Positions 1 to 64,000 of a stretch of DNA of 64,000 nt are shown in pieces (the stretch's first letter is position 1; each line of letters begins with the position of its first letter). The stretch is from Isurus oxyrinchus (lineage: Eukaryota). Where the stretch lies: assembly GCA_026770705.1 (NCBI GenBank), contig JANJGN010000001.1, forward strand, positions 213,218,001 to 213,282,000. The letters are read 5' to 3'. The notes beneath the pieces were generated by a model. It ran no database searches. It worked only from the letters and a program-made list of their open reading frames with translations, and was not told the DNA's origin. Position numbers and translations under genes: made by a program.

Positions 1-1796
1 TGAAATTACTCTTTCTGGGCTTTCCATTTTGATGTTCACATAGACTACAGTAGTTGGGCCAGAATACATATTTATTGTTAATTAATTTTTCCACCCAGTC
101 TGGAGGACAGTTAATATTGTATATAGTCAAAGGGAGTTCTTACCTTAAGGGTTCTGTAAGAAGTTAATAGATGAGAATCAAGAAACATTGACTAAGTGTT
201 TCAGTGTGGTGATAACTGCTGTAATTGATGTGTTTCAGGAAAGGAGAATAACATTTTCATCATGCCATTAGCAAAATAATTGAAAGACAAAAAGGTGCCT
301 TTTTGTTACAAAGAGAAGTCCAAGAAGTGATGAGACTTATACTGATTTATTCTTGTTAAAAAAAAGCAATCAAATACCAATGACGGGCTTCTTGAAAACA
401 GCCATACCAATCAGAGGTTAGCCCACACAACTGAAAAACTCAACTCTCCTAATTTTTCAATTTTAGCGCATCTTTGACTTTAGGGGGTGGCACACAGGCA
501 TACATGAGGAACTGGTTTCGCAGCAGTAATTTGGTTGAAATGGTGTGCCTCGGCAACATTGAACTATATCACTGGCTCCACACCACTCTCAAATGGGGAA
601 GTAGGAGGAAGCAGAACTCTGCAAATACATACTTCAACACTTCTTCTACAGGCTGTCCAAAAACTGCTGAAAGGGCCATGTCTTGTTGATAAATTAGAAA
701 TCAAATTTTTTAAAAAGGCTTTAAGTTGGTTGCAATTATACTGGAAATTGAATGAATTTAGAATTAAATTATCAAATCTCAGATTGGCTTCAGTTTATTG
801 TATATTTTGTAATGCAGTCTTGATATAATTAGCCTGTAATTTTTTTTACCCTTATATTTAACTTTTAGCAAAATGAACATGGGGAGCTGTTATTGTTTGT
901 AATACTGAAATATTTTGCTGTGAGATAATCAAATCCAATAAGAATAATGCAGTCTTGACTACAGTGAACATAATTTCAAACATTGGTAAGATTCTTTTTA
1001 AATATACTATCCATAATTAACAGACAAAAGCAATATTCAATAGTCATTTTTATATAATCATGTCTGAGTAGAGCATTCTCAGAAATGATGCACGATTATT
1101 ACCTAATTAATAAAGGTTTGCATTTTATGAATGAACTGGAAATTAACAAAATTATCTTCATACATGTAACTACATTCAAAGTTTTGCCAGTTTAAGTACA
1201 TTGGTATTGCTAACAATACCTTTAAAACATTTCTCAATATTTAAAAAAAAATTCTTAGTGAACTCAGTTTTCATGTGTTTGAAAAGAGGACTTATTCTTG
1301 CTCCATTTTACCTTTATAATGCTTTACAATTATAGTTAAACAAAATTATGTTAAATCATTTTATTGGTATAATTGGCCCATCATTGGTTAAGCCATCATG
1401 TTGATCATGAAATACAACTCTGAAAGTTATAACAGTTCAATTCAGATTTATCAGGTGCAGCAACGGTCAGAGAAAGTTATTTAAAATTCTAGAAGCCTTG
1501 GTTATTTAGAGAAACTCAGCCATTTTTGAACTGTCATGTCCCATAAACACAATTGGTGGAACTTTCAACTTTGGCAAGCATGTAAAATAAATGATACTAA
1601 ATTGGAAATGGAAATTAGAGGGGAGCATAACATGCAACCAATCCAACATCACCATCTTACACCCCAGCTGAAATCAAAAGTTGTTTATTATTTTGAATTC
1701 TAAAAACCAACAAGACTAATGTTTGTTTGAACCCTGTTAACAAGAGGCTAGTAAAAACTGCAGCATAGTGACATCATTGACATAAATCTACACCTG

Positions 1797-1905
1797 GAGC
1801 AGATCTGATGGCTTAATTGGCAAAGACGCAACCTGATATTTACTGAGTCATTCAAATCAAGAATATCTCAAATTCAATCTCTGATCTGTGCAAAGCTAAT
1901 CTCAA
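1797..1905 (+). mobile_element. Degenerate tRNA-derived SINE head
   Basis: GATGGCTTAATTGG A-box-like start and TGATCTGTGC..GCTAATCTC. Resembles the reverse complement of 7190-7292. Confidence 0.35.
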
Positions 1906-4900
1906 ACAGCATTTGGCTGAGGCATCAGAAAGCTGCCGGTGCCCATAGTACCATGGTAACCCAGGAAAAGCCACTATTGATTTCAAGACATGAGGGATAA
2001 AAAGAAAACCAAAACGTGCACTCAGAGTAAACCTTTATCCATCTGGATAATGGTTAGAAACTACAATAAATATATAAGTTAATGGATAAAATTTTGTATT
2101 TGTTCCCTGGACTTAACCTTTGCTTAAATTTGGTTGAGTTCATTTAGTGATTGCATAACACAGTTCTCTATAAATTATTAAACTTTGAATGCTTCCTGAA
2201 TGCAAAGGTATACAATGAGTAACTTTTCAAATCCACAGAGAAGTATATTTGTGTCTATGGCACCAAAATATGAGGATTTAAATTTCCAGAGTTCACAGTG
2301 AACAGACGCTCTCTCGAGATACTCAACCCACAGCTTTCAAAACTTATTTCATAGGCCCAGCTGCCATTAGTGTTCTAAAGATGTACAATTTCCCCCATTT
2401 TGGCATCTTGCTCTTGAACTCTGCAGCATGGGTTACTGAAAAGCCTGCGCTGGTGCTTGAGCCCAAAGTTAGGAATAGATTGCACCTAATGTAGTAATGC
2501 TATGGCCTAAAGTTGAAAGAATTTGTGCATAGGGTTGCTCTTGTCTAAAAACATGGGAACATTTTAGAATTGTATGGATAGTCCACGAAAATTGGTCACA
2601 TGATTATCTGGGTGCCTTTATCTTCTCCTTATCACCGAAAGACTGAATCAAGGCATATAGTTATTTCATTTTCATCAATAAAATGTTAAACCATTTTGAA
2701 AATTATTTTCCATATTTTGTCTAAATGGGAAGCATTGTGATGATTAGACAGAATCCTAAGTGAGTACTTGATCTAATAAACTGGAGGCCATGCAGGTTCT
2801 AACCCAACACATCCAAATCCTTGTATGGCAAGCTTGACCAAACAATGGGCTTTGATTTTTGAAAATTTGGCAGATATCATAGAAAGTATCCTATTGTTAA
2901 ATTAATAGAAATTTAGGAGCAACTCTCAAGTATAGCGTTGGGTCCAAGAAACCTTTACAAAGAAATAAATAGGATGCCAAATCTGTGACATAAAGCTAAA
3001 GGTTTTTGAAAAGAATTACATGTTGGGAAACTGTTCTTACACTTATCCATTGTGTTGACATAAACATTTCCATTAAAAATTTGTTCTGCAGGGGATATTA
3101 ATGTGCTAAATTACACCATAACAGACTCTATCAAAACACTGGCAGTGACTTGTCACCTGACAGAATTTCAAAAAGCATTTTTAGATCAATTAAATGTTTA
3201 ATTGTATTTAATATATTTAAGATTCTTTTCGATATTCCATAATATCAAATAATAAAAGTAATGATTTTGAAAAGAATTGAATATCCTGGGAATGTAATAA
3301 ACTAAAATGTCATTGTGGGACATAACAAGAATTCATGATTCATGTCCAGAAGCAAAAATCGTGACATCAAACAGCAGTAGCGTCAATATACACAGCTTTT
3401 GATGTCACAATTGAACTTAATCTAAGTCCCAAAAGATTTGGTAAACCACTTATTAATTAACTTTTTGACATAACCTGCCATTCCTGGCATTGTACTTGTT
3501 TTTAGATTTAATATTACTCATAAAATTTAAACAAATTAAAGCTTACTATTAAATTAATGGATCTCCTAAGAACCAGAACCAGTGGAACCAGTGAGATGAT
3601 GCTGAGGTCCACAGTGACCTACAGTTAGCCGTCTATTTTCACAAAGTTGTTATGAGCCAGGTTTCTAAAACTTTTCAGAAATACTAAAAGCTAGTTTGTA
3701 AACTTATATTGACTTATGATTAAATAATCTACACCTTATTAGTCCCATTATATCATCTGCAAATAAGTGTAATTATCTTCTGAAAATACTTTTGAGTACA
3801 AGGCAAGTTTTTGTAGTATTTGTAAAGGAAAAAAACTATTTCAGGTTAGCAGAATTGGAGATTAGAAGATAAGGGGCAAGGAACAAAACCAAAAGGAGCC
3901 ATTAGAATAGACCAAAGTCAAGAGTCAGATACGCTAACTACTATCACCAAGATGCACAAAATGAGTTTGTATGCTCTTTCCTGGGACACCCATCACTTTT
4001 TCACCTTTTCCAAGATTTTAAAGTATTTGTTGACTGGCTGATAAGCCCACTTATTGTCCCTTTGTGATACTAGTTAGACACCTGGCCGTCAACTTGTCCT
4101 GTCGCACTTCCCTCTCAAATTTATTTGTTCACTCCAATTAAGTGGCTTGTTTCTCTCCCTGCTTCCAGTTTGATGGAAGGGCTGCACCTCTAATGCTAAC
4201 CTATCAGATGTTGAAGCACATTTTCAGCATTTTTGTTCAAAGTTTGGAATTTCCAGAGCTTTTCTCTTTTAACCTTGCAGAAATTTCTTTAAATATAAAA
4301 TTAATAAAAATTGCCAATTTCTACCACTCTGAAGATTGCAATAATATTTCCAAATAAAATATAAAAACTAAATAAATGTTTATCTGAGGAACTCCTTAAA
4401 TATGCTCATTGATTCTGTTCATTTGAATATTTCTTCTATATAACATTTAGCATTAGACGTTTACAAAATATCAGTGTTTGGAGATTTCATAAATGAATAC
4501 ATTCAGAAGCTTTTTGAAAGGTGAGAAACAATCCTCAAAGGAGACACTGTTTGCTACAGAAACAGTTCTTCTCAGGGATTGGTCACAACATCAGCATTTG
4601 TTACACTTTGAAACACCTTGAAAACTTCCTTGCCTACTGTCAGTCACAAAGATCTCTTTGAGAGGTAGCAGTGACCCTATTAAAAATTTGGCTCCTGCTA
4701 GTCAGGTCTACAGATCATCCACCTTTCAGGTTTTTACCGTGCTGTACCAGCATCAGTTTCTACTTATTTGACCTTCCAAACAACAGTGGGAAACTGCTTG
4801 CCTGAAGCTATCAGAATGACCCACCTGAGAATCATTACACTATTTTAATTAAAACTAAGCTGTAGTTATACTTCAGACTATTTTATTTAAAATTTATATA

Positions 4901-5789
4901 GAAAATATCTATTCTAGTACAACTGCCTAAAGGCATTCTTAACCCACTGCATCTATTTTCCTTTGGCTGTATTCAGTAGTCATAATTATGAAGGTGATAT
5001 CTATGCACAGTACTATTGTGGAGCTGGAGAATAATGTTTTAAGGATTCCTATTGTATTAATAATGTACTCAAAGTAGGTTTACTGTGGTCAACGGTCCAC
5101 CAAAAATAAGTAGCTGCTCAATAAGCATTAAATTAAGGATTTATCTTTTTCAAATTTTTTTCTGTTCTCACTTAAAGTTTCCATTTTTCAGTATAGCTGT
5201 TGGAACTTAAATCAGTTTTTGACATATTAAAAAATCTGTTGAATTGTATCATGTGTCTGTGCTGCTCATAAAAAAATCTGTCAATCATTACAGTGTGTAC
5301 CAGGAACCACAGGAACATTGCAATGCGCAGGACTGCTCATATTACACAGAATATCTAACGGAAGTGACCTTTACTCAGGGTAAAGTAAAACGAAAGGAGA
5401 CGTTAGTTGAAACTAAGAAACAAAGCTGACTAAGTTATACCCCTTTATGGTCTATCAAGCCAGTCCAAAAACTATTATTCAATTCCTCCTCACCTCTCAA
5501 TCACTTTCTTTGCCAAATAAAACCAGTTTCTTCTTCAATTAATAATACTTTCGTCCTCCATTGTCTCTGGGAATTCTGTACCACATATTCACCACCAGCT
5601 GCAACAAGTAATTAAGTCTGAATTTGAGTTCATGTTGTCTTTGCTGCAATGCTTATGGTTATGTTAGACATGCTATGAGCATTCAACTTGCCAAATCACT
5701 GTTAGTGATATTAATGAACGATGATTTAACATGCTACCTTGGCATTTTCCTGTCCACTATTTTAATGAATATATTAACCCGTTTAACAT

Positions 5790-6057
5790 AAACGAGCTGA
5801 GGCAAAATTTTTTTCACTCAGACGGTCGTGAGTCTTTGGAACTCTCTTCCTGAAAAGGTGGTGGAAGCAAAGTCTTTGAATATTTTTAAGGCAGAGGTGG
5901 ATCGATTCTTGGTAAGCAAAGGGGTGATAGGTTATCGGGGATAGGTGGGATGCAGAATTCAGTTTACCGTCAGATCTGCCATGATCTTATTAAATGGTGG
6001 AACAGGCTAGAGGGGCTGAACAGCCTACTCCTGCTCCTTGTTCGTATGTTTGTATGT
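5790..6057 (+). mobile_element. CR1-clade LINE 3' end
   Basis: TTCACTCAGACGGTCGTGAGTCTTTGGAACTCT..GAGGGGCTGAACAGCCTACTCCTGCTCC followed by a TTCGTATG-like tail. The same 3' end recurs at 21.2, 45.2 and 54.5 kb. Confidence 0.8.
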
Positions 6058-7189
6058 TAATACCTCTGTTCAAATAACACTGAGTAGAGCATATGAACTA
6101 TTAATATAACCTATTCTATGCACCATAGCCTTTAGAATCTTCAACACCTTGATAAAATCTCCAGTTTCTGTTGCCTCTCCTTAAAGCCCAGGTTTTTTTT
6201 AATCTAAGGCATCAATTGCCCTTCACTGCATCCTCTATAATGGTAAGTGAAGTTGTACAAACTATTCCAGATGAAGTTAGTTGCAGAATTTGTGCATATA
6301 TGTTATCACTTCCAAGGACTTAGTGTTCTATTCTTTGGCTATATATTCTAAAGTTCTGTTTCCTTTCTTTACTGTTGCCACAAACTATGTCAATTATTTT
6401 TAGGTAGCTAACTGCAAGTAGCACTGGATCCCTCTCCTACATTGTGCAAAATAATGCCATCTGGCTCATAATCCTGCTATACCTTGTTTCCCTTCCTCAG
6501 TCTTATCACTCTGCATTTGTACACAGTAAACAACACCACCAGATCAATTTGTTAATATATCCAAAACCCTTAATTATTTTCACTTTCATTTACAACCCCA
6601 GTCTGGCATTATCAGGAAACTTTGTTTATAATAATCAATTAACTGTTCCTCCTTTTGTTTTGCATTGGCCTGGGTTGTTTTAGGCTTTTTGTGATCTTTT
6701 GATCAGAGCTAAGTATTTTATGGAAACTTCTGTTTTAGGAGGAAATAAGCAGTCACAAGAAAACCAGATTAATTGGGGGAAGATTTCCTTTATTCCTTAT
6801 TTGTAGTGACATAAATTTTATTCACACAATTATGATTTTGCTACAAATGACAAACACCGGAAATCATCACTGATAACTTAGAAGTGGAGTGAAACTTGTG
6901 GATGTGGCCTCCAGTCAATATTTCCCCCTAACTTTTCTCCACCATTTCCTCTCCACTCCTGAAGGCTGTCTTCCTGGAAAAAAAAAGTTTAATGGCTTCT
7001 AGCCTCTCCCTGGTGCCTATTACTTATATAAGGTTAGCAGTTAGTGCTCTATTATAGAAGACATTGGGGATGTATTATAGCCAAGCCTGATTCAGCCTTC
7101 ACCTCTTATCTAGCAGGGATACTAAGCTACTAGGTTAATTGTGGGAAACTGGCTAATGTGGTGCTCATTTTGACACTCTTGACTGCCAC

Positions 7190-7292
7190 CCTGGTTGAGA
7201 TCAACTAATTCAGCACAGATCAAGATCAAACTGGGATCTTCCTGGCTAGTATGGTTTTGTGCTAGATTTATCCATTGATCCACCAGGAGAGC
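7190..7292 (-). mobile_element. Degenerate tRNA-derived SINE head
   Basis: Minus strand CTCTCCTGGTGGATCAATGG..CCAGGAAGATCCCAGTTTGATC..TCTGTGCTGAATTAGTTGATCTC. Confidence 0.4.
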
Positions 7293-8499
7293 ATCAGGAT
7301 AGTGCTTAATCCTCAGTTTAGAAAATACAGTTCTGTTCGTTTGGGTGAGACAGGGAACAAAAACAGCTTTGATATGATAATTTGGAATTCAATTGCATAT
7401 GGCACCAAATCATAACAACTGCAACTCAAAAGTAGACCTGTCACCCCGTGAATTGGCCAGTTTGTTTTAATTTTCTGTTTCATTCTAAAATGGCACTTGT
7501 AAAATTGCTAAAGAAGGTTTTGTTTATTTCACGCCACTGATCATGCGCAAAGAGACAAGTGTGTCTTGAGAATCATGCTCTTTATCCCACATTGTTGTTT
7601 CTATGGAGAAACAAAATTCCTGGATGCTCAGCAAAGTATCGTGCTATCCCCATTAGATCATCCCCTGAATCTGACCCCCAGCTGCTTTAATGACATTACC
7701 AAATAAGAGAAATAGAAGTCTGAAATTAAAGTAGAAAACATCAGAAAACAGTAGCAAATGAAAGTTATGAAGGATAAAGAAAATGTGCAAATGGTATTGA
7801 CACAGGAAGAAGTAGTTATTGCAAATTTATGTTTAGTATCAAAGAAACTCTTCTCCTGGTCAGGTAGAATATCAGAGGTACAGTCTAGGAGTCTGCCCCA
7901 TCATCTAGACTCATTCATGAAGAATGACATTTGGACATCCTGGAAGATAACGGTGCCACAGCATTCATCAGCATCTTTAGTGAAAGGAAAAAAACCGCAA
8001 AAAAAATGAAGGAAAGTACATGTGTCTTAAACTGGCAAGAATAAAAAAAAAAGTACAATATTGAGCTTGTTTGAGATCAAGGCACAGAAAACCATACCTA
8101 GTCGGGACACAATGGGTATAATTTTTACCCACTCCATTAGGTGGGAAATGCACAGGATTGAGTGAAATGTCAGTTGCACACCCTGTCCATATTATTCTTC
8201 ATTAACTGCAATGATGAGTAAATCAGGCTGTGTGTAAAACTACCATTGTACCTGATGCCATCAGTTTCCCTATAGGCAGGTGAGATGAAAGTTGCCCCCA
8301 ATGTGTTTTCCAAAGAGATTGAAAAATAGCCATCACAGCAACCTTTGAAAATGTTGAATCAGTTATTCTTGTAAACATTAGAGCTGTAGAACACTGGCAT
8401 TCTCAGCAACTGTCACATGTTGTTTACTGAAGCCCTATAGAATTGGATTTAAGCAAAAGGTAAAAAAAAACTAATCCTTGTATGCATTAGTCAATAATA

Positions 8500-11400
8500 A
8501 TTAACTCCCTTTCACTCAGTATTGATTAATACACAAACAACCTTTGCATCAACTCACATCTCCTCTTATGTTCATCATTCCTTTAAAATTATAAAGAAAA
8601 CAAAACAAACCTTTTGATTTAAAAGCATTTAGTGAGATTTGAAACAGCAGCCTTGTCCCAAATTAAATTTTAAAAAAAGTATCAGAAATGCATTTTTTAT
8701 ACACTGAGTAATTCTTTTGTCCTATGGAAGAACACAAATAGATTTCTGGAAGAGAAAAAAAAAAAGCATACAAATGAACAAACATCTGTTGACTGTCTCT
8801 CCTCTGGTCCAAACTTATGTACCCATCCTCATCCTTGGCAAATAAATAACAAAACAAAATCACCTCTCTCTTGATCATATCAACCAAGAGTTCTAGTTAT
8901 AAACATCCACACATCAGAAATTCTACCTTATAACTGAATTAATTCTGTTTGGGTATTTTCTTGATCTGGAAAATGTGTATTCTCATTATATCCAACTGTT
9001 GAAAGCCATTGTAATTGGCTGTAGTGTGATTTGAAGGACCCTATTAGTTTTGTAAGGGTTTTGATTCTTTGTTTATGCTAAGTCTTACTTTTGACTTTTT
9101 TTTAAATTGACACATCAGCCCATCCCAATCGCTGTGTGCCAACTTTTCCAGTGTAATCAATTCAACTGCGTTTGCTTTCACAGTTCAATATATACACAAC
9201 TGTTCCACAATGTCTAACAAATAACAGGCTCTCATGCATAAATAAAGTCTATTTTAAAAAAGAAAAAAATCTATTTTCTTAAATTAAAAAATATTACTCT
9301 CAATAATCACAATGCATCACCTTTGCTAAATTTATACAGCCTCATGCATAAAATTATAGCACTGGCAGTTGCTAATTTTTAACACTACATTTTTAACACA
9401 TAACACTTAGTCAATAAGTCTATGTAGGACAATGTGGAAATAAACGCATTTTAAACACATACATACACACACAAAGAAAAAAAACAACAGATTATTTCTT
9501 TAGAATATGAAAACTGTAAACTTTGGGCTCGTTCTGCAACTTCCCCAAATTCCATGAAACATTTACAATCCTTCCATAAGCGCACCTGTCACCTATTACA
9601 AAAATCACAACTTAAAACGTATAAAGCTTTTTTTTATATCATAGTCACAGTTACCAAAAAACGAGTGAATAATTTATTACATATGCTATAATAACATCAC
9701 CCTAGACACTATTATCTATGAGGTATATCTGAGAAAATTCGGTAAGGAATGCACGGTCTGCGTTGCCAACCTACTCAATCAGTTTTTTTTAAAGCTTTGG
9801 TATCTTAAAGAGAAAGAGAAGATAGAGATTGAGATAGAGAGAAAACTTTGGTATCTTTGTTTAGTTCTTTGCATGGTTGCATTGCAAAGCACCACAGTGT
9901 AGCGGCTCACCAGCAATAAAAAACTGGTGGCCTTTTCGAAGCTGAGGTATTCACAGGAATAAAAAAATGCACAGAGGTCTAGAAACTGGAAAGAAACACC
10001 GCTTTGGTTCAAGCAAGGCACTCGTCCCGTGGTTTATCACACTTTGCAACTAAAGCGTGCATCTAGATTTTAGTTTTTCTTTTGAGTACAGGTATTTGGT
10101 AATGGTGGTGACTGATTCAGGATGTGTATTTGTTTATTGTTTTTCTGTACGTTCATAAATTCAATATGATGTGGACATGTTGCAGCTAGCAAAGACCTAA
10201 AGTATCAGACAATCTAGGCACTGGTTTGGTTTGATATTATCTTAGTACATACAGTATAAGTTCAATTGAATGCAAATTAATCTTTCCAGCATGGGAGGGT
10301 CTCTTCTCTGCTGAATATCAGTAAAAATTATAACATTATGTAGCAGAATTTTTATTCTCCCTCCAGTGCTGCAAAAGTAATCTGATTAACTAAAGTTTGC
10401 AAGAGTTATACGAGTAGATTGAAAGAAATTTTAATACCTGAAAATCTTGTGTTGTTTGTCATGAAGTAAATTTGAATTACCTATTAGTATAATTGTAATT
10501 ATTGGTGCAGGAGGTTTTATATAAGTAGAGGGAGAATAGTGCTACTTAGAATAGCAAGCAAAGCACAAGTGTTTTAATTAAGCCAAAGTTCCTCTATAGA
10601 TTATAAAGAGCTGCTGGAAGATTCACTCTATGCTGTGGTATTGGGTTCAGTATAGAAGTTTTTTTATATTTATTTCAGGGTTTTTTCCCCTGCTGAAATT
10701 TGGGATTATTATCATGTTAATAATAAATCCTTAAAAGGATGTTGCACATGAATAGAGACAGGACACAGACAGTGCTAGATGAACAAAGAGAATCTGAGTG
10801 ACATCATAGCAGCTGAATTTGTCGCATTTACAAACCCACCTTGATACTATATGAGAATAATTACAGGCCCTAGTTTGAGTTAAGAATTATTACCTTTATG
10901 TGTTTCCTGGGTTTGTTTTGGAAGATTTACTCATTTTGATTTAGAAAGTACAGAATTCGGTAAAACAGCATTTCCATAGAGAGAAATATAAATTATTTTA
11001 CATAAATTCCAATCAAAACTGCTGCATACTTTGCATCTACATTTATAATAAACACAATACAGCAAAGTGCTGGTGACATTAGCTTTTTTTGAAAAAATAT
11101 TGACGGTAAGTACAAGAATTACTGTTTACTGATACATTGAATGGACATGTTATATTTGGTCTCTTGATGATGGATTCTAATGAGGAAATTATCTTTTTAC
11201 AGCACAGAAAAAACACACATTCAGAATGAGTACAAACCACCATTTAGATCTTTGGGGTATCTGAGTTGCAGCTGTATTTAAGAGACACTCTATACTTGAG
11301 CAGGAGCAAAACGCAGGCCGTGCAGAGAAAGAAATCTTTGGTATCTTTGGTATCATCGACGCGATTAAAATTACAAATGGAAAAATTCAGTGAGGTAGCC

Positions 11401-14400
11401 TCTTTGGTTCTCACTAGAAATAGAAAGAGCTTTTACACATAGTTCATACCTGGAAGCAGCGAGTTCAGGGTTTTTTTTTCTGTCTCTTGTCACTAACGCT
11501 AAAGACTTCTCCGCAATCGAAAGAAGCTATCTAAAGCCATTTGGACACAGGGCTAAACAATGGTGGAAAGATCATTAAAGTATTTTTTGTTGTGTATTCA
11601 CGTTCCCATCAGTACATGCTGTATGGTTCCATCTAAAATCATTGCTCATCCATGTTATTAATAATAAGACTGAAGGGATATCTTTCAGTGCTTATAGTGG
11701 GATAATTCTTTGGCATTGAAATTGAGAATAAAAGTTGCAGTGCTCAAAGGCGCTAAAATCTAAAAATCGATAATGAAAACATTTTGGGATATTGGCTCAG
11801 GTAGTTTTTGCACAAAAAGTATAATGTGTAACTATAACAGGATGCTTATTAATAGAATTTTGAAAATCTAAATCTTTTCTATCAATTTTACAGAATACAG
11901 AATTGGAGTTGTATTACATGTGAATCAATGCATGTGCAATTTTACTCCCAATGGTAATTTGCATTTTTTCTAATAAAATACAAAAAATGTTAAAAGAATT
12001 AACCTTTGCTACTTTATTTTTAAAAAAGCAGACAATATGATTAAAAGCCTTCTGAAGCACTGCACCTTTCATTTTAAATACGTTTGTAGTATTTGATAAA
12101 TAAGAGAAAAATCACCATTTAAATATATACTTCACAATAAATAGCAAGAATAATACAAATAATAATAAAGCTGATGAAGCTTTTTGGTTTCTAAACTACA
12201 GTCAAAAGCACTTTAAAAATTACTCACTTGTTTAGAAATCAACTTTTGTTAATTAAATCACTTAGACGGCCTATGGGTATTGTGACTAGCAATGAAAACA
12301 TTACTGTCAATTGTCTGAACTTGTTACCTCAATACGGCATATTTCTAATAGCTGAGTTGGTAAAAAAAACAATAATGGCCACACAGGGAAAGTACTGTCA
12401 TTCTCTCTGCGGGGTCAACCTTCAGTTTGCTGGTCCGATCAGTTTGGTTTCTTTGGATATAGCTTTGTTTAAGGATAAAAGCTTCCACATGCCTGGATAA
12501 AGCTACTGAACTACAGTATGCCAATACTGCACTGTCTTCTTGTTGCAAAATTATCGTAGACTCCTGATATTCTTCAAAGTTGAACTCGTCTTGGACGTGC
12601 GCATGGACTCCATGCACAAGACGCTGAGCTAAATGTCTATCAATGAATAAGAAACTCATAGGATATTTAGGTTAAAATACAATTGATGTATTATCTGTTG
12701 TAGTCATTTACTAAATTCATCAACAAACATAACCAGGGGGTTCTTTTGTGCTTAAGATGAAGTGTGAACTTTTTAAAATCTGAGGATCAATTGAATCTAA
12801 AGCTTTAAAATAAATAATTATCATGTAAACATTTCAAAGTAAAAATTATAAATATTAAACTAGATAAACAACACAAGTCAAATAATTTGGAATATATTAA
12901 TATTGTATGAAATGCATTAATTTACAAGAGATTAAATCATCAAAATTATAAATTAAAGCTATATTTCACTTAAATTATCCAAATTGATACTTGAGTAGAA
13001 CCATTAGCTAATGTTGAATACTTGCTAAATATATATGGCTGAGATTAGATGTCACGGTAAAGTTTAGTAACTAATGTAATGCAAAATTCAGTTTAAAAAA
13101 AAAACCCTCCCATATTTAATTACCTTTACTGAGATATGGGAATGGGTCACTATCTTTGGTAGAGGTGTTTAATCTTCACCTTTACATCTTGTGCTTGGAG
13201 TCATTTGGATCCATTGGTTGGTATCCTGTTCCATTGAAATTGCTAATTAGGAGGAACTTGTGAAAGCGAGTGGGTACTTCCCTCTCTCAATAAGACGAAC
13301 ATTGAAAGACAGGCCTATTGTGCGAACAGCACTCAACTGTAATGCATAAAAACTACAAACAGATCCATGTCTCTGTGAAGCTGACTTTGGTTGAAGCGGA
13401 AGAGGTTTTCTGTTGTTCTGTACAACGTTTCTGAAAAACTGCATAGGCACACGTTAAAGACAATATTCAACTTTAAGAGGCGGCGAGTGTCATTAAATGA
13501 AGCAGCAATGATCTGTGGCATTGCTCCCTTGTTGTTGCTATTTTTCTTGTTAACCCTTTCGTAACTCTGCTTCCCAAAACGACTAAGACAACCATTGAAA
13601 CACAGTGCGTACGTTGTTTCCTGACGTGCTTCTTTTGTTTAAAAGTTTGTTGCAGAACAATTAGGTGCAGAAAAAAGTTTCTTTGGTTTCGATTTAATAA
13701 TAAATAGAAAAGAAAAGTATCAAGTGTCTTCACGAGAGTCTTTAAAGCCTTTGGCTTGCCTTTGAACACATCAATGGTGTTCTTAAAGGGCCCGTTCAGT
13801 GGTGAATGTGCACATGTTGGAAGAAGGGGTAATGATGTCGAGTTTTAGGAAAAATAAAGCTATTTAATGTTTGTGCTTCCGCACTCACCATGGACAGCCC
13901 CCTTTACACGGGCTACTCAGTGCGTTTGCAGTAGTAAACCAGAGTCGGACAAAAATAGAATATAAGTATAGAATAGAATGGATGCATAGTAATCTACAGC
14001 TATAAAGACAAACAATATTTACTTTTCCTGCAGCAAACAGCTGCCTTCACAACCTAATGGCCCTGATATCTTCTGAAAACAAAATGAAAGCAGACCACAT
14101 GATTGGGTATACAAAATCTCAGGAATTTGATGATTAGAAGGAATGTGCTTGAAGATTGTGCTTGCATTCCCACCACTAACAGCTCCGCCCAATGGGGGAA
14201 TATAGCAATGAGGGCACATTTACCAGCATCATTCAAGATTCATGTTGTGTTGTGGGAATGGCGGACTGAAAGTCTCCGAAAATGACTTTGATATTTTGTG
14301 CTTGCATACTTACCACTAACAGCCCATTCTTAAACAGCCTGGTTAGTGATGAGATAGCATGATTGTACAAATGTTCTCCAATAATTCTATTGAGGCTCCT

Positions 14401-14837
14401 TTAAAAATATATTCAAAATGGGCATCACTTACCTTCAGTGTCTGTGCCAGTTTTATCACATCAAAAATCACTGTGTAACATTGCCAGAAACTGATAACTG
14501 AACCAACTCACAACCTTCTGATTATTTTATCACAGTTAAAACTCTTCAGGCAAAGCACTAGACATATTATTGCTCAGCAACATAGCTTGTTGTGCCGTGC
14601 CTGATGGCCTCTGAAAATTCACCAAATAGACTCTCAGCTTCGTTGTCAGTTTACAGCAAGGACTCAAATGATTTAAGGGGAAATCTTAAGTCAGACACAT
14701 TAAGAAATATGTGCCATCCCTTTCTTACAGAATGTGTTGATCAAGATTGTGCTTATGCACTCACCACTGAACAGCCTCTTCAAAAAGCAAAAAAAAAGGG
14801 TGTTGAGTTGTGCCCTGTTCAGGTGCACTGTCCTCAA
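8500..14837 (-). other. ONECUT2: Putative long ONECUT2 3'UTR (distal end uncertain)
   Basis: Directly follows the stop codon, has no recognisable transposon fragments, and has many miR-9/miR-218/let-7 seed matches on the mRNA strand. Mammalian ONECUT2 has a very long 3'UTR. Several AATAAA candidates exist, and the true end cannot be fixed from sequence. Confidence 0.6.
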
Positions 14838-15130
14838 TCATGCTTTGGTACAAGTGCTTGAGGTCGACGATGAAGCCCCTGGGCTCGACATGGCTTCGTC
14901 CTGCCATTTGTCCAAGCTTCGCCTCCGGGCGTTCATAAAGAAATTACTGACGGTGGTCAACTCCAGACCGAGCTGTTGCGAGATCGTGAGCTGCATCTCC
15001 TTGGAAGGGCGTTTGTTTTCCTTGAAAATGGCAAAAAGAGTTCGGCGTTGGAGGTCAGTGAAAACTAGCCGTGGCTTCTTTGGTGTATTGCTCTTCTCTT
15101 TGTTCTGTTCTTGTTCTTTGCGTTTACACG
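14838..15130 (-). CDS. ONECUT2: ONECUT2 coding exon 2 (homeodomain, C-terminus)
   Basis: Acceptor TTTTTTTTCCAG|CG. Translates (A)CKRKEQEQNKEKSNTPKKPRLVFTDLQRRTLFAIFKENKRPSKEMQLTISQQLGLELTTVSNFFMNARRRSLDKWQDEAMSSPGASSSTSSTCTKA*, with the Onecut F48/M50 homeodomain signature. 1108+293=1401 nt = 466 aa plus stop, in frame. Confidence 0.96.
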
Positions 15131-16474
15131 CTGGAAAAAAAAGAATAACATTGAGAATTTATAGAAATGGACTGACTTTATCCTAGTTTGTTTGTCAAAT
15201 TGTGAATCTTCTTTAAAATATCCCATTGATTTATCTGAGGTTTAGAATTTTTCAATGGGTTTTGGGAAGGCAAGTGGGTGGGGTGGGGGGGGGGGGGTGC
15301 GGGGGCATGGAAATCAACTAATGGCAATAAATGTGGAAATTACCAAGGCATTTATTTTGTTAACCAGTGTTCTAAACATTCGATTACAAAACACAAATGT
15401 AAAACCTAAGTACTGTAATAAATTTGTGTAATGATTAATACACAATCATTCCTTGTGTATTTTGTCTTAGTCCTTTATTTATTTTCTTCCCCTTCCCCCT
15501 TTAAAATTCTCAGTCATGCTTGAGGACATGTTCTAAAGATTTTGCGTGTCCTCTGATACCCTGACCATTGACTATTATTAATGTGTAAACATTAACACTG
15601 GCAGGCTTTTTGATGATTTGTTTACCAAAGTTCAATCCTCTTTTCCCCTGATGCCCAACATGCATGATTTCCAAGAATCACTAGATAGCTACTGAAATCA
15701 GGAAATATGGCTAGCTCCAACCCACTCCCTACCTGCCTCCCACACCTAACTAATTCTGGTGGATTACATTTTTCAGTCAGTGATGAGTCTTCAATGCTCA
15801 TTGCTCGAATGATGCTGCTCACAAAGATTTAGCAGTCTCCATGAATTTTCCCTTTCCTGACATGAGTTTGAACTGGGGCCAAGTCAAGGGAATTTCCAGG
15901 CAGCCAGCAACAGTGATGTCATCAAATAGGGTACTCAGCCAATCACAGACAGCAAACAAGACAGGTGTATTGATTATTCTTCACTTTTTAAAATCATTTT
16001 ACATAATGTGAAATAATGATTGGGACTTTCACTTGGGTTTAAGATAGAAGATAGACTATTGTAAACAAACTTCATTTTTAAAGATAAATTTGGATTTTTT
16101 ATCACAATGGATACAAATATAAAATTAGTTTTTTTTCAGGGCCAGAGAGGTTGACCAGGTCTAATTATGAATTTGATATATTGTTAAAACCAGTTACACA
16201 CATTCAACAAGGTGTCACCTGTTCAAGAGTTTTTATGGGGAGAAATGGCTTAAATGTAGAAGCTCTCATCGGTTCAGTGATGCCTAGTTGATTGCAATCT
16301 GCAGTTACTTCAATAGTATACCCTATTAAGAAACATAGATAAATGAAGAAGTTGCTGTCAGTGTAAGTGACAAGTGTGACTCCAGAAGCTGCTGCCAGCT
16401 TCAGAGGAGTAATGATGCCAAATGCTGACAACTTTACTGTCATCACTTCCTGTAAGATTCAGACCATTATTTTC

Positions 16475-16556
16475 AATCAAGGGCAATTAGGGATGTACAA
16501 TAAAAATTGCTGGCCTGGCCAGCGATGCCCACGTCCCATGAAAGAATTTTAAAAAT
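16475..16556 (+). mobile_element. SINE/LINE 3' tail fragment
   Basis: AAGGGCAATTAGGGATG..GCTGGCCTGGCCAGCGATGCCCACGTCCCATGAA is the reverse complement of the tails at 47.4 and 58.55 kb. Confidence 0.65.
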
Positions 16557-17884
16557 CCATGAGTTAGTGGATCAAATCCCCTTACCCAACAATTTTTCAG
16601 ATGACTTTTCTCTGTGAACAAAAGTTTAATTGGCCTGCAGTCTGCCAGTCACTGACTGTATGCCAGAGTTACTAGGAAGTTTCCATATGTGGACAATGCT
16701 CTCTCCCATCTGCTGAAATTGCACATTGCTGTGTATGGGAAAACCATGTAGGAAACCTAGGAAAATGACAGGCGGGAAAAGGCCAGCTGGTCCACCAAGT
16801 CTCCTGGCGAGGCCTAATAGCTGGAGCATCCTAACTATGCACATCCTACCGCCCTCCAGCAATGTAGCATCCCGAGAGAGGAGAAAGAAAAACAGGGAGC
16901 TTCTTAGGCTGGATCTGGAGTCTGATCCGGATCAGCATCAGAGACTTTACAGCTGATCTTGGGTTTGGAATGGGTGAAGTAATTCGCCTTTTCTTTTTCT
17001 GCTGGGAGGGTTTGCAGAGAGTAAGGCTTATCTTCTGCGGTGGCGTCGTCCAATGACCCAAGGGCGCACATTGACAAGGTTTACGAGGACAGAATGAACG
17101 AGGATATTCCAGCATTGCTTAGCGCCTTCAGCAATGGTATGAAGAAAATAGTGGGAATCAAATCGCTTTACTTCGTTTTGAAGGGTCTTTGTGCATCTAT
17201 TCCAATTCACCTTAACGAAAATAAAACACAATACACAAGAGAGCAGACTATCTTATGAAGCGATGCACAGCCAAGATGCCATCACCACCGTCTTAACAAA
17301 TGCCATTTTACAGCATCCTGCGGAAAGACTATTTTCCAGGGACCGGCGCTCCTCTTGGACCTGTCCGCGGTGCTGAACCGACCTCTGTAATTGGATGCAA
17401 TTGTTCGTTTTATCGCTTCCTTTTTCTTAAACTGTTAATATTACATATATCTTCCGTGCTGTATGCTAAATACAATATCTGCGGAGCTTCCAGGAAACGT
17501 AATTACTATTGATTTTCAATGTTAAAATGTAACATTTTATTATCATGTGTCAAGAGTCTATGGTTGCCAGGAGATGGCAGCGTTGTACACACAATTCTCA
17601 GTGTCAGTGCTGCATCCAGCTGCAGCAGTACTGTGCAAGTGAAACTGATCGCAGGCACACTGTAGAATAACTACAAAACATTATTCTACATTAATGATTG
17701 ACAAACATAGTGAATAATCAACCCAAGTTCGAAGGGCCGCATGCTATCTTATAGGCTTTACTAATAAAGCACGAAACTGGGAGGGCATTAAACACACAAA
17801 CACAGAGCAGGATTTGAATTCCTAACCACCCATGAATAATACAGATGAAAATCATCGTCAAGGCTGCGTGGCCTCTATTAGCAT

Positions 17885-18390
17885 TGACTTAGACTTAGTT
17901 CTTCCGGTCCCATGCGGTACAATGGGCAACAAGGACCCACCACAGGGTCCAAGGCAACCTCCTTCCCTCCAGCCCAGGTGATGTCCCCTCCTTGAAGCTC
18001 CTCCTTAAATGTACTTCGCCAGGTTTTCTTTGGTCAGTCCAGTCTTCCTCTTCCCTCTGGTGGTATCCATTCTACTGCCAGCCTATGTCCGGGAGGCGAA
18101 GAGCGTCCTGCTAGCCTCAGTGGTCTCTCCGTCATAATGTCCCAGAGACACCTCTGGCCAATCCCCTGTAACACGTCTCTCCATTGGTAATGTTGTCCCT
18201 CTAAGTAATGCCCAGGGTCTTATGTAGGCGACGCTGGCGAAAGACGACTTAGTGGCACCTTGCTGTTCTATGTCTTGCTGGCATGAATTGCAGTTGGTGC
18301 TACTGTGGACAAGTGGAGTCACAGCGCCAAGGCCCTGTTTTGGATGCACAGACCGTGTGGAGCCATTGAAAGGCCACGTCACCCTCCCTA
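17885..18390 (-). mobile_element. Degenerate RTE-clade LINE 3' fragment
   Basis: Minus strand translates, with stops and frameshifts, to RRLHKTLGIT*RDNITN and EWIPPEGKRKTG*PKKTWRSTFKEEL, typical of the RTE ORF C-terminus. Ends in a short CTAAGT repeat tail. Confidence 0.6.
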
Positions 18391-21200
18391 TTGACTAGCA
18401 GCATTGAACGGCGTCTAATTTTATTGCTTTACTCAAATCTGGACTGAACTGAATTTCAATAGTTATAGATGCATTGCATTTAGACAATATAATTGTTTAA
18501 GAATATGATTAACTAAAAAGAATTATATCAGTGTACATACATGAAGAATGTCAACACTAGTCAACTAATCAATATGGTTATCGGTTCCTGGTTATTGATC
18601 AACTCAATGAGTAAAGATGGTCGATGGCGTAACTGCAATTGGTGAATAAGTTTTTCCTAACATGATTGGATGACAGCGAGTAAACATTAGAGGTACTTAA
18701 TATTCAACACAGACGGGCCTCAAAAATCAGCTACTACCACCACTGATAGACTAAGCTGCCGTGACAATAGGAAATAAAAGCAGGGGCTCTCTGTAGGTTA
18801 TGTGTGCTACTTATCAACATTCAACTAGTTAATGAACACAAGTTCTTTCACAAGCTGACTATCGTGGACAGCAAACGGGAACTAATAAATTACGACAGCT
18901 CCGTGTCTTCAGTCAATTGTGCGTTTTAAAGAGAAAAAAAATCTCCTTTCTCGTCTTTTTTTTTCTCTCCGCTCTCCTCTTCCTCTTCTCAATGCAGTGA
19001 TTCCTGATTTGGGAACGGTGTCCTGATGTCAGGCGCCCTCTGGTACCTCCATTTTCATGTTTGAGCCTGCAGATAGCCCACATAGGGTGGCATCACAGTT
19101 GAGTTACATTCTCTCCCTACCAAACATACACACGGCCAGCAAAAGGGCGCGGGATAGGGATGAAGGACGGAAACTCCTACCCACCACACCCCCACCCCCC
19201 CCTTCGAACACAAAGGTATTGAAGTCAACGGCAGCATCACTGCCGCGATCTCAGCTGAGAAATAGCGAACCGAGCACAGATCAGAGGTGAAAACGAGAAT
19301 CGGCTTGGCCTCTATAGCTAAGCTGTTCATTGTCTTTCCCCAGTTTAGTCGTGACAATTATCTAAGTCTATCGTTTTCGCACGCACACAAAACCGATCCA
19401 TTTCAGTAGATATTTAAGAGTGGAATTAAATATGAGATAATTTCAAAGATCCTTCATGCTGGATTCTGGAGAATATGATTGTCGAGCAGTAAAAAGTCGT
19501 TGCGATTTCTGCTCTCCCAAATGATCATAATTGATACAAATAACAGGTAAAGGACGAGGACAGTAGCAAGCAACGTGTTTCAAACAGAATGTCAGTCCCA
19601 TTGCTGAATGCGACGGGTAACCAGGAAAAAATGCACACAGAATCCAACTGGAAGTGGTAAGTATTGGTTATAAGGATGGGAACTTCCAACATCATCTCCT
19701 CAATGCTCTCTGGCCGCCGATCCTGAGGCTTCAAGCTGTTTTATTTGTATGAAACCCCGTACGTTTTAACTTGATGCTGGTATCCTGGACAATTCACTCC
19801 GGGGAAAACAAATGTCAGAGCTGGGCTCTGACCCTGCTCTTGGTCCATGCGGTAAGTTGCTGCCCTTGGTGGAGGCAAACAAGCGCGCCAACAACTTAAA
19901 TATGCTGCGCCGCTTCACCGAGAAGACCCTGGTTTAAAACATTAAATGTTGGTGATCGTTTGCCTGATTCAAAGATCCGAACCCGAACGAAATAAAAGCC
20001 AGCCGCATGTAAACAGTTTCGAAAACAAACCAGTCAGTCATGTCAACAAGCAGCATTAACAAGAGCGCTAATAAAAAGATAGCTCGTGTTACGCCATCGA
20101 ATTAAACAGTTAATCAATCAGCCAGTCGATTAATTATACGCTTTAGCTGTCACACACGAGCTCTTCACATATCGGGCATGGGTTTTACTTTTACTCATAC
20201 TTAACGCGTGAGCATATTAATAAATATGACATTAAAAATAGTTTGCTATTCTTTATTTCTCAGTCGAGACTCTAGTCATATTAAGTCCTGACACTGACCA
20301 GGGCAGGCACAATGCCCTGCACACATTAGCGCTGACTATCAGGTATTAACTAACAGCTAATGGTTGAAAACCTTGTAGGGAGGTCACACATTATCTACGT
20401 GAAAGTTATTTCGCAATTTTTGCAATTGAACCTTCCCCACCGCCCACCTCCCCCCGACCCCCCATCGTTGCCTTTCCCGGAAAGATACACCGGTTATTCA
20501 GTTCCACGCCAATGACAACATGTATTTATAAATGTCTTTTAAATCGACCGAAACAAATTAATCACAAATATTTGTAACTGTCGCGCCCATTAAGGTTGGG
20601 CTCAAAATGCTATCGGAATAGCAGAAACTTTGAAACAAACTCTACAGCCATACAGATGATCTCGTTTTTAAAAAAAAAATATTCCACTTCCCTGTTCCCT
20701 GTATTATTTGTTTGGCAGGTAAAGTTAAACATGCAACATTTTCCCCAATTATATTATTGCATTACATATGATTTTGAAGGTGTTTACTTAGGTTTTCTAT
20801 ATATTTTGAACAGTTTCACTCAAATACAAAATTCCTATTAGGAAATGCAGCATTCTGCTATTGCCATCCCTCTATTTCAGATTACATGTGTTTTTAAATA
20901 CTCATTAATACATTGTAACACGGTGACTGCAGTAAAGCAGCACGAACACGTGTCGATGATCTAACACTGTGTAGTATGGGTAGCAAGCACAAATTTCTTA
21001 GTGAGACTCAACAGTCAAAAAATCAATTTGATGACGCTGTTTAAACGCTAATTATAACCTCAGATGTGGCGATTAATTCATCTTGCTCCTTAACCAGGCC
21101 TAAAATCTGTACTCTCCAGCACCCCACCACCCCCACCCCCCGCCCCCAACCGTGCACTACAGCGAAAAATGCGAAAGGCAACGCTGTTTAAAACAATTTG

Positions 21201-21535
21201 CAAATACGAACAAACATACGAAAATATTGAATTAGGAGCAGGAGTAGGGCACTCGGCCCTTCGAGCCTGCTCCGTCATTCGGTACGATCATGGCTGATCT
21301 GATTGTGACATCTTGCCCACTCCCGATAACCTTTCACCCCCTTGTTTATCAAGAATCTATCTAGCTCTGCCTTGGAAACAGTCAAAGGCTCTGCTTCCTT
21401 TTGAAAGAGAGGGTTCCAAAGACTCACAAGCCTCTGAGAGAGAAAAACAAAAACATCTTTGCCTTAAATGAGCGACCCCTTTGTTTTTAAACTGTGACCC
21501 CTAGTTCTCGATTCTCCCACAAGAGGAAACATCCT
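21201..21535 (-). mobile_element. CR1-clade LINE 3' end
   Basis: CATACGAA repeats (tail), then AGGAGCAGGAGTAGG..CGGCCCTTCGAGCCTGCTCC..GATTCTCCCACAAGAGGAAAC. Confidence 0.8.
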
Positions 21536-24500
21536 GCAACATTTTCCCCAATCATATCACGGTATGAAAATACTAATCCCTACAATTTCTCCAACAAATT
21601 GCATCCATGGAAATCAATGAACCTGTACCAACAATGAACCTTGCCCCTTTGAACTCAATAGAAGACTAATAAACCCATTAACTGGCACAATGTTCCTCAA
21701 ATTGAATTTTTAAAAATTCAAATGTCGTTCATTCTCGAAATTCAGCAAGACGATGCAATGTTTACTTATCCTTTCGGTGGACTGTTTAGTTAAAAAGTTA
21801 GATCTTGAATAAAGAAGTTTTAATCGTAGACAGAAGGAGCTCAGGTCTATGACATTAAGTCTCACACCTTCCAACAAGCCACAACATTTACAAAACAATG
21901 ATCATTAACCGTTTTAATTTCTAGGTATTTTTTCACCTTTTATGCGCTCCTCGGCCTAAGCATATTTGGATAGGGTATTTGTGCTCAGGTACATTGCTAT
22001 AGGAATGGTAACCCTTAGCCTGCGATGCAGTTGGAAGGAGTGATGACCGCATTTCCACTCAAATACACCTATTTCAGATTAAACAACAAAATAGCTTCTC
22101 ATTGTGACGTTATTAGCTGGCAAGTTTCTGTCAGTTTGGTGAGGTTGTTTGTGAGAACGCTACTACAAAGCGCTAGGACAGGCGACGTAGAAAATGCACT
22201 GATTACGTCATTGCAATAAAAATGCCGTTTACAGGTATAATTAATACGCTAAATTTTAAAAAGTTACAAATATATAATGCCTGTTATCTTATTCCATCCC
22301 CAGCACGTTTTCTTCTGAAGTGCAAAACACCAAGCTATCTTTTTTTTTAAATCCTGTGGTAAATGAACAGGGTTGCAATTCGATACCTTGTGTCCCTGCC
22401 CTAGGTATGTAAAAAAACGTTACTTTTTGTCAGACCGCTTAGGCCTAGCTAGCTCAATTTAGATTCTCTGTCCATCTTTCTAAATCCATCGGTGACATGC
22501 CCTTTCTGTTCATCTGCGTCGGTACAATCTGTCTGTTCGAGTTCTCTGGTGTTTTCTTCATCTCTTGTCTTCTCTATATATATTCGCAAGATATGTTTTG
22601 CCTTGCTCGATTATCTCATTAAAACGCGCTATTTTATGGGGTGGTGCTTCAATTTCGTTTTGCTGTTACATAACTTTTTAACCAAACGTGAGCTCAGAAG
22701 ACATGGATTACAAAACCACGCATCCCATTAGGATTAGAAATGAAAAAATCAATAGTGGCTTCTAATTACCTGTAAAGTTAAACAGAGCAGGCTGGAATAA
22801 TCACAAACGCCCCCACCCCCTTCTCTCCCCCTCCTCTCTCTCTCTCTCGCTCTTTTTAATGGTCTAGGATTGAAAATATTTATAATTCAAGTCAAACTTG
22901 CGCGGGCGACACGGAACTTTCTGACCCTCATACCTAGGTCAATAAGTGGAACAAATGCAAAACAGGACAGGACCCATAAACCGATGACACATTTGTGTTT
23001 ACATTAAACTCTTTCATCTGGTTTAACTTTAAAGCAACCAGCGTCAGGCATGATACGGCCATTCATACTTACATGTTTTAGGCTGGGTAAATGACTTTCC
23101 CACAATGTCCCACCACTTTTTATTGGGATATATTTTGCAAACAGAAATAATTATAAAATTATGCCTAAGATTTGATCTAAACAAATAGCAACACGCAATT
23201 TATAAAGGGCGTGAAGTTAAAGTTTGCTGACAAAAATTAACAAATGCCAGTGTTCCCTTTTTGTTTTGATTTATTTGTTGACTGTTTCGCCGCTTTAAGT
23301 TCTAAATTATTCGCTTGATAAATCTCCCTCAACAAGCGGTCACGGAGATAAGTTCAAAGTGAATAAAAGTAATTAAATGATGCATTTCCATTATTCATTT
23401 ACCAAAATATATTTTCTTTGGAATGTACGGTAAATAATAGAAAAGTGCGTGTGAATGCGTAAAATATACAACATAAGCTAGCATGTTACATATAGGAAAT
23501 GATACAATAACATAATGTTCCATCATAATGTATGGATGTTAACTAGCTGATAGCATGTATAGAGGTTTATCCTGTCTGTAACTATACAGCAAGTGTGAAT
23601 AAAGTGACTGAATAATTTTAAGATTATTATTTTAAGATTGCACTATATATGCACTGTGCATTACAGAAAGGCGGTTTTGCCTATAACATATTGATTTCAA
23701 CTGACCTACGCAGTAGACGACTTGTAACACGTCTAGAATCTACAATGCATGTAGAATTATTGTGAAGCAAAATCACACAATAATAAGAATGCTCCACTGT
23801 CGGCTATCTTGGTGCATTGCCCTATTCTGAAAGTCCCTTGACGCCCCTCTGTCATTGTCTGCCTGTGCCTCCTGCTTGTGGAACACTTGTTTTAGGTGTT
23901 TCCCAGTAATAACAAATCGAATGACAATACTGTATTAAAAAGAACAACATCCGGGTAAACAGTAAATCTATGCAAGAGCTTCTTTAAACGTGCGGTTTCC
24001 TTAAAGGGAAAGGCTGGATCAATGCGATCGATGGCGAAGGTTTTCCCTATTCCTATATCAAATGAATGTCGTCGCTGATGAAACCTCAAATGGGGAGTTT
24101 CACTGAGCGACTTCTCCATTGTTTTTCACTCGGGTTGTGACAAAATGAAAATCGATGTCAGCGAGTCACCAATATCACAGATAAAACAAAGGCTTGTTTG
24201 CACTAACCCGCGGTCTGAGAGAGCAAAGTCCTTTGTGATAGGGAAAAAAACAGAAGAACTCGGAGCTCCGTCCAATAAAGCCAAAGAGAATTGATATTCG
24301 GAAGCACGTTTCGCCAGCAATTTCGAAATTAAAAAAATAAAGCTAAGTATTTGGACAGGAAACCACACAATTTATTCCAACAGGATCCTGGGGAAGAGAA
24401 CATTTTTTAAAAAAAACTTGTTTGCGACAAAAATCAATCCTGAAAAGATTGTCGAATTTGTCAGGATAAACAGGGGCTGATTTTTATCACGGAATATCTT

Positions 24501-27500
24501 CAATGTCAAGGATAGAACTGAAGTCTACATGAGGAGGCGCGCTATCTTAAATCACCTCGATGCAAAGATTGTGATGTTAACGTAATGTGATTAAGGGTTT
24601 GACTCCACCTCTATACTTCTGAACTCCACTGAACTTTTTTTTAAGTAGAAGTATTTCTTTAGGAATATATTTTAATCATCTCTCCTCGCGCATGAACAGG
24701 GCCAGGACACAATCTATGTAAGTCAAGCTGTGCAGCCCTGTTGGACCAGAGTTAAGAAACTGACACAATACCGGGACCATCTTAGTTGTTTTCTCTGATT
24801 GTGTTACATGTCCCTGTGATAAGGAAAGATCCCAGGAGAACAATAAATATCGATATGTAATTATGCTATTAAAATTTATATATAATGCATAGCCCAAATG
24901 TATAACGTTTGACATCGCTCCACTCTGCTTAAAGTGCCGAGCATTTCCTTAAGTAACATCAAAGGCTGCAGCAAGAAAAATCTTTGTAAAAAGAGAAATC
25001 TGCTCTGCATCTGAACAGATATGTTTGCAAATTAAGCCTTAGCTGTATGATTCGAAAATGTAAGTAATGTTCTAAAACGTGGTCCCTATGTACATGTTTT
25101 TAAATGTTTTTTGTGGATTTCCGAAGCATATACAAAACAATTACTGGCATTTCATGGCAATTTAATATATATCGGTATAGAAGGAGATGGTTTTAAAGGT
25201 CATAAAGAACTTCAAACAATTATAAATGAACACAGCGCCCGTTCAGCGGTGGGAAGCAGCAGCTTAGTTCAGGGAATCTACCTTTGTGTTGCCAACGAAA
25301 TATGCAAGCTATACATATTTCGAACAAGGTTATTTTAAACAGATGCAAATATGACAAACATGAAACAATGGATTATATTTTCCAAACTTGGGGTTACAGA
25401 TATGGCAACTATAAATAGAATCTAGAAAAGCTAAAATAACCGACAGGGAATCTGTGACGGTCAAGTACTATACGGTTTGTATTAAATGGGTTGCTAAAAT
25501 AAATACTATTCAAGTCAAAATAATGCACTTTTCTTAAATTTCGAACCTGACAGTCAAGTAATCAGAAAGACCACTCAAGCCTTCGCTGAGATTTCTGCAC
25601 CATTGTTAAATGATATTGATATTCAACAGCATTTGGAAACTATCTGTCTTCAGAATTACAGGGTGATGAGAGGACAGCCTGACCCATCCCCTACTGGGGC
25701 ATAATCTCTTTTTACATTGCTGTTAGTTCCTAATGGCACATATTTCGGAATCCCAGAAGTGTCTAATTAATGCCGAAATGCAAAAAAATTTAAACTGACT
25801 GCATCAGAGACATACTGAAAGCTGCATTTAATCAAGGTGTTGGAATGCAATCTGCATCGCGCCGAAGAGCGTTTAACCAAACGCCCTGCCAGCGAGCTAG
25901 CCATATACCAGCTGTCCCCCTGAATTGCAATTTGCTGTGCTAATTGGGTCCCTGTCACTTAACACGGATCCTCTGACATGCATACTAAGTTTTCCACCTA
26001 GATAAGGTTTTATTTTAAAATGTTTGTATATTAATGTCAGACGGAAAGCCAGTAAATAGTCTTCTTGGCTGGGTTGGTTTGCCTGGATTATTGATTCTAA
26101 CTTTAATTAACTTAGGTTAAAGCCCAAAACTGTAGCTGAGGTCACGTGTCATTATCATTCTCGACTCTTGATAATCTCAATTTAGCCTTGCAAAAGAAAG
26201 AAATCATCAGGTAGAATGATTCAAGGACTTTTTGCTTTTAATAAAAACCAATTTTCTGTGTTATTAGTGTGTTGCATGCTAACAATCTTGCTTTAAGAAT
26301 GTTTAAGTGAGATCCTTTAAATCGCTAACTACCCACATCAGCGAAGTGCACAGTAACACGGTGGTCCTACACCTTTGGTCCTAATACAAAACAACACAAA
26401 AAAAATCGATACTAAAATATAGTACTACAGTTAAAAAAAACACTTTAGCTATCGTTGTCATTGGCTGTGCAAACGAAATGTCTTTAAAATGGGAGCGAGG
26501 AGGGAGTTAAAACTATCAGGAGACAAAGGGAATATAATGACAATGCCAGGAAGACCACGGCAGCTTTACTGGAACAACGCCGGATCAGGTTCCAAATCAA
26601 TGTCTAACCGGGTCCTCAGGTTTGTGTTATTGTTGCCAGCATTAATGCCCTTTTAATCTTCTAAAGATTATCCTCATCGATCCACGTCCATAGACACAGA
26701 TTTTTTTTATATAGTGACATAACCACATTATTGAAATTCTGTGATAAAAATAAATACCACGGTTCCATTTCCTTCCCTCCATCTCCCCCTTCCACCCCCA
26801 CCCCCACCCCCTCCCCCATATATCTTCTTTTGCCCTGAGTGCTCCCAGGAATCCTCTTACATTAGGAAGATGTTACTTTCTCACACAAGGGGCTGCCAGA
26901 GGCAAACATCAGAAGCGGGAGAGTTTCAATTATTAATTTGCCAATTGCAACACCAACAACGAAGTAAAGCCATGGGCTTAACAGAAACACGCTGGTGGCG
27001 GTGTTGCTGCGAATTTATTGTGTTTTTTTTCGGATGGTATTCGGCGTTAAGACTCCCTTGCATATCCTTACTTCAGAAACAACCCCATTTTTTTTTTTGT
27101 TTATCATTCTCCCCCAGTAGGCGTTCTAAGTATAAATCATTTATGAAGCCGTCGCCAGAGAGAAAGATACTGGTTGACAAGGCTATCAGCTCCAGCGGTG
27201 AATGAGTGCCCAGATTTTTGCCTGGTTAAAACCAAGGTGACGTTGCAGCTAGCAACCGGTCATGCAGAGATTTTCATTAATAATTCATATCTGCGGCTTC
27301 TGGGCTGCTTTTCAAAGCACTGTCAGTAAGCATTTTATGTCTTCAGATAAAATTTTAAATAAGAGAACCCGGCTACTGCACTTTTTTTAAATATACATCT
27401 TTTAAATGTTTCAAAAATTAGCAACATCGTTCAGAGGAGACCTCCACGTAAAACTCAAACTATATTCGCCTCAAATGGCTGGGTAAAATGCTGTTGTCCC

Positions 27501-30265
27501 TCTGGTCTTTTTAATCTCCTGATCTGCGTTCGTCCGGAGTTAATAAAGTGTTGTAAGGATATGTACATTGCGATCCGTGCTGCAGCGTGTGCGGCAGGAG
27601 CATCTGAAGTCATTATTCTGCAGCAACGATATGGTAATGAACGCAGCTCGCCACGATGGGTTGATTTATATAAAATAGATTATTTTAAAATGTATTATTG
27701 CCAAAGTTGTTTTTTTTATTTTTGCACTCTGTTTGTAAATACCAAATCAGCTGAGCAAAAGCAGTTTAATTACTCAAATCAGAATTGATCGCCAACTTGA
27801 GGGATGTGGAGTGAAATTCCTGGATAACAGCATCAACTGCATTCAATGAAAATACCAAGTTACAATATCATTACGTTTTTTCTGTCAGGCCTACTGTGTG
27901 GCTTTGTTTTGGGTCTTGATTTTTGTTTTGGTTTAGCATTCATACAGTGTTAGCTTTTGCCGAAAATGTAGTCGCGAACATAATTTGACAGGTAAACAAA
28001 CCAGACCCATAGACGGGGTGGCTATTCTAAGGCAGTTTTCAAAATGTCTCTTCCACCTTGTCGGGTCAGGAGGATTCAGAAACTGATGGCTACAGCATCA
28101 TTCAGGCAGGCCCACGCTGCTCATCACCTATATGGATTGAATATACTTAATTCCAGTAGGGTTATGCCGTCAACTTAGCACCCAGACATCTCAAATATGT
28201 CAACATGTTTATCTCACAGGGTATGTTAAAAGGTCTCAAATAATTGACTTATTTTCCGTATTTGTTGCAACCCCAGAAATAAGCGATCAAATTTCTTACC
28301 CTTCCCCCGCCAAACAAAAAGACCTCCCAATCCTCCTGCAAATCATGCGATAAATTAAAGCATAAATGTAGGGACAAAAATTTTTGCGAAATGCACGCAG
28401 CCACGTAAGACCTACACAACGTGCACCCCGCTTTGTGGCTTACAGTAGAAGGGTATAGTTTATTCAATACATACAGGGTAAAGCCAAGTTTAATTGGAAA
28501 AAGTAATTACAGCAATTACACCACGTGACCTTGGTATCCAACATCGGCTCCGATTTGTCTAAGCGGACCCTGACAGCAGCGGCATGAAAACATTGTATAT
28601 AATACATGGGTGTTAATACTGTCGCATAAATAAACAAAACATAAAGTTTATATTTGTATATTAAAATTAAGTCGAAATATCGTAGAGTCCTGAGGTACAT
28701 TTCCCTCCAAACTATGCTGATAACTAATTCATTGAAATATAGCCACGAATCACTGATTGTCCCAACGCAAAAAACTCCTCAAAATCTACATATTTACGGG
28801 TGCGATCACGTTACGTAGTCAAATAAAGATATGTAATCGAGTTAGACACTGTAATACATGTCCCTTCCATTGTCCTTTTGAGGTGCAAAGGTTAAATGAT
28901 GGGTCTCCCAAGACCTATAGATCGGAATGGTTACATTTTATCAGTTAATATAGGTGATTTTCCACATATATATATAGAAATAAAATTAGCTCTCTTGATG
29001 GACGCTCTCTCAATGTGATCAAATGTTGCTTTCACTTAATTGTTTTGTAGGGAAATATCTACAACAGAGCCTACGGTGTGAAGGAAGGTTTGAAGGGCAA
29101 TTCTTTGGCCGGCCTTTAAAGGTAGGAGTGTTAATTATATTATTTTAAATAATCCCTAACTGCAGACAAATACCATTTTTTTTGCGTTCGAACAGACACA
29201 ATAGGAATGAGCTCGGATTCGAGAGACAGACACCGCCGCGAGAGGGCAGAGATGCAATGCCGCCTATTTCCCAATCACATTGTCAATCACTGAATCTTGT
29301 CCAGTGCTAAATCGTTGGGATCCACCACAACAAAACGATCGTTTACTTATCGCACTGCACTGTCTTAGCTATTAGTTTAATTAGACGCAAAAGAGCTCAA
29401 AGGTTAGTCGCTGGGCACCTTCGCAAACGTAAAATGTTATTTAGACTTTTACACTTTGCTCTACCTATTCAGACAGAACAAAACCAGTGGCAGAATTCAG
29501 CACAAAGATAACTGCGTTGTAGATGAAGATACCATTGCGTTTGAGAACTAACCGGGCGCTGCAGACTTAACATAAACCGGTTGAATCGCTTAAGTCCAGT
29601 GCACAGCTGAGGCATGGGCAAGGGCAGACAACAATAGTCTGATTTTAGTCCTTCCAGATCTCTAGAGCGGGGCCACAGATAACGTTAATAACGGGAATAA
29701 AGGCTGCCGCGTTACAAAGGAGACAGAGAAAGAGAGAGAGAGAAACTGTTCCGATTCTGTCATGGGTTGAACAGGCCGGCAGCACCTACGATTTTGCATA
29801 GTGTAACTACAGATGTTTATCAAGCAGAGAGAGAGAGAAAAAATGAACACTAGATCCTTAAGTGGGTTTTTAAGTTACGTTAATTGAATGGTAATCAGAT
29901 GTTGATGCTGTTCCACGTTACTGTTGTGGGTGTGTCCTTTCATTGAGGGAATGTTGAATTGTCTTATTATAGAGCTACTGTGCGAAGATGGCACCAAGGA
30001 GCCCTCAAAGGAGCCCTGCAGTGGCTGTAATGGGAAAGCAGTGCCCGGGTCTTCCTTCAATCCTGGGAACGGCTGCAGCTGACCACAAAGAAAGACAGTT
30101 CCAATCAATAATCCCTAGTCGATGTAATAAGAGCTAGCAAATAATAACTGCAACGACTTTTGGTTCCTCTGCACCGTTTACTGTTACTTTCCCCATCACA
30201 CAGCAGTAACACGAGCAATCCTTGCTCCACAACCTCAACCTGCGTACATTATTCGGCGGACTTAC

Positions 30266-31373
30266 CTGCAAGCCTTAAGGCTGACATTCTCTGGAACTCA
30301 GGTTCTTGCAGCCATTTCCACATCCGCCTGAAGGTCTCCCGTCCCGATTTAAGTTTACTCCAAGGTTTGGGGTTCCTTAAAAGGTCAGAGAGGGTACCCT
30401 GTGAGCGGCACAGCACCCTCTGAGCGAAGATGGCCTGCGGTATGCTGTAGCGCTTGAGTTCCGCCGTGATTCTTTGTGCTACTTCTTTGGTATTAATTTC
30501 TTCCAGCTGAGCCGAGCTGTTCGCCTGCGAGCCCGAGGAGGAGGGAGGCCGATCCCGGCTGGAAGCCAGCACGGGCCCGTGAGATTGGTGGTGACTTGAG
30601 TGACCGTGGTGGTGGTGGTGATGCATGCCGTTGAGATGTGGCATCATGCCCGCCGATGGGGCTCCAAGCCCCCGGGACAGGTGCTGCTCGCCCCTGGCCA
30701 GCATGGCCGTGTGAGCTTCGAAGTTTGGGCTCAGCATCTTGTCGTGGCCGTTGGAGCCATAGCCCTGGAGACCCTGGTGACTGTTGTGGATGGAAGCCAG
30801 GCCGTTTCCCAGGGGGTTGCTGGACAGAGGGGAGAGGTTTTGAGTCATCCCGGACATGTCCTTGTGGTACGGGCTGTAGAGATTGTTCATGGCGGCGGGC
30901 AAGCCCCTCTCATCCCGCATCAGGGTGAAGCTCCCACTCACGTTGCCTGCGAGACGCTGGTGGTGGTGATGGTGATGGTGGTGGTGATGGTGGTGAGGGT
31001 GGTGGAACTTATCCGACACGGTGGAGATGGGAGGCAGGGGCTGGAGTGGGGTCAGGGTGGTGTAGGTGCTGCTCATGCCCATTCCAGGTGGAGACTCGCA
31101 GGCCATGCTCATGGCCGGGTGGAGAGGGACAGAGAGCTCCGGACGGTAATCCCCAGTCCCATCCAGGATCGAAGCCATGCTGGAGACCATTGCAGATCTG
31201 CTTGTCAGTTCCCGGTGAGCTGCTGAGACGGCCTGCCGCTGGTGACTGTTCATCAGATCGCCCGTGGATTGCTCATGGCTTATTCCACCATGCAGATTCC
31301 CAATGCTGTCCATTGTAATCTCCGGGTTCATGGTATATACTTCTTTGGCTATACATCTATACGCGTTGTTCAT
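30266..31373 (-). CDS. ONECUT2: ONECUT2 coding exon 1 (N-terminus, TP box, poly-His tracts, CUT domain)
   Basis: ORF 30249..31373 encodes MNNAYRC..MNPEITM, YTTLTPLQPLPPISTVSDKFHH, poly-His and the CUT domain EEINTKEVAQRITAELKRYSIPQAIFAQRVLCRSQGTLSDLLRNPKPWSKLKSGRETFRRMWKWLQEPEFQRMSALRLA. Donor GCAG|GTAAGT ends the exon at 30266 (1108 nt, phase 1). The N-terminal extension and ST8SIA3 synteny favour ONECUT2 over ONECUT1/3. Confidence 0.96.
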
Positions 31374-31382
31374 TCAGTCCAT
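31374..31382 (-). promoter_or_regulatory. Minimal uORF ATG-GAC-TGA directly before the ONECUT2 start codon
   Basis: Minus strand reads TTTA ATG GAC TGA ATG AAC AAC. Confidence 0.75.
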
Positions 31383-31499
31383 TAAAAATTGGAATTGTTT
31401 CTTTTGGCTTGGTTTTTTTTTTGCTACATATATGCATGTATAGATGTTATATGCACACATCCATATACACACGCACGCACACATGTATGAAAAGAAAGA

Positions 31500-32000
31500 T
31501 AAAAATGTTAAGGCCTCACGGGTTGCAAAGATCACCGATAACTCTCAGGCGGGCCAGTGCCGGTTCTCGCCATGTCCGAACCTGTCCTCCTCCTACGTCG
31601 ACTGTTTAGACAGCTGGAGCCAGCCCGAGACGCGTTTCGCCTGCTTCAACCTAAATTGCTAACCTAAGGGTGGGGAGGTGGGGGGGGATGGCTCTAACAG
31701 ACAGCAGTCTGGAGCCTATCGCAGTCTCTCGTTCTCCCTTCCACCCGCTTGGGCAGAAAGAACTGGAGGCGCGTTGTCCAGTCGCGGCGGCGAGGGGCGG
31801 GATGTCCGTTATCAGGTTAGATTGACGGGTTGTGTACAATCTGCCTCCCATCCGAAACCGCCCCCCACCGCCCCCCCCCCCCCCACCCCTTCCCTTCACA
31901 AACAGCGTTCAACACAGCGCCAGCGGCCTTGGCATTTTTTTTCCCAAAACAATATTAACTTCCGGGTTCCCAGTAAGTCGGTCTTTCTCCCACTTTGTCC
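31500..32000 (-). promoter_or_regulatory. CpG-rich ONECUT2 promoter/5'UTR region with GC boxes
   Basis: CpG-dense stretch continuing from exon 1. GGGGCGGG near 31794 and CCGCCC repeats near 31858-31872. Confidence 0.6.
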
Positions 32001-33879
32001 CAATAATTATTTTCTTACTCATCAGGACGTTTGATTCGGAGTCATTTTTGGGTGTCTAATAATTTATTTCTTTAAAAGTCTGCCTATTTTCGTAAATTTG
32101 ACAACACCTAATTAATTTGCCATGCTAATTTAACCCCTTGGAATGCAAGAGGGAAGCCGGAGGAGGATAAGTATTTATTACTTCACAGAGTCTATATATC
32201 ATTTTAATAATGTGTTTTTAAATTGAAAATCTACATTAATTACTTTTTAAAAATATTTTTCATATCGTTTCCGTCCCTGCGGATTAGTCAAAAGCTTACT
32301 TTATGAAAATATCCAAGATATATTTAATTAAAACCATGAAAATTGCAATTAATCCAATTTCATGCAAAGCTTTCATTTTTAGAGAAAAAACCCCCTAAAA
32401 AAACTTTAAAGATCGATTGTAATTTGTTGCACCTTACCTTCGGCTCTCCCAAAATATGTCGTTGCATTTGTTTTAAACTCTTCCTGGGCGAAATGCCCCA
32501 TTTCTATTGTGTTTTTAATAATGACTGCAAGCTGGTACCGAGGAATCCATTTAATGTAATCGCTTCTTTCCAGCCTTCGGCCTGGTAACTCCTGACAATA
32601 ATTTACCTCAACACGTTAACCAAATTTAACTGACGAGGCTCCTCAAGCAAAACTACAGAGGCCAGACTGAACACTTGGCTGTACTATAATTGCCATAAAC
32701 CTATCGCTTGGAAAATGTTATTGCTTTGTGTAATTCTGACACGAAGATAACATCTGCTGTCGTCAGATTTCGGCTGGATGTAAATGATACAAATTGTAAG
32801 TAGACCGTAGATAAATCGTAAATCACGCAGTAGCATCTTATTGATGTGCATAAAGAGACTGGACTTGAAAGTAAGTGGAAGAGATACAGGGCCTGCTATT
32901 TTTAAATTTGGGACGTTTTATTTCTGCTGATTAGAGTGAAACAAGACTTTAAAAACGTTATTTAAAATGAATAGATTTTTGAATCAAATATATTAGTAGG
33001 TTTATTTTCATACAAATTTGTTAAATTATTAGATCCCCCTTTACAACCAGCGAGCTGGGAGGGTGGGGGGCGGATGGCACTGTGGGCAAGAAAGATTAAG
33101 AAGATGAGCCAAGATGTAAAAGGTAGCCCCAGTATTTGACCTGCTCTCCTCTCCACACCGCCCCCCCCCCCCCACCCACCCCCCAAAATGTTGACTTTGC
33201 AGAGAATGTGGTGAGGTTGCGCAGATGTGCCCATTGTTCAGGGGGCAGCAATTAAGGACAGGGGCTGGGCAAGAGTTTGAGATGCGTGACCTCGATTCTT
33301 TTGATCATCCGTCAGGGAAGAGCAGCGGGGTCTGACGGATAAATATCCCTCCGCTGACTTTCAGCTGTTGGCAAACTTGTAAGAAACCGGAGAAGTTGTC
33401 AGGAGCTACCTGTTCTGTTCAGAGGATTGACTCGCAACAATCGAACATTTTCAGTGTCTGAAAAAAAAAAATTCAGGGCGGCTCGTTGTGTGTCAGTCAC
33501 AGTGTTAGTCACACTTCAAAAAGTCAAGTAGTGTAGAAGAGAAGACAGCTTGTGGCAGGCTAACTTTTTGTAATGAACACAAAAGAAGTATATTAGCTCG
33601 ACCAGCCTGGTGCGTCCGCATATGTTTGTTCAGGTTTACTTTGTAAGTAAGGGTAAAATTAGATAGATTACCTGGCATTAATCTGCATATTTCAGGAAAA
33701 ACAGTTTTTCCAAATATAATTGAGGTCTTGTGCTTGTCAATTTTGACGTTTACTTTTACAGCTCAAGTAATATGATTGCTAAGATTTAAATACCAGTTTT
33801 CTACAAGTTAGCGTTTGTCTCACTTTACCTGACTCTGTGGCGGGCTTTCCCACTCACCCCACATTCGCCTCGAGATTAT

Positions 33880-34400
33880 TTCTCTTCCCACCTTTCTTCA
33901 CAAACTGTTATTTTTGTTAGGACTTTTTCTTTCTCCGAAGCCCCCTCATCACTTTTTCTTCTCCCTTTCTCTATTCTGTATTTATTCTCTCCTCTCTTCA
34001 TACCCTGCTCCTTTCTCTATATTCTCCCTATCTCGCCATATTCTCTCCTCTCTCTCTCTTCCTATATATTTTCCCCTTACACTCTTCACAGTTCTCCCCT
34101 TCCGATCTACACTCTCTACATTCTCGCCTCTTATTCACAGGCCCCGCTTCTTGCTCTCTCTAGTTGTTTCTTGTTTCTGTCATTCTCCATTAAGGTCCCG
34201 TTCTTTATACCCCACCGTCGTTTCTCTACATTCTCACCTTCTTTATATTTTTCTCTCCACATTCTCTTTCTCGCTCTTTACATTCTCCGCGCCCCCCCCC
34301 CCCCCCCCCCCCCCGACTATTCTTTCTCATCTTTTCACATTTTCTATCTTGCTCTTTCGGCATATTCTCTCATTTGCTTTCTCCAGATGATCTACCTCAC
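33880..34400. repeat. Pyrimidine-rich (CT) low-complexity tract with a long C run
   Basis: Strong C/T bias on the plus strand, with a C homopolymer at ~34292-34314. Confidence 0.75.
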
Positions 34401-37400
34401 CAGTCTGTTCTCTCTGCAGGATCCTCTTTCGGTCTAGTATTTTACGAGAGGCAATCTGAAACAGCGTGACCATTTATAGGCCGAGAGAGAGAAAAATGCC
34501 TCCGTGCTGTTAAAATCGAGTAGTTTTCCAACGCGTTTAACATTAGCTCTCATCTCGCTGCATTTATTGTGGAAACCAAACTTTATATCGCTTAGTTTGT
34601 TAGCTTCCAAGTTAAATCCTACTTCGATATGAAGTGAAAAATTAGCATGCGGTCAATAAAATTCGATTTGTTTAAATAATCAATCTATACAATGAAGAGT
34701 TTCCTGCACGTTGGCATTAGGTTTACCGATTAAGTGCAAGCACTCCTGTATTGTTTCCAGTGTTTGTCTGAACTGTTTTAGTGGCCTCGAATACAATCTT
34801 TTTGCTTAATTGAAAGCTGCCAAACTGCGGTAAATATTGAAAAGAGCAAACAATAAACCTGGTCATTTGAAATAAAGGCAGGGTTCACGGCGTCTCAGCC
34901 AACATCTGAAAGGGTGAAAGCTAGATGGGTTAATATTTCAGGTGGGTCGCTCCACCCATGTGACTCAGTGGCAAGACATAGCAGGAGTGTTGGCTGAATA
35001 AATATACACTGGCAAACTGAGCGTCGGTTCTAAATTGCATCACATAGTTAAAGGGAAATCAGGAATAGACCAGTCTCAAATTCTCATCCGTTTTTGCTGC
35101 ATGGTTAAAATAAAACGAATAAATCATCTTGATAAAAATCGCTATTAGCCCAATTAATCTTCTCCACTTCAGTTGAGGCCTATATTTAATTGGAGGAGAT
35201 TCCCTACTGGAAATCCAGCTCGTTTGCAGCACATTTAAAAGCTGACTAAACAGTTTCTCTTTAAATAGGAAGAAAAGCTTTAACTACAATTTAAAAATGC
35301 GCATTTACAGATTTGTTTCATTTTGGACATGTTCACAACGATTGACAATTGTGTTAGCGCAGAATGTCCTACAGTTAAAAAAAAAGATGAGTGCTTGTGG
35401 GTCGATCTGAAATGTTTTATTTGGTTCCCTCACAAACCATCTGGCATGTGAGTGCAATGGGTATTGATTGAGCTCAGTTTGCCGCAGACCCCATGCCAGC
35501 GTTACTTGCAAATAGTCAGCCCGTGTATGCATCTGTGCGTTAGCAGCACCACGAAGAGCTTAAAAAAATAAGACTGCTCAAACTATACGAACGGGGCCTG
35601 TGGTAAGTGCACCGTGTTCCTTTGCAATCCTACGTTAAATTGTAACATCGTCCATCCGAACTAGCGACCTCCAGTAAAGTAAAACCTTGTGCTTTTATTA
35701 ATTGACCAATGTTACAATTGAACCTCTCGGTGTTGATCATTTACTATAAGCGCACCAGAGAATCCAGCCCCCAGTATATGCCAAGTGTATATTTCTGAAG
35801 TGAAAAGATTTGCGCAGGAAGCCGAGAGGAGGAGGGTGGGTGGATTGAGGGCGGGGTGGGGGCTGGGGGAGGACTGTGTAAAATGTGCAATAATGAATTT
35901 TAATATGTCTTACTGGTGTATGCAATAAAATAAACTACTCTTTTCCAATCTGTCTAAATTTAATCCAACTACGCGTGTATTCTTAAATAAAAACATATAC
36001 TCCTATTTGTACATGTGTCTACAATCTTATTTGTGTTCTCAAACCTGTCTGCATTGTTCAGTTGTGAAGTTGATATCAAATGTGTGTTTAATTCAGCAAA
36101 CATTGAAAGCGCGGGCCAACTTTTCGCAGTCAGGAATCCCAGCTCTTCGTTCTATCCTTCATTTTAATCAGTTAACGGGGTAACGACAACCGAGAGAGAA
36201 AAAAAGAATGTTTCGAACCAATTAAACTCTTGGAAATTCTCTTCTGCCATTTGCCAAGCGGAATTCTGTCTAACCCTTTTCTTATTAAAAAGATGCTCCG
36301 TTATTTTTAACTGAATCAGTTATAGTTAAGCATGTTTCTACTTAAACTGTTGAGACGCAGCTCCAAGATTGTTGAGGCAAATATAAAGTAAACATGGCCG
36401 TAACCTATTTTATTATTTGATACTAAGGTATTTACAAATGCCTTGGTAGATTTACGCTGACCAAAGAAAACCCAATCTACCCTCGGAATGTGTAAGGTTT
36501 TAAACCTTTTTGGGATTTTTTTTTTCAAATGCACTTTAAAGCTGGTTAAATAAATGGAGATGGTCCTGTCTGCTTCCCTGTTTATTTGTTGCAAAGGCTG
36601 ATAACTGGGACCTCAACGAGTGCAGGCCAGAACTTTTCATTGCCAGAACTGAAACCCAAGTAGCTTTCCTAACAATCCATTGTTAAGAAGCCAAGCAATG
36701 GAGACAACCTTTGGCGTGAGGTACCTTTGTTGAAAGGCAGCTACGCATGAAATCTTTTTTATTGTCCCTTACAAAAGGAAGCAGAAGTTGCAGTTGATTT
36801 TAAAAGACGTTCTGAATGCAAACCTGTTTTACATCTGGGAGCTGCAGTGTTCAGAGAGCAACCTTCCATGTGTGCTATTAAAGTTTAATTTCGGCCAGAG
36901 TTTGTGCTTCTGGAGATTCATACAGTTGAGAATTCAAAAGATTATTTTATACTAACCTTTATTCTTATAATGACCACAAGTAAAGAAGAGTCTATTTCGT
37001 CTGGTTCCTTTGATCTCTTTTTGAAATTATCTAAGCGTTGCAATTGTTTATTTGTATGTTATTATCATTGCAATGAGTAATCATTTAAAAAATAGTTAGT
37101 ATGAAGACATTCCAGCCAAAGTCACGAAGCTTATATAAAGTTTTACAAAAGAACGACAAACACGATACAAACTATTTTTCAGCTAATAACACACTCCAGG
37201 AAAGTTTTTAACCCAACATAACATTTTATGCAGTACACCAGAGATATAATGTTATAAAACGTGATTATCAAGGAATAGAAGCAAAAATGAAATTCTGGGT
37301 TAATGTGTTAAATTGACCCTCTTTAACAAATAGCCTGCGAAGTTACCATCCCTGTATTTTATATTTCGCAATTTATTCTCACTTTAATACGTGAAAGTTG

Positions 37401-40400
37401 TGCGCACGTCTTTTCAGGACGTATTCAAAACTCCCTCAACAGCTCTTGCACCATCTAAGCAATAGCTTTGGCATTAAAATTAAAGAATTTTCAAATTGTT
37501 TTGAAATTTCATTTTTAATCGTGGAAGCGTGTGGGGATTTACGCAAGCCATATGATAAAGAGATCTGTTTACAAAATATAGATTGACTAAAAATACTTTG
37601 CATAACTAAAATAATGTTAATTCTTTCAAGTACTTGAAAAAACCTGAGAGTTTTTTGTTTGCATTAAGACTGTGCAACATTGCTCAGGCACAATAAAACC
37701 TGATAAATATACATTATTATATTGTCAGCCTTGACTCAATGTATTGTCAGGAGTATTACAATATTATTAACAATGGCACTTTTAATAATATTCGTTCTCG
37801 TCAAGGAAGCCAATGCAGCCAGGCAGAGAATTAAACTATGACATTCTTTGTTAAATATGTTTGATTGTTATATTAACTAGATAAGGAAAAAAGAGCAAAT
37901 GGGACCTAGGTACAAAGAACTGACCAGTGGTCCCGTGTGGAAGGAACAGGCGGACACCCTCCGAGTGGTAACTCAACAGATGTGGGTAAGAAAGCAATGA
38001 TTCGGAGTACAAGTTAAACTTCGAGACTTTCTGAAGTGGTTACTCTTTGTAAGCCCTTACAGACATAACTCCCAATTTTCTGGGAACCGCTCACATGAAA
38101 AATGAATAAACACCACGCATTTTGAAGGCCCAATGGGAAGCTTGCGCTTGTCTCGCATTCTAAACTTGACGGATAGCGAATTGCTATTACAAATAGTTAC
38201 TGGTAGATGGGAGGAATGACCTAGAGGAGCTGAAACACACTGTCGTGTGTTAAACTTTCAGCTTGCTCCTACATGGTACTGCTATTATCTAATCATTAAC
38301 ACCGGAGTTAAAGACATTAAAAGATTGTTTAAAAAAAAACATTTACAGAAGCTTTCCCAATGACAAATAATTGCAAACTTTTTGTGCAAATTTCCTATTT
38401 CTTTCAATTACGACATTTACCGTATTTTCTTTAATAGAGAAAGACGCACTTGGTTGGGAAAGGGCAAGAAGAGAAAATTAAGAATTGAACTTTGAAAACT
38501 GTAGGATTTTGACCTTGTTCATTCATTTTTTATTTTAACAGTTGTGCCTTTTATGTAGAATGAAAACTCTTATTAATTTCGTTTCATTTTCTAACGCCTG
38601 AAGCAATGCCTGTTTTAATCATATGTTTTGATTTCATGTTATCGATTAGCGTGTAAGACAGATGCAATTTGCAAAATAAGGGGGAGTTGCAGCTCTTGCA
38701 CTGCCGAGCACCGACCGGCGTCTCACTTATTTCCATTCTTTTCACAGCACTTTTTAAAAACTTGGATTCATCCGGCTTAATGGTTTGGGGTAAATATTAT
38801 TTAAATACATTTTTAATCAACTAATGAAAATTGACTGAAACCTCTGGAGAAAAAATAACTTAATTTACAACGAATACGCGACGAACTTCTGTGGAGAGCA
38901 CCGGTTGAATTATTAGTGTTTTCCAATTTGTTTTAAACGCTCCCTTTAAATAAATACAGAATAAGACATTTAACTTCGACTAACCCCAATTGGACCAATT
39001 TCCTTTGCCAGGTACCAATAGGAAGGTTTTGAAAGGTAGCTCAGTTCCACTGCCACCCTGTACTTTGCGGCACTGTGCTTAATTATTCTCATTTATATCT
39101 TTGCATTTTGGCATACTTTAAAGCTTTCTCCGACTGGGTGCAGTAACTAGTGTTCTTTGCTCTTTCCCATTTTTGCCTGATCTATGTTGAGGTTCGGTTT
39201 AATCGCTAATTGTGAGATAAGTAATGTCCATATGTGAAATGCTAAGAAACAGACCCGCCTGCATCAATTTTCATTTGGGAGCATGTACTATCGTCTGGCA
39301 ATGTTCAGGCTGCTTATTTTACAGGAGCCGTGGTACACTGTCAAATACAAGGATTTCCTGTTGGGGGAAATATCTGTATACGATTAATATTTCAAATCAC
39401 AACACAGAACATAATCCAGTTCTGTGCAGAGGTCCAAAAGATTCGTTTTGAAAATAGTACACTCAAGTAACCACAATAACTTATTTCGGGATGAAAGGTT
39501 TATAGATTTAAGTTATTAAAAGGGCCTTCATATTGCCATGATTTTTATATTAACATATCAGTGCTGCGGATATATTTCAATATATAGTTATTTAAACCTG
39601 CACAATTTAGTTGAAGGGATGATGAATTTTTCAACCTGAATTTGGACAACGAAATTACGCTCTCCATATTTAGTGGAATATGTTGATGAATGGATCATTA
39701 AAAAGCAAATGAAAGTATATAAAACGAATCTTAGAGCACTGAATAGTTGTATTACAATAATTTGAAATACCAAATTATGCCGTACTAATTTGAGATATTC
39801 TAATTCAAATCTGATGTTATCGACTATTTTAATCCTAAATTATTTCCTAAAGATAACATGAAAAACAAGAGGCTTTTGTTTGATTTTACTTGTACCTTGC
39901 GAATACGTGAAAAACACACACCCAAGTTTATCTGAAGATTTCGGTATCTTTTATCACTCTGCGCAGATAATCTTTTGATTTACACTCTTCAGTCGGTAAA
40001 CCCTCTGAACAAATAAGTTTGTTCGATGTGAACTATACTATTTTACATATTACTGGCCTGGTTGCCGTTTTTAGTTGATGAATAGTTTATATTATTTAGT
40101 GCATAAGGTATACTATAGCACCTTTAAAAAAAATCGAGAAACAACGCATGGAAGCGCAAGAAGTGAGCGCAGTTCTACAGATGGCCCGTTCACCTGTTCG
40201 CCGACTGGTGTACAGACAAAGACACCCTGACCCTAGATTTGACTGACACCCATCATTTATTCATAAGCGAAAGTGTTGCACAAGTATATAGAAGTATTCT
40301 CCATTAACAGATTTTCTGTAAATCAAGAGGCGAATATTAATTTGTGATATAAAGGCAATGCATCCACAGAAAACGTAATTCTTCAACAACATGGAAGTTA

Positions 40401-43400
40401 CAAGATTTAGGTATATTTTATACTTAGGGATATGTGAGGAGCGATAAATAATGCTGTAATTTATGATGTTTGTAAGTGCTGAGGAATTTTTTTCGCATGG
40501 ATTGATGGGCACTGAGGATTTAATAGCATTCAAACCGAATTAACACCACGTCCGGTACTTGCCGAGCAATGCTGAATAAGTTGCTCACCTGTTTTTCGGT
40601 GTTATACCTAAATGATATACACTTCCTCCAGTTTATTCGGCTAACGTAATTTCTCTATTTCTCCTAAGTGCTGTAGTTCTCCCTCGTTCTTTCTAAGTAG
40701 CTGTCGACAGGACATTAAAGATAAACTACTGACAAACAGTGCGATCCTTTCTGATCCTTGTTCCCATGCTGCAGCTTCAAATCCTTGCAGTGCTAGTTCG
40801 TACGTTCAGCGTTGTTAATGCATCGCAATGAAAGTGAAACCAAATTCTGCGGACTAACTCTACTCCTCCTCGTCCGGAGTATATGGTTTGCAAGTACAAG
40901 CCAGAGCTCTTCAGACAGAAAATGACGGTAAGTATATGTCAAATGCAAACCCAGCCGTATCTGAAAATACATGTAAAGTATATAGTTTGTTGATACGGTT
41001 AGGATTAGCCTTACTGTCTTTAGTGTGGAAATACTGGGGTACTTAACCGTCTCCTATACTTGTTATTAAAACATTTCAGGTATAACTAATCAGAATACAC
41101 CTATCTACGTCATTATTAACAAGTTTCACGATTGGTATTTTCTAATACACCTGTTTATATGGTGTGATAATTTTAGTAGAAAGTAATCACGAGGCTTTCT
41201 ACTAAGAATAATTTAAAGAATAGCATAGAAGAGAGACTGGAGCCGTCAAATTTACAAATAACACTTGCAAATTTCTCCTTGAATTAAAACCTTTCAGACA
41301 CTAATCATAAATAACACTCATAAAGCGTGTGTGAAATGTTCAGGTTTTGATAAATAGAAATGATCTAATTGTTTACGTTATTTCATACCATTCATTTTGT
41401 ATCTGAATGGATTATACGACGGGACAAGTCTCATTCTTTCCATGATAAGAATTAATTTTGAACAGTTGGTAATTTTTTTTTATTAAAGCAGAAAAGGGAA
41501 AAAACCAACTCGGCATCTCGGTTTTGACAATTGTCACGTGTATGTGTGTCTAATTGTGAAAGGTCGTGCGTTATAAAGGCCGACACGCTGATGGGAGGCG
41601 GAAACCCTGCTTAAAGCTATGGATTTTTAAAATATTGATCAAATAACCGTGGTTGACTCAGTAAAACAAGGATTGTGCTGAGGGAAAGCAACAGTCAGCA
41701 TTCTCCTGTCCCCCCTCTCAGCAAGAATAGTAGGATGTGGAAGTGCAGTGCGAAATAAAGAAAACATATTAAGGAGTCTTACTTTACAGGACAGCATTAA
41801 ACAACTTCAGAGAGGAGATCAAATGCAAGCAGGTACCCTGGGTATGTGGGAAGCGGAATTGCGCGACCGACACAGTCACAAAACTAGATAATTTCTTGTA
41901 CGCGTGCACACTGTATCTACACATATATACAGGGAGAGACAGCGTAATTCGTAGGATTAGGGCTAATGTTGCCTTACAGATAACAACTGCATCTTAGTTT
42001 ACCTGATAGTTACATGCAGCTACCATATTAAACCCCCAGATCTCCAATTCCCTGATTCATATGAAAACATTATCTCGGAAGAGGTAAACACATCTTTAAA
42101 TGCATTTATCTTCAATATATAACCCGACTTTTCCTCCTTCAAATCGACATCGAGATATTAAACCAATTATGTACCAAAATCAATCAGATTCAGTCTGCTC
42201 TAACTCATTGAGAACATTCCGGTGGGGAGTGATTTTTTTTTTTAAATCCTGAAGCGCGACATTTATTTCAGCTAAAGCTCATGGTGTTTGAACATTCAAG
42301 TGTACCTCGTTTTGCTCATAGCTTTTCTGCCCATATTTTCATGGTGCTGCATACGGCTAAAGCCATGAAAATTACTGCCATATGCGTTAAACAAAGTGGA
42401 ATGGTTCATGGTACTGTAAATGCAAAATTTTTTCAAAAGAAATAACTTTCTGTCTGTTTTTGTGGCGCTCTCTGCGATGTTTCCGTTAATGGGCGTGCGA
42501 AGCATTAATTAAAATGTCTTTATATGGGCACCAACTGTGGTCATGCCACTGAAAAAACATTCTCACAGAAGTTAATAAGTAATTTAATATAGATGAACAA
42601 TAGCAGGCATGAGAAAAAATATTTACAGACAAGAATCAATAAAATTCTTCACTTTCGCAATACAACACAGAGTCGAGATCACCTTCTTGGAAGCCCTGCT
42701 TTAACATGGCGGCAGGGCCATATAGCAACCTTGCAATTGCTAAACCAGCAAAAGAAAACGTACTCAATACTCATTTGTTTCTTTTGAAGCTGTGAAAGAA
42801 ATAAAACGTTTTTTTAAGTACCGGTACAAAAGTAGTACATTTACCGTTCATTGGATGATAAAAAAGTGCCACGTACATACAAAAGACTCGCATGTCCACT
42901 TTGACAACCATGTAAGATATTCTATATAAACAGGACTCGAGAGATATCAAACGTTTTCCATTTATGGATATGTTTAAATGAACAATTACTTTGCGACCCT
43001 CTTTCGTTCCTCTATGCTAGGCCGTTTCTTCCACGTCTAACGTGGTGCCTCGTCCTACTGAACTCTATTAGAAGAGTTTTGTTGAGAACCTTTTGCGCTT
43101 GAACCGTTGTAATTGGTGATATCAATTATTGCGGGGTTTCCCTTTATTTTACGCGCTATTTTAAATCAGCCAGCATACATGGAGCTCACTAGCTGATTCG
43201 TGTTAAAATCTAAGGAATTAACCTCAAACTTCAACAAAAAAAAAGCAGGATCTGAAGTAAGGTGATTTTGGTGACTCCCGTGCCGAGCACATTGAAAATC
43301 CAGACTGTGTTTTATGTTGGCACCATTGAAACAAGCAAAGGTCAGGTAACAAAAGCGCTTAAGCAAAATCACTGGGACATACTTTCACCCGCTTTAATAT

Positions 43401-43939
43401 TTTTTTCCCACTGCATTAAAAAAAATTGAACCGGTTCAACATGAGGGTTTATTTCATTTTAATTATTCATTGGCGGGACGTGGAGGAACATTTCTTACCT
43501 CTCCCTAATTTGATTGGGTGCCACATCCAACATCCCAGGCTTTAAAAATTCTGAGGCCTACATTGTCTCCAATAAATTGACAGGGCATGATATCGCCAGG
43601 CTATTTTCTCTCACGACGCAGCTACTTGCGTCTGTGAGCTGATATCTATAAACAGGTTCCTGTGGTTCAATACATTCATTCGCCTATTTAAAGGAAACTC
43701 CCAACGTTCACGTCTAAGCGCTTCCGGCTACTTCCCAATATAAAATAAATAAATGTTTACTACCACAGTACACATAATCTCATGAACACGTCAGTGGCAT
43801 AGTGCTGGAATTACTTTGAGATGTGCTCCAGGAAGCGTCGCCGATAGAGAGCTTACGCATTGGGTACAAAATGCATTTTGAAACATAAACCAAACAAGAA
43901 TGAAAACAAGGAATGGTTTGGCACTTCAAAAGCATCCCA

Positions 43940-44225
43940 TTAGGAGGCACAATGTGAAAGAGTCAGTTTAGTCAAGCCCTCATTGTGTAGTTTGAACAAC
44001 AGCTTGAATTCTGCTGGAAGCTGATGGGACTCTTGCCATTTGGTAGTGAATTTTGTCCCCTTTTTGTCATAGTAGTGATATGGCAATTCTTTTCCTGTGT
44101 TGGGATCCCAAGCGAAAGGCCAAAATCCGTACAGATGAATCTCTTCGCAAATGGCAGAAGCCAATGTATACATCAGGATGCCTGTACTTAGCCGCTTTGG
44201 CGACAGTTGTTTGGTTTTCCAATAC
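43940..44225 (-). CDS. ST8SIA3: ST8SIA3 coding exon 4 (sialylmotifs S, III, VS)
   Basis: Acceptor TTGAACAG|G. YWKTKQLSPKRLSTGILMYTLASAICEEIHLYGFWPF..YHYYD..HQLPAEF..LSHCAS*. Total 179+123+558+286=1146 nt = 381 aa plus stop. Confidence 0.96.
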
Positions 44226-44679
44226 CTGTTCAACGGTAAAGCAATAAAACATTTCATAAAATAATTTTTCAATAAATAAAAAAAATAATCTGCCGTGGAT
44301 TTATTTTTCATGAAGAACATTTCTCGTTTTCTGAACCGTTTCTGTTTTTGTTCAGTTTATCTTCTACTCATTCTCTGTATGCCTCTCTATTGCTTTCTCT
44401 TCGTCTATCTCGGTGTCTACTATTTTTTACCGCTTTGCCTCTGTGTGAGTTTCTCCTAGTCTGCCTCCTGTCTTCTACATTCTTACATTCTCAGTATGCC
44501 TTCTGTAAGGGGTTCTCTACACGAATCATTTCTCTCTTTCTGGTACTCTCTATCTGGTACTCACAAAATTCCTTATCGCCTGGAGATAGATTGGAATTTC
44601 GAACCTTTGATAATATTCTCTCTTTCGCGCGCTCTCTCTGGGCGTATGCCATCTTGGTTTCATGTGATACATGTGATGA

Positions 44680-45215
44680 CATCAAGTAATTAGGAAAGCT
44701 AATAGAATGTTATAATTTATTGCGAGGGGAATTGAATACAAAAGTAGGGAGGTTATGCTTCAGTAATATAGAGCACCAATGAGACCACATCTGGTGTACT
44801 GTGTACATTACTGGTCTCCTTATTTAAGGAGAGATGTAAATAAATTGAAAGTAGTTCAGAGGTTTACCAGACTAATCCCTGGAATGGGTGGGTTGTCTTA
44901 TGAGGAAAGGTTGGACAGGCTAGGCTTGTATCTACTGGAGTTTAGAAGAGTAAGAGGTGACTTAATTGAAACATACAAGATGCTGAGGGATCTTGACAGG
45001 ATGGATGTGGAGAGGAGGTTTCCTCTTGTGGGAGAATCTAGAACTGGGAGCTCATTGTTTAGAAATAAGAGGTCGCCCATTTAAAACGAGTCCTTGGCAT
45101 TCTCTTCCTGGAAAAAGGCGGTGGAAACAGAGTCAGGTTACTATCAGATCAGCCGTGATCTTATTGAATGGCTGAGCAGGCTTGAGGGGCCAAATGACCC
45201 ATCCTTGTTCACATG
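44680..45215 (+). mobile_element. CR1 LINE 3' fragment in ST8SIA3 intron 3
   Basis: ORF 44779..45084 RPHLVYCVHYWSPYLRRD..LSYEERLDRLGLYLLEFRRVRGDLIETYKML is the CR1 ORF2 C-terminus. An internally deleted 3'UTR follows. Confidence 0.9.
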
Positions 45216-45994
45216 TAACAGGTTTGATGCGGCCATGGTTTGGGGAGGAGTTGAAAATCAGAGTGTGAACCTGGGCTCAGGACTAGGGTTACAGACTGAG
45301 GTGGGGCGGGGGGGGGGGGGGGGGGGGTGGTGGTGGTGGGAGAGAGGACGCCCTAGGTAAATATATCATTGCATAGACAATCAACATATTATTCTGAATA
45401 CAACATTACACATGATTTTACAAATTTCCATCAGGTGAATGATTTGACTGTCCTACCATTGTTAGATAAATACTTAATAATTAAATGATCCAATATTCAG
45501 AATTGAAACTCTCTGTGAGAGAATGGGGAGGCACTGGTGCCCTCTGGACTGTCGGTGTCTTGTGACCGGGAAACAAAACAGAATTTCCCAGGTGACGGAG
45601 CTTGAGATGGAGGATGGTCGGTGAGTCCGGGGGAGGTAAAATGTCAGGACGTCATAAGATGCTCAGGGTATTTGGGCACAAGATCTGGGTGGGGAGAATG
45701 TTATAGGTAGTCCAAGATAGAGGCTAGAAAAAAGGTTAGAAAGGTGATGGGCAGGGCCCAGGAATCAGGCCTCGGAGCCGTTCTGTACAGGCTCTGACAA
45801 CCAATGGCGTGGAGAGAGGATGGATCTGTGATCGAGGTCTATTGGAACATGTAAGCAATTGGCAGGTAAAATTGCCTTTTTATGTGCACGTTTGTGATTA
45901 TTTCCAGCTTTTTATTTTTTTTAATGGTGTCTACTATGATATAAATGTCAGTTTTCGGGATAAACAGTGGGGCGAACAAGGAGTTACCATGACA

Positions 45995-46217
45995 AAAATA
46001 AAAAATACCTGAAAAAACTCAGCAGGTCTGGCAGCATCTGCGGAGAGGAATACAGTTAACGTTTCGAGTCCGTATGATTCTTCAACAGAACATACGGACT
46101 CGAAACGTTAACTGTGCTCCTCTCCGCAGATGCTGCCAGACCTGCTGAGTTTTTCCAGGTATTTTTATTTTTGTTTTGGATTTCTAGTATCGGAAGTTTT
46201 TTGCTTTTATCTTAGAG
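45995..46217. mobile_element. Palindromic Penelope-like short element with target-site duplication
   Basis: Inverted arms 45992-46076 and 46091-46174, flanked by TACCATGACA at 45985-45994 and 46218-46227. Contains a hammerhead-like GACTCGAAACGTTAACTG. Confidence 0.75.
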
Positions 46218-46540
46218 TACCATGACAGTTTTATTAATGGACTTTTGGTCGATCTGGGATGGGAGGGGACTTTGGAAGTAAGGGTTTGAAGAATTGTTCG
46301 GAGCATGCGAAGGTAACCAATCAATTTGATTGAAGAAAGTACAGAAGCTGAGCCAATGAGGAACAAGACAGTCGGCAAACAAAAACAAAACAGCAGGTTA
46401 AACTGAGAAACAGTCACACAACCATTTGTGTTATCATACAGATACAATTGAAGACTATAACTGGGTTAACTAGCATGGACTATCATAGGAATACTTATAG
46501 AAGTGACGTGTAAAAGCATCCTTGAGCCTCACATACTTAC

Positions 46541-47098
46541 TTGTTGATATGTTGCATTATGTTCCCAGGCCAAGCCAACTGAACCTTCAGTTGCGCCCTA
46601 TACTCTATAAAAAAATCTACCAACGTTCTTGTCACCGGAGCGGAAGTGTGGAAGAAAAAAGCAGGGATCCAAAGAATGGCTCCATCGAGCTTTTTAAGAT
46701 TCAGGAAAAACTTATTTCGATCTTGGATTGTTAATAGATTGTTGTAGTACTTTTCGAGGATGCTTGGGTTGAAGGTCGTGAGGTTCGTCTTTTTGCCAAC
46801 ATCTTTTTCAAAAGATTCAGTTGGCGCAAAATTGCAGCGGAACACGAAATCGGATTTATCAATGTCAGCTCCACAATGGCTTCCGATGAGGATTCCACTG
46901 TTCCCGACCACCGCACATGTGTTGTAGTGCATCTTTAATATAGGGGGCACGTCGGGGAGTAATGATCGAAAACTATTGCTGACAGAAAAAACGTACTTGT
47001 GGTTAGAATAGTCATAGTGCAGCAATTGTCCAACTCGCACGTTTTTCTTAACCAAGGTGAAATTTTTATAAATGTCAACATAGCGACTGATGTCCTTC
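46541..47098 (-). CDS. ST8SIA3: ST8SIA3 coding exon 3 (sialylmotif L)
   Basis: Acceptor TTTTGTTTTAG|G. Contains CAVVGNSGILIGSHCGADIDKSDFVFRCNFAP. Donor AA|GTAAGT, 558 nt. Confidence 0.96.
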
Positions 47099-47409
47099 CT
47101 AAAACAAAAACAAGAGAGGTACAAAACGAGTTAGTTCAGTTCATTCTCGGCAATGAATTTGAATTCAGAACACACACTTCTAGGAGTGCAGCGAAAGTTT
47201 TTCTCAGTAGGTTTAAACTATTGAGAAATAAAACAAATCAAAAAGGGCCATTGAGAAGGAATTATTAAAAAGTTTCTTTTGAGAAGTTGTAACTTTGAAA
47301 TATGCCTATTACTGATAGTACAATGAAACATCCCATTCACACTTGTTGGTCTTCATTTCACTTATCTCTCATAGTGATACAACTTTAGTTCTACATAACG
47401 TTTATCTAT

Positions 47410-47805
47410 TTTTACATGGGAGGTGGGCGTCACTGGCAACGTCAGCATTTGTTGTCCATCCCTAATTGCCTTTGAACTGAGCAGCTTGCCTCACCATTTC
47501 ACAGGGCAATTAAGGGTCAACCACACTGCTATAGATCAGGAGTCAGGTGTAGACCAGGCCAGGTAAGGATGGCAGATTTCCTTTCCAAAAGGACATTCAT
47601 GAACCAGATGGGTTTTTACAACAATTGATGATAGCTTCACAGTCATCATTACTGAGACTAGCTTTCCATTCCAGATTTATTAATTGAATTTAAATCCAAC
47701 CAGCTGCTATGGGTGATGGGATTTGAACTGTTGCCCTCATGGCTTCATGAGGCCTGGGTCTCAGGATTACTAGTACAATGACATTACCACTATGCCACCA
47801 TCTCC
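47410..47805 (-). mobile_element. tRNA-derived SINE, near full length
   Basis: Head GGAGATGGTGGCATAGTGG (A box)..GTTCAAATCCC (B box). Homologous to 58550-58913. Confidence 0.8.
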
Positions 47806-47977
47806 TCCATAACCAATACTGTACCAGAACTCTGATTTTATTTGAAGGCTTCCCCATTGCAGAGATAAAAACCACAAAAACCTCTGCAACCTCTGGAAAT
47901 ATGAAATAAAGAGGAAAAGAATGATAATCACTTCCAGTCTAGCACCTTGAACCTTTACACTTTGCAGGGTGACTTGC

Positions 47978-48100
47978 CTTTGCTTTAAAAAAGAAGTTGT
48001 GTTGAAAGTCCACTTTACGGATTTGGCACGGACATTGTCGTTAAGGCCACTTCCAGCTGGCAAAAAAGAAGGATCCAGAAACTTCAAAGAAAACTGTGAC
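47978..48100 (-). CDS. ST8SIA3: ST8SIA3 coding exon 2 (stem region)
   Basis: Acceptor CCTACAG|G. SQFSLKFLDPSFLPAGSGLNDNVRAKSVKWTFNTTSFLKQR, 123 nt. Ends at AG|GCAAGT (GC donor), which keeps the frame. Confidence 0.9.
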
Positions 48101-49804
48101 CTGTAGGAAAAATCAGTACCAAGGTTTAATTGGAGTATTGCCCTGTCAGTTTAACTATATTACTCGTGAATTTACAAGGCTCGGTTAGCAAAAGATCTGA
48201 ACTTACTCTTAACCTTTCACTGACTATAACAAATATGTGTTATTTCAATTTATTGATGGCATTTGTTTGATCATTTGTATTAACTTGCCCAGAAATACAT
48301 ATGCGCAGCACCTACAATCCCTGTACAACTATCCAAGCACACATATAAAGTTACTTATCAAAACTAAATTAAGGCTGAGAATCCTACAAATTGCTTTGCT
48401 CAGAGGCCTCAAATACTCAAAATCATTTACTAGTATGCCAGTAAATCATTCTTAATATCTTAAAATATACCACTAGACTGGGTTTAATTACTACTTTAGC
48501 ATTTTAGTTCTTTCTGTCAGTAACTTTCAACTCCGTCTCTTCCTCAGAGATATCCTTGTACATTCCCTGTTGTTAATGTTTCCATGAAATAATGCCTTTT
48601 CCTAGAGGGTGGATGTACTTTAGTGATTCCATTATCTAATTTGCTCCTGTTTAATCCTGAGAACCCCTCTCTTTTCACAACTAAATACTTGTTCCATGAA
48701 CGAGAAGAAAGTCAAGAATGGAACAGGCTGCTCAGATGAGCCAAGCTTGTCTTTCTGTTATTACTTACCTTTGATCCTATTTGCATTTTGAAAGTTCCTA
48801 ACATATTTGACTCTATCAGTTAACTAGATTATCCCAAACATTTCAACTTTTAAGGATATAAACATGGTTTAAATGCACTAATTTTAATCCATGTCATCTC
48901 ACCTGGAACATTCTGCATCATGTAATACATTTTCAAACTCAGTAAAGTTTCCCCCTTAGTATTTATTCTTTCTATACTGTACAGGCTACACCTCTTTAAT
49001 CTTTCAGTTGATATCTGTGATCAATCTTGTTATTTTCCTTTGCAACCACGCCATCTGAACAGGCGGATCAAAATTCTACTCACCAGTCGCATATATAGTC
49101 TTTATACAGTATATATATATATCTATAGCTTAGGCAAATTTGAATTTCACAGGCCAGCTGAGTATTCTGAAGTGTTAATAAGATGTCATTTAAATTGCTT
49201 TTCTGTATTGTTGAATCATTGAAACTTTCCTCCTCCTTTAGAACCTTTGTATAGTCTGACACTCTTTCTCTGATTAATATTTTCTGTTTCATACTTCTTC
49301 CCCTGCTTTTTACCCAGTTTTACTACAGTACTACTCTGGATTCTCATGATTTTCAGTTTTATTTGCAATATTTCATGTGGCACCTTATTGTGGATTAGTG
49401 GCTCTCTGAAAGTCTAAATAAATAGTATCTTCCAGAGTTCCACTACCTACTTGATTTGCAACTTAGTCAGGATGGATCCAGGAGCTTTATCAATTAGGAT
49501 CTCCCCCTTCTAAATCTAGGCTATTTCTTATTCACCTGCTGCTATATAGCCATTTCTCCACCTTCCTTCATTTGGCCCTTTTCGAATATTTGGATAGTGG
49601 GCCTGCAGTGGTCAGGTCAGATTTGATTCTTTCTATCAATATGCATAGTATATTTGCTAGCTTCTAATTCAGAAACTTCTTTCATTGCAATCATTCTTTG
49701 ACATTTATTTTTTCCAGTCTACTCTCTTTGTGGTAACTATGCAGATATAGAACTTCTTGAGGGTGTCAATATGTTGATCCCTGAATCTATTTTTCAGGCC
49801 TACA

Positions 49805-49903
49805 GTACAACAGTGACTACATTACAAAAGTACTTCATTGGCTGTCAACATTTTGGGATGGCCTGAGATGGTAAAATATGTTATATAAATGCAAGTCTTT
49901 CTT
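49805..49903 (+). mobile_element. SINE/L2-type 3' tail
   Basis: ACAACAGTGACTAC..CAAAAGTACTTCATTGGCTGT..TATATAAATGCAAGTCTTTCTT. Confidence 0.55.
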
Positions 49904-50211
49904 ATGAAGAGTTTTTGAATTGCATGGTGCTCCAACTGGTTCCATTAATTTAGTTAGCTCAATAAAAATGGATTCAATAATATCTACCGCACTTCTATTT
50001 TTGACAATATCCAATAGAACTCATCATCTGATTTGTTAATTGAGTTGTTAATTTTAAATTTGCTTGATTTTACACTGGATTGTTTTCCTGACTTTGTTAA
50101 AATATTTATCCCTGGTTGAATCTTCTCCTTTTTACTTAGAGTGCAGTAAGGCTCGTTGTTATAATTCTGACCCATTGTGCATACTGGTTTCCTTGCCCCT
50201 CTATTAGTTGC

Positions 50212-50440
50212 TATGCCTTCAACCATTTAGGCCCCAAGCTCCGGAATCCTCCACTAAACCTCTTACCTTTGAAGGCTCTTCTTAAATCCTACCACTTTGA
50301 CCAAACTTTGAGATACCCATTCTAGTGTCTCCTTTGTCAATTTTTCTCTTTTCATGTCAATTTTTGACTGATTACTTTCCTGTGAATCACCTTAGTGCAT
50401 TTTACTACATTAAAGATGCTACATAAATGCAAGTTGTTGT
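50212..50440 (+). mobile_element. L2-clade LINE 3' end
   Basis: GCCTTCA..TAGGCCCCAAGCTCCGGAAT..CTTTGACCAA..GCTACATAAATGCAAGTTGTTGT. Confidence 0.55.
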
Positions 50441-51079
50441 CTGTGCAAAGCATCATGGACAATATGAATTGGACAAACAATCATAGCATGTTTGAAAAGT
50501 TTCATCTTAGCATCTCAATTCCACCAATTGTAAGAACAACCAACCCACCCCTGCCCCAAAACCTGGATTATTTACAAGATCATTTAAAACAGATTTCCCT
50601 TGATATTTATGTAAACTGAAGAATGCTGGCACAAGTTGCGCTATCAGTATGCTTTTAAAAAAATCTGATTGTGATAGTAGGTGTAAAGAAAGGCATATAA
50701 TAGAGTTTTGGAATTGTGCCTAGGCAATTAATTACACTCCTGGATGGCCATTACAAAAATAAGGCACTAAATCAAATTCTTTGTTTTTTTTTAGAAGGAA
50801 CATGCTCATTTGGTTATGATGCTCCCCAATCAAGCTCTCCCTTTCGTCTTAAAATTTGAATGTCAGGTTAGTTTTGCATAAATTCTTCCAAGTGTGCGGG
50901 TACTGCCTGCTAATGCCAGCAATATTGCAGCCTTTGCACAACACAAATGTAATTTGTTTTACAGATACATTGGGCATAATCGACATCACAATGAAGCCTA
51001 GACAAGTACAATTTTATATGCACACACACACATATATGTATAAACAACAGCAACACTTCCGACTGAAGCATTTAGCCCC

Positions 51080-52140
51080 CTCTCAAATTAGGGATGACGG
51101 TGCTGTGGGAAATAATCAATACCCCAGAGACCCCGGCAGTGAGCGATGCGGCTTCAGCAGCACCGCTGGGCCCTGCAAGGCGACAGCCAGCTGCACATCA
51201 GTCTGCAAAGGACCACGATCCGTTTATGTTACAAACATCTGGTATAACACCCCCACCCCCCACCCCCCACCCCCAACCCAACCTGTTATTTTCCATGAAA
51301 CGACGCGGAGGCGGGGTATGGATCTAAAATATGCCGATTCAACAGTGGTGCCTGGAGAGGGGTTGGGGGAGGGGAGTTCGGGGGCTGGGGGTGGGGGAAA
51401 GACTGAACATGGCAGGATCACAACACATAAAGATGCTGTACGCCTGCGATGATGCATGGGCCTGCGTGCTTCTTTCAAACAATACGATTATTACTTTCTG
51501 AAAAAAAGAAATAACGCAGGTCCTTTTTTTGGTTTGAAGGCTGAACCAATGGTCAATCGATTGGGAAGCAAGGCGGGCACCGGGGCTGCCAACTGACAGA
51601 ACGTCTAATTTTGCACAGATTCTGTTGGCTTCTTTTAAAAGGATTTTTAAAATCGTTATTATTATTCTTTACTTACCGAAATCCACTGTGTAACATGTAC
51701 AGTCTGGGGCCGGCTGAGCCTAGATATCTCGGGGTGGCGAAGAGGTTGTCCTTTTTGAGTGAAACATAGCTGATCAATGATAGAATAAGCAGTGCGACGC
51801 TTAACATCACCAAACCCAGCACACTCGCCATACGAACCATCCTGCAAATCCTCATAGTGCAAACACCTCAACAGTAAAACGAAAGCAGGCCCATATCTGT
51901 TCGTTTATCTTAACAAGAGAGGGAGAAAAAGAAAGAAAAGTAAGTCGATTATATTGACAATCTATTGTTCTGCTTTATATGTGAAATAAAAATGGACGGA
52001 GTCAAAATTCTGCAATGCAGAAATGGTAGGTGGTTGCGTTGGTGATACGTCGCGTAGCTCAATGATACCCCCACACTCCACATGCATACTGCACCAGCGC
52101 TGCCTCCATCCATTCCCCGGCTGCAGGCTAAATGTGACTG
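51080..52140 (-). promoter_or_regulatory. CpG-enriched region around ST8SIA3 exon 1
   Basis: Local rise in CpG and GC content either side of exon 1 compared with the AT-rich flanks. Confidence 0.45.
51677..51855 (-). CDS. ST8SIA3: ST8SIA3 coding exon 1 (cytoplasmic tail, type II signal anchor)
   Basis: MRICRMVRMASVLGLVMLSVALLILSLISYVSLKKDNLF..MLHSGFR. Donor CG|GTAAGT, 179 nt. Confidence 0.95.
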
Positions 52141-52574
52141 GAATAGTGCTCCTCTATTTACCCGACAAGCTTAAGGCTTTTATTAATGAACCCTTAGTAA
52201 ATGCCTGGGTGCGTTTCAATAAAAAAAAAGAACATTGGGGAAATGCGTGTTGTTATTTGAATTAAACTGACTGCACTTAAAAAAAACCCAGAAAAAATGA
52301 TACCTGCCACTTAGAGAAGAAAGAGATAGATATTTTGCTAGGGGTAGGGGTGGGGGAAACTAATTAGTAACAATAATGGATTTGGCAAGAAGCAAGAAGA
52401 CCTGTAAAAACATCTTCCAGAAGACAACGCTTAAAGAATTGGGCAGACAGGTGGCAGATGCAATTTAATGCAAGGGAAAGGTCATTTAATTCATATAAGG
52501 AAAAACAGTGAATGGGAGTGTATACTTCAATGACAACTTGTTGAGGGGTATGGAACAAAAGACAGATCGTAACT

Positions 52575-52980
52575 ATTATCATCCATCTCTGCCTCTGCCT
52601 CAGCCCATCTACCATTGAATTCCTCGTCCATGCTTTTGTTACCTTCAGACTCAATTATTCCAAGGACCATCTGGCTGGTAACCCATTTTTCACCCTATAT
52701 ATACTTAACCTTATCCAAAAATCTGCTGTGTGTACCCTGTCACGGACTGAGTCCCATTCACACATCACCTAGTGCTTGCTGATTTGAATTGGCTCCCAGT
52801 CCATCAATGTCTCAATTTTTAAATTGCCTCTTTTTATTCAAATTTCTCCATGGCCTCACTGCCTCTGTGACCTCCCCAGCTCTACCGTTCTGTGAGAAAT
52901 TTGCATTCCTCCAACTCTGACCCCTTGCCCATCTCCCAGTTCATTTGCCCAACCATTGGCCGTCATGCCTTCAGCAATCA
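52575..52980 (+). mobile_element. Degenerate L2-clade LINE ORF2 C-terminal fragment
   Basis: CTCGTCCATGCTTTTGTTACCTTCAGACTCAATTAT (LVHAFVTFRLNY) and CACATCACC..TGGCTCCCAGTC (HIT..WLPV), both L2-like motifs. Confidence 0.65.
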
Positions 52981-53129
52981 GTATCTATAACAGAAGCAAT
53001 TAATACCCCCACAGAAGACCCCTAGAGTGAGAAATGTGACTTCACCAGCACTGCTGTGCTCTGCAAGGTCCATTATGTGGATAACCTGCATCCAGGAACA
53101 AGGCGATAGCCAGCTACACATCATTCAGC

Positions 53130-53305
53130 AAAGGTGGTAGAGGCAGAAACCCTCACAACGTTTAAGAAGTACTTAGATGAGCATTTGAAATTTCATAGCA
53201 TACAGGTTATGGGCCAAGTGCTAGAAAATGTAATAGATAGGTGCTTGATGGCCCCATGGACATCATGGGCCAAAGAGCCTGTTTCTGTGCTGTATAACTC
53301 TATGA
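53130..53305 (+). mobile_element. CR1 LINE 3' end
   Basis: VVEAETLTTFKKYLDEHL followed by GGGCCAAAGAGCCTGTTTCTGTGCTGTATAACTCTATGA. Confidence 0.75.
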
Positions 53306-53791
53306 ATACAATCCATTATACCACAAACATTGATATAGCCCCCCATTAACATTTCAGATAGGACTGTTAATCATGTATCATTTCTGTTGAAGGGACCTAT
53401 TGAGAAGTATGTGTAGGTCTGAGGATCATGATTTAATGTTTGTTTCATCAGTGTCACCATTCAATACAAAGAGAATGTGTAATGGCAAATATTGAGATAC
53501 CAATACTGATCTTTCCCCAGTGGAAAACTAAGCATCCCATTTACACAGTATACCTGAAGATAGCTACAAAAATAACATGCAAAACATTTTTCTTTGTAAC
53601 GGAGACAATAAATGTACAGTAGGATATTCTAATTTTCCTCAATGTACTGCATCTATTACCTCTCACCTCCCTCTAATTATGTGCACACCATTTTGACAAT
53701 TCCCTGTACTGGGTTCTCAACTCCAAATACTGCTTCTTTGCACCATTGAGTCATCGAGCTGGAATATGCATTTTGTTCTCTAATTCAATAT

Positions 53792-54317
53792 TATTGCTGA
53801 AAAAAGAGACATGTCTAAGCTTTTTGTCTTGCACTCATCAGGACACTTGCAAGAATAAGGGGGAAAACGACAAGTTATACTGTGAGTGGAGAGTGCTGAC
53901 TGGTTGGAAAGTGGTGTTGCCATGGAGAAAGCATCATTGATGGTGACTGACAGTTAACTGCCAAGCATTGTTTGAATTTTAAATCTGGAAGCTTGGCCCT
54001 AATTGGTCAAGGCATTGCCCTGAGGAGTGAGTCAGTGAATGGCTGCCACTTATTTTGTTTAGCTGAAACAGGTGCAAAAGTATGTACATGTTCTTTCTGT
54101 CTACAAAGAACAGAGCCCCGTGCATTCAAACAATGCTTGGCAGTTAACTGTCAGTCACCATGAGTGGTGCTTTCTCCATGGCAATACCACTTGCCAACTA
54201 ATCAACACTCTCCACATACAGTATAAATTGTTGCTTTTTCCCTTAAATTGGTATTCTTGTGAGTGTCCTGATGAGTGCAAGACAAAAAGCTTAGACATGT
54301 CTCTTTTTTCAGCAATA
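53792..54317. mobile_element. ~525-bp palindromic element with a hammerhead-like motif in each arm
   Basis: Arms 53792-53976 and 54125-54317 are reverse complements around a ~150-bp spacer. Each arm has TGTC-CTGATGA-GTGCAAGAC-AAAAAGCTTA-GACA. Confidence 0.85.
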
Positions 54318-54464
54318 CTCAAATTCTGTACTACCAAATGACTAATTGAATATTAGCACAACTTGCATATGTTTTTAGATAAATTATCAGTATCTCACCT
54401 TTATTTTATGTTGCTTCATCTATATAACACCTGGTAACAGCATTAATGGAGGAGATAGAAGTGG

Positions 54465-55115
54465 TAAACATAAAACTTAGAAAATAGGAGCAGGAGTAGG
54501 TCATTCGGCCCTGTGAGCCTGCTCCACCATTCAATATGATCATGGCTGATCCTCTATCTCAATGCCATACTCCCATACTCCTTGACAACTTTAGTGTCTA
54601 GAATTCTATCTATTTCCTTCTTAAATATATTCAATGACTCAGCCTTCTTAGCCCTGTGTGGTAGAGAATAACACAGGTTCACCACTCTGCGTGAAGACAT
54701 TTCTCCTCATCTCAGTCCTGAATGGCCTACCCCATATCCTCAGACTGTGACCTCTTGTCCTAGACTCACCCAGCCAGGGGAAATATCATCTCTGCATCCA
54801 GTCTGTCCAGCCCTGTCAGAATTTTATGTTTCAATGTGATCCCCTCTCATTCTATTAAACTCCAGTGAATACAGGCCTAATCGTCCCAATCTCTCCTCAT
54901 ACAACAATCCTGCCAATCAGTCTGGTGAACCTTTGCTGCAATCCCTCCATGGCAAGTATATTCTTTCTGAGGTAAAGAGGCCAAAACTGCACACAATACT
55001 CTAGGTGTGGTCTCATCAAGGCCCTGTGCAGCTGCAGTAAGACATTGTTGCTCCTATACTCAAATCCTCTTGCAATGATGGCCAACATACTATTTGCCTT
55101 CCTAACTGCTTATTG
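54465..55115 (-). mobile_element. CR1 LINE 3' fragment
   Basis: ORF 54897..55088 IARGFEYRS..RPHLEYCVQFW, plus the CR1 3'UTR/tail at 54465-54550. Confidence 0.88.
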
Positions 55116-55614
55116 CATAACCAGATTTGCAATTTTAGTTGAAGATCTGAGCAGGTAGCAGTGATGGGCTCCATATCAAACCAGACCTGTCAGGAGCTGG
55201 ATTGTGGCTCAGCAAGCTAAATGTAACAATCTTTTTCAAATTGAGTGATCAACAGGTTTGAAGGAATGGAGAGACTGATGATGGATGGATAATAAGTCAC
55301 ATAAGATGTCATTGGTGAATTTAACCAGAGCATATTTTGCAGCCAGGCACCTGAGAGGACCTTCCAGTGTTGTGGATGCCTAGCAGAACACGTTAAATAG
55401 GAAAAATCCACCTGATCTTGGAAGTCTCCTGGAGTGTAACAGCAAATGGTCCTGGCAAGTGTGATTCCACTGCATGTGTAGGCTTACAGAATTTTGGCTC
55501 CAATGTTTCTGCAAACTTTCAAGCATATACTTGGACAAATGTCCCACAGAAACTGGCAGAGAAGAACAGGAATAGAGTAATCAGCTCCTTGGGTTTGACC
55601 CACCATTCAAAGAG

Positions 55615-58545
55615 ACCATAACTGCTCTGTATCCTAACTCCTTCCATCAGCCTTGATTCCATAGCCCCACTACTCTTGACTAGCAAAAATCTATCAATCT
55701 AAGATTTAAAATGATTAATTCATCTAGCATCCACTGTTTTTTGTTGAGGACAGTTTCATAGTTCTACCACCTTTTGCATAAAGAAATATTTCTGAACTTC
55801 TCTCCTGAATGGCCTGGCTCTGATTTTCAGGTTAAGGCATCTGCCACCAAGGGGAAAATGGCTGAAGTTTTCCATCCCCACTGGCATTGGGTGTCATGGC
55901 GGGCGTGAACGGACAGTATGGTGAGAAAGCCAAAAATCAGTTTCATGCGGTTGTGAAACCAGTTTGCGATTGTCCGCTCCACCCGTCAATGGTGGGCCGC
56001 ATTTCCTGCCGCTGAATAAATCTGCATCTTATCATAAGCTCTGCTTGCCAGAATTCAGCCCCCCACGTCAAATTTGCTGCCCACGTCACCAGGAAAACAC
56101 ACTGGCCTGGAACACGTCTTGGCAAGTGTGATGTGCTGAAGTCGGAATTTACCATTAGGGCATCGTGGACATTCGAGGAGCAGAAGGTGCTGCAGCCCGA
56201 GGGAGTATGGTGGTGGGTGGTGGCGGTGGGTGGGTGGGGGGTAGGATGTAATGGGGAGAATGCGGCAACTGAGGAGGTAGGTGTAAGGGTAGAGGATGGT
56301 TTAAGGGAAGGAGTTGGGAGGGGAGAAAGGAGTCCAGAGAGAAAAAGGAGTCCAGAAGTGGGAAGGAGTAAGGGTGGAGGAGGAAGTAAGGGTGGCAATG
56401 TCCAGCTGAACGTGTAAGGGAGGGACCTGTGGAGGTATTGACTGTCTCCTGGGGAGTGAACTGAGGGTGGGTGTGTTAGGAGGGAATCGTGAGTATGAGA
56501 GAGGGCAGAGTGAGCCGGTAGGGTGGGAGGATGAGGGTGTGGTGGTTGTGATAGAAGAGACAGTGAGGGTGGTTGGTGGGGATTCGGAGGCAGACCCTGG
56601 GGTGGGAAGGAGGAGGTCGGGGAGACCAAAGTAGATGGGGGTGAAATTCCCGGGAAGATAGAGAACGTGCATGTTCACCTCGACATCCTGGAAAGAAAGG
56701 GGTTCTGGTTGGTAGGTGACGGTGGGGAGGTGGAAAGTGATGCCAGGGGGTCAACAGTGATGGGGGAAAAGACATGGGTGACTGGGGGAGGGGAAAGGAC
56801 AGGGGGACCTCAAAACAAACCTTACAACGATCCTGCTTCTGAAATCGAAAGTGACAGGAGCCTCATATTGGGCAGGAACAGGTGCTGCATGGGAGTGCGA
56901 TCAGTGGGTGGGTGGAGATACAGGTCAGCTCAGATAGACAACTGAAGGAGAACCCCAGCAGGCAGCATTGAAAATGCTCAGGACATTGAAGTGAATGTGA
57001 TGCAGAAAGTCTCCGCGTGAGTGGGAAAATGTTTGCACGAAGTTCTGAAAGGCCCTGCCACTCACACACTTCTCTCTCCAAAATCACTCGTGGGCCAGCT
57101 GCACGCAGCTGAACTGCTAGTGGGGGAGGACTAGTGAAGCCTGTAAATTAAGCTGAAAGACACCATTACACATTACTCAGTGAAAGTGAATACATTTTTA
57201 GATTATAAAGTGACCACTTGTGATCAGAAATTCTTAACTTTTCCAGGCCTACCTTCCAGGTAGGATGGGTGGAGGCAGCTTGTGCAATGGTTGACCCTGT
57301 TGCCTCTGATGACTTTGGCGTGGGTCCTCTGGGGTGCCGAGGCCTTAAGGGCCCCAACTTGCTTTGGCTGTCCTGTGGGCCAGCTGCTCCCTCTGCAGTG
57401 ACAGAGGACGAGGCTGAGGGAGTTACAGGCAAAGGGGACTCAGAGGTAGAGGACAATCTCTGAGATTCCTGAGTGGATGACCCAGTGGTGTCCAGCTACT
57501 GATCCTCCTCCTTTCGAGTGCCCGAAAGTCCCAGCCTGACTCCTCAAGGGGAAGGAGCACCTGGAGGGAGGTCGAGGTGCCCCGTTTCTCTCTCGCATTG
57601 CAGTGGCTGGGCAAATCAGAGACTGCCGCACTAGCGACCTGGCGTGTTTCCCAGGAATTAATTATTAATGAGGTGTGATGCGCTGAGAATGTGACAATAT
57701 GGCTTAAAAAGCCGCCATTGCGGCCAAAGAGTAAAACGTCCTTTTTCCTGCCGGCAAATCTGGGACGATTCCGCCCAAAGTCTGTACCAATTCCTTTCAA
57801 AATCCAAAAGCTTCAATCTAATCATCCTTTAGCCAAGGAATACAAGCCTAAAATTAATGTAATCTCTTCTCATAATCTAACCAATGGAGCCCTGGTAATA
57901 TCCTGGTGAATTTGCAATGCATTCCTTCCAATGTCAATATATTGTTTCTAAGGTGTAGTGCCTGAATGCTACACTGTACTACATATAAGGTTTAACCAGG
58001 AATTTGCATAGCTCTAGCAAAACTTCTTCAGCTTTATATTATAGTCACCTAATTATAAAAGCTAACATTCTATTAGCCTTTTTGATTATTTTTTTGCACC
58101 TGACTACTATATTTTAGTGATCTGTACACGTGCAGCCCATAATCTATTTGGACTGACTAATGAGACATTGATAGATTAAGTGAGTGGATAAAATTGGCAG
58201 ATGAATTTTGATGCAAGTAGGTATGAAGTCATCCATTTTGGACCAAAAATGGATAGATTCAAGTTTTTTCAAATCATGAAAAACTAGGAACAATCTATCC
58301 ATTTTTGGTCCAAAATGGATGACTTCATACCTACTTGCATCAAAATTCATCTGCCAGTTTTATCCACTCACTTAATCTATCAATGTCTCATTATCATTTT
58401 ATGCTTCTGCCTACACTACTTGCCATGCCACCAATCTTTGTGTCATCAACAAACTGGATATGACTCTCTATTGCATTATCTAAGTTTAATAACATCGTGA
58501 ATCACTGAGGCCTCAGAATAGAGGAATACCACAAGTCACTTCCTT
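55615..58545 (-). mobile_element. Old CR1 LINE fragment, interrupted by the 55860-57776 insertion and by an inverted duplication at 58159-58392
   Basis: CR1 3' sequence at 55615-55858 resumes at ~57780. ORF 58144..58350 reads MNFDASRYEVIHFG (CR1 QMxFNxxKCxVxHFG motif). Confidence 0.65.
55860..57776. mobile_element. Putative non-autonomous PIF/Harbinger-like DNA transposon derivative
   Basis: Degenerate terminal inverted repeats (GGCTGAAGTTTTCCA / TGGGACGATTCCGCCC), GC-rich subterminal regions, a G/purine-rich interior, and a minus-strand relic SLQVLL plus a Ser/Pro-rich stretch reminiscent of Myb/SANT-like partner ORFs. It splits a CR1. Confidence 0.5.
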
Positions 58546-58549
58546 CCAA

Positions 58550-58913
58550 TTTTTTTTATTCCTTCGTGGGATGTGGGTGTCACTGGCTAGGCCAGCATTT
58601 ATTACCCATCCCTAGTTGCCCTAGTTCAGAGGGCATTTAAGAGTCAACCACATTGCTGTGAATCTGGAGTCACATGTAGGCCAGACCAGGTAAGTACAGC
58701 AGATTTCATTCCCTAAGTGACATTAGTGAACCAGATGGGTTTTTACAACAATCTGCAATGATTTCATGGTCATCATTAGATTTTTAATTCCAGATTTTTA
58801 TTGAATTTAAACTCCACCATTTGCCATGGTGGAATTTGAACCCAGGTCCCCAGAACATTACCCTGGGTCTCAGGTTTACTAGTCTAGTGACAATACCACT
58901 GCGCCATTACTGC
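58550..58913 (-). mobile_element. tRNA-derived SINE, same family as 47410-47805
   Basis: Head GGCAGTAATGGCGCAGTGG..GGGTTCAAATTCC. Shares ACATTAGTGAACCAGATGGGTTTTTACAACAAT with the other copy. Confidence 0.8.
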
Positions 58914-58939
58914 CCTAAAGCACATTCAAGTACATTGGA

Positions 58940-59660
58940 AGATAGGAACATAGGACTTAGGATCAGAAGGAGGCCATTTGGCCCTTCAAGCCTGCTCCAC
59001 CATTCCATAAGGTCATGGCTAGCTGATTGTGGTCTCAATTCCACTTTTCTGTCTGTGACAGGCCAAATGACCTCCTTCAGTAATGATTTTATCAAGGTGT
59101 TGTCAGCGTACATATGAAAACTGATGCTGTGTCCCACATGTAGATGTGAAAAAGGATAGACCGTTGGGGGTCACCAGAGCAAGACAAAAATGAGCTGCTA
59201 AAAGGGAATGTGAAAAGAAACTTGAAATGGATATCAAGCTTAACACAAGAAGTTTGTGCAATTATATTAGAAGAGAAAGAGTAGTCAAGAGTGATAATGG
59301 GCCCTTTAAAAACAGATGGGGTAAAACTGTAAATGAAAATAATAATACTTTTGTGTCAGTCTTCACAGTAGAGGAAGAGGATAATAAACCTGACTTTCCT
59401 AAGAAACTAATATTGCAATAAAGATTGGAACTCACAAAAGTTAGCATTAGCGAGGAAACTGTATTAGAAAAAATAGTGGCGCCATAAACTCACAAACCCC
59501 GAGGACCTAATTGCTCCAGGGTTTAATGGGAAGTGGATGAGGAAATTACAGATGCTTTAGACATAATTTTCCAAAACTCTCTTGATGAAGGAACTATCGC
59601 TTTTTAGACTGGAAAACTGTAAATTCAACTCCATTATTTAAAAAATGCGAGAGAAACCAG
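58940..59660. mobile_element. CR1 fragments (minus-strand 3' end 58940-59055, then plus-strand ORF2 relic)
   Basis: GGAGGCCATTTGGCCCTTCAAGCCTGCTCC. ORF 59227..59421 FVSVFTVEEED matches the CR1 FxSVFT motif. Confidence 0.7.
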
Positions 59661-59675
59661 AAAGTTATCATGTCA

Positions 59676-59758
59676 AGAACAAAAACAAAAGTGCCTGGAA
59701 AAACTCAGCAGGTCTGACAGCATCTGCGGTGAGGGATACAGTTGACGTTTCGAGTCCG
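59676..59758 (-). mobile_element. Single-arm Penelope-like short element with TSD
   Basis: Homologous to the 46-kb arm, flanked by TATCATGTCA at 59666-59675 and 59759-59768. Confidence 0.75.
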
Positions 59759-59764
59759 TATCAT

Positions 59765-60000
59765 GTCAGTTGTGACTCATTTGGTAGCACTCTTGCTTCT
59801 AAATCATAAGGTTCTGGGTTCATGTACCACTCCAGGACGTGCACACAAAAATGAAGACTGACACTCCAAAGCAGTACTGAGGAAGGTGCCATCTTTGTGA
59901 TGAGACATTAAATCAAGGCCCCATCTGCCTGCTTGGTTGGACGTAAAAGATCCCAAAGAAGAGCAGGGAAGTAACCCTGGTGTCTGAGCCAATATTTAAA
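59765..60000 (+). mobile_element. tRNA-derived SINE (SacSINE1/DeuSINE-like)
   Basis: GTGACTCATTTGGTAGCACTCTTGC..GGGTTCATGTACC head, then CTGACACTCCA..GCAGTACTGAGG..GAGACATTAAA..GGACGTAAAAGATCCC body. Confidence 0.65.
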
Positions 60001-60319
60001 CCTGTGCTCCTTGGATGGTGAGGGAGATAGAGAATAAAATGGAACATGAGGGGACATGTTTTTAACATTGCTAAAGTTTTTAATTTTTAATTTTAAAAAT
60101 CTTCAGCTCCCTGAGACAGCTCCATGCCTCAGGATGCTTTTACTGCACACACTGGGCGCATGCACAAGCTTCAGAGTTTGCACTCCTCCTGGCCCCACCC
60201 TACTCCTGGCCAGCCAATGTGAAATCACAGTCGAAGCCTGATTGCGGGTAGCGGTCGGCTTCCCTACCACTCCCAGCCCACCCCCCAAGCCCACCTGATG
60301 ACTGGAAAATCCTGGCCAA

Positions 60320-61840
60320 TAAGTACTTTTTATCAGTGTTTACCAACAAAGAGGATGCTGACAAAACATTGGTAGAGGTAATGGATGTGGTGAAAATTGA
60401 TAGGAAGGATGCTTTGGAAAGGCTGGCACTGCTTAAAGTGGATAAGCCACCAGCTCTGGATGACTTCCATTCAGGTTGCTCAAGGAAGTTGGAATGGAGA
60501 TAATGAAAGGGCTTGTCATAATCTTCCAATCTTTCCTGGATCCAGGGGAGATGCCAGAGGATTGGAGAGGCAAATGTGACATCCTTATTCAAGAGAAGGT
60601 ATAAAGACATTCCTAAGAATTACAGGCTAGTCATTTTAACATCTGTGATGGACAATGTTTTAGAAACAATAATCAGGGAAAAAATCAGCAGGCACTTATA
60701 GAGCTTTGAGTTAATTAGGGAGAGCCTTCACTGATTTGTAAAAGGCAGATTGTGCTCGACCACTCTAACTGATTTTTTAAAATGAATTAACAGAGAAGGT
60801 TGATGAAGGGAAAGTAATGGATGTTGTCTATATGGATTTTATGAAAGCCTTTGACAAAGTATCAGATAAAAAGTTGGTTAACAAAATTGAGGCTCATGAA
60901 ATAAAAGGATCAGAGTTCACCATTGACAAAACTATTGTCTTAAAGATAGAAAACAGCAAGTTGTGGTAAATGATTGGTTTTCAGATTGGGGACAATGGTC
61001 TTCTCTACAGCTCAGTGCTAGGACTATTGCTTTTTTGATATATATATAAATGACTTGGATATTGGAGTACAGAGTAAAATCTGAAAAATTGCCAATGACT
61101 CCAAACTTGGAGGTGTGGGAGGCAGTGAAGATGATACCAATCGACTGTAATAGAACATAGATAAGCTAGCAGAATGAGCAGGCATATGACAGATGGAATT
61201 TAAAACAGAGAAATTTGAAGTTGTGCATTTTGGGAAAAGGGATAGGGAGAGGCAATATGAGCTAAACGGCCCTCTAAAGAGTGTACAGGAACAGAAGGAT
61301 CTGGGATTCATCAGCATACATCTTTGAAGATAGCAGGATATATTGAAAGTAGTAAGCAAAACATGTAGGATCTCGGGCTTCATAAATATAGATATTGAGT
61401 ACTAAAGCAGGGAAGTTAAGCTGAACCTTTATAAAGCTTTGGTTAGGCCACAACTGGAGTATTCCAGTTCTGGTCACCACACTTTAGGAAGGATGCAAAA
61501 GTCCTTGAGAGGGTGCAGAAGAGTTTTACCAGAATGGTTCCGGGGTGAGGGAGTTTAGCTACAAAGTTAGGTTGGAGAAGCTGGGGACATTCTTCTTAGG
61601 GCAAAAGAGGCTGAAGGGAGATTTGATAGAAACAAAAATAAAAATACCTGGTAAAACTCAGCAGATCTGACATCATCTGTGGAAAGGAATACAGTTAACG
61701 TTTCGAGTCCGTATGACTCTCCAACAGAACAGATTTGATAGAGGTGTACAAGATTATAACAGGTTTAGTTAGGGTAGACAAAGAAAAGCTGTTCCCATTA
61801 ATTTCTAGTACAAGGATTAGGGGCACAGACTTAAGGTTTT
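60320..61840 (+). mobile_element. Degenerate CR1 LINE reverse transcriptase region
   Basis: DNA encodes relics of NYRxVxLTS, DVVYMDFMKAFDKV, YINDL, KxAxDxKL and RPQLEY..QFWSP with stops and frameshifts. Confidence 0.88.
61631..61730 (-). mobile_element. Single-arm Penelope-like short element nested in CR1, with 12-bp TSD
   Basis: Flanked by AGATTTGATAGA at 61619-61630 and 61731-61742. Removing it restores the CR1 GDLIEVYKI motif. Confidence 0.85.
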
Positions 61841-62539
61841 GGGCTGAACAATACACTCCGGCATGGCACCTGGAAGCGGCTGACATTCAGACTTCTAAAC
61901 CAAATAGGTCAATAGCCCAAATAGGTCAAGTAAAGTGTCAGTTGGGCCAATTAAGTGTGCTGGGTAGGCTCCAGGCCACAGAGTGAGAGTACCCAATCAG
62001 AGCAGCAGGTCAGGATATCTGGTGTTGGAGCTCAACAGCCGTGACCCGGATCGAGGTCAAAGCCTGTAATTTGAAGAGCCACTCTTGCCTCTTTAACAGC
62101 ATACTGCAGAAACGGATCTCTCTGCATGAGGTCTCAGGTTCTTAAATCATGAATTTAAGTCAGTTTACATCTACTCCTTCCATGAAGCACTTCCAGTGGC
62201 CAAAGAACACTGAACAGTCAAGATTTAATTCTGCCCTCAGACAACCCACCATTACAGCCTGCCGGATGAAAATCGGGAAATACGGCTGGTGTAAATCCCA
62301 CTCTGAAAGCGTTATATTTCATTCTGCATGTATTATGGCAGACAATTGCCTTTCTAATGAGCACAAATAGCCTATTACCTTCAACTTGCATTGCGTGGAC
62401 GGGCTCCCGATTTCCAGACCCGCTTGATAGCTATTATCCCAGACTCGTGTGATGATGTCAGGAATGTGACTCTATGTCTTCGCGCCCGATAATATGTTGG
62501 CATTTTGGACTGTATTATTTAGGCCTTTGGGTAAGAGAT

Positions 62540-63590
62540 TGTGAGGAAGTACTTTTTTTACACAGCAACCTGCAACTTGTTGCCTCTGAGGTTGGAGGAA
62601 GTGGAGATGATAAATGCTTTTAGAAGGAAATTGGATGGGAACTTGAAGTAAATAAGACTTGCAGGAGGGAGACAGAAAGCAGGAAACTGCAGGCTAGTTA
62701 GCATTACATCTGTCATAGAATTCATTAATAAGGAATTTATAGCAGGATATTTAGAAAATCATAATGGGATCAGGCAGAGTCAGCATGGTCTTGTGAAAGG
62801 GAAATCATGTTTAATTAATTTATTAGAGTTTTTCAAGGAAGTAACAAGAAGGGTGGATAAAGGGGGGCCTGTAGATGTAGAGTACTTTGATTTCCAAAAA
62901 GCATTTGATAAGGTGCCGCTCAAAAGTTACCTCACAAGATAAGAGAACATGGTGTTAGATAAATCATTGGTTAGCTAGCAGGAAGCAGAGAGTAGGGAAA
63001 ATGTTTTTTTTTGGGTTGACAAGCTATAACTCGCAGAATGCCACAGGTATAAGTGCCAGAGCCTCAACTATTTACAATCTATATAAATGATTTGGATGAA
63101 GATACCAAATCTATGGTAGCTAAATTTGCTGATGACAACATAGGTAAGAAGGTAAGTTGTCAAGAGAAGTTAGAGAGTCTGTAAAGGGATATAGACAGGT
63201 TAAATGAATAGGCAAAAATTTGGTAGATATAGTGTATAAGGTGGGAAAATGTGAACTTGTCATGGAAAGGGATTGCAGAACTCGGTAGTACAGAGGGATC
63301 TGGGTGTCCTGGTACATGAATCGCAACAGGTGAGTATGTAGGTACAGCAAGTGATTAGGAAGGCAAATGGAATATTTCTATCTATTGCAAGGGGAATGGA
63401 ATAGTTTTACTGCAGCTGTACAGGGCATTGTTGAGACCACATCTGGGATACTGTGTACAGGTTTGGCCTCCTTATTTGAAAAAAAGATATAATTGCATTC
63501 GAAGTGGTACAGAGAAGGTTCACTCGACTCATTCCTGGGATGAAGGGCTTATCTATGAAGAAAGATTGAACAGGTTGGGCCTACGCCCAC
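62540..63590 (+). mobile_element. Degenerate CR1 LINE RT fragments
   Basis: QHGLVKGKSCL, DFQKAFDKV, YINDLD, KFADDN and RPHLGYCVQVW relics. Confidence 0.85.
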
Positions 63591-63649
63591 TTTGAAAGAA
63601 CAAATTGGCTAGTTTCACTCTGTGTCCCTTTACTCATAGTCCTATCACT

Positions 63650-64000
63650 TTTTTATCTTCAGGTGCATATCCAATTCCCTTTTGAAAGCCTCAGTTGTAG
63701 CTGTCTCCACCCCGTCTCAGGCAGTGCATTCCTGATCCTAACCAATCGCTGCATAAAGAAGATTTTCCTCAAGTCACCGTTGGTTCTTTTGCCAATTACC
63801 TTAAATCAGTGTCTTCTGGATTTCAACAACAATTTCTCTCTATCATGACTGCTCATGATCTTGAATGCTTCTATAAATTCTCCTCTCAGCATTCTATTCT
63901 TTAAGGAGAACAATCATAGCTTCTCCAATTTATCCATGCAATTGAAATCCTAGAACCATTCTCATAAATCTCTTTTGTACAATGCTTCAGTTGATGTTGA
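63650..64000 (-). mobile_element. Old CR1 3' fragment
   Basis: ATCCAATTCCCTTTTGAAAG..GGCAGTGCATTCCTGATCCTAACC..TCTCCTCTCAGC..AAGGAGAACAA. Confidence 0.6.

Follow-up and report, generated by a model that had tools for sequence, protein, structure and literature searches.

ONECUT2 is a developmental and prostate-cancer regulator with a very long UTR, described in one report (PMC10356556) as both long and conserved; its full-length UTR reportedly resists repression by miRNAs, while fragments of it do not. A sentence in a review lists mammalian OneCut2 as regulated by miR-218 (PMC7961372, citing Simion 2010, PMID 19913497). The control of Onecut factors by this miRNA, treated as established by an earlier note on the DNA analysed here, is indeed published. 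Regulation of Onecut mRNAs by miR-218 and miR-9 shares with the present locus the gene, the miRNA and a long UTR in which sites for neural miRNAs recur many times; however, the Onecut passages considered here describe no site-to-site identity beyond the seed and no specific helix beside a miR-218 site, and the main text of PMC10356556 does not mention miR-218. Four other systems are also close. Sites with 3'-supplementary pairing add to an 8mer an unbroken run of 4-6 pairs with the miRNA 3' region, the offset being small and positive (PMC8940178, PMC10899785), and 4-bp 3' pairing of let-7a favours an offset of +2. The long-range duplexes that STAU1 binds in 3'UTRs are AU-rich and symmetrical, span hundreds of nucleotides within one 3'UTR and compact it (PMC10164587). 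Overexpressed SSR1 and TRIM9 triggers of target-directed miRNA decay (TDMD), which combine seed and 3' complementarity in structured surroundings, can degrade miR-218, and flanking structure matters there (PMC8653786). In the docking-site/selector system of Dscam1, one arm is complementary to several similar upstream sequences, and the pairings act in introns on exon choice.

The gene in the 64,000-nucleotide stretch analysed here (the window) is ONECUT2 of a cartilaginous fish, with coding exons for the CUT domain and the homeodomain. The earlier note had described four copies of a module in the proximal 3'UTR, whose coordinates and letters were both verified. The modules, 28-29 nt long, lie on the transcribed strand, 84-967 nt past the stop codon at 14838; the 7mer-m8 and the two 8mers without a module listed below were absent from that note.

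30266..31373, minus strand: first coding exon of ONECUT2 (CUT domain)
14838..15130, minus strand: last coding exon of ONECUT2 (homeodomain) with the stop codon
14747..14775, minus strand: module 1, a miR-218 8mer (14747-14754) and a non-seed core, the core being the 5' strand of a predicted long-range helix
14296..14323, minus strand: module 2, a miR-218 8mer and a core that is the 3' strand of a predicted local hairpin
14156..14183, minus strand: module 3, a miR-218 8mer and a core without GURAGU, with the best predicted miR-218 duplex (-19.9 kcal/mol)
14144..14150, minus strand: extra miR-218 7mer-m8, 13 nt downstream of the start of the module-3 8mer
13871..13898, minus strand: module 4, a miR-218 8mer and a core, pairing without a break to miR-218 nt 15-20 (6 contiguous 3' pairs); it ranks second among the partners of the distal arm described below
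13189..13196, minus strand: fifth miR-218 8mer, without a module, under a 16-nt inverted repeat with 12606-12621
12746..12753, minus strand: sixth miR-218 8mer, without a module

Several miR-9-type matches also lie within this UTR.

The resemblance among the modules extends well beyond the seed match. Over their 21 non-seed nucleotides the summed pairwise score is 85, against 51 +/- 4 for random quartets from the UTR, and this score was reached by none of 20000 such quartets and by 3 of 20000 when these were drawn from the module-bearing proximal UTR. Matches to the non-seed core pattern in the 64 kb are exactly the four modules (0.57 expected), and a non-seed weight matrix gives them 25.5-27.1, with no other place above 15.7. 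The description of the copies as dispersed in unrelated sequence holds, since none of 12 flank comparisons gave p<0.13; flank homology as proof of segmental duplication is thereby ruled out, and duplication is deduced from the cores alone. An interspersed repeat was also ruled out, there being no further copy within the 64-kb window. A tandem repeat finder reported no array in the module region, and Rfam gave no match at the gathering score and, by E-value, four chance-level matches within 12400-14900 (E 1.7-9.2). An RE1/REST element (both half-sites, 2-nt spacing) was rejected, no module lying within 3 mismatches of the consensus. The letters GCUGU are as invariant among the modules as the miRNA-paired letters, while the flanks are unalignable; no second miRNA or protein motif is known to suit all four copies.

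The reading of the modules as miR-218 8mers stands, all four perfectly matching nt 2-8 with an A opposite nt 1. So does their shared 3'-supplementary pairing, which covers nt 15-18 at offset +2 in every copy and nt 15-20 in the copy at 13871. Complementarity to nt 12-13 and 15-19 at this offset is common to all four, with 4 contiguous Watson-Crick 3' pairs (5 with G-U) in modules 1-3. The 3' pairing energies range from -5.8 to -8.6, placing modules 1 and 2 in about the top 5%, and modules 3 and 4 in about the top 1%, of random UTR 20-mers. Six miR-218 8mers occur in the UTR and, in the whole window, nine on the transcript strand versus two on the opposite strand; four 8mers and the 7mer-m8 fall within 0.9 kb. 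Judged by these matches, regulation by miR-218 here would be a known kind of control. The modules share their basic design (an 8mer, 4-6 contiguous 3' pairs, a small positive offset) with described 3'-supplementary sites. They depart from these in that pairing is centred on nt 15-19 with nt 14 mismatched, that one arrangement is repeated four times, and that prediction places the letters for 3' pairing inside helices.

The most prominent of these predicted helices involves two elements, the first of which was missed by the earlier note:

13780..13814, minus strand: distal arm, which is reverse-complementary to the module core and closes a stretch of about 950 nt with the 8mers of all four modules
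14776..14786, minus strand: 5' extension of module 1, which prolongs the predicted long-range helix

The arm and module 1, about 950 nt apart, can form 12 Watson-Crick pairs plus flanks and constitute the longest inverted repeat in 8500-15150; within 1-31500 the arm is the best partner of module 1 (-36.0, the next -30.4). Their duplex scores -42.4 against -24.3 +/- 2.4 for shuffled sequences, a value reached by none of 200 shuffles. When the best stem of the whole proximal UTR was sought with no module preselected, the same pair was recovered and none of 300 shuffles reached it, though by a narrow margin (54 observed, at most 53 in the shuffles). Of 49 other window segments, 6 contain a stem as good or better, the three strongest of the six coinciding with long foldbacks and one with a C/G tract. 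Two long foldbacks elsewhere were folded as context; the stretch folded at 58150 contained one arm only. The arm pairs with module 1 at a probability of 0.99, and the helix persists in folds of 2.1 and 2.4 kb. The complementarity is above chance and is stable in the predicted ensemble. Pairs predicted at kilobase range by nearest-neighbour models often fail in cells. The human ONECUT2 UTR seems to retain still-complementary counterparts of module 1 and the arm, but not GURAGU or GCUGU. ONECUT2 is absent from the supplement files, which may omit the full list, of a catalogue of conserved long-range pairings. As with the duplexes bound by STAU1, the predicted pairing lies within a 3'UTR, spans hundreds of nucleotides and would compact the UTR; unlike them, it has a core that is roughly half G-C and directly adjoins a miRNA seed match.

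Folding with the arm blocked indicates what the helix may do. The cost of opening the module-1 seed rose from 2.2 to 5.4 kcal/mol, that of opening the seed plus the 3' region fell from 23.1 to 14.6, and modules 2-4 were unaffected; in these folding models the helix thus exposes the module-1 seed and masks its 3'-pairing region. Beyond the seed, the models put the price of opening the 3' region at 6.4-20.9 kcal/mol across all four modules, against a gain from 3' pairing of 5.8-8.6 kcal/mol, the cost exceeding the gain in modules 1-3 and not in module 4. The GCUGU, which the earlier note had left unexplained beyond the miRNA footprint, is in module 1, according to the folds, part of the long-range helix; the folds do not show that this helix explains it in all four copies. 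The predicted local partners of the modules are as follows:

14793..14812, minus strand: weak alternative partner of module 1 (z -0.65, not above shuffles)
14338..14356, minus strand: partner of module 2; 14327-14352 is identical to 13780-13805 of the distal arm at 20 of 26 nt
14243..14260, minus strand: partner of module 3, with 9 contiguous Watson-Crick pairs
13910..13924, minus strand: partner of module 4, with two 6-bp helices (z -2.07)

The letters of the two proposed GUGC-tetraloop-GCAC hairpins are present, with a predicted pair probability of 0.58 for that of module 1, and that of module 4 appearing in one of two local folds. The module-2 hairpin has a pair probability of 0.92 and a z of -2.47, and the pairs of the module-3 partner match the letters where module 3 departs from GURAGU. 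Overall the evidence from the local hairpins is weak (individual p values of 0.06-0.16, Fisher 0.02); their z values of -0.65 to -2.47 derive from hand-picked ends, and two nearby non-module hairpins reach -2.1 and -2.5. When the four putative units were aligned, only the modules aligned and the partner strands did not; a shared hairpin unit in all four copies was dropped on the weak statistics.

With moderate confidence, we favour the reading that this is a cluster of canonical miR-218 target sites in the 3'UTR of ONECUT2, the non-seed letters of which also serve as strands of predicted helices. Given the sites read in the sequence, the four 8mers and the 7mer-m8 would let AGO-miR-218 repress the mRNA, mostly additively, a function attributed to them because miR-218 control of Onecut genes is published. 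The copies probably descend from one ancestral site through old, short local duplications, and on this view the identical 3' register, the U1-like letters and GCUGU would need no functions of their own. According to the folds, the arm would pair with module 1 as far as the border of the seed match and close a 950-nt domain with all four sites. The small hairpin over the seed of module 1 would melt, and the 3'-supplementary region of this module would be masked; the local hairpins may act likewise on modules 2-4. The net effect would be seed-led repression with seeds held open and 3' pairing limited, so that no miRNA decay is expected. Together these elements make a candidate case of known miRNA regulation combined with a long-range structural gate. 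More tentatively, and on balance doubtfully, a vertebrate-conserved helix may clamp the first kilobase of the ONECUT2 3'UTR and end exactly at a miR-218 seed match, structure thereby tuning the miRNA by keeping the seed open and withholding 3' pairing; the first and last sites would come within a path length of about 60 nt, making AGO cooperation possible, and the arm could also swap among the four modules, as a docking/selector switch that operates on miRNA sites instead of exons.

The closest alternative is plain multi-site targeting by miR-218 with 3'-supplementary pairing, in which the shared letters are relics of duplication, the arm is an inverted copy or a chance match and structure is irrelevant. 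The common complementarity at +2, the offset preferred by let-7a, the high-ranking 3' pairing energies and the weakness of the local hairpins all suit it; we nevertheless consider it unlikely, as it leaves unexplained the GC-rich 12-15 bp complement just past the last module, matched in neither set of shuffles, and the invariance of GCUGU amid unalignable flanks. This invariance, and alternative folds of differing sensitivity to miR-218, would be explained if a single arm paired in turn with any module, as in Dscam1, all four having been selected for complementarity. With the arm as query against 2869 UTR windows, the top four non-overlapping matches are indeed the four modules (-39.8, -31.4, -28.4 and -25.8; next -23.8), and module 4 pairs well with the outer arm (z -1.85). 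However, this ranking follows trivially from the similarity of the modules, whose differences from module 1 preserve arm pairing not significantly better than chance in modules 2-4 (p 0.22, 0.23 and 0.12); the lead of module 1 exceeds 8 kcal/mol, this module occupies the arm almost completely in the fold, and modules 2-4 have local partners of their own. Such a switch is improbable, and the locus differs from Dscam1 in its 3'UTR setting and one dominant partner.

Two further proposals came from the earlier note. G/GURAGU, the 5' splice-site consensus of U1 snRNP, was correctly recognized in three of the four modules. On this account U1 bound at the motifs would silence a proximal poly(A) site, so that the long UTR is kept, or the motifs would serve as cryptic donors, with the helix as gate; splicing from such donors, more than 55 nt beyond the stop codon, would elicit NMD. 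Two neighbouring elements bear on it:

14427..14433, minus strand: strong 5' splice-site consensus match outside any module
13863..13868, minus strand: AUUAAA hexamer, 2 nt after the module-4 8mer, a putative poly(A) signal

Four of the ten transcript-strand GGTRAGT matches of the window fall in 13889-14765, this one outside the modules included, and the letters opposite miR-218 nt 14, in all four copies, and nt 11, in three, agree with the U1 consensus and not with the miRNA. Yet five of the seven motif letters are complements of miR-218 nt 12, 13, 15, 16 and 17, three of the matches are copies of one another, the module-1 motif is buried in the predicted helix, and module 3, which lacks the motif and keeps the rest, pairs with miR-218 best; ONECUT2 is also unmentioned among the U1 and alternative polyadenylation literature matches listed. 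A motif that follows for the most part from complementarity to miR-218, and that one copy has lost with its miRNA pairing intact, leaves a U1 role weakly supported at best; we give it little credence. Even less probable, to a degree that makes it negligible, is a TDMD cluster whose sites jointly degrade miR-218. Of 13 validated triggers, 12 have 6 or more contiguous 3' pairs; among the four modules only module 4 reaches this number, the other three having 4-5. The 3' energies given above fall short of the -9.3 and -11.1 obtained with the same program for two published miR-218 triggers, and the SSR1 and TRIM9 triggers, similar in seed and 3' complementarity and in structured surroundings, pair 8-9 contiguous nucleotides to the miRNA 3' end, beyond the 4-6 of the modules, whose pairing does not extend to that end. 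In Zswim8-null mice miR-218-5p was flat (paired-column ratios 0.75-1.18 in 12 E18.5 tissues, spinal cord not included), and miR-7a-5p rose about 3- to 15-fold in the same comparison. The candidate table of PMC8653786 does not list ONECUT2, and the two TDMDfinder pairs of human ONECUT2 both involve other miRNAs, which speaks against this part of the earlier proposal.

For readers of motifs the locus contains a trap, in that any site pairing with miR-218 nt 12-17 resembles a 5' splice site. Reporters built on short fragments may cut away one arm of the helix. If the helix between the distal arm and module 1 is real, it would offer a concrete, mutable structure with which the resistance of the full-length ONECUT2 UTR to miRNA repression could be tested.

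The four modules lie in the 3'UTR of a minus-strand gene of two exons, the first (31373-30266) encoding a CUT domain and the second (15130-14838) a homeodomain. The top homologues of its protein bear the name ONECUT2, and in a tree of 20 rows it groups with elephant shark ONECUT2 (97/93), within the ONECUT2 clade, which makes a cartilaginous fish the most likely source. The module cluster, 63-967 nt 3' of the stop codon, was confirmed in the letters and at the places described in the earlier note; each copy joins a miR-218 8mer to a non-seed core. The relevant features of the window are as follows.

14747-14775, minus strand: module 1
14296-14323, minus strand: module 2
14156-14183, minus strand: module 3
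13871-13898, minus strand: module 4
13780-13814, minus strand: distal arm, reverse complement of the module core
14427-14433, minus strand: UTR match to the 5' splice-site consensus, strong and not part of any module; fourth GURAGU match
9801-13687, minus strand: nine UTR matches to a miR-9-type seed, two of them in tandem (11351 and 11342)
43940-47130, minus strand: exons of a sialyltransferase (glycosyltransferase family 29) gene upstream of ONECUT2 on the same strand, by synteny with ONECUT2 presumably ST8SIA3
45995-46172, 53792-54317 and 58158-58393: three long foldbacks, arms of 66-122 nt, 88-99% complementarity
44767-45084 and 62652-62942: open frames resembling LINE reverse-transcriptase fragments

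The foldbacks are probably transposon-derived; the one at 46 kb lies inside the sialyltransferase gene (fold z -22). The ONECUT2 intron holds, at 17361-17376 (minus strand), the sole zero-mismatch match in the window to a REST/RE1 consensus.

The 21 non-seed nucleotides of the modules reach a summed pairwise score of 85; quartets drawn at random from the UTR give 51 +/- 4, and none of 20000 reaches 85. The core pattern is matched solely at the four module places, and a weight matrix of the core scores the modules at 25.5-27.1 and everything else at 15.7 or below. As the earlier note held, the flanks are not homologous (p<0.13 in none of 12 comparisons). The UTR also carries two 8mers without a module and one 7mer-m8 directly after module 3. 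This 7mer-m8 (14144-14150, minus strand) begins 13 nt after the start of the module-3 8mer, a distance that is common between miRNA sites that act cooperatively.

With the mature miR-218 sequence taken from the supplement of PMC8653786, the proposed 3' pairing was recovered: nt 15-18 pair at offset +2 in all four sites, extending to nt 15-20 in module 4, nt 12-13 are paired too and nt 14 is mismatched. This is ordinary 3'-supplementary pairing: according to a review, such sites have 3-5 bp (PMC10899785), and let-7a preferred offset +2 for 4-bp pairing (PMC8940178). If the copies descend by duplication from one ancestor, their complementarity counts once, as a single event at the ~5% level, and the evidence of selection would therefore be modest.

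The further suggestion that the modules act in TDMD is unlikely. The review reports at least 6 contiguous bp in 12 of 13 validated triggers (PMC10899785), and the 3' pairing energies here (-5.8, -5.8, -7.8 and -8.6 kcal/mol) are weak against those of the triggers SSR1 (-9.3) and TRIM9 (-11.1). In the supplement of PMC10620050, miR-218 stands in the expression sheet only and is absent from the sensitive list; with paired tissue columns taken, from the miR-7a values, as control then knockout, miR-218-5p changes 0.75- to 1.18-fold in 12 tissues other than spinal cord, while miR-7a-5p rises ~3- to 15-fold. The supplement of PMC8653786 does not name ONECUT2 in any of the 11 files covered (of 14). 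In TDMDfinder (PMC8887481) it is not among the human miR-218 rows listed (16 of 49 miR-218-5p places), its two pairs among the matches listed (16 of 28 onecut places) being with other miRNAs, and miR-218 is in neither of the 2 of 9 ONECUT2 chimeras covered in PMC4674787.

The U1 snRNP reading, in which the 5' splice-site-like motifs would control 3' end choice, is likewise weak, although part of its basis stands. Motifs of the GGTRAGT type, the U1 consensus, do cluster: of the 10 matches on the transcript strand, 4 fall inside 877 nt. But five letters of G/GURAGU (G, G, U, A, G) are what complementarity to miR-218 nt 17, 16, 15, 13 and 12 requires, which leaves two free. Three of the matches are copies of one another. 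In module 3 the motif is lost, while a G-U pair preserves the pairing with the miRNA and the duplex is the best of the set (-19.9). The two free letters still speak for U1, as do the fourth match at 14433, a strong one, and an AUUAAA located 2 nt past module 4. Among the matches listed, the U1/APA literature does not mention ONECUT2. The interpretation offered in the earlier note is partly supported.

The part worth following is a candidate long-range helix between module 1 and the distal arm. The arm is a reverse-complement copy at 13811, the best non-module match to the core matrix, a poly-histidine tract aside, and would pair with module 1 through an unbroken run of 12 Watson-Crick pairs, or 15 if one G-U is allowed, with further pairing in the flanks. 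The two form the longest inverted repeat in 8500-15150; among 10 across the window they rank fifth, after four arms of long foldbacks. The arm is the top partner of module 1 within 1-31500. The duplex energy of -42.4 is better than 200 of 200 shuffles (-24.3 +/- 2.4). No stem in the proximal UTR as a whole scores higher, and none of 300 shuffles reaches it, though the margin is just one point (54 vs 53); 6 of 49 other segments hold an equal or better stem. The predicted pair probability is 0.99, the predicted helix is retained when 2.1 or 2.4 kb are folded, and the 1000 nt that it encloses have a fold z of -2.5 (20 shuffles). The human ONECUT2 UTR may keep both arms, which raises our estimate only slightly. 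Two intronic stretches resembling the arm (25221-25270 and 27171-27210, minus strand), possibly by chance, are the second and third partners of module 1 (~-30 kcal/mol).

According to PMC10164587, duplexes that span long distances within 3'UTRs form a known class tied to low decay rates. PMC10356556 describes the ONECUT2 UTR as long, conserved and structured, proposes its structure as a shield from RISC and, in the passages covered, does not mention miR-218. Neither helix nor repeated module was found among the literature matches listed, and supplements, image alignments or subscription papers could hold them; both are also missing from the supplement of PMC8052449 (5 files).

When the UTR is searched with the arm, its top four matches are the four modules, which raises a docking model by analogy with Dscam docking-site/selector pairing; its substitution test was not significant (p 0.22, 0.23, 0.12). 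Modules 2-4 each have a local partner upstream. That of module 2 resembles the distal arm, and that of module 3 (9 bp) fits exactly the letters that break GURAGU, with 9 Watson-Crick pairs in 0 of 205 distal windows. As a set these hairpins are weak (Fisher p 0.02; z -0.65 to -2.47; two unrelated neighbours score equally). The GCUGU that the earlier note left unexplained lies, in module 1, within the predicted helix; its invariance across all four copies is only partly explained by shared descent plus pairing. An AU-rich helix of 13847-13874 with 14008-14029 (12 bp + 7 bp) is predicted at p 0.96; it takes in the AUUAAA region and part of the module-4 seed, which it would make the least accessible seed.

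In the folding model the ensemble is 24.9 kcal/mol more stable with the arm than without it. Opening the module-1 seed then costs 2.2 instead of 5.4, and opening the seed together with the 3' region 23.1 instead of 14.6. Modules 2-4, with seed costs of 2.1-4.6, are unaffected. The extra energy needed to open the 3' region is greater than what pairing there would gain in modules 1-3, but not in module 4. The fifth 8mer lies wholly within 13187-13202, a stretch with a 16-nt partner, 94% complementary, 565 nt downstream at 12606-12621; the pairing forms in the 2.4-kb fold, and the partner, as a putative cis mimic, would hide the site.

Regulation of OneCut2 by miR-218 is stated in PMC7961372, citing Simion 2010, and repression follows from this published work; the miR-218 motor-neuron targets given in the passages covered of PMC5415563 do not include Onecut2. 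The most likely reading is that miR-218 would repress ONECUT2 through its seeds from several sites, and that the helix, if formed in cells, would act with local structure as a gate, holding seeds open and limiting 3' pairing.
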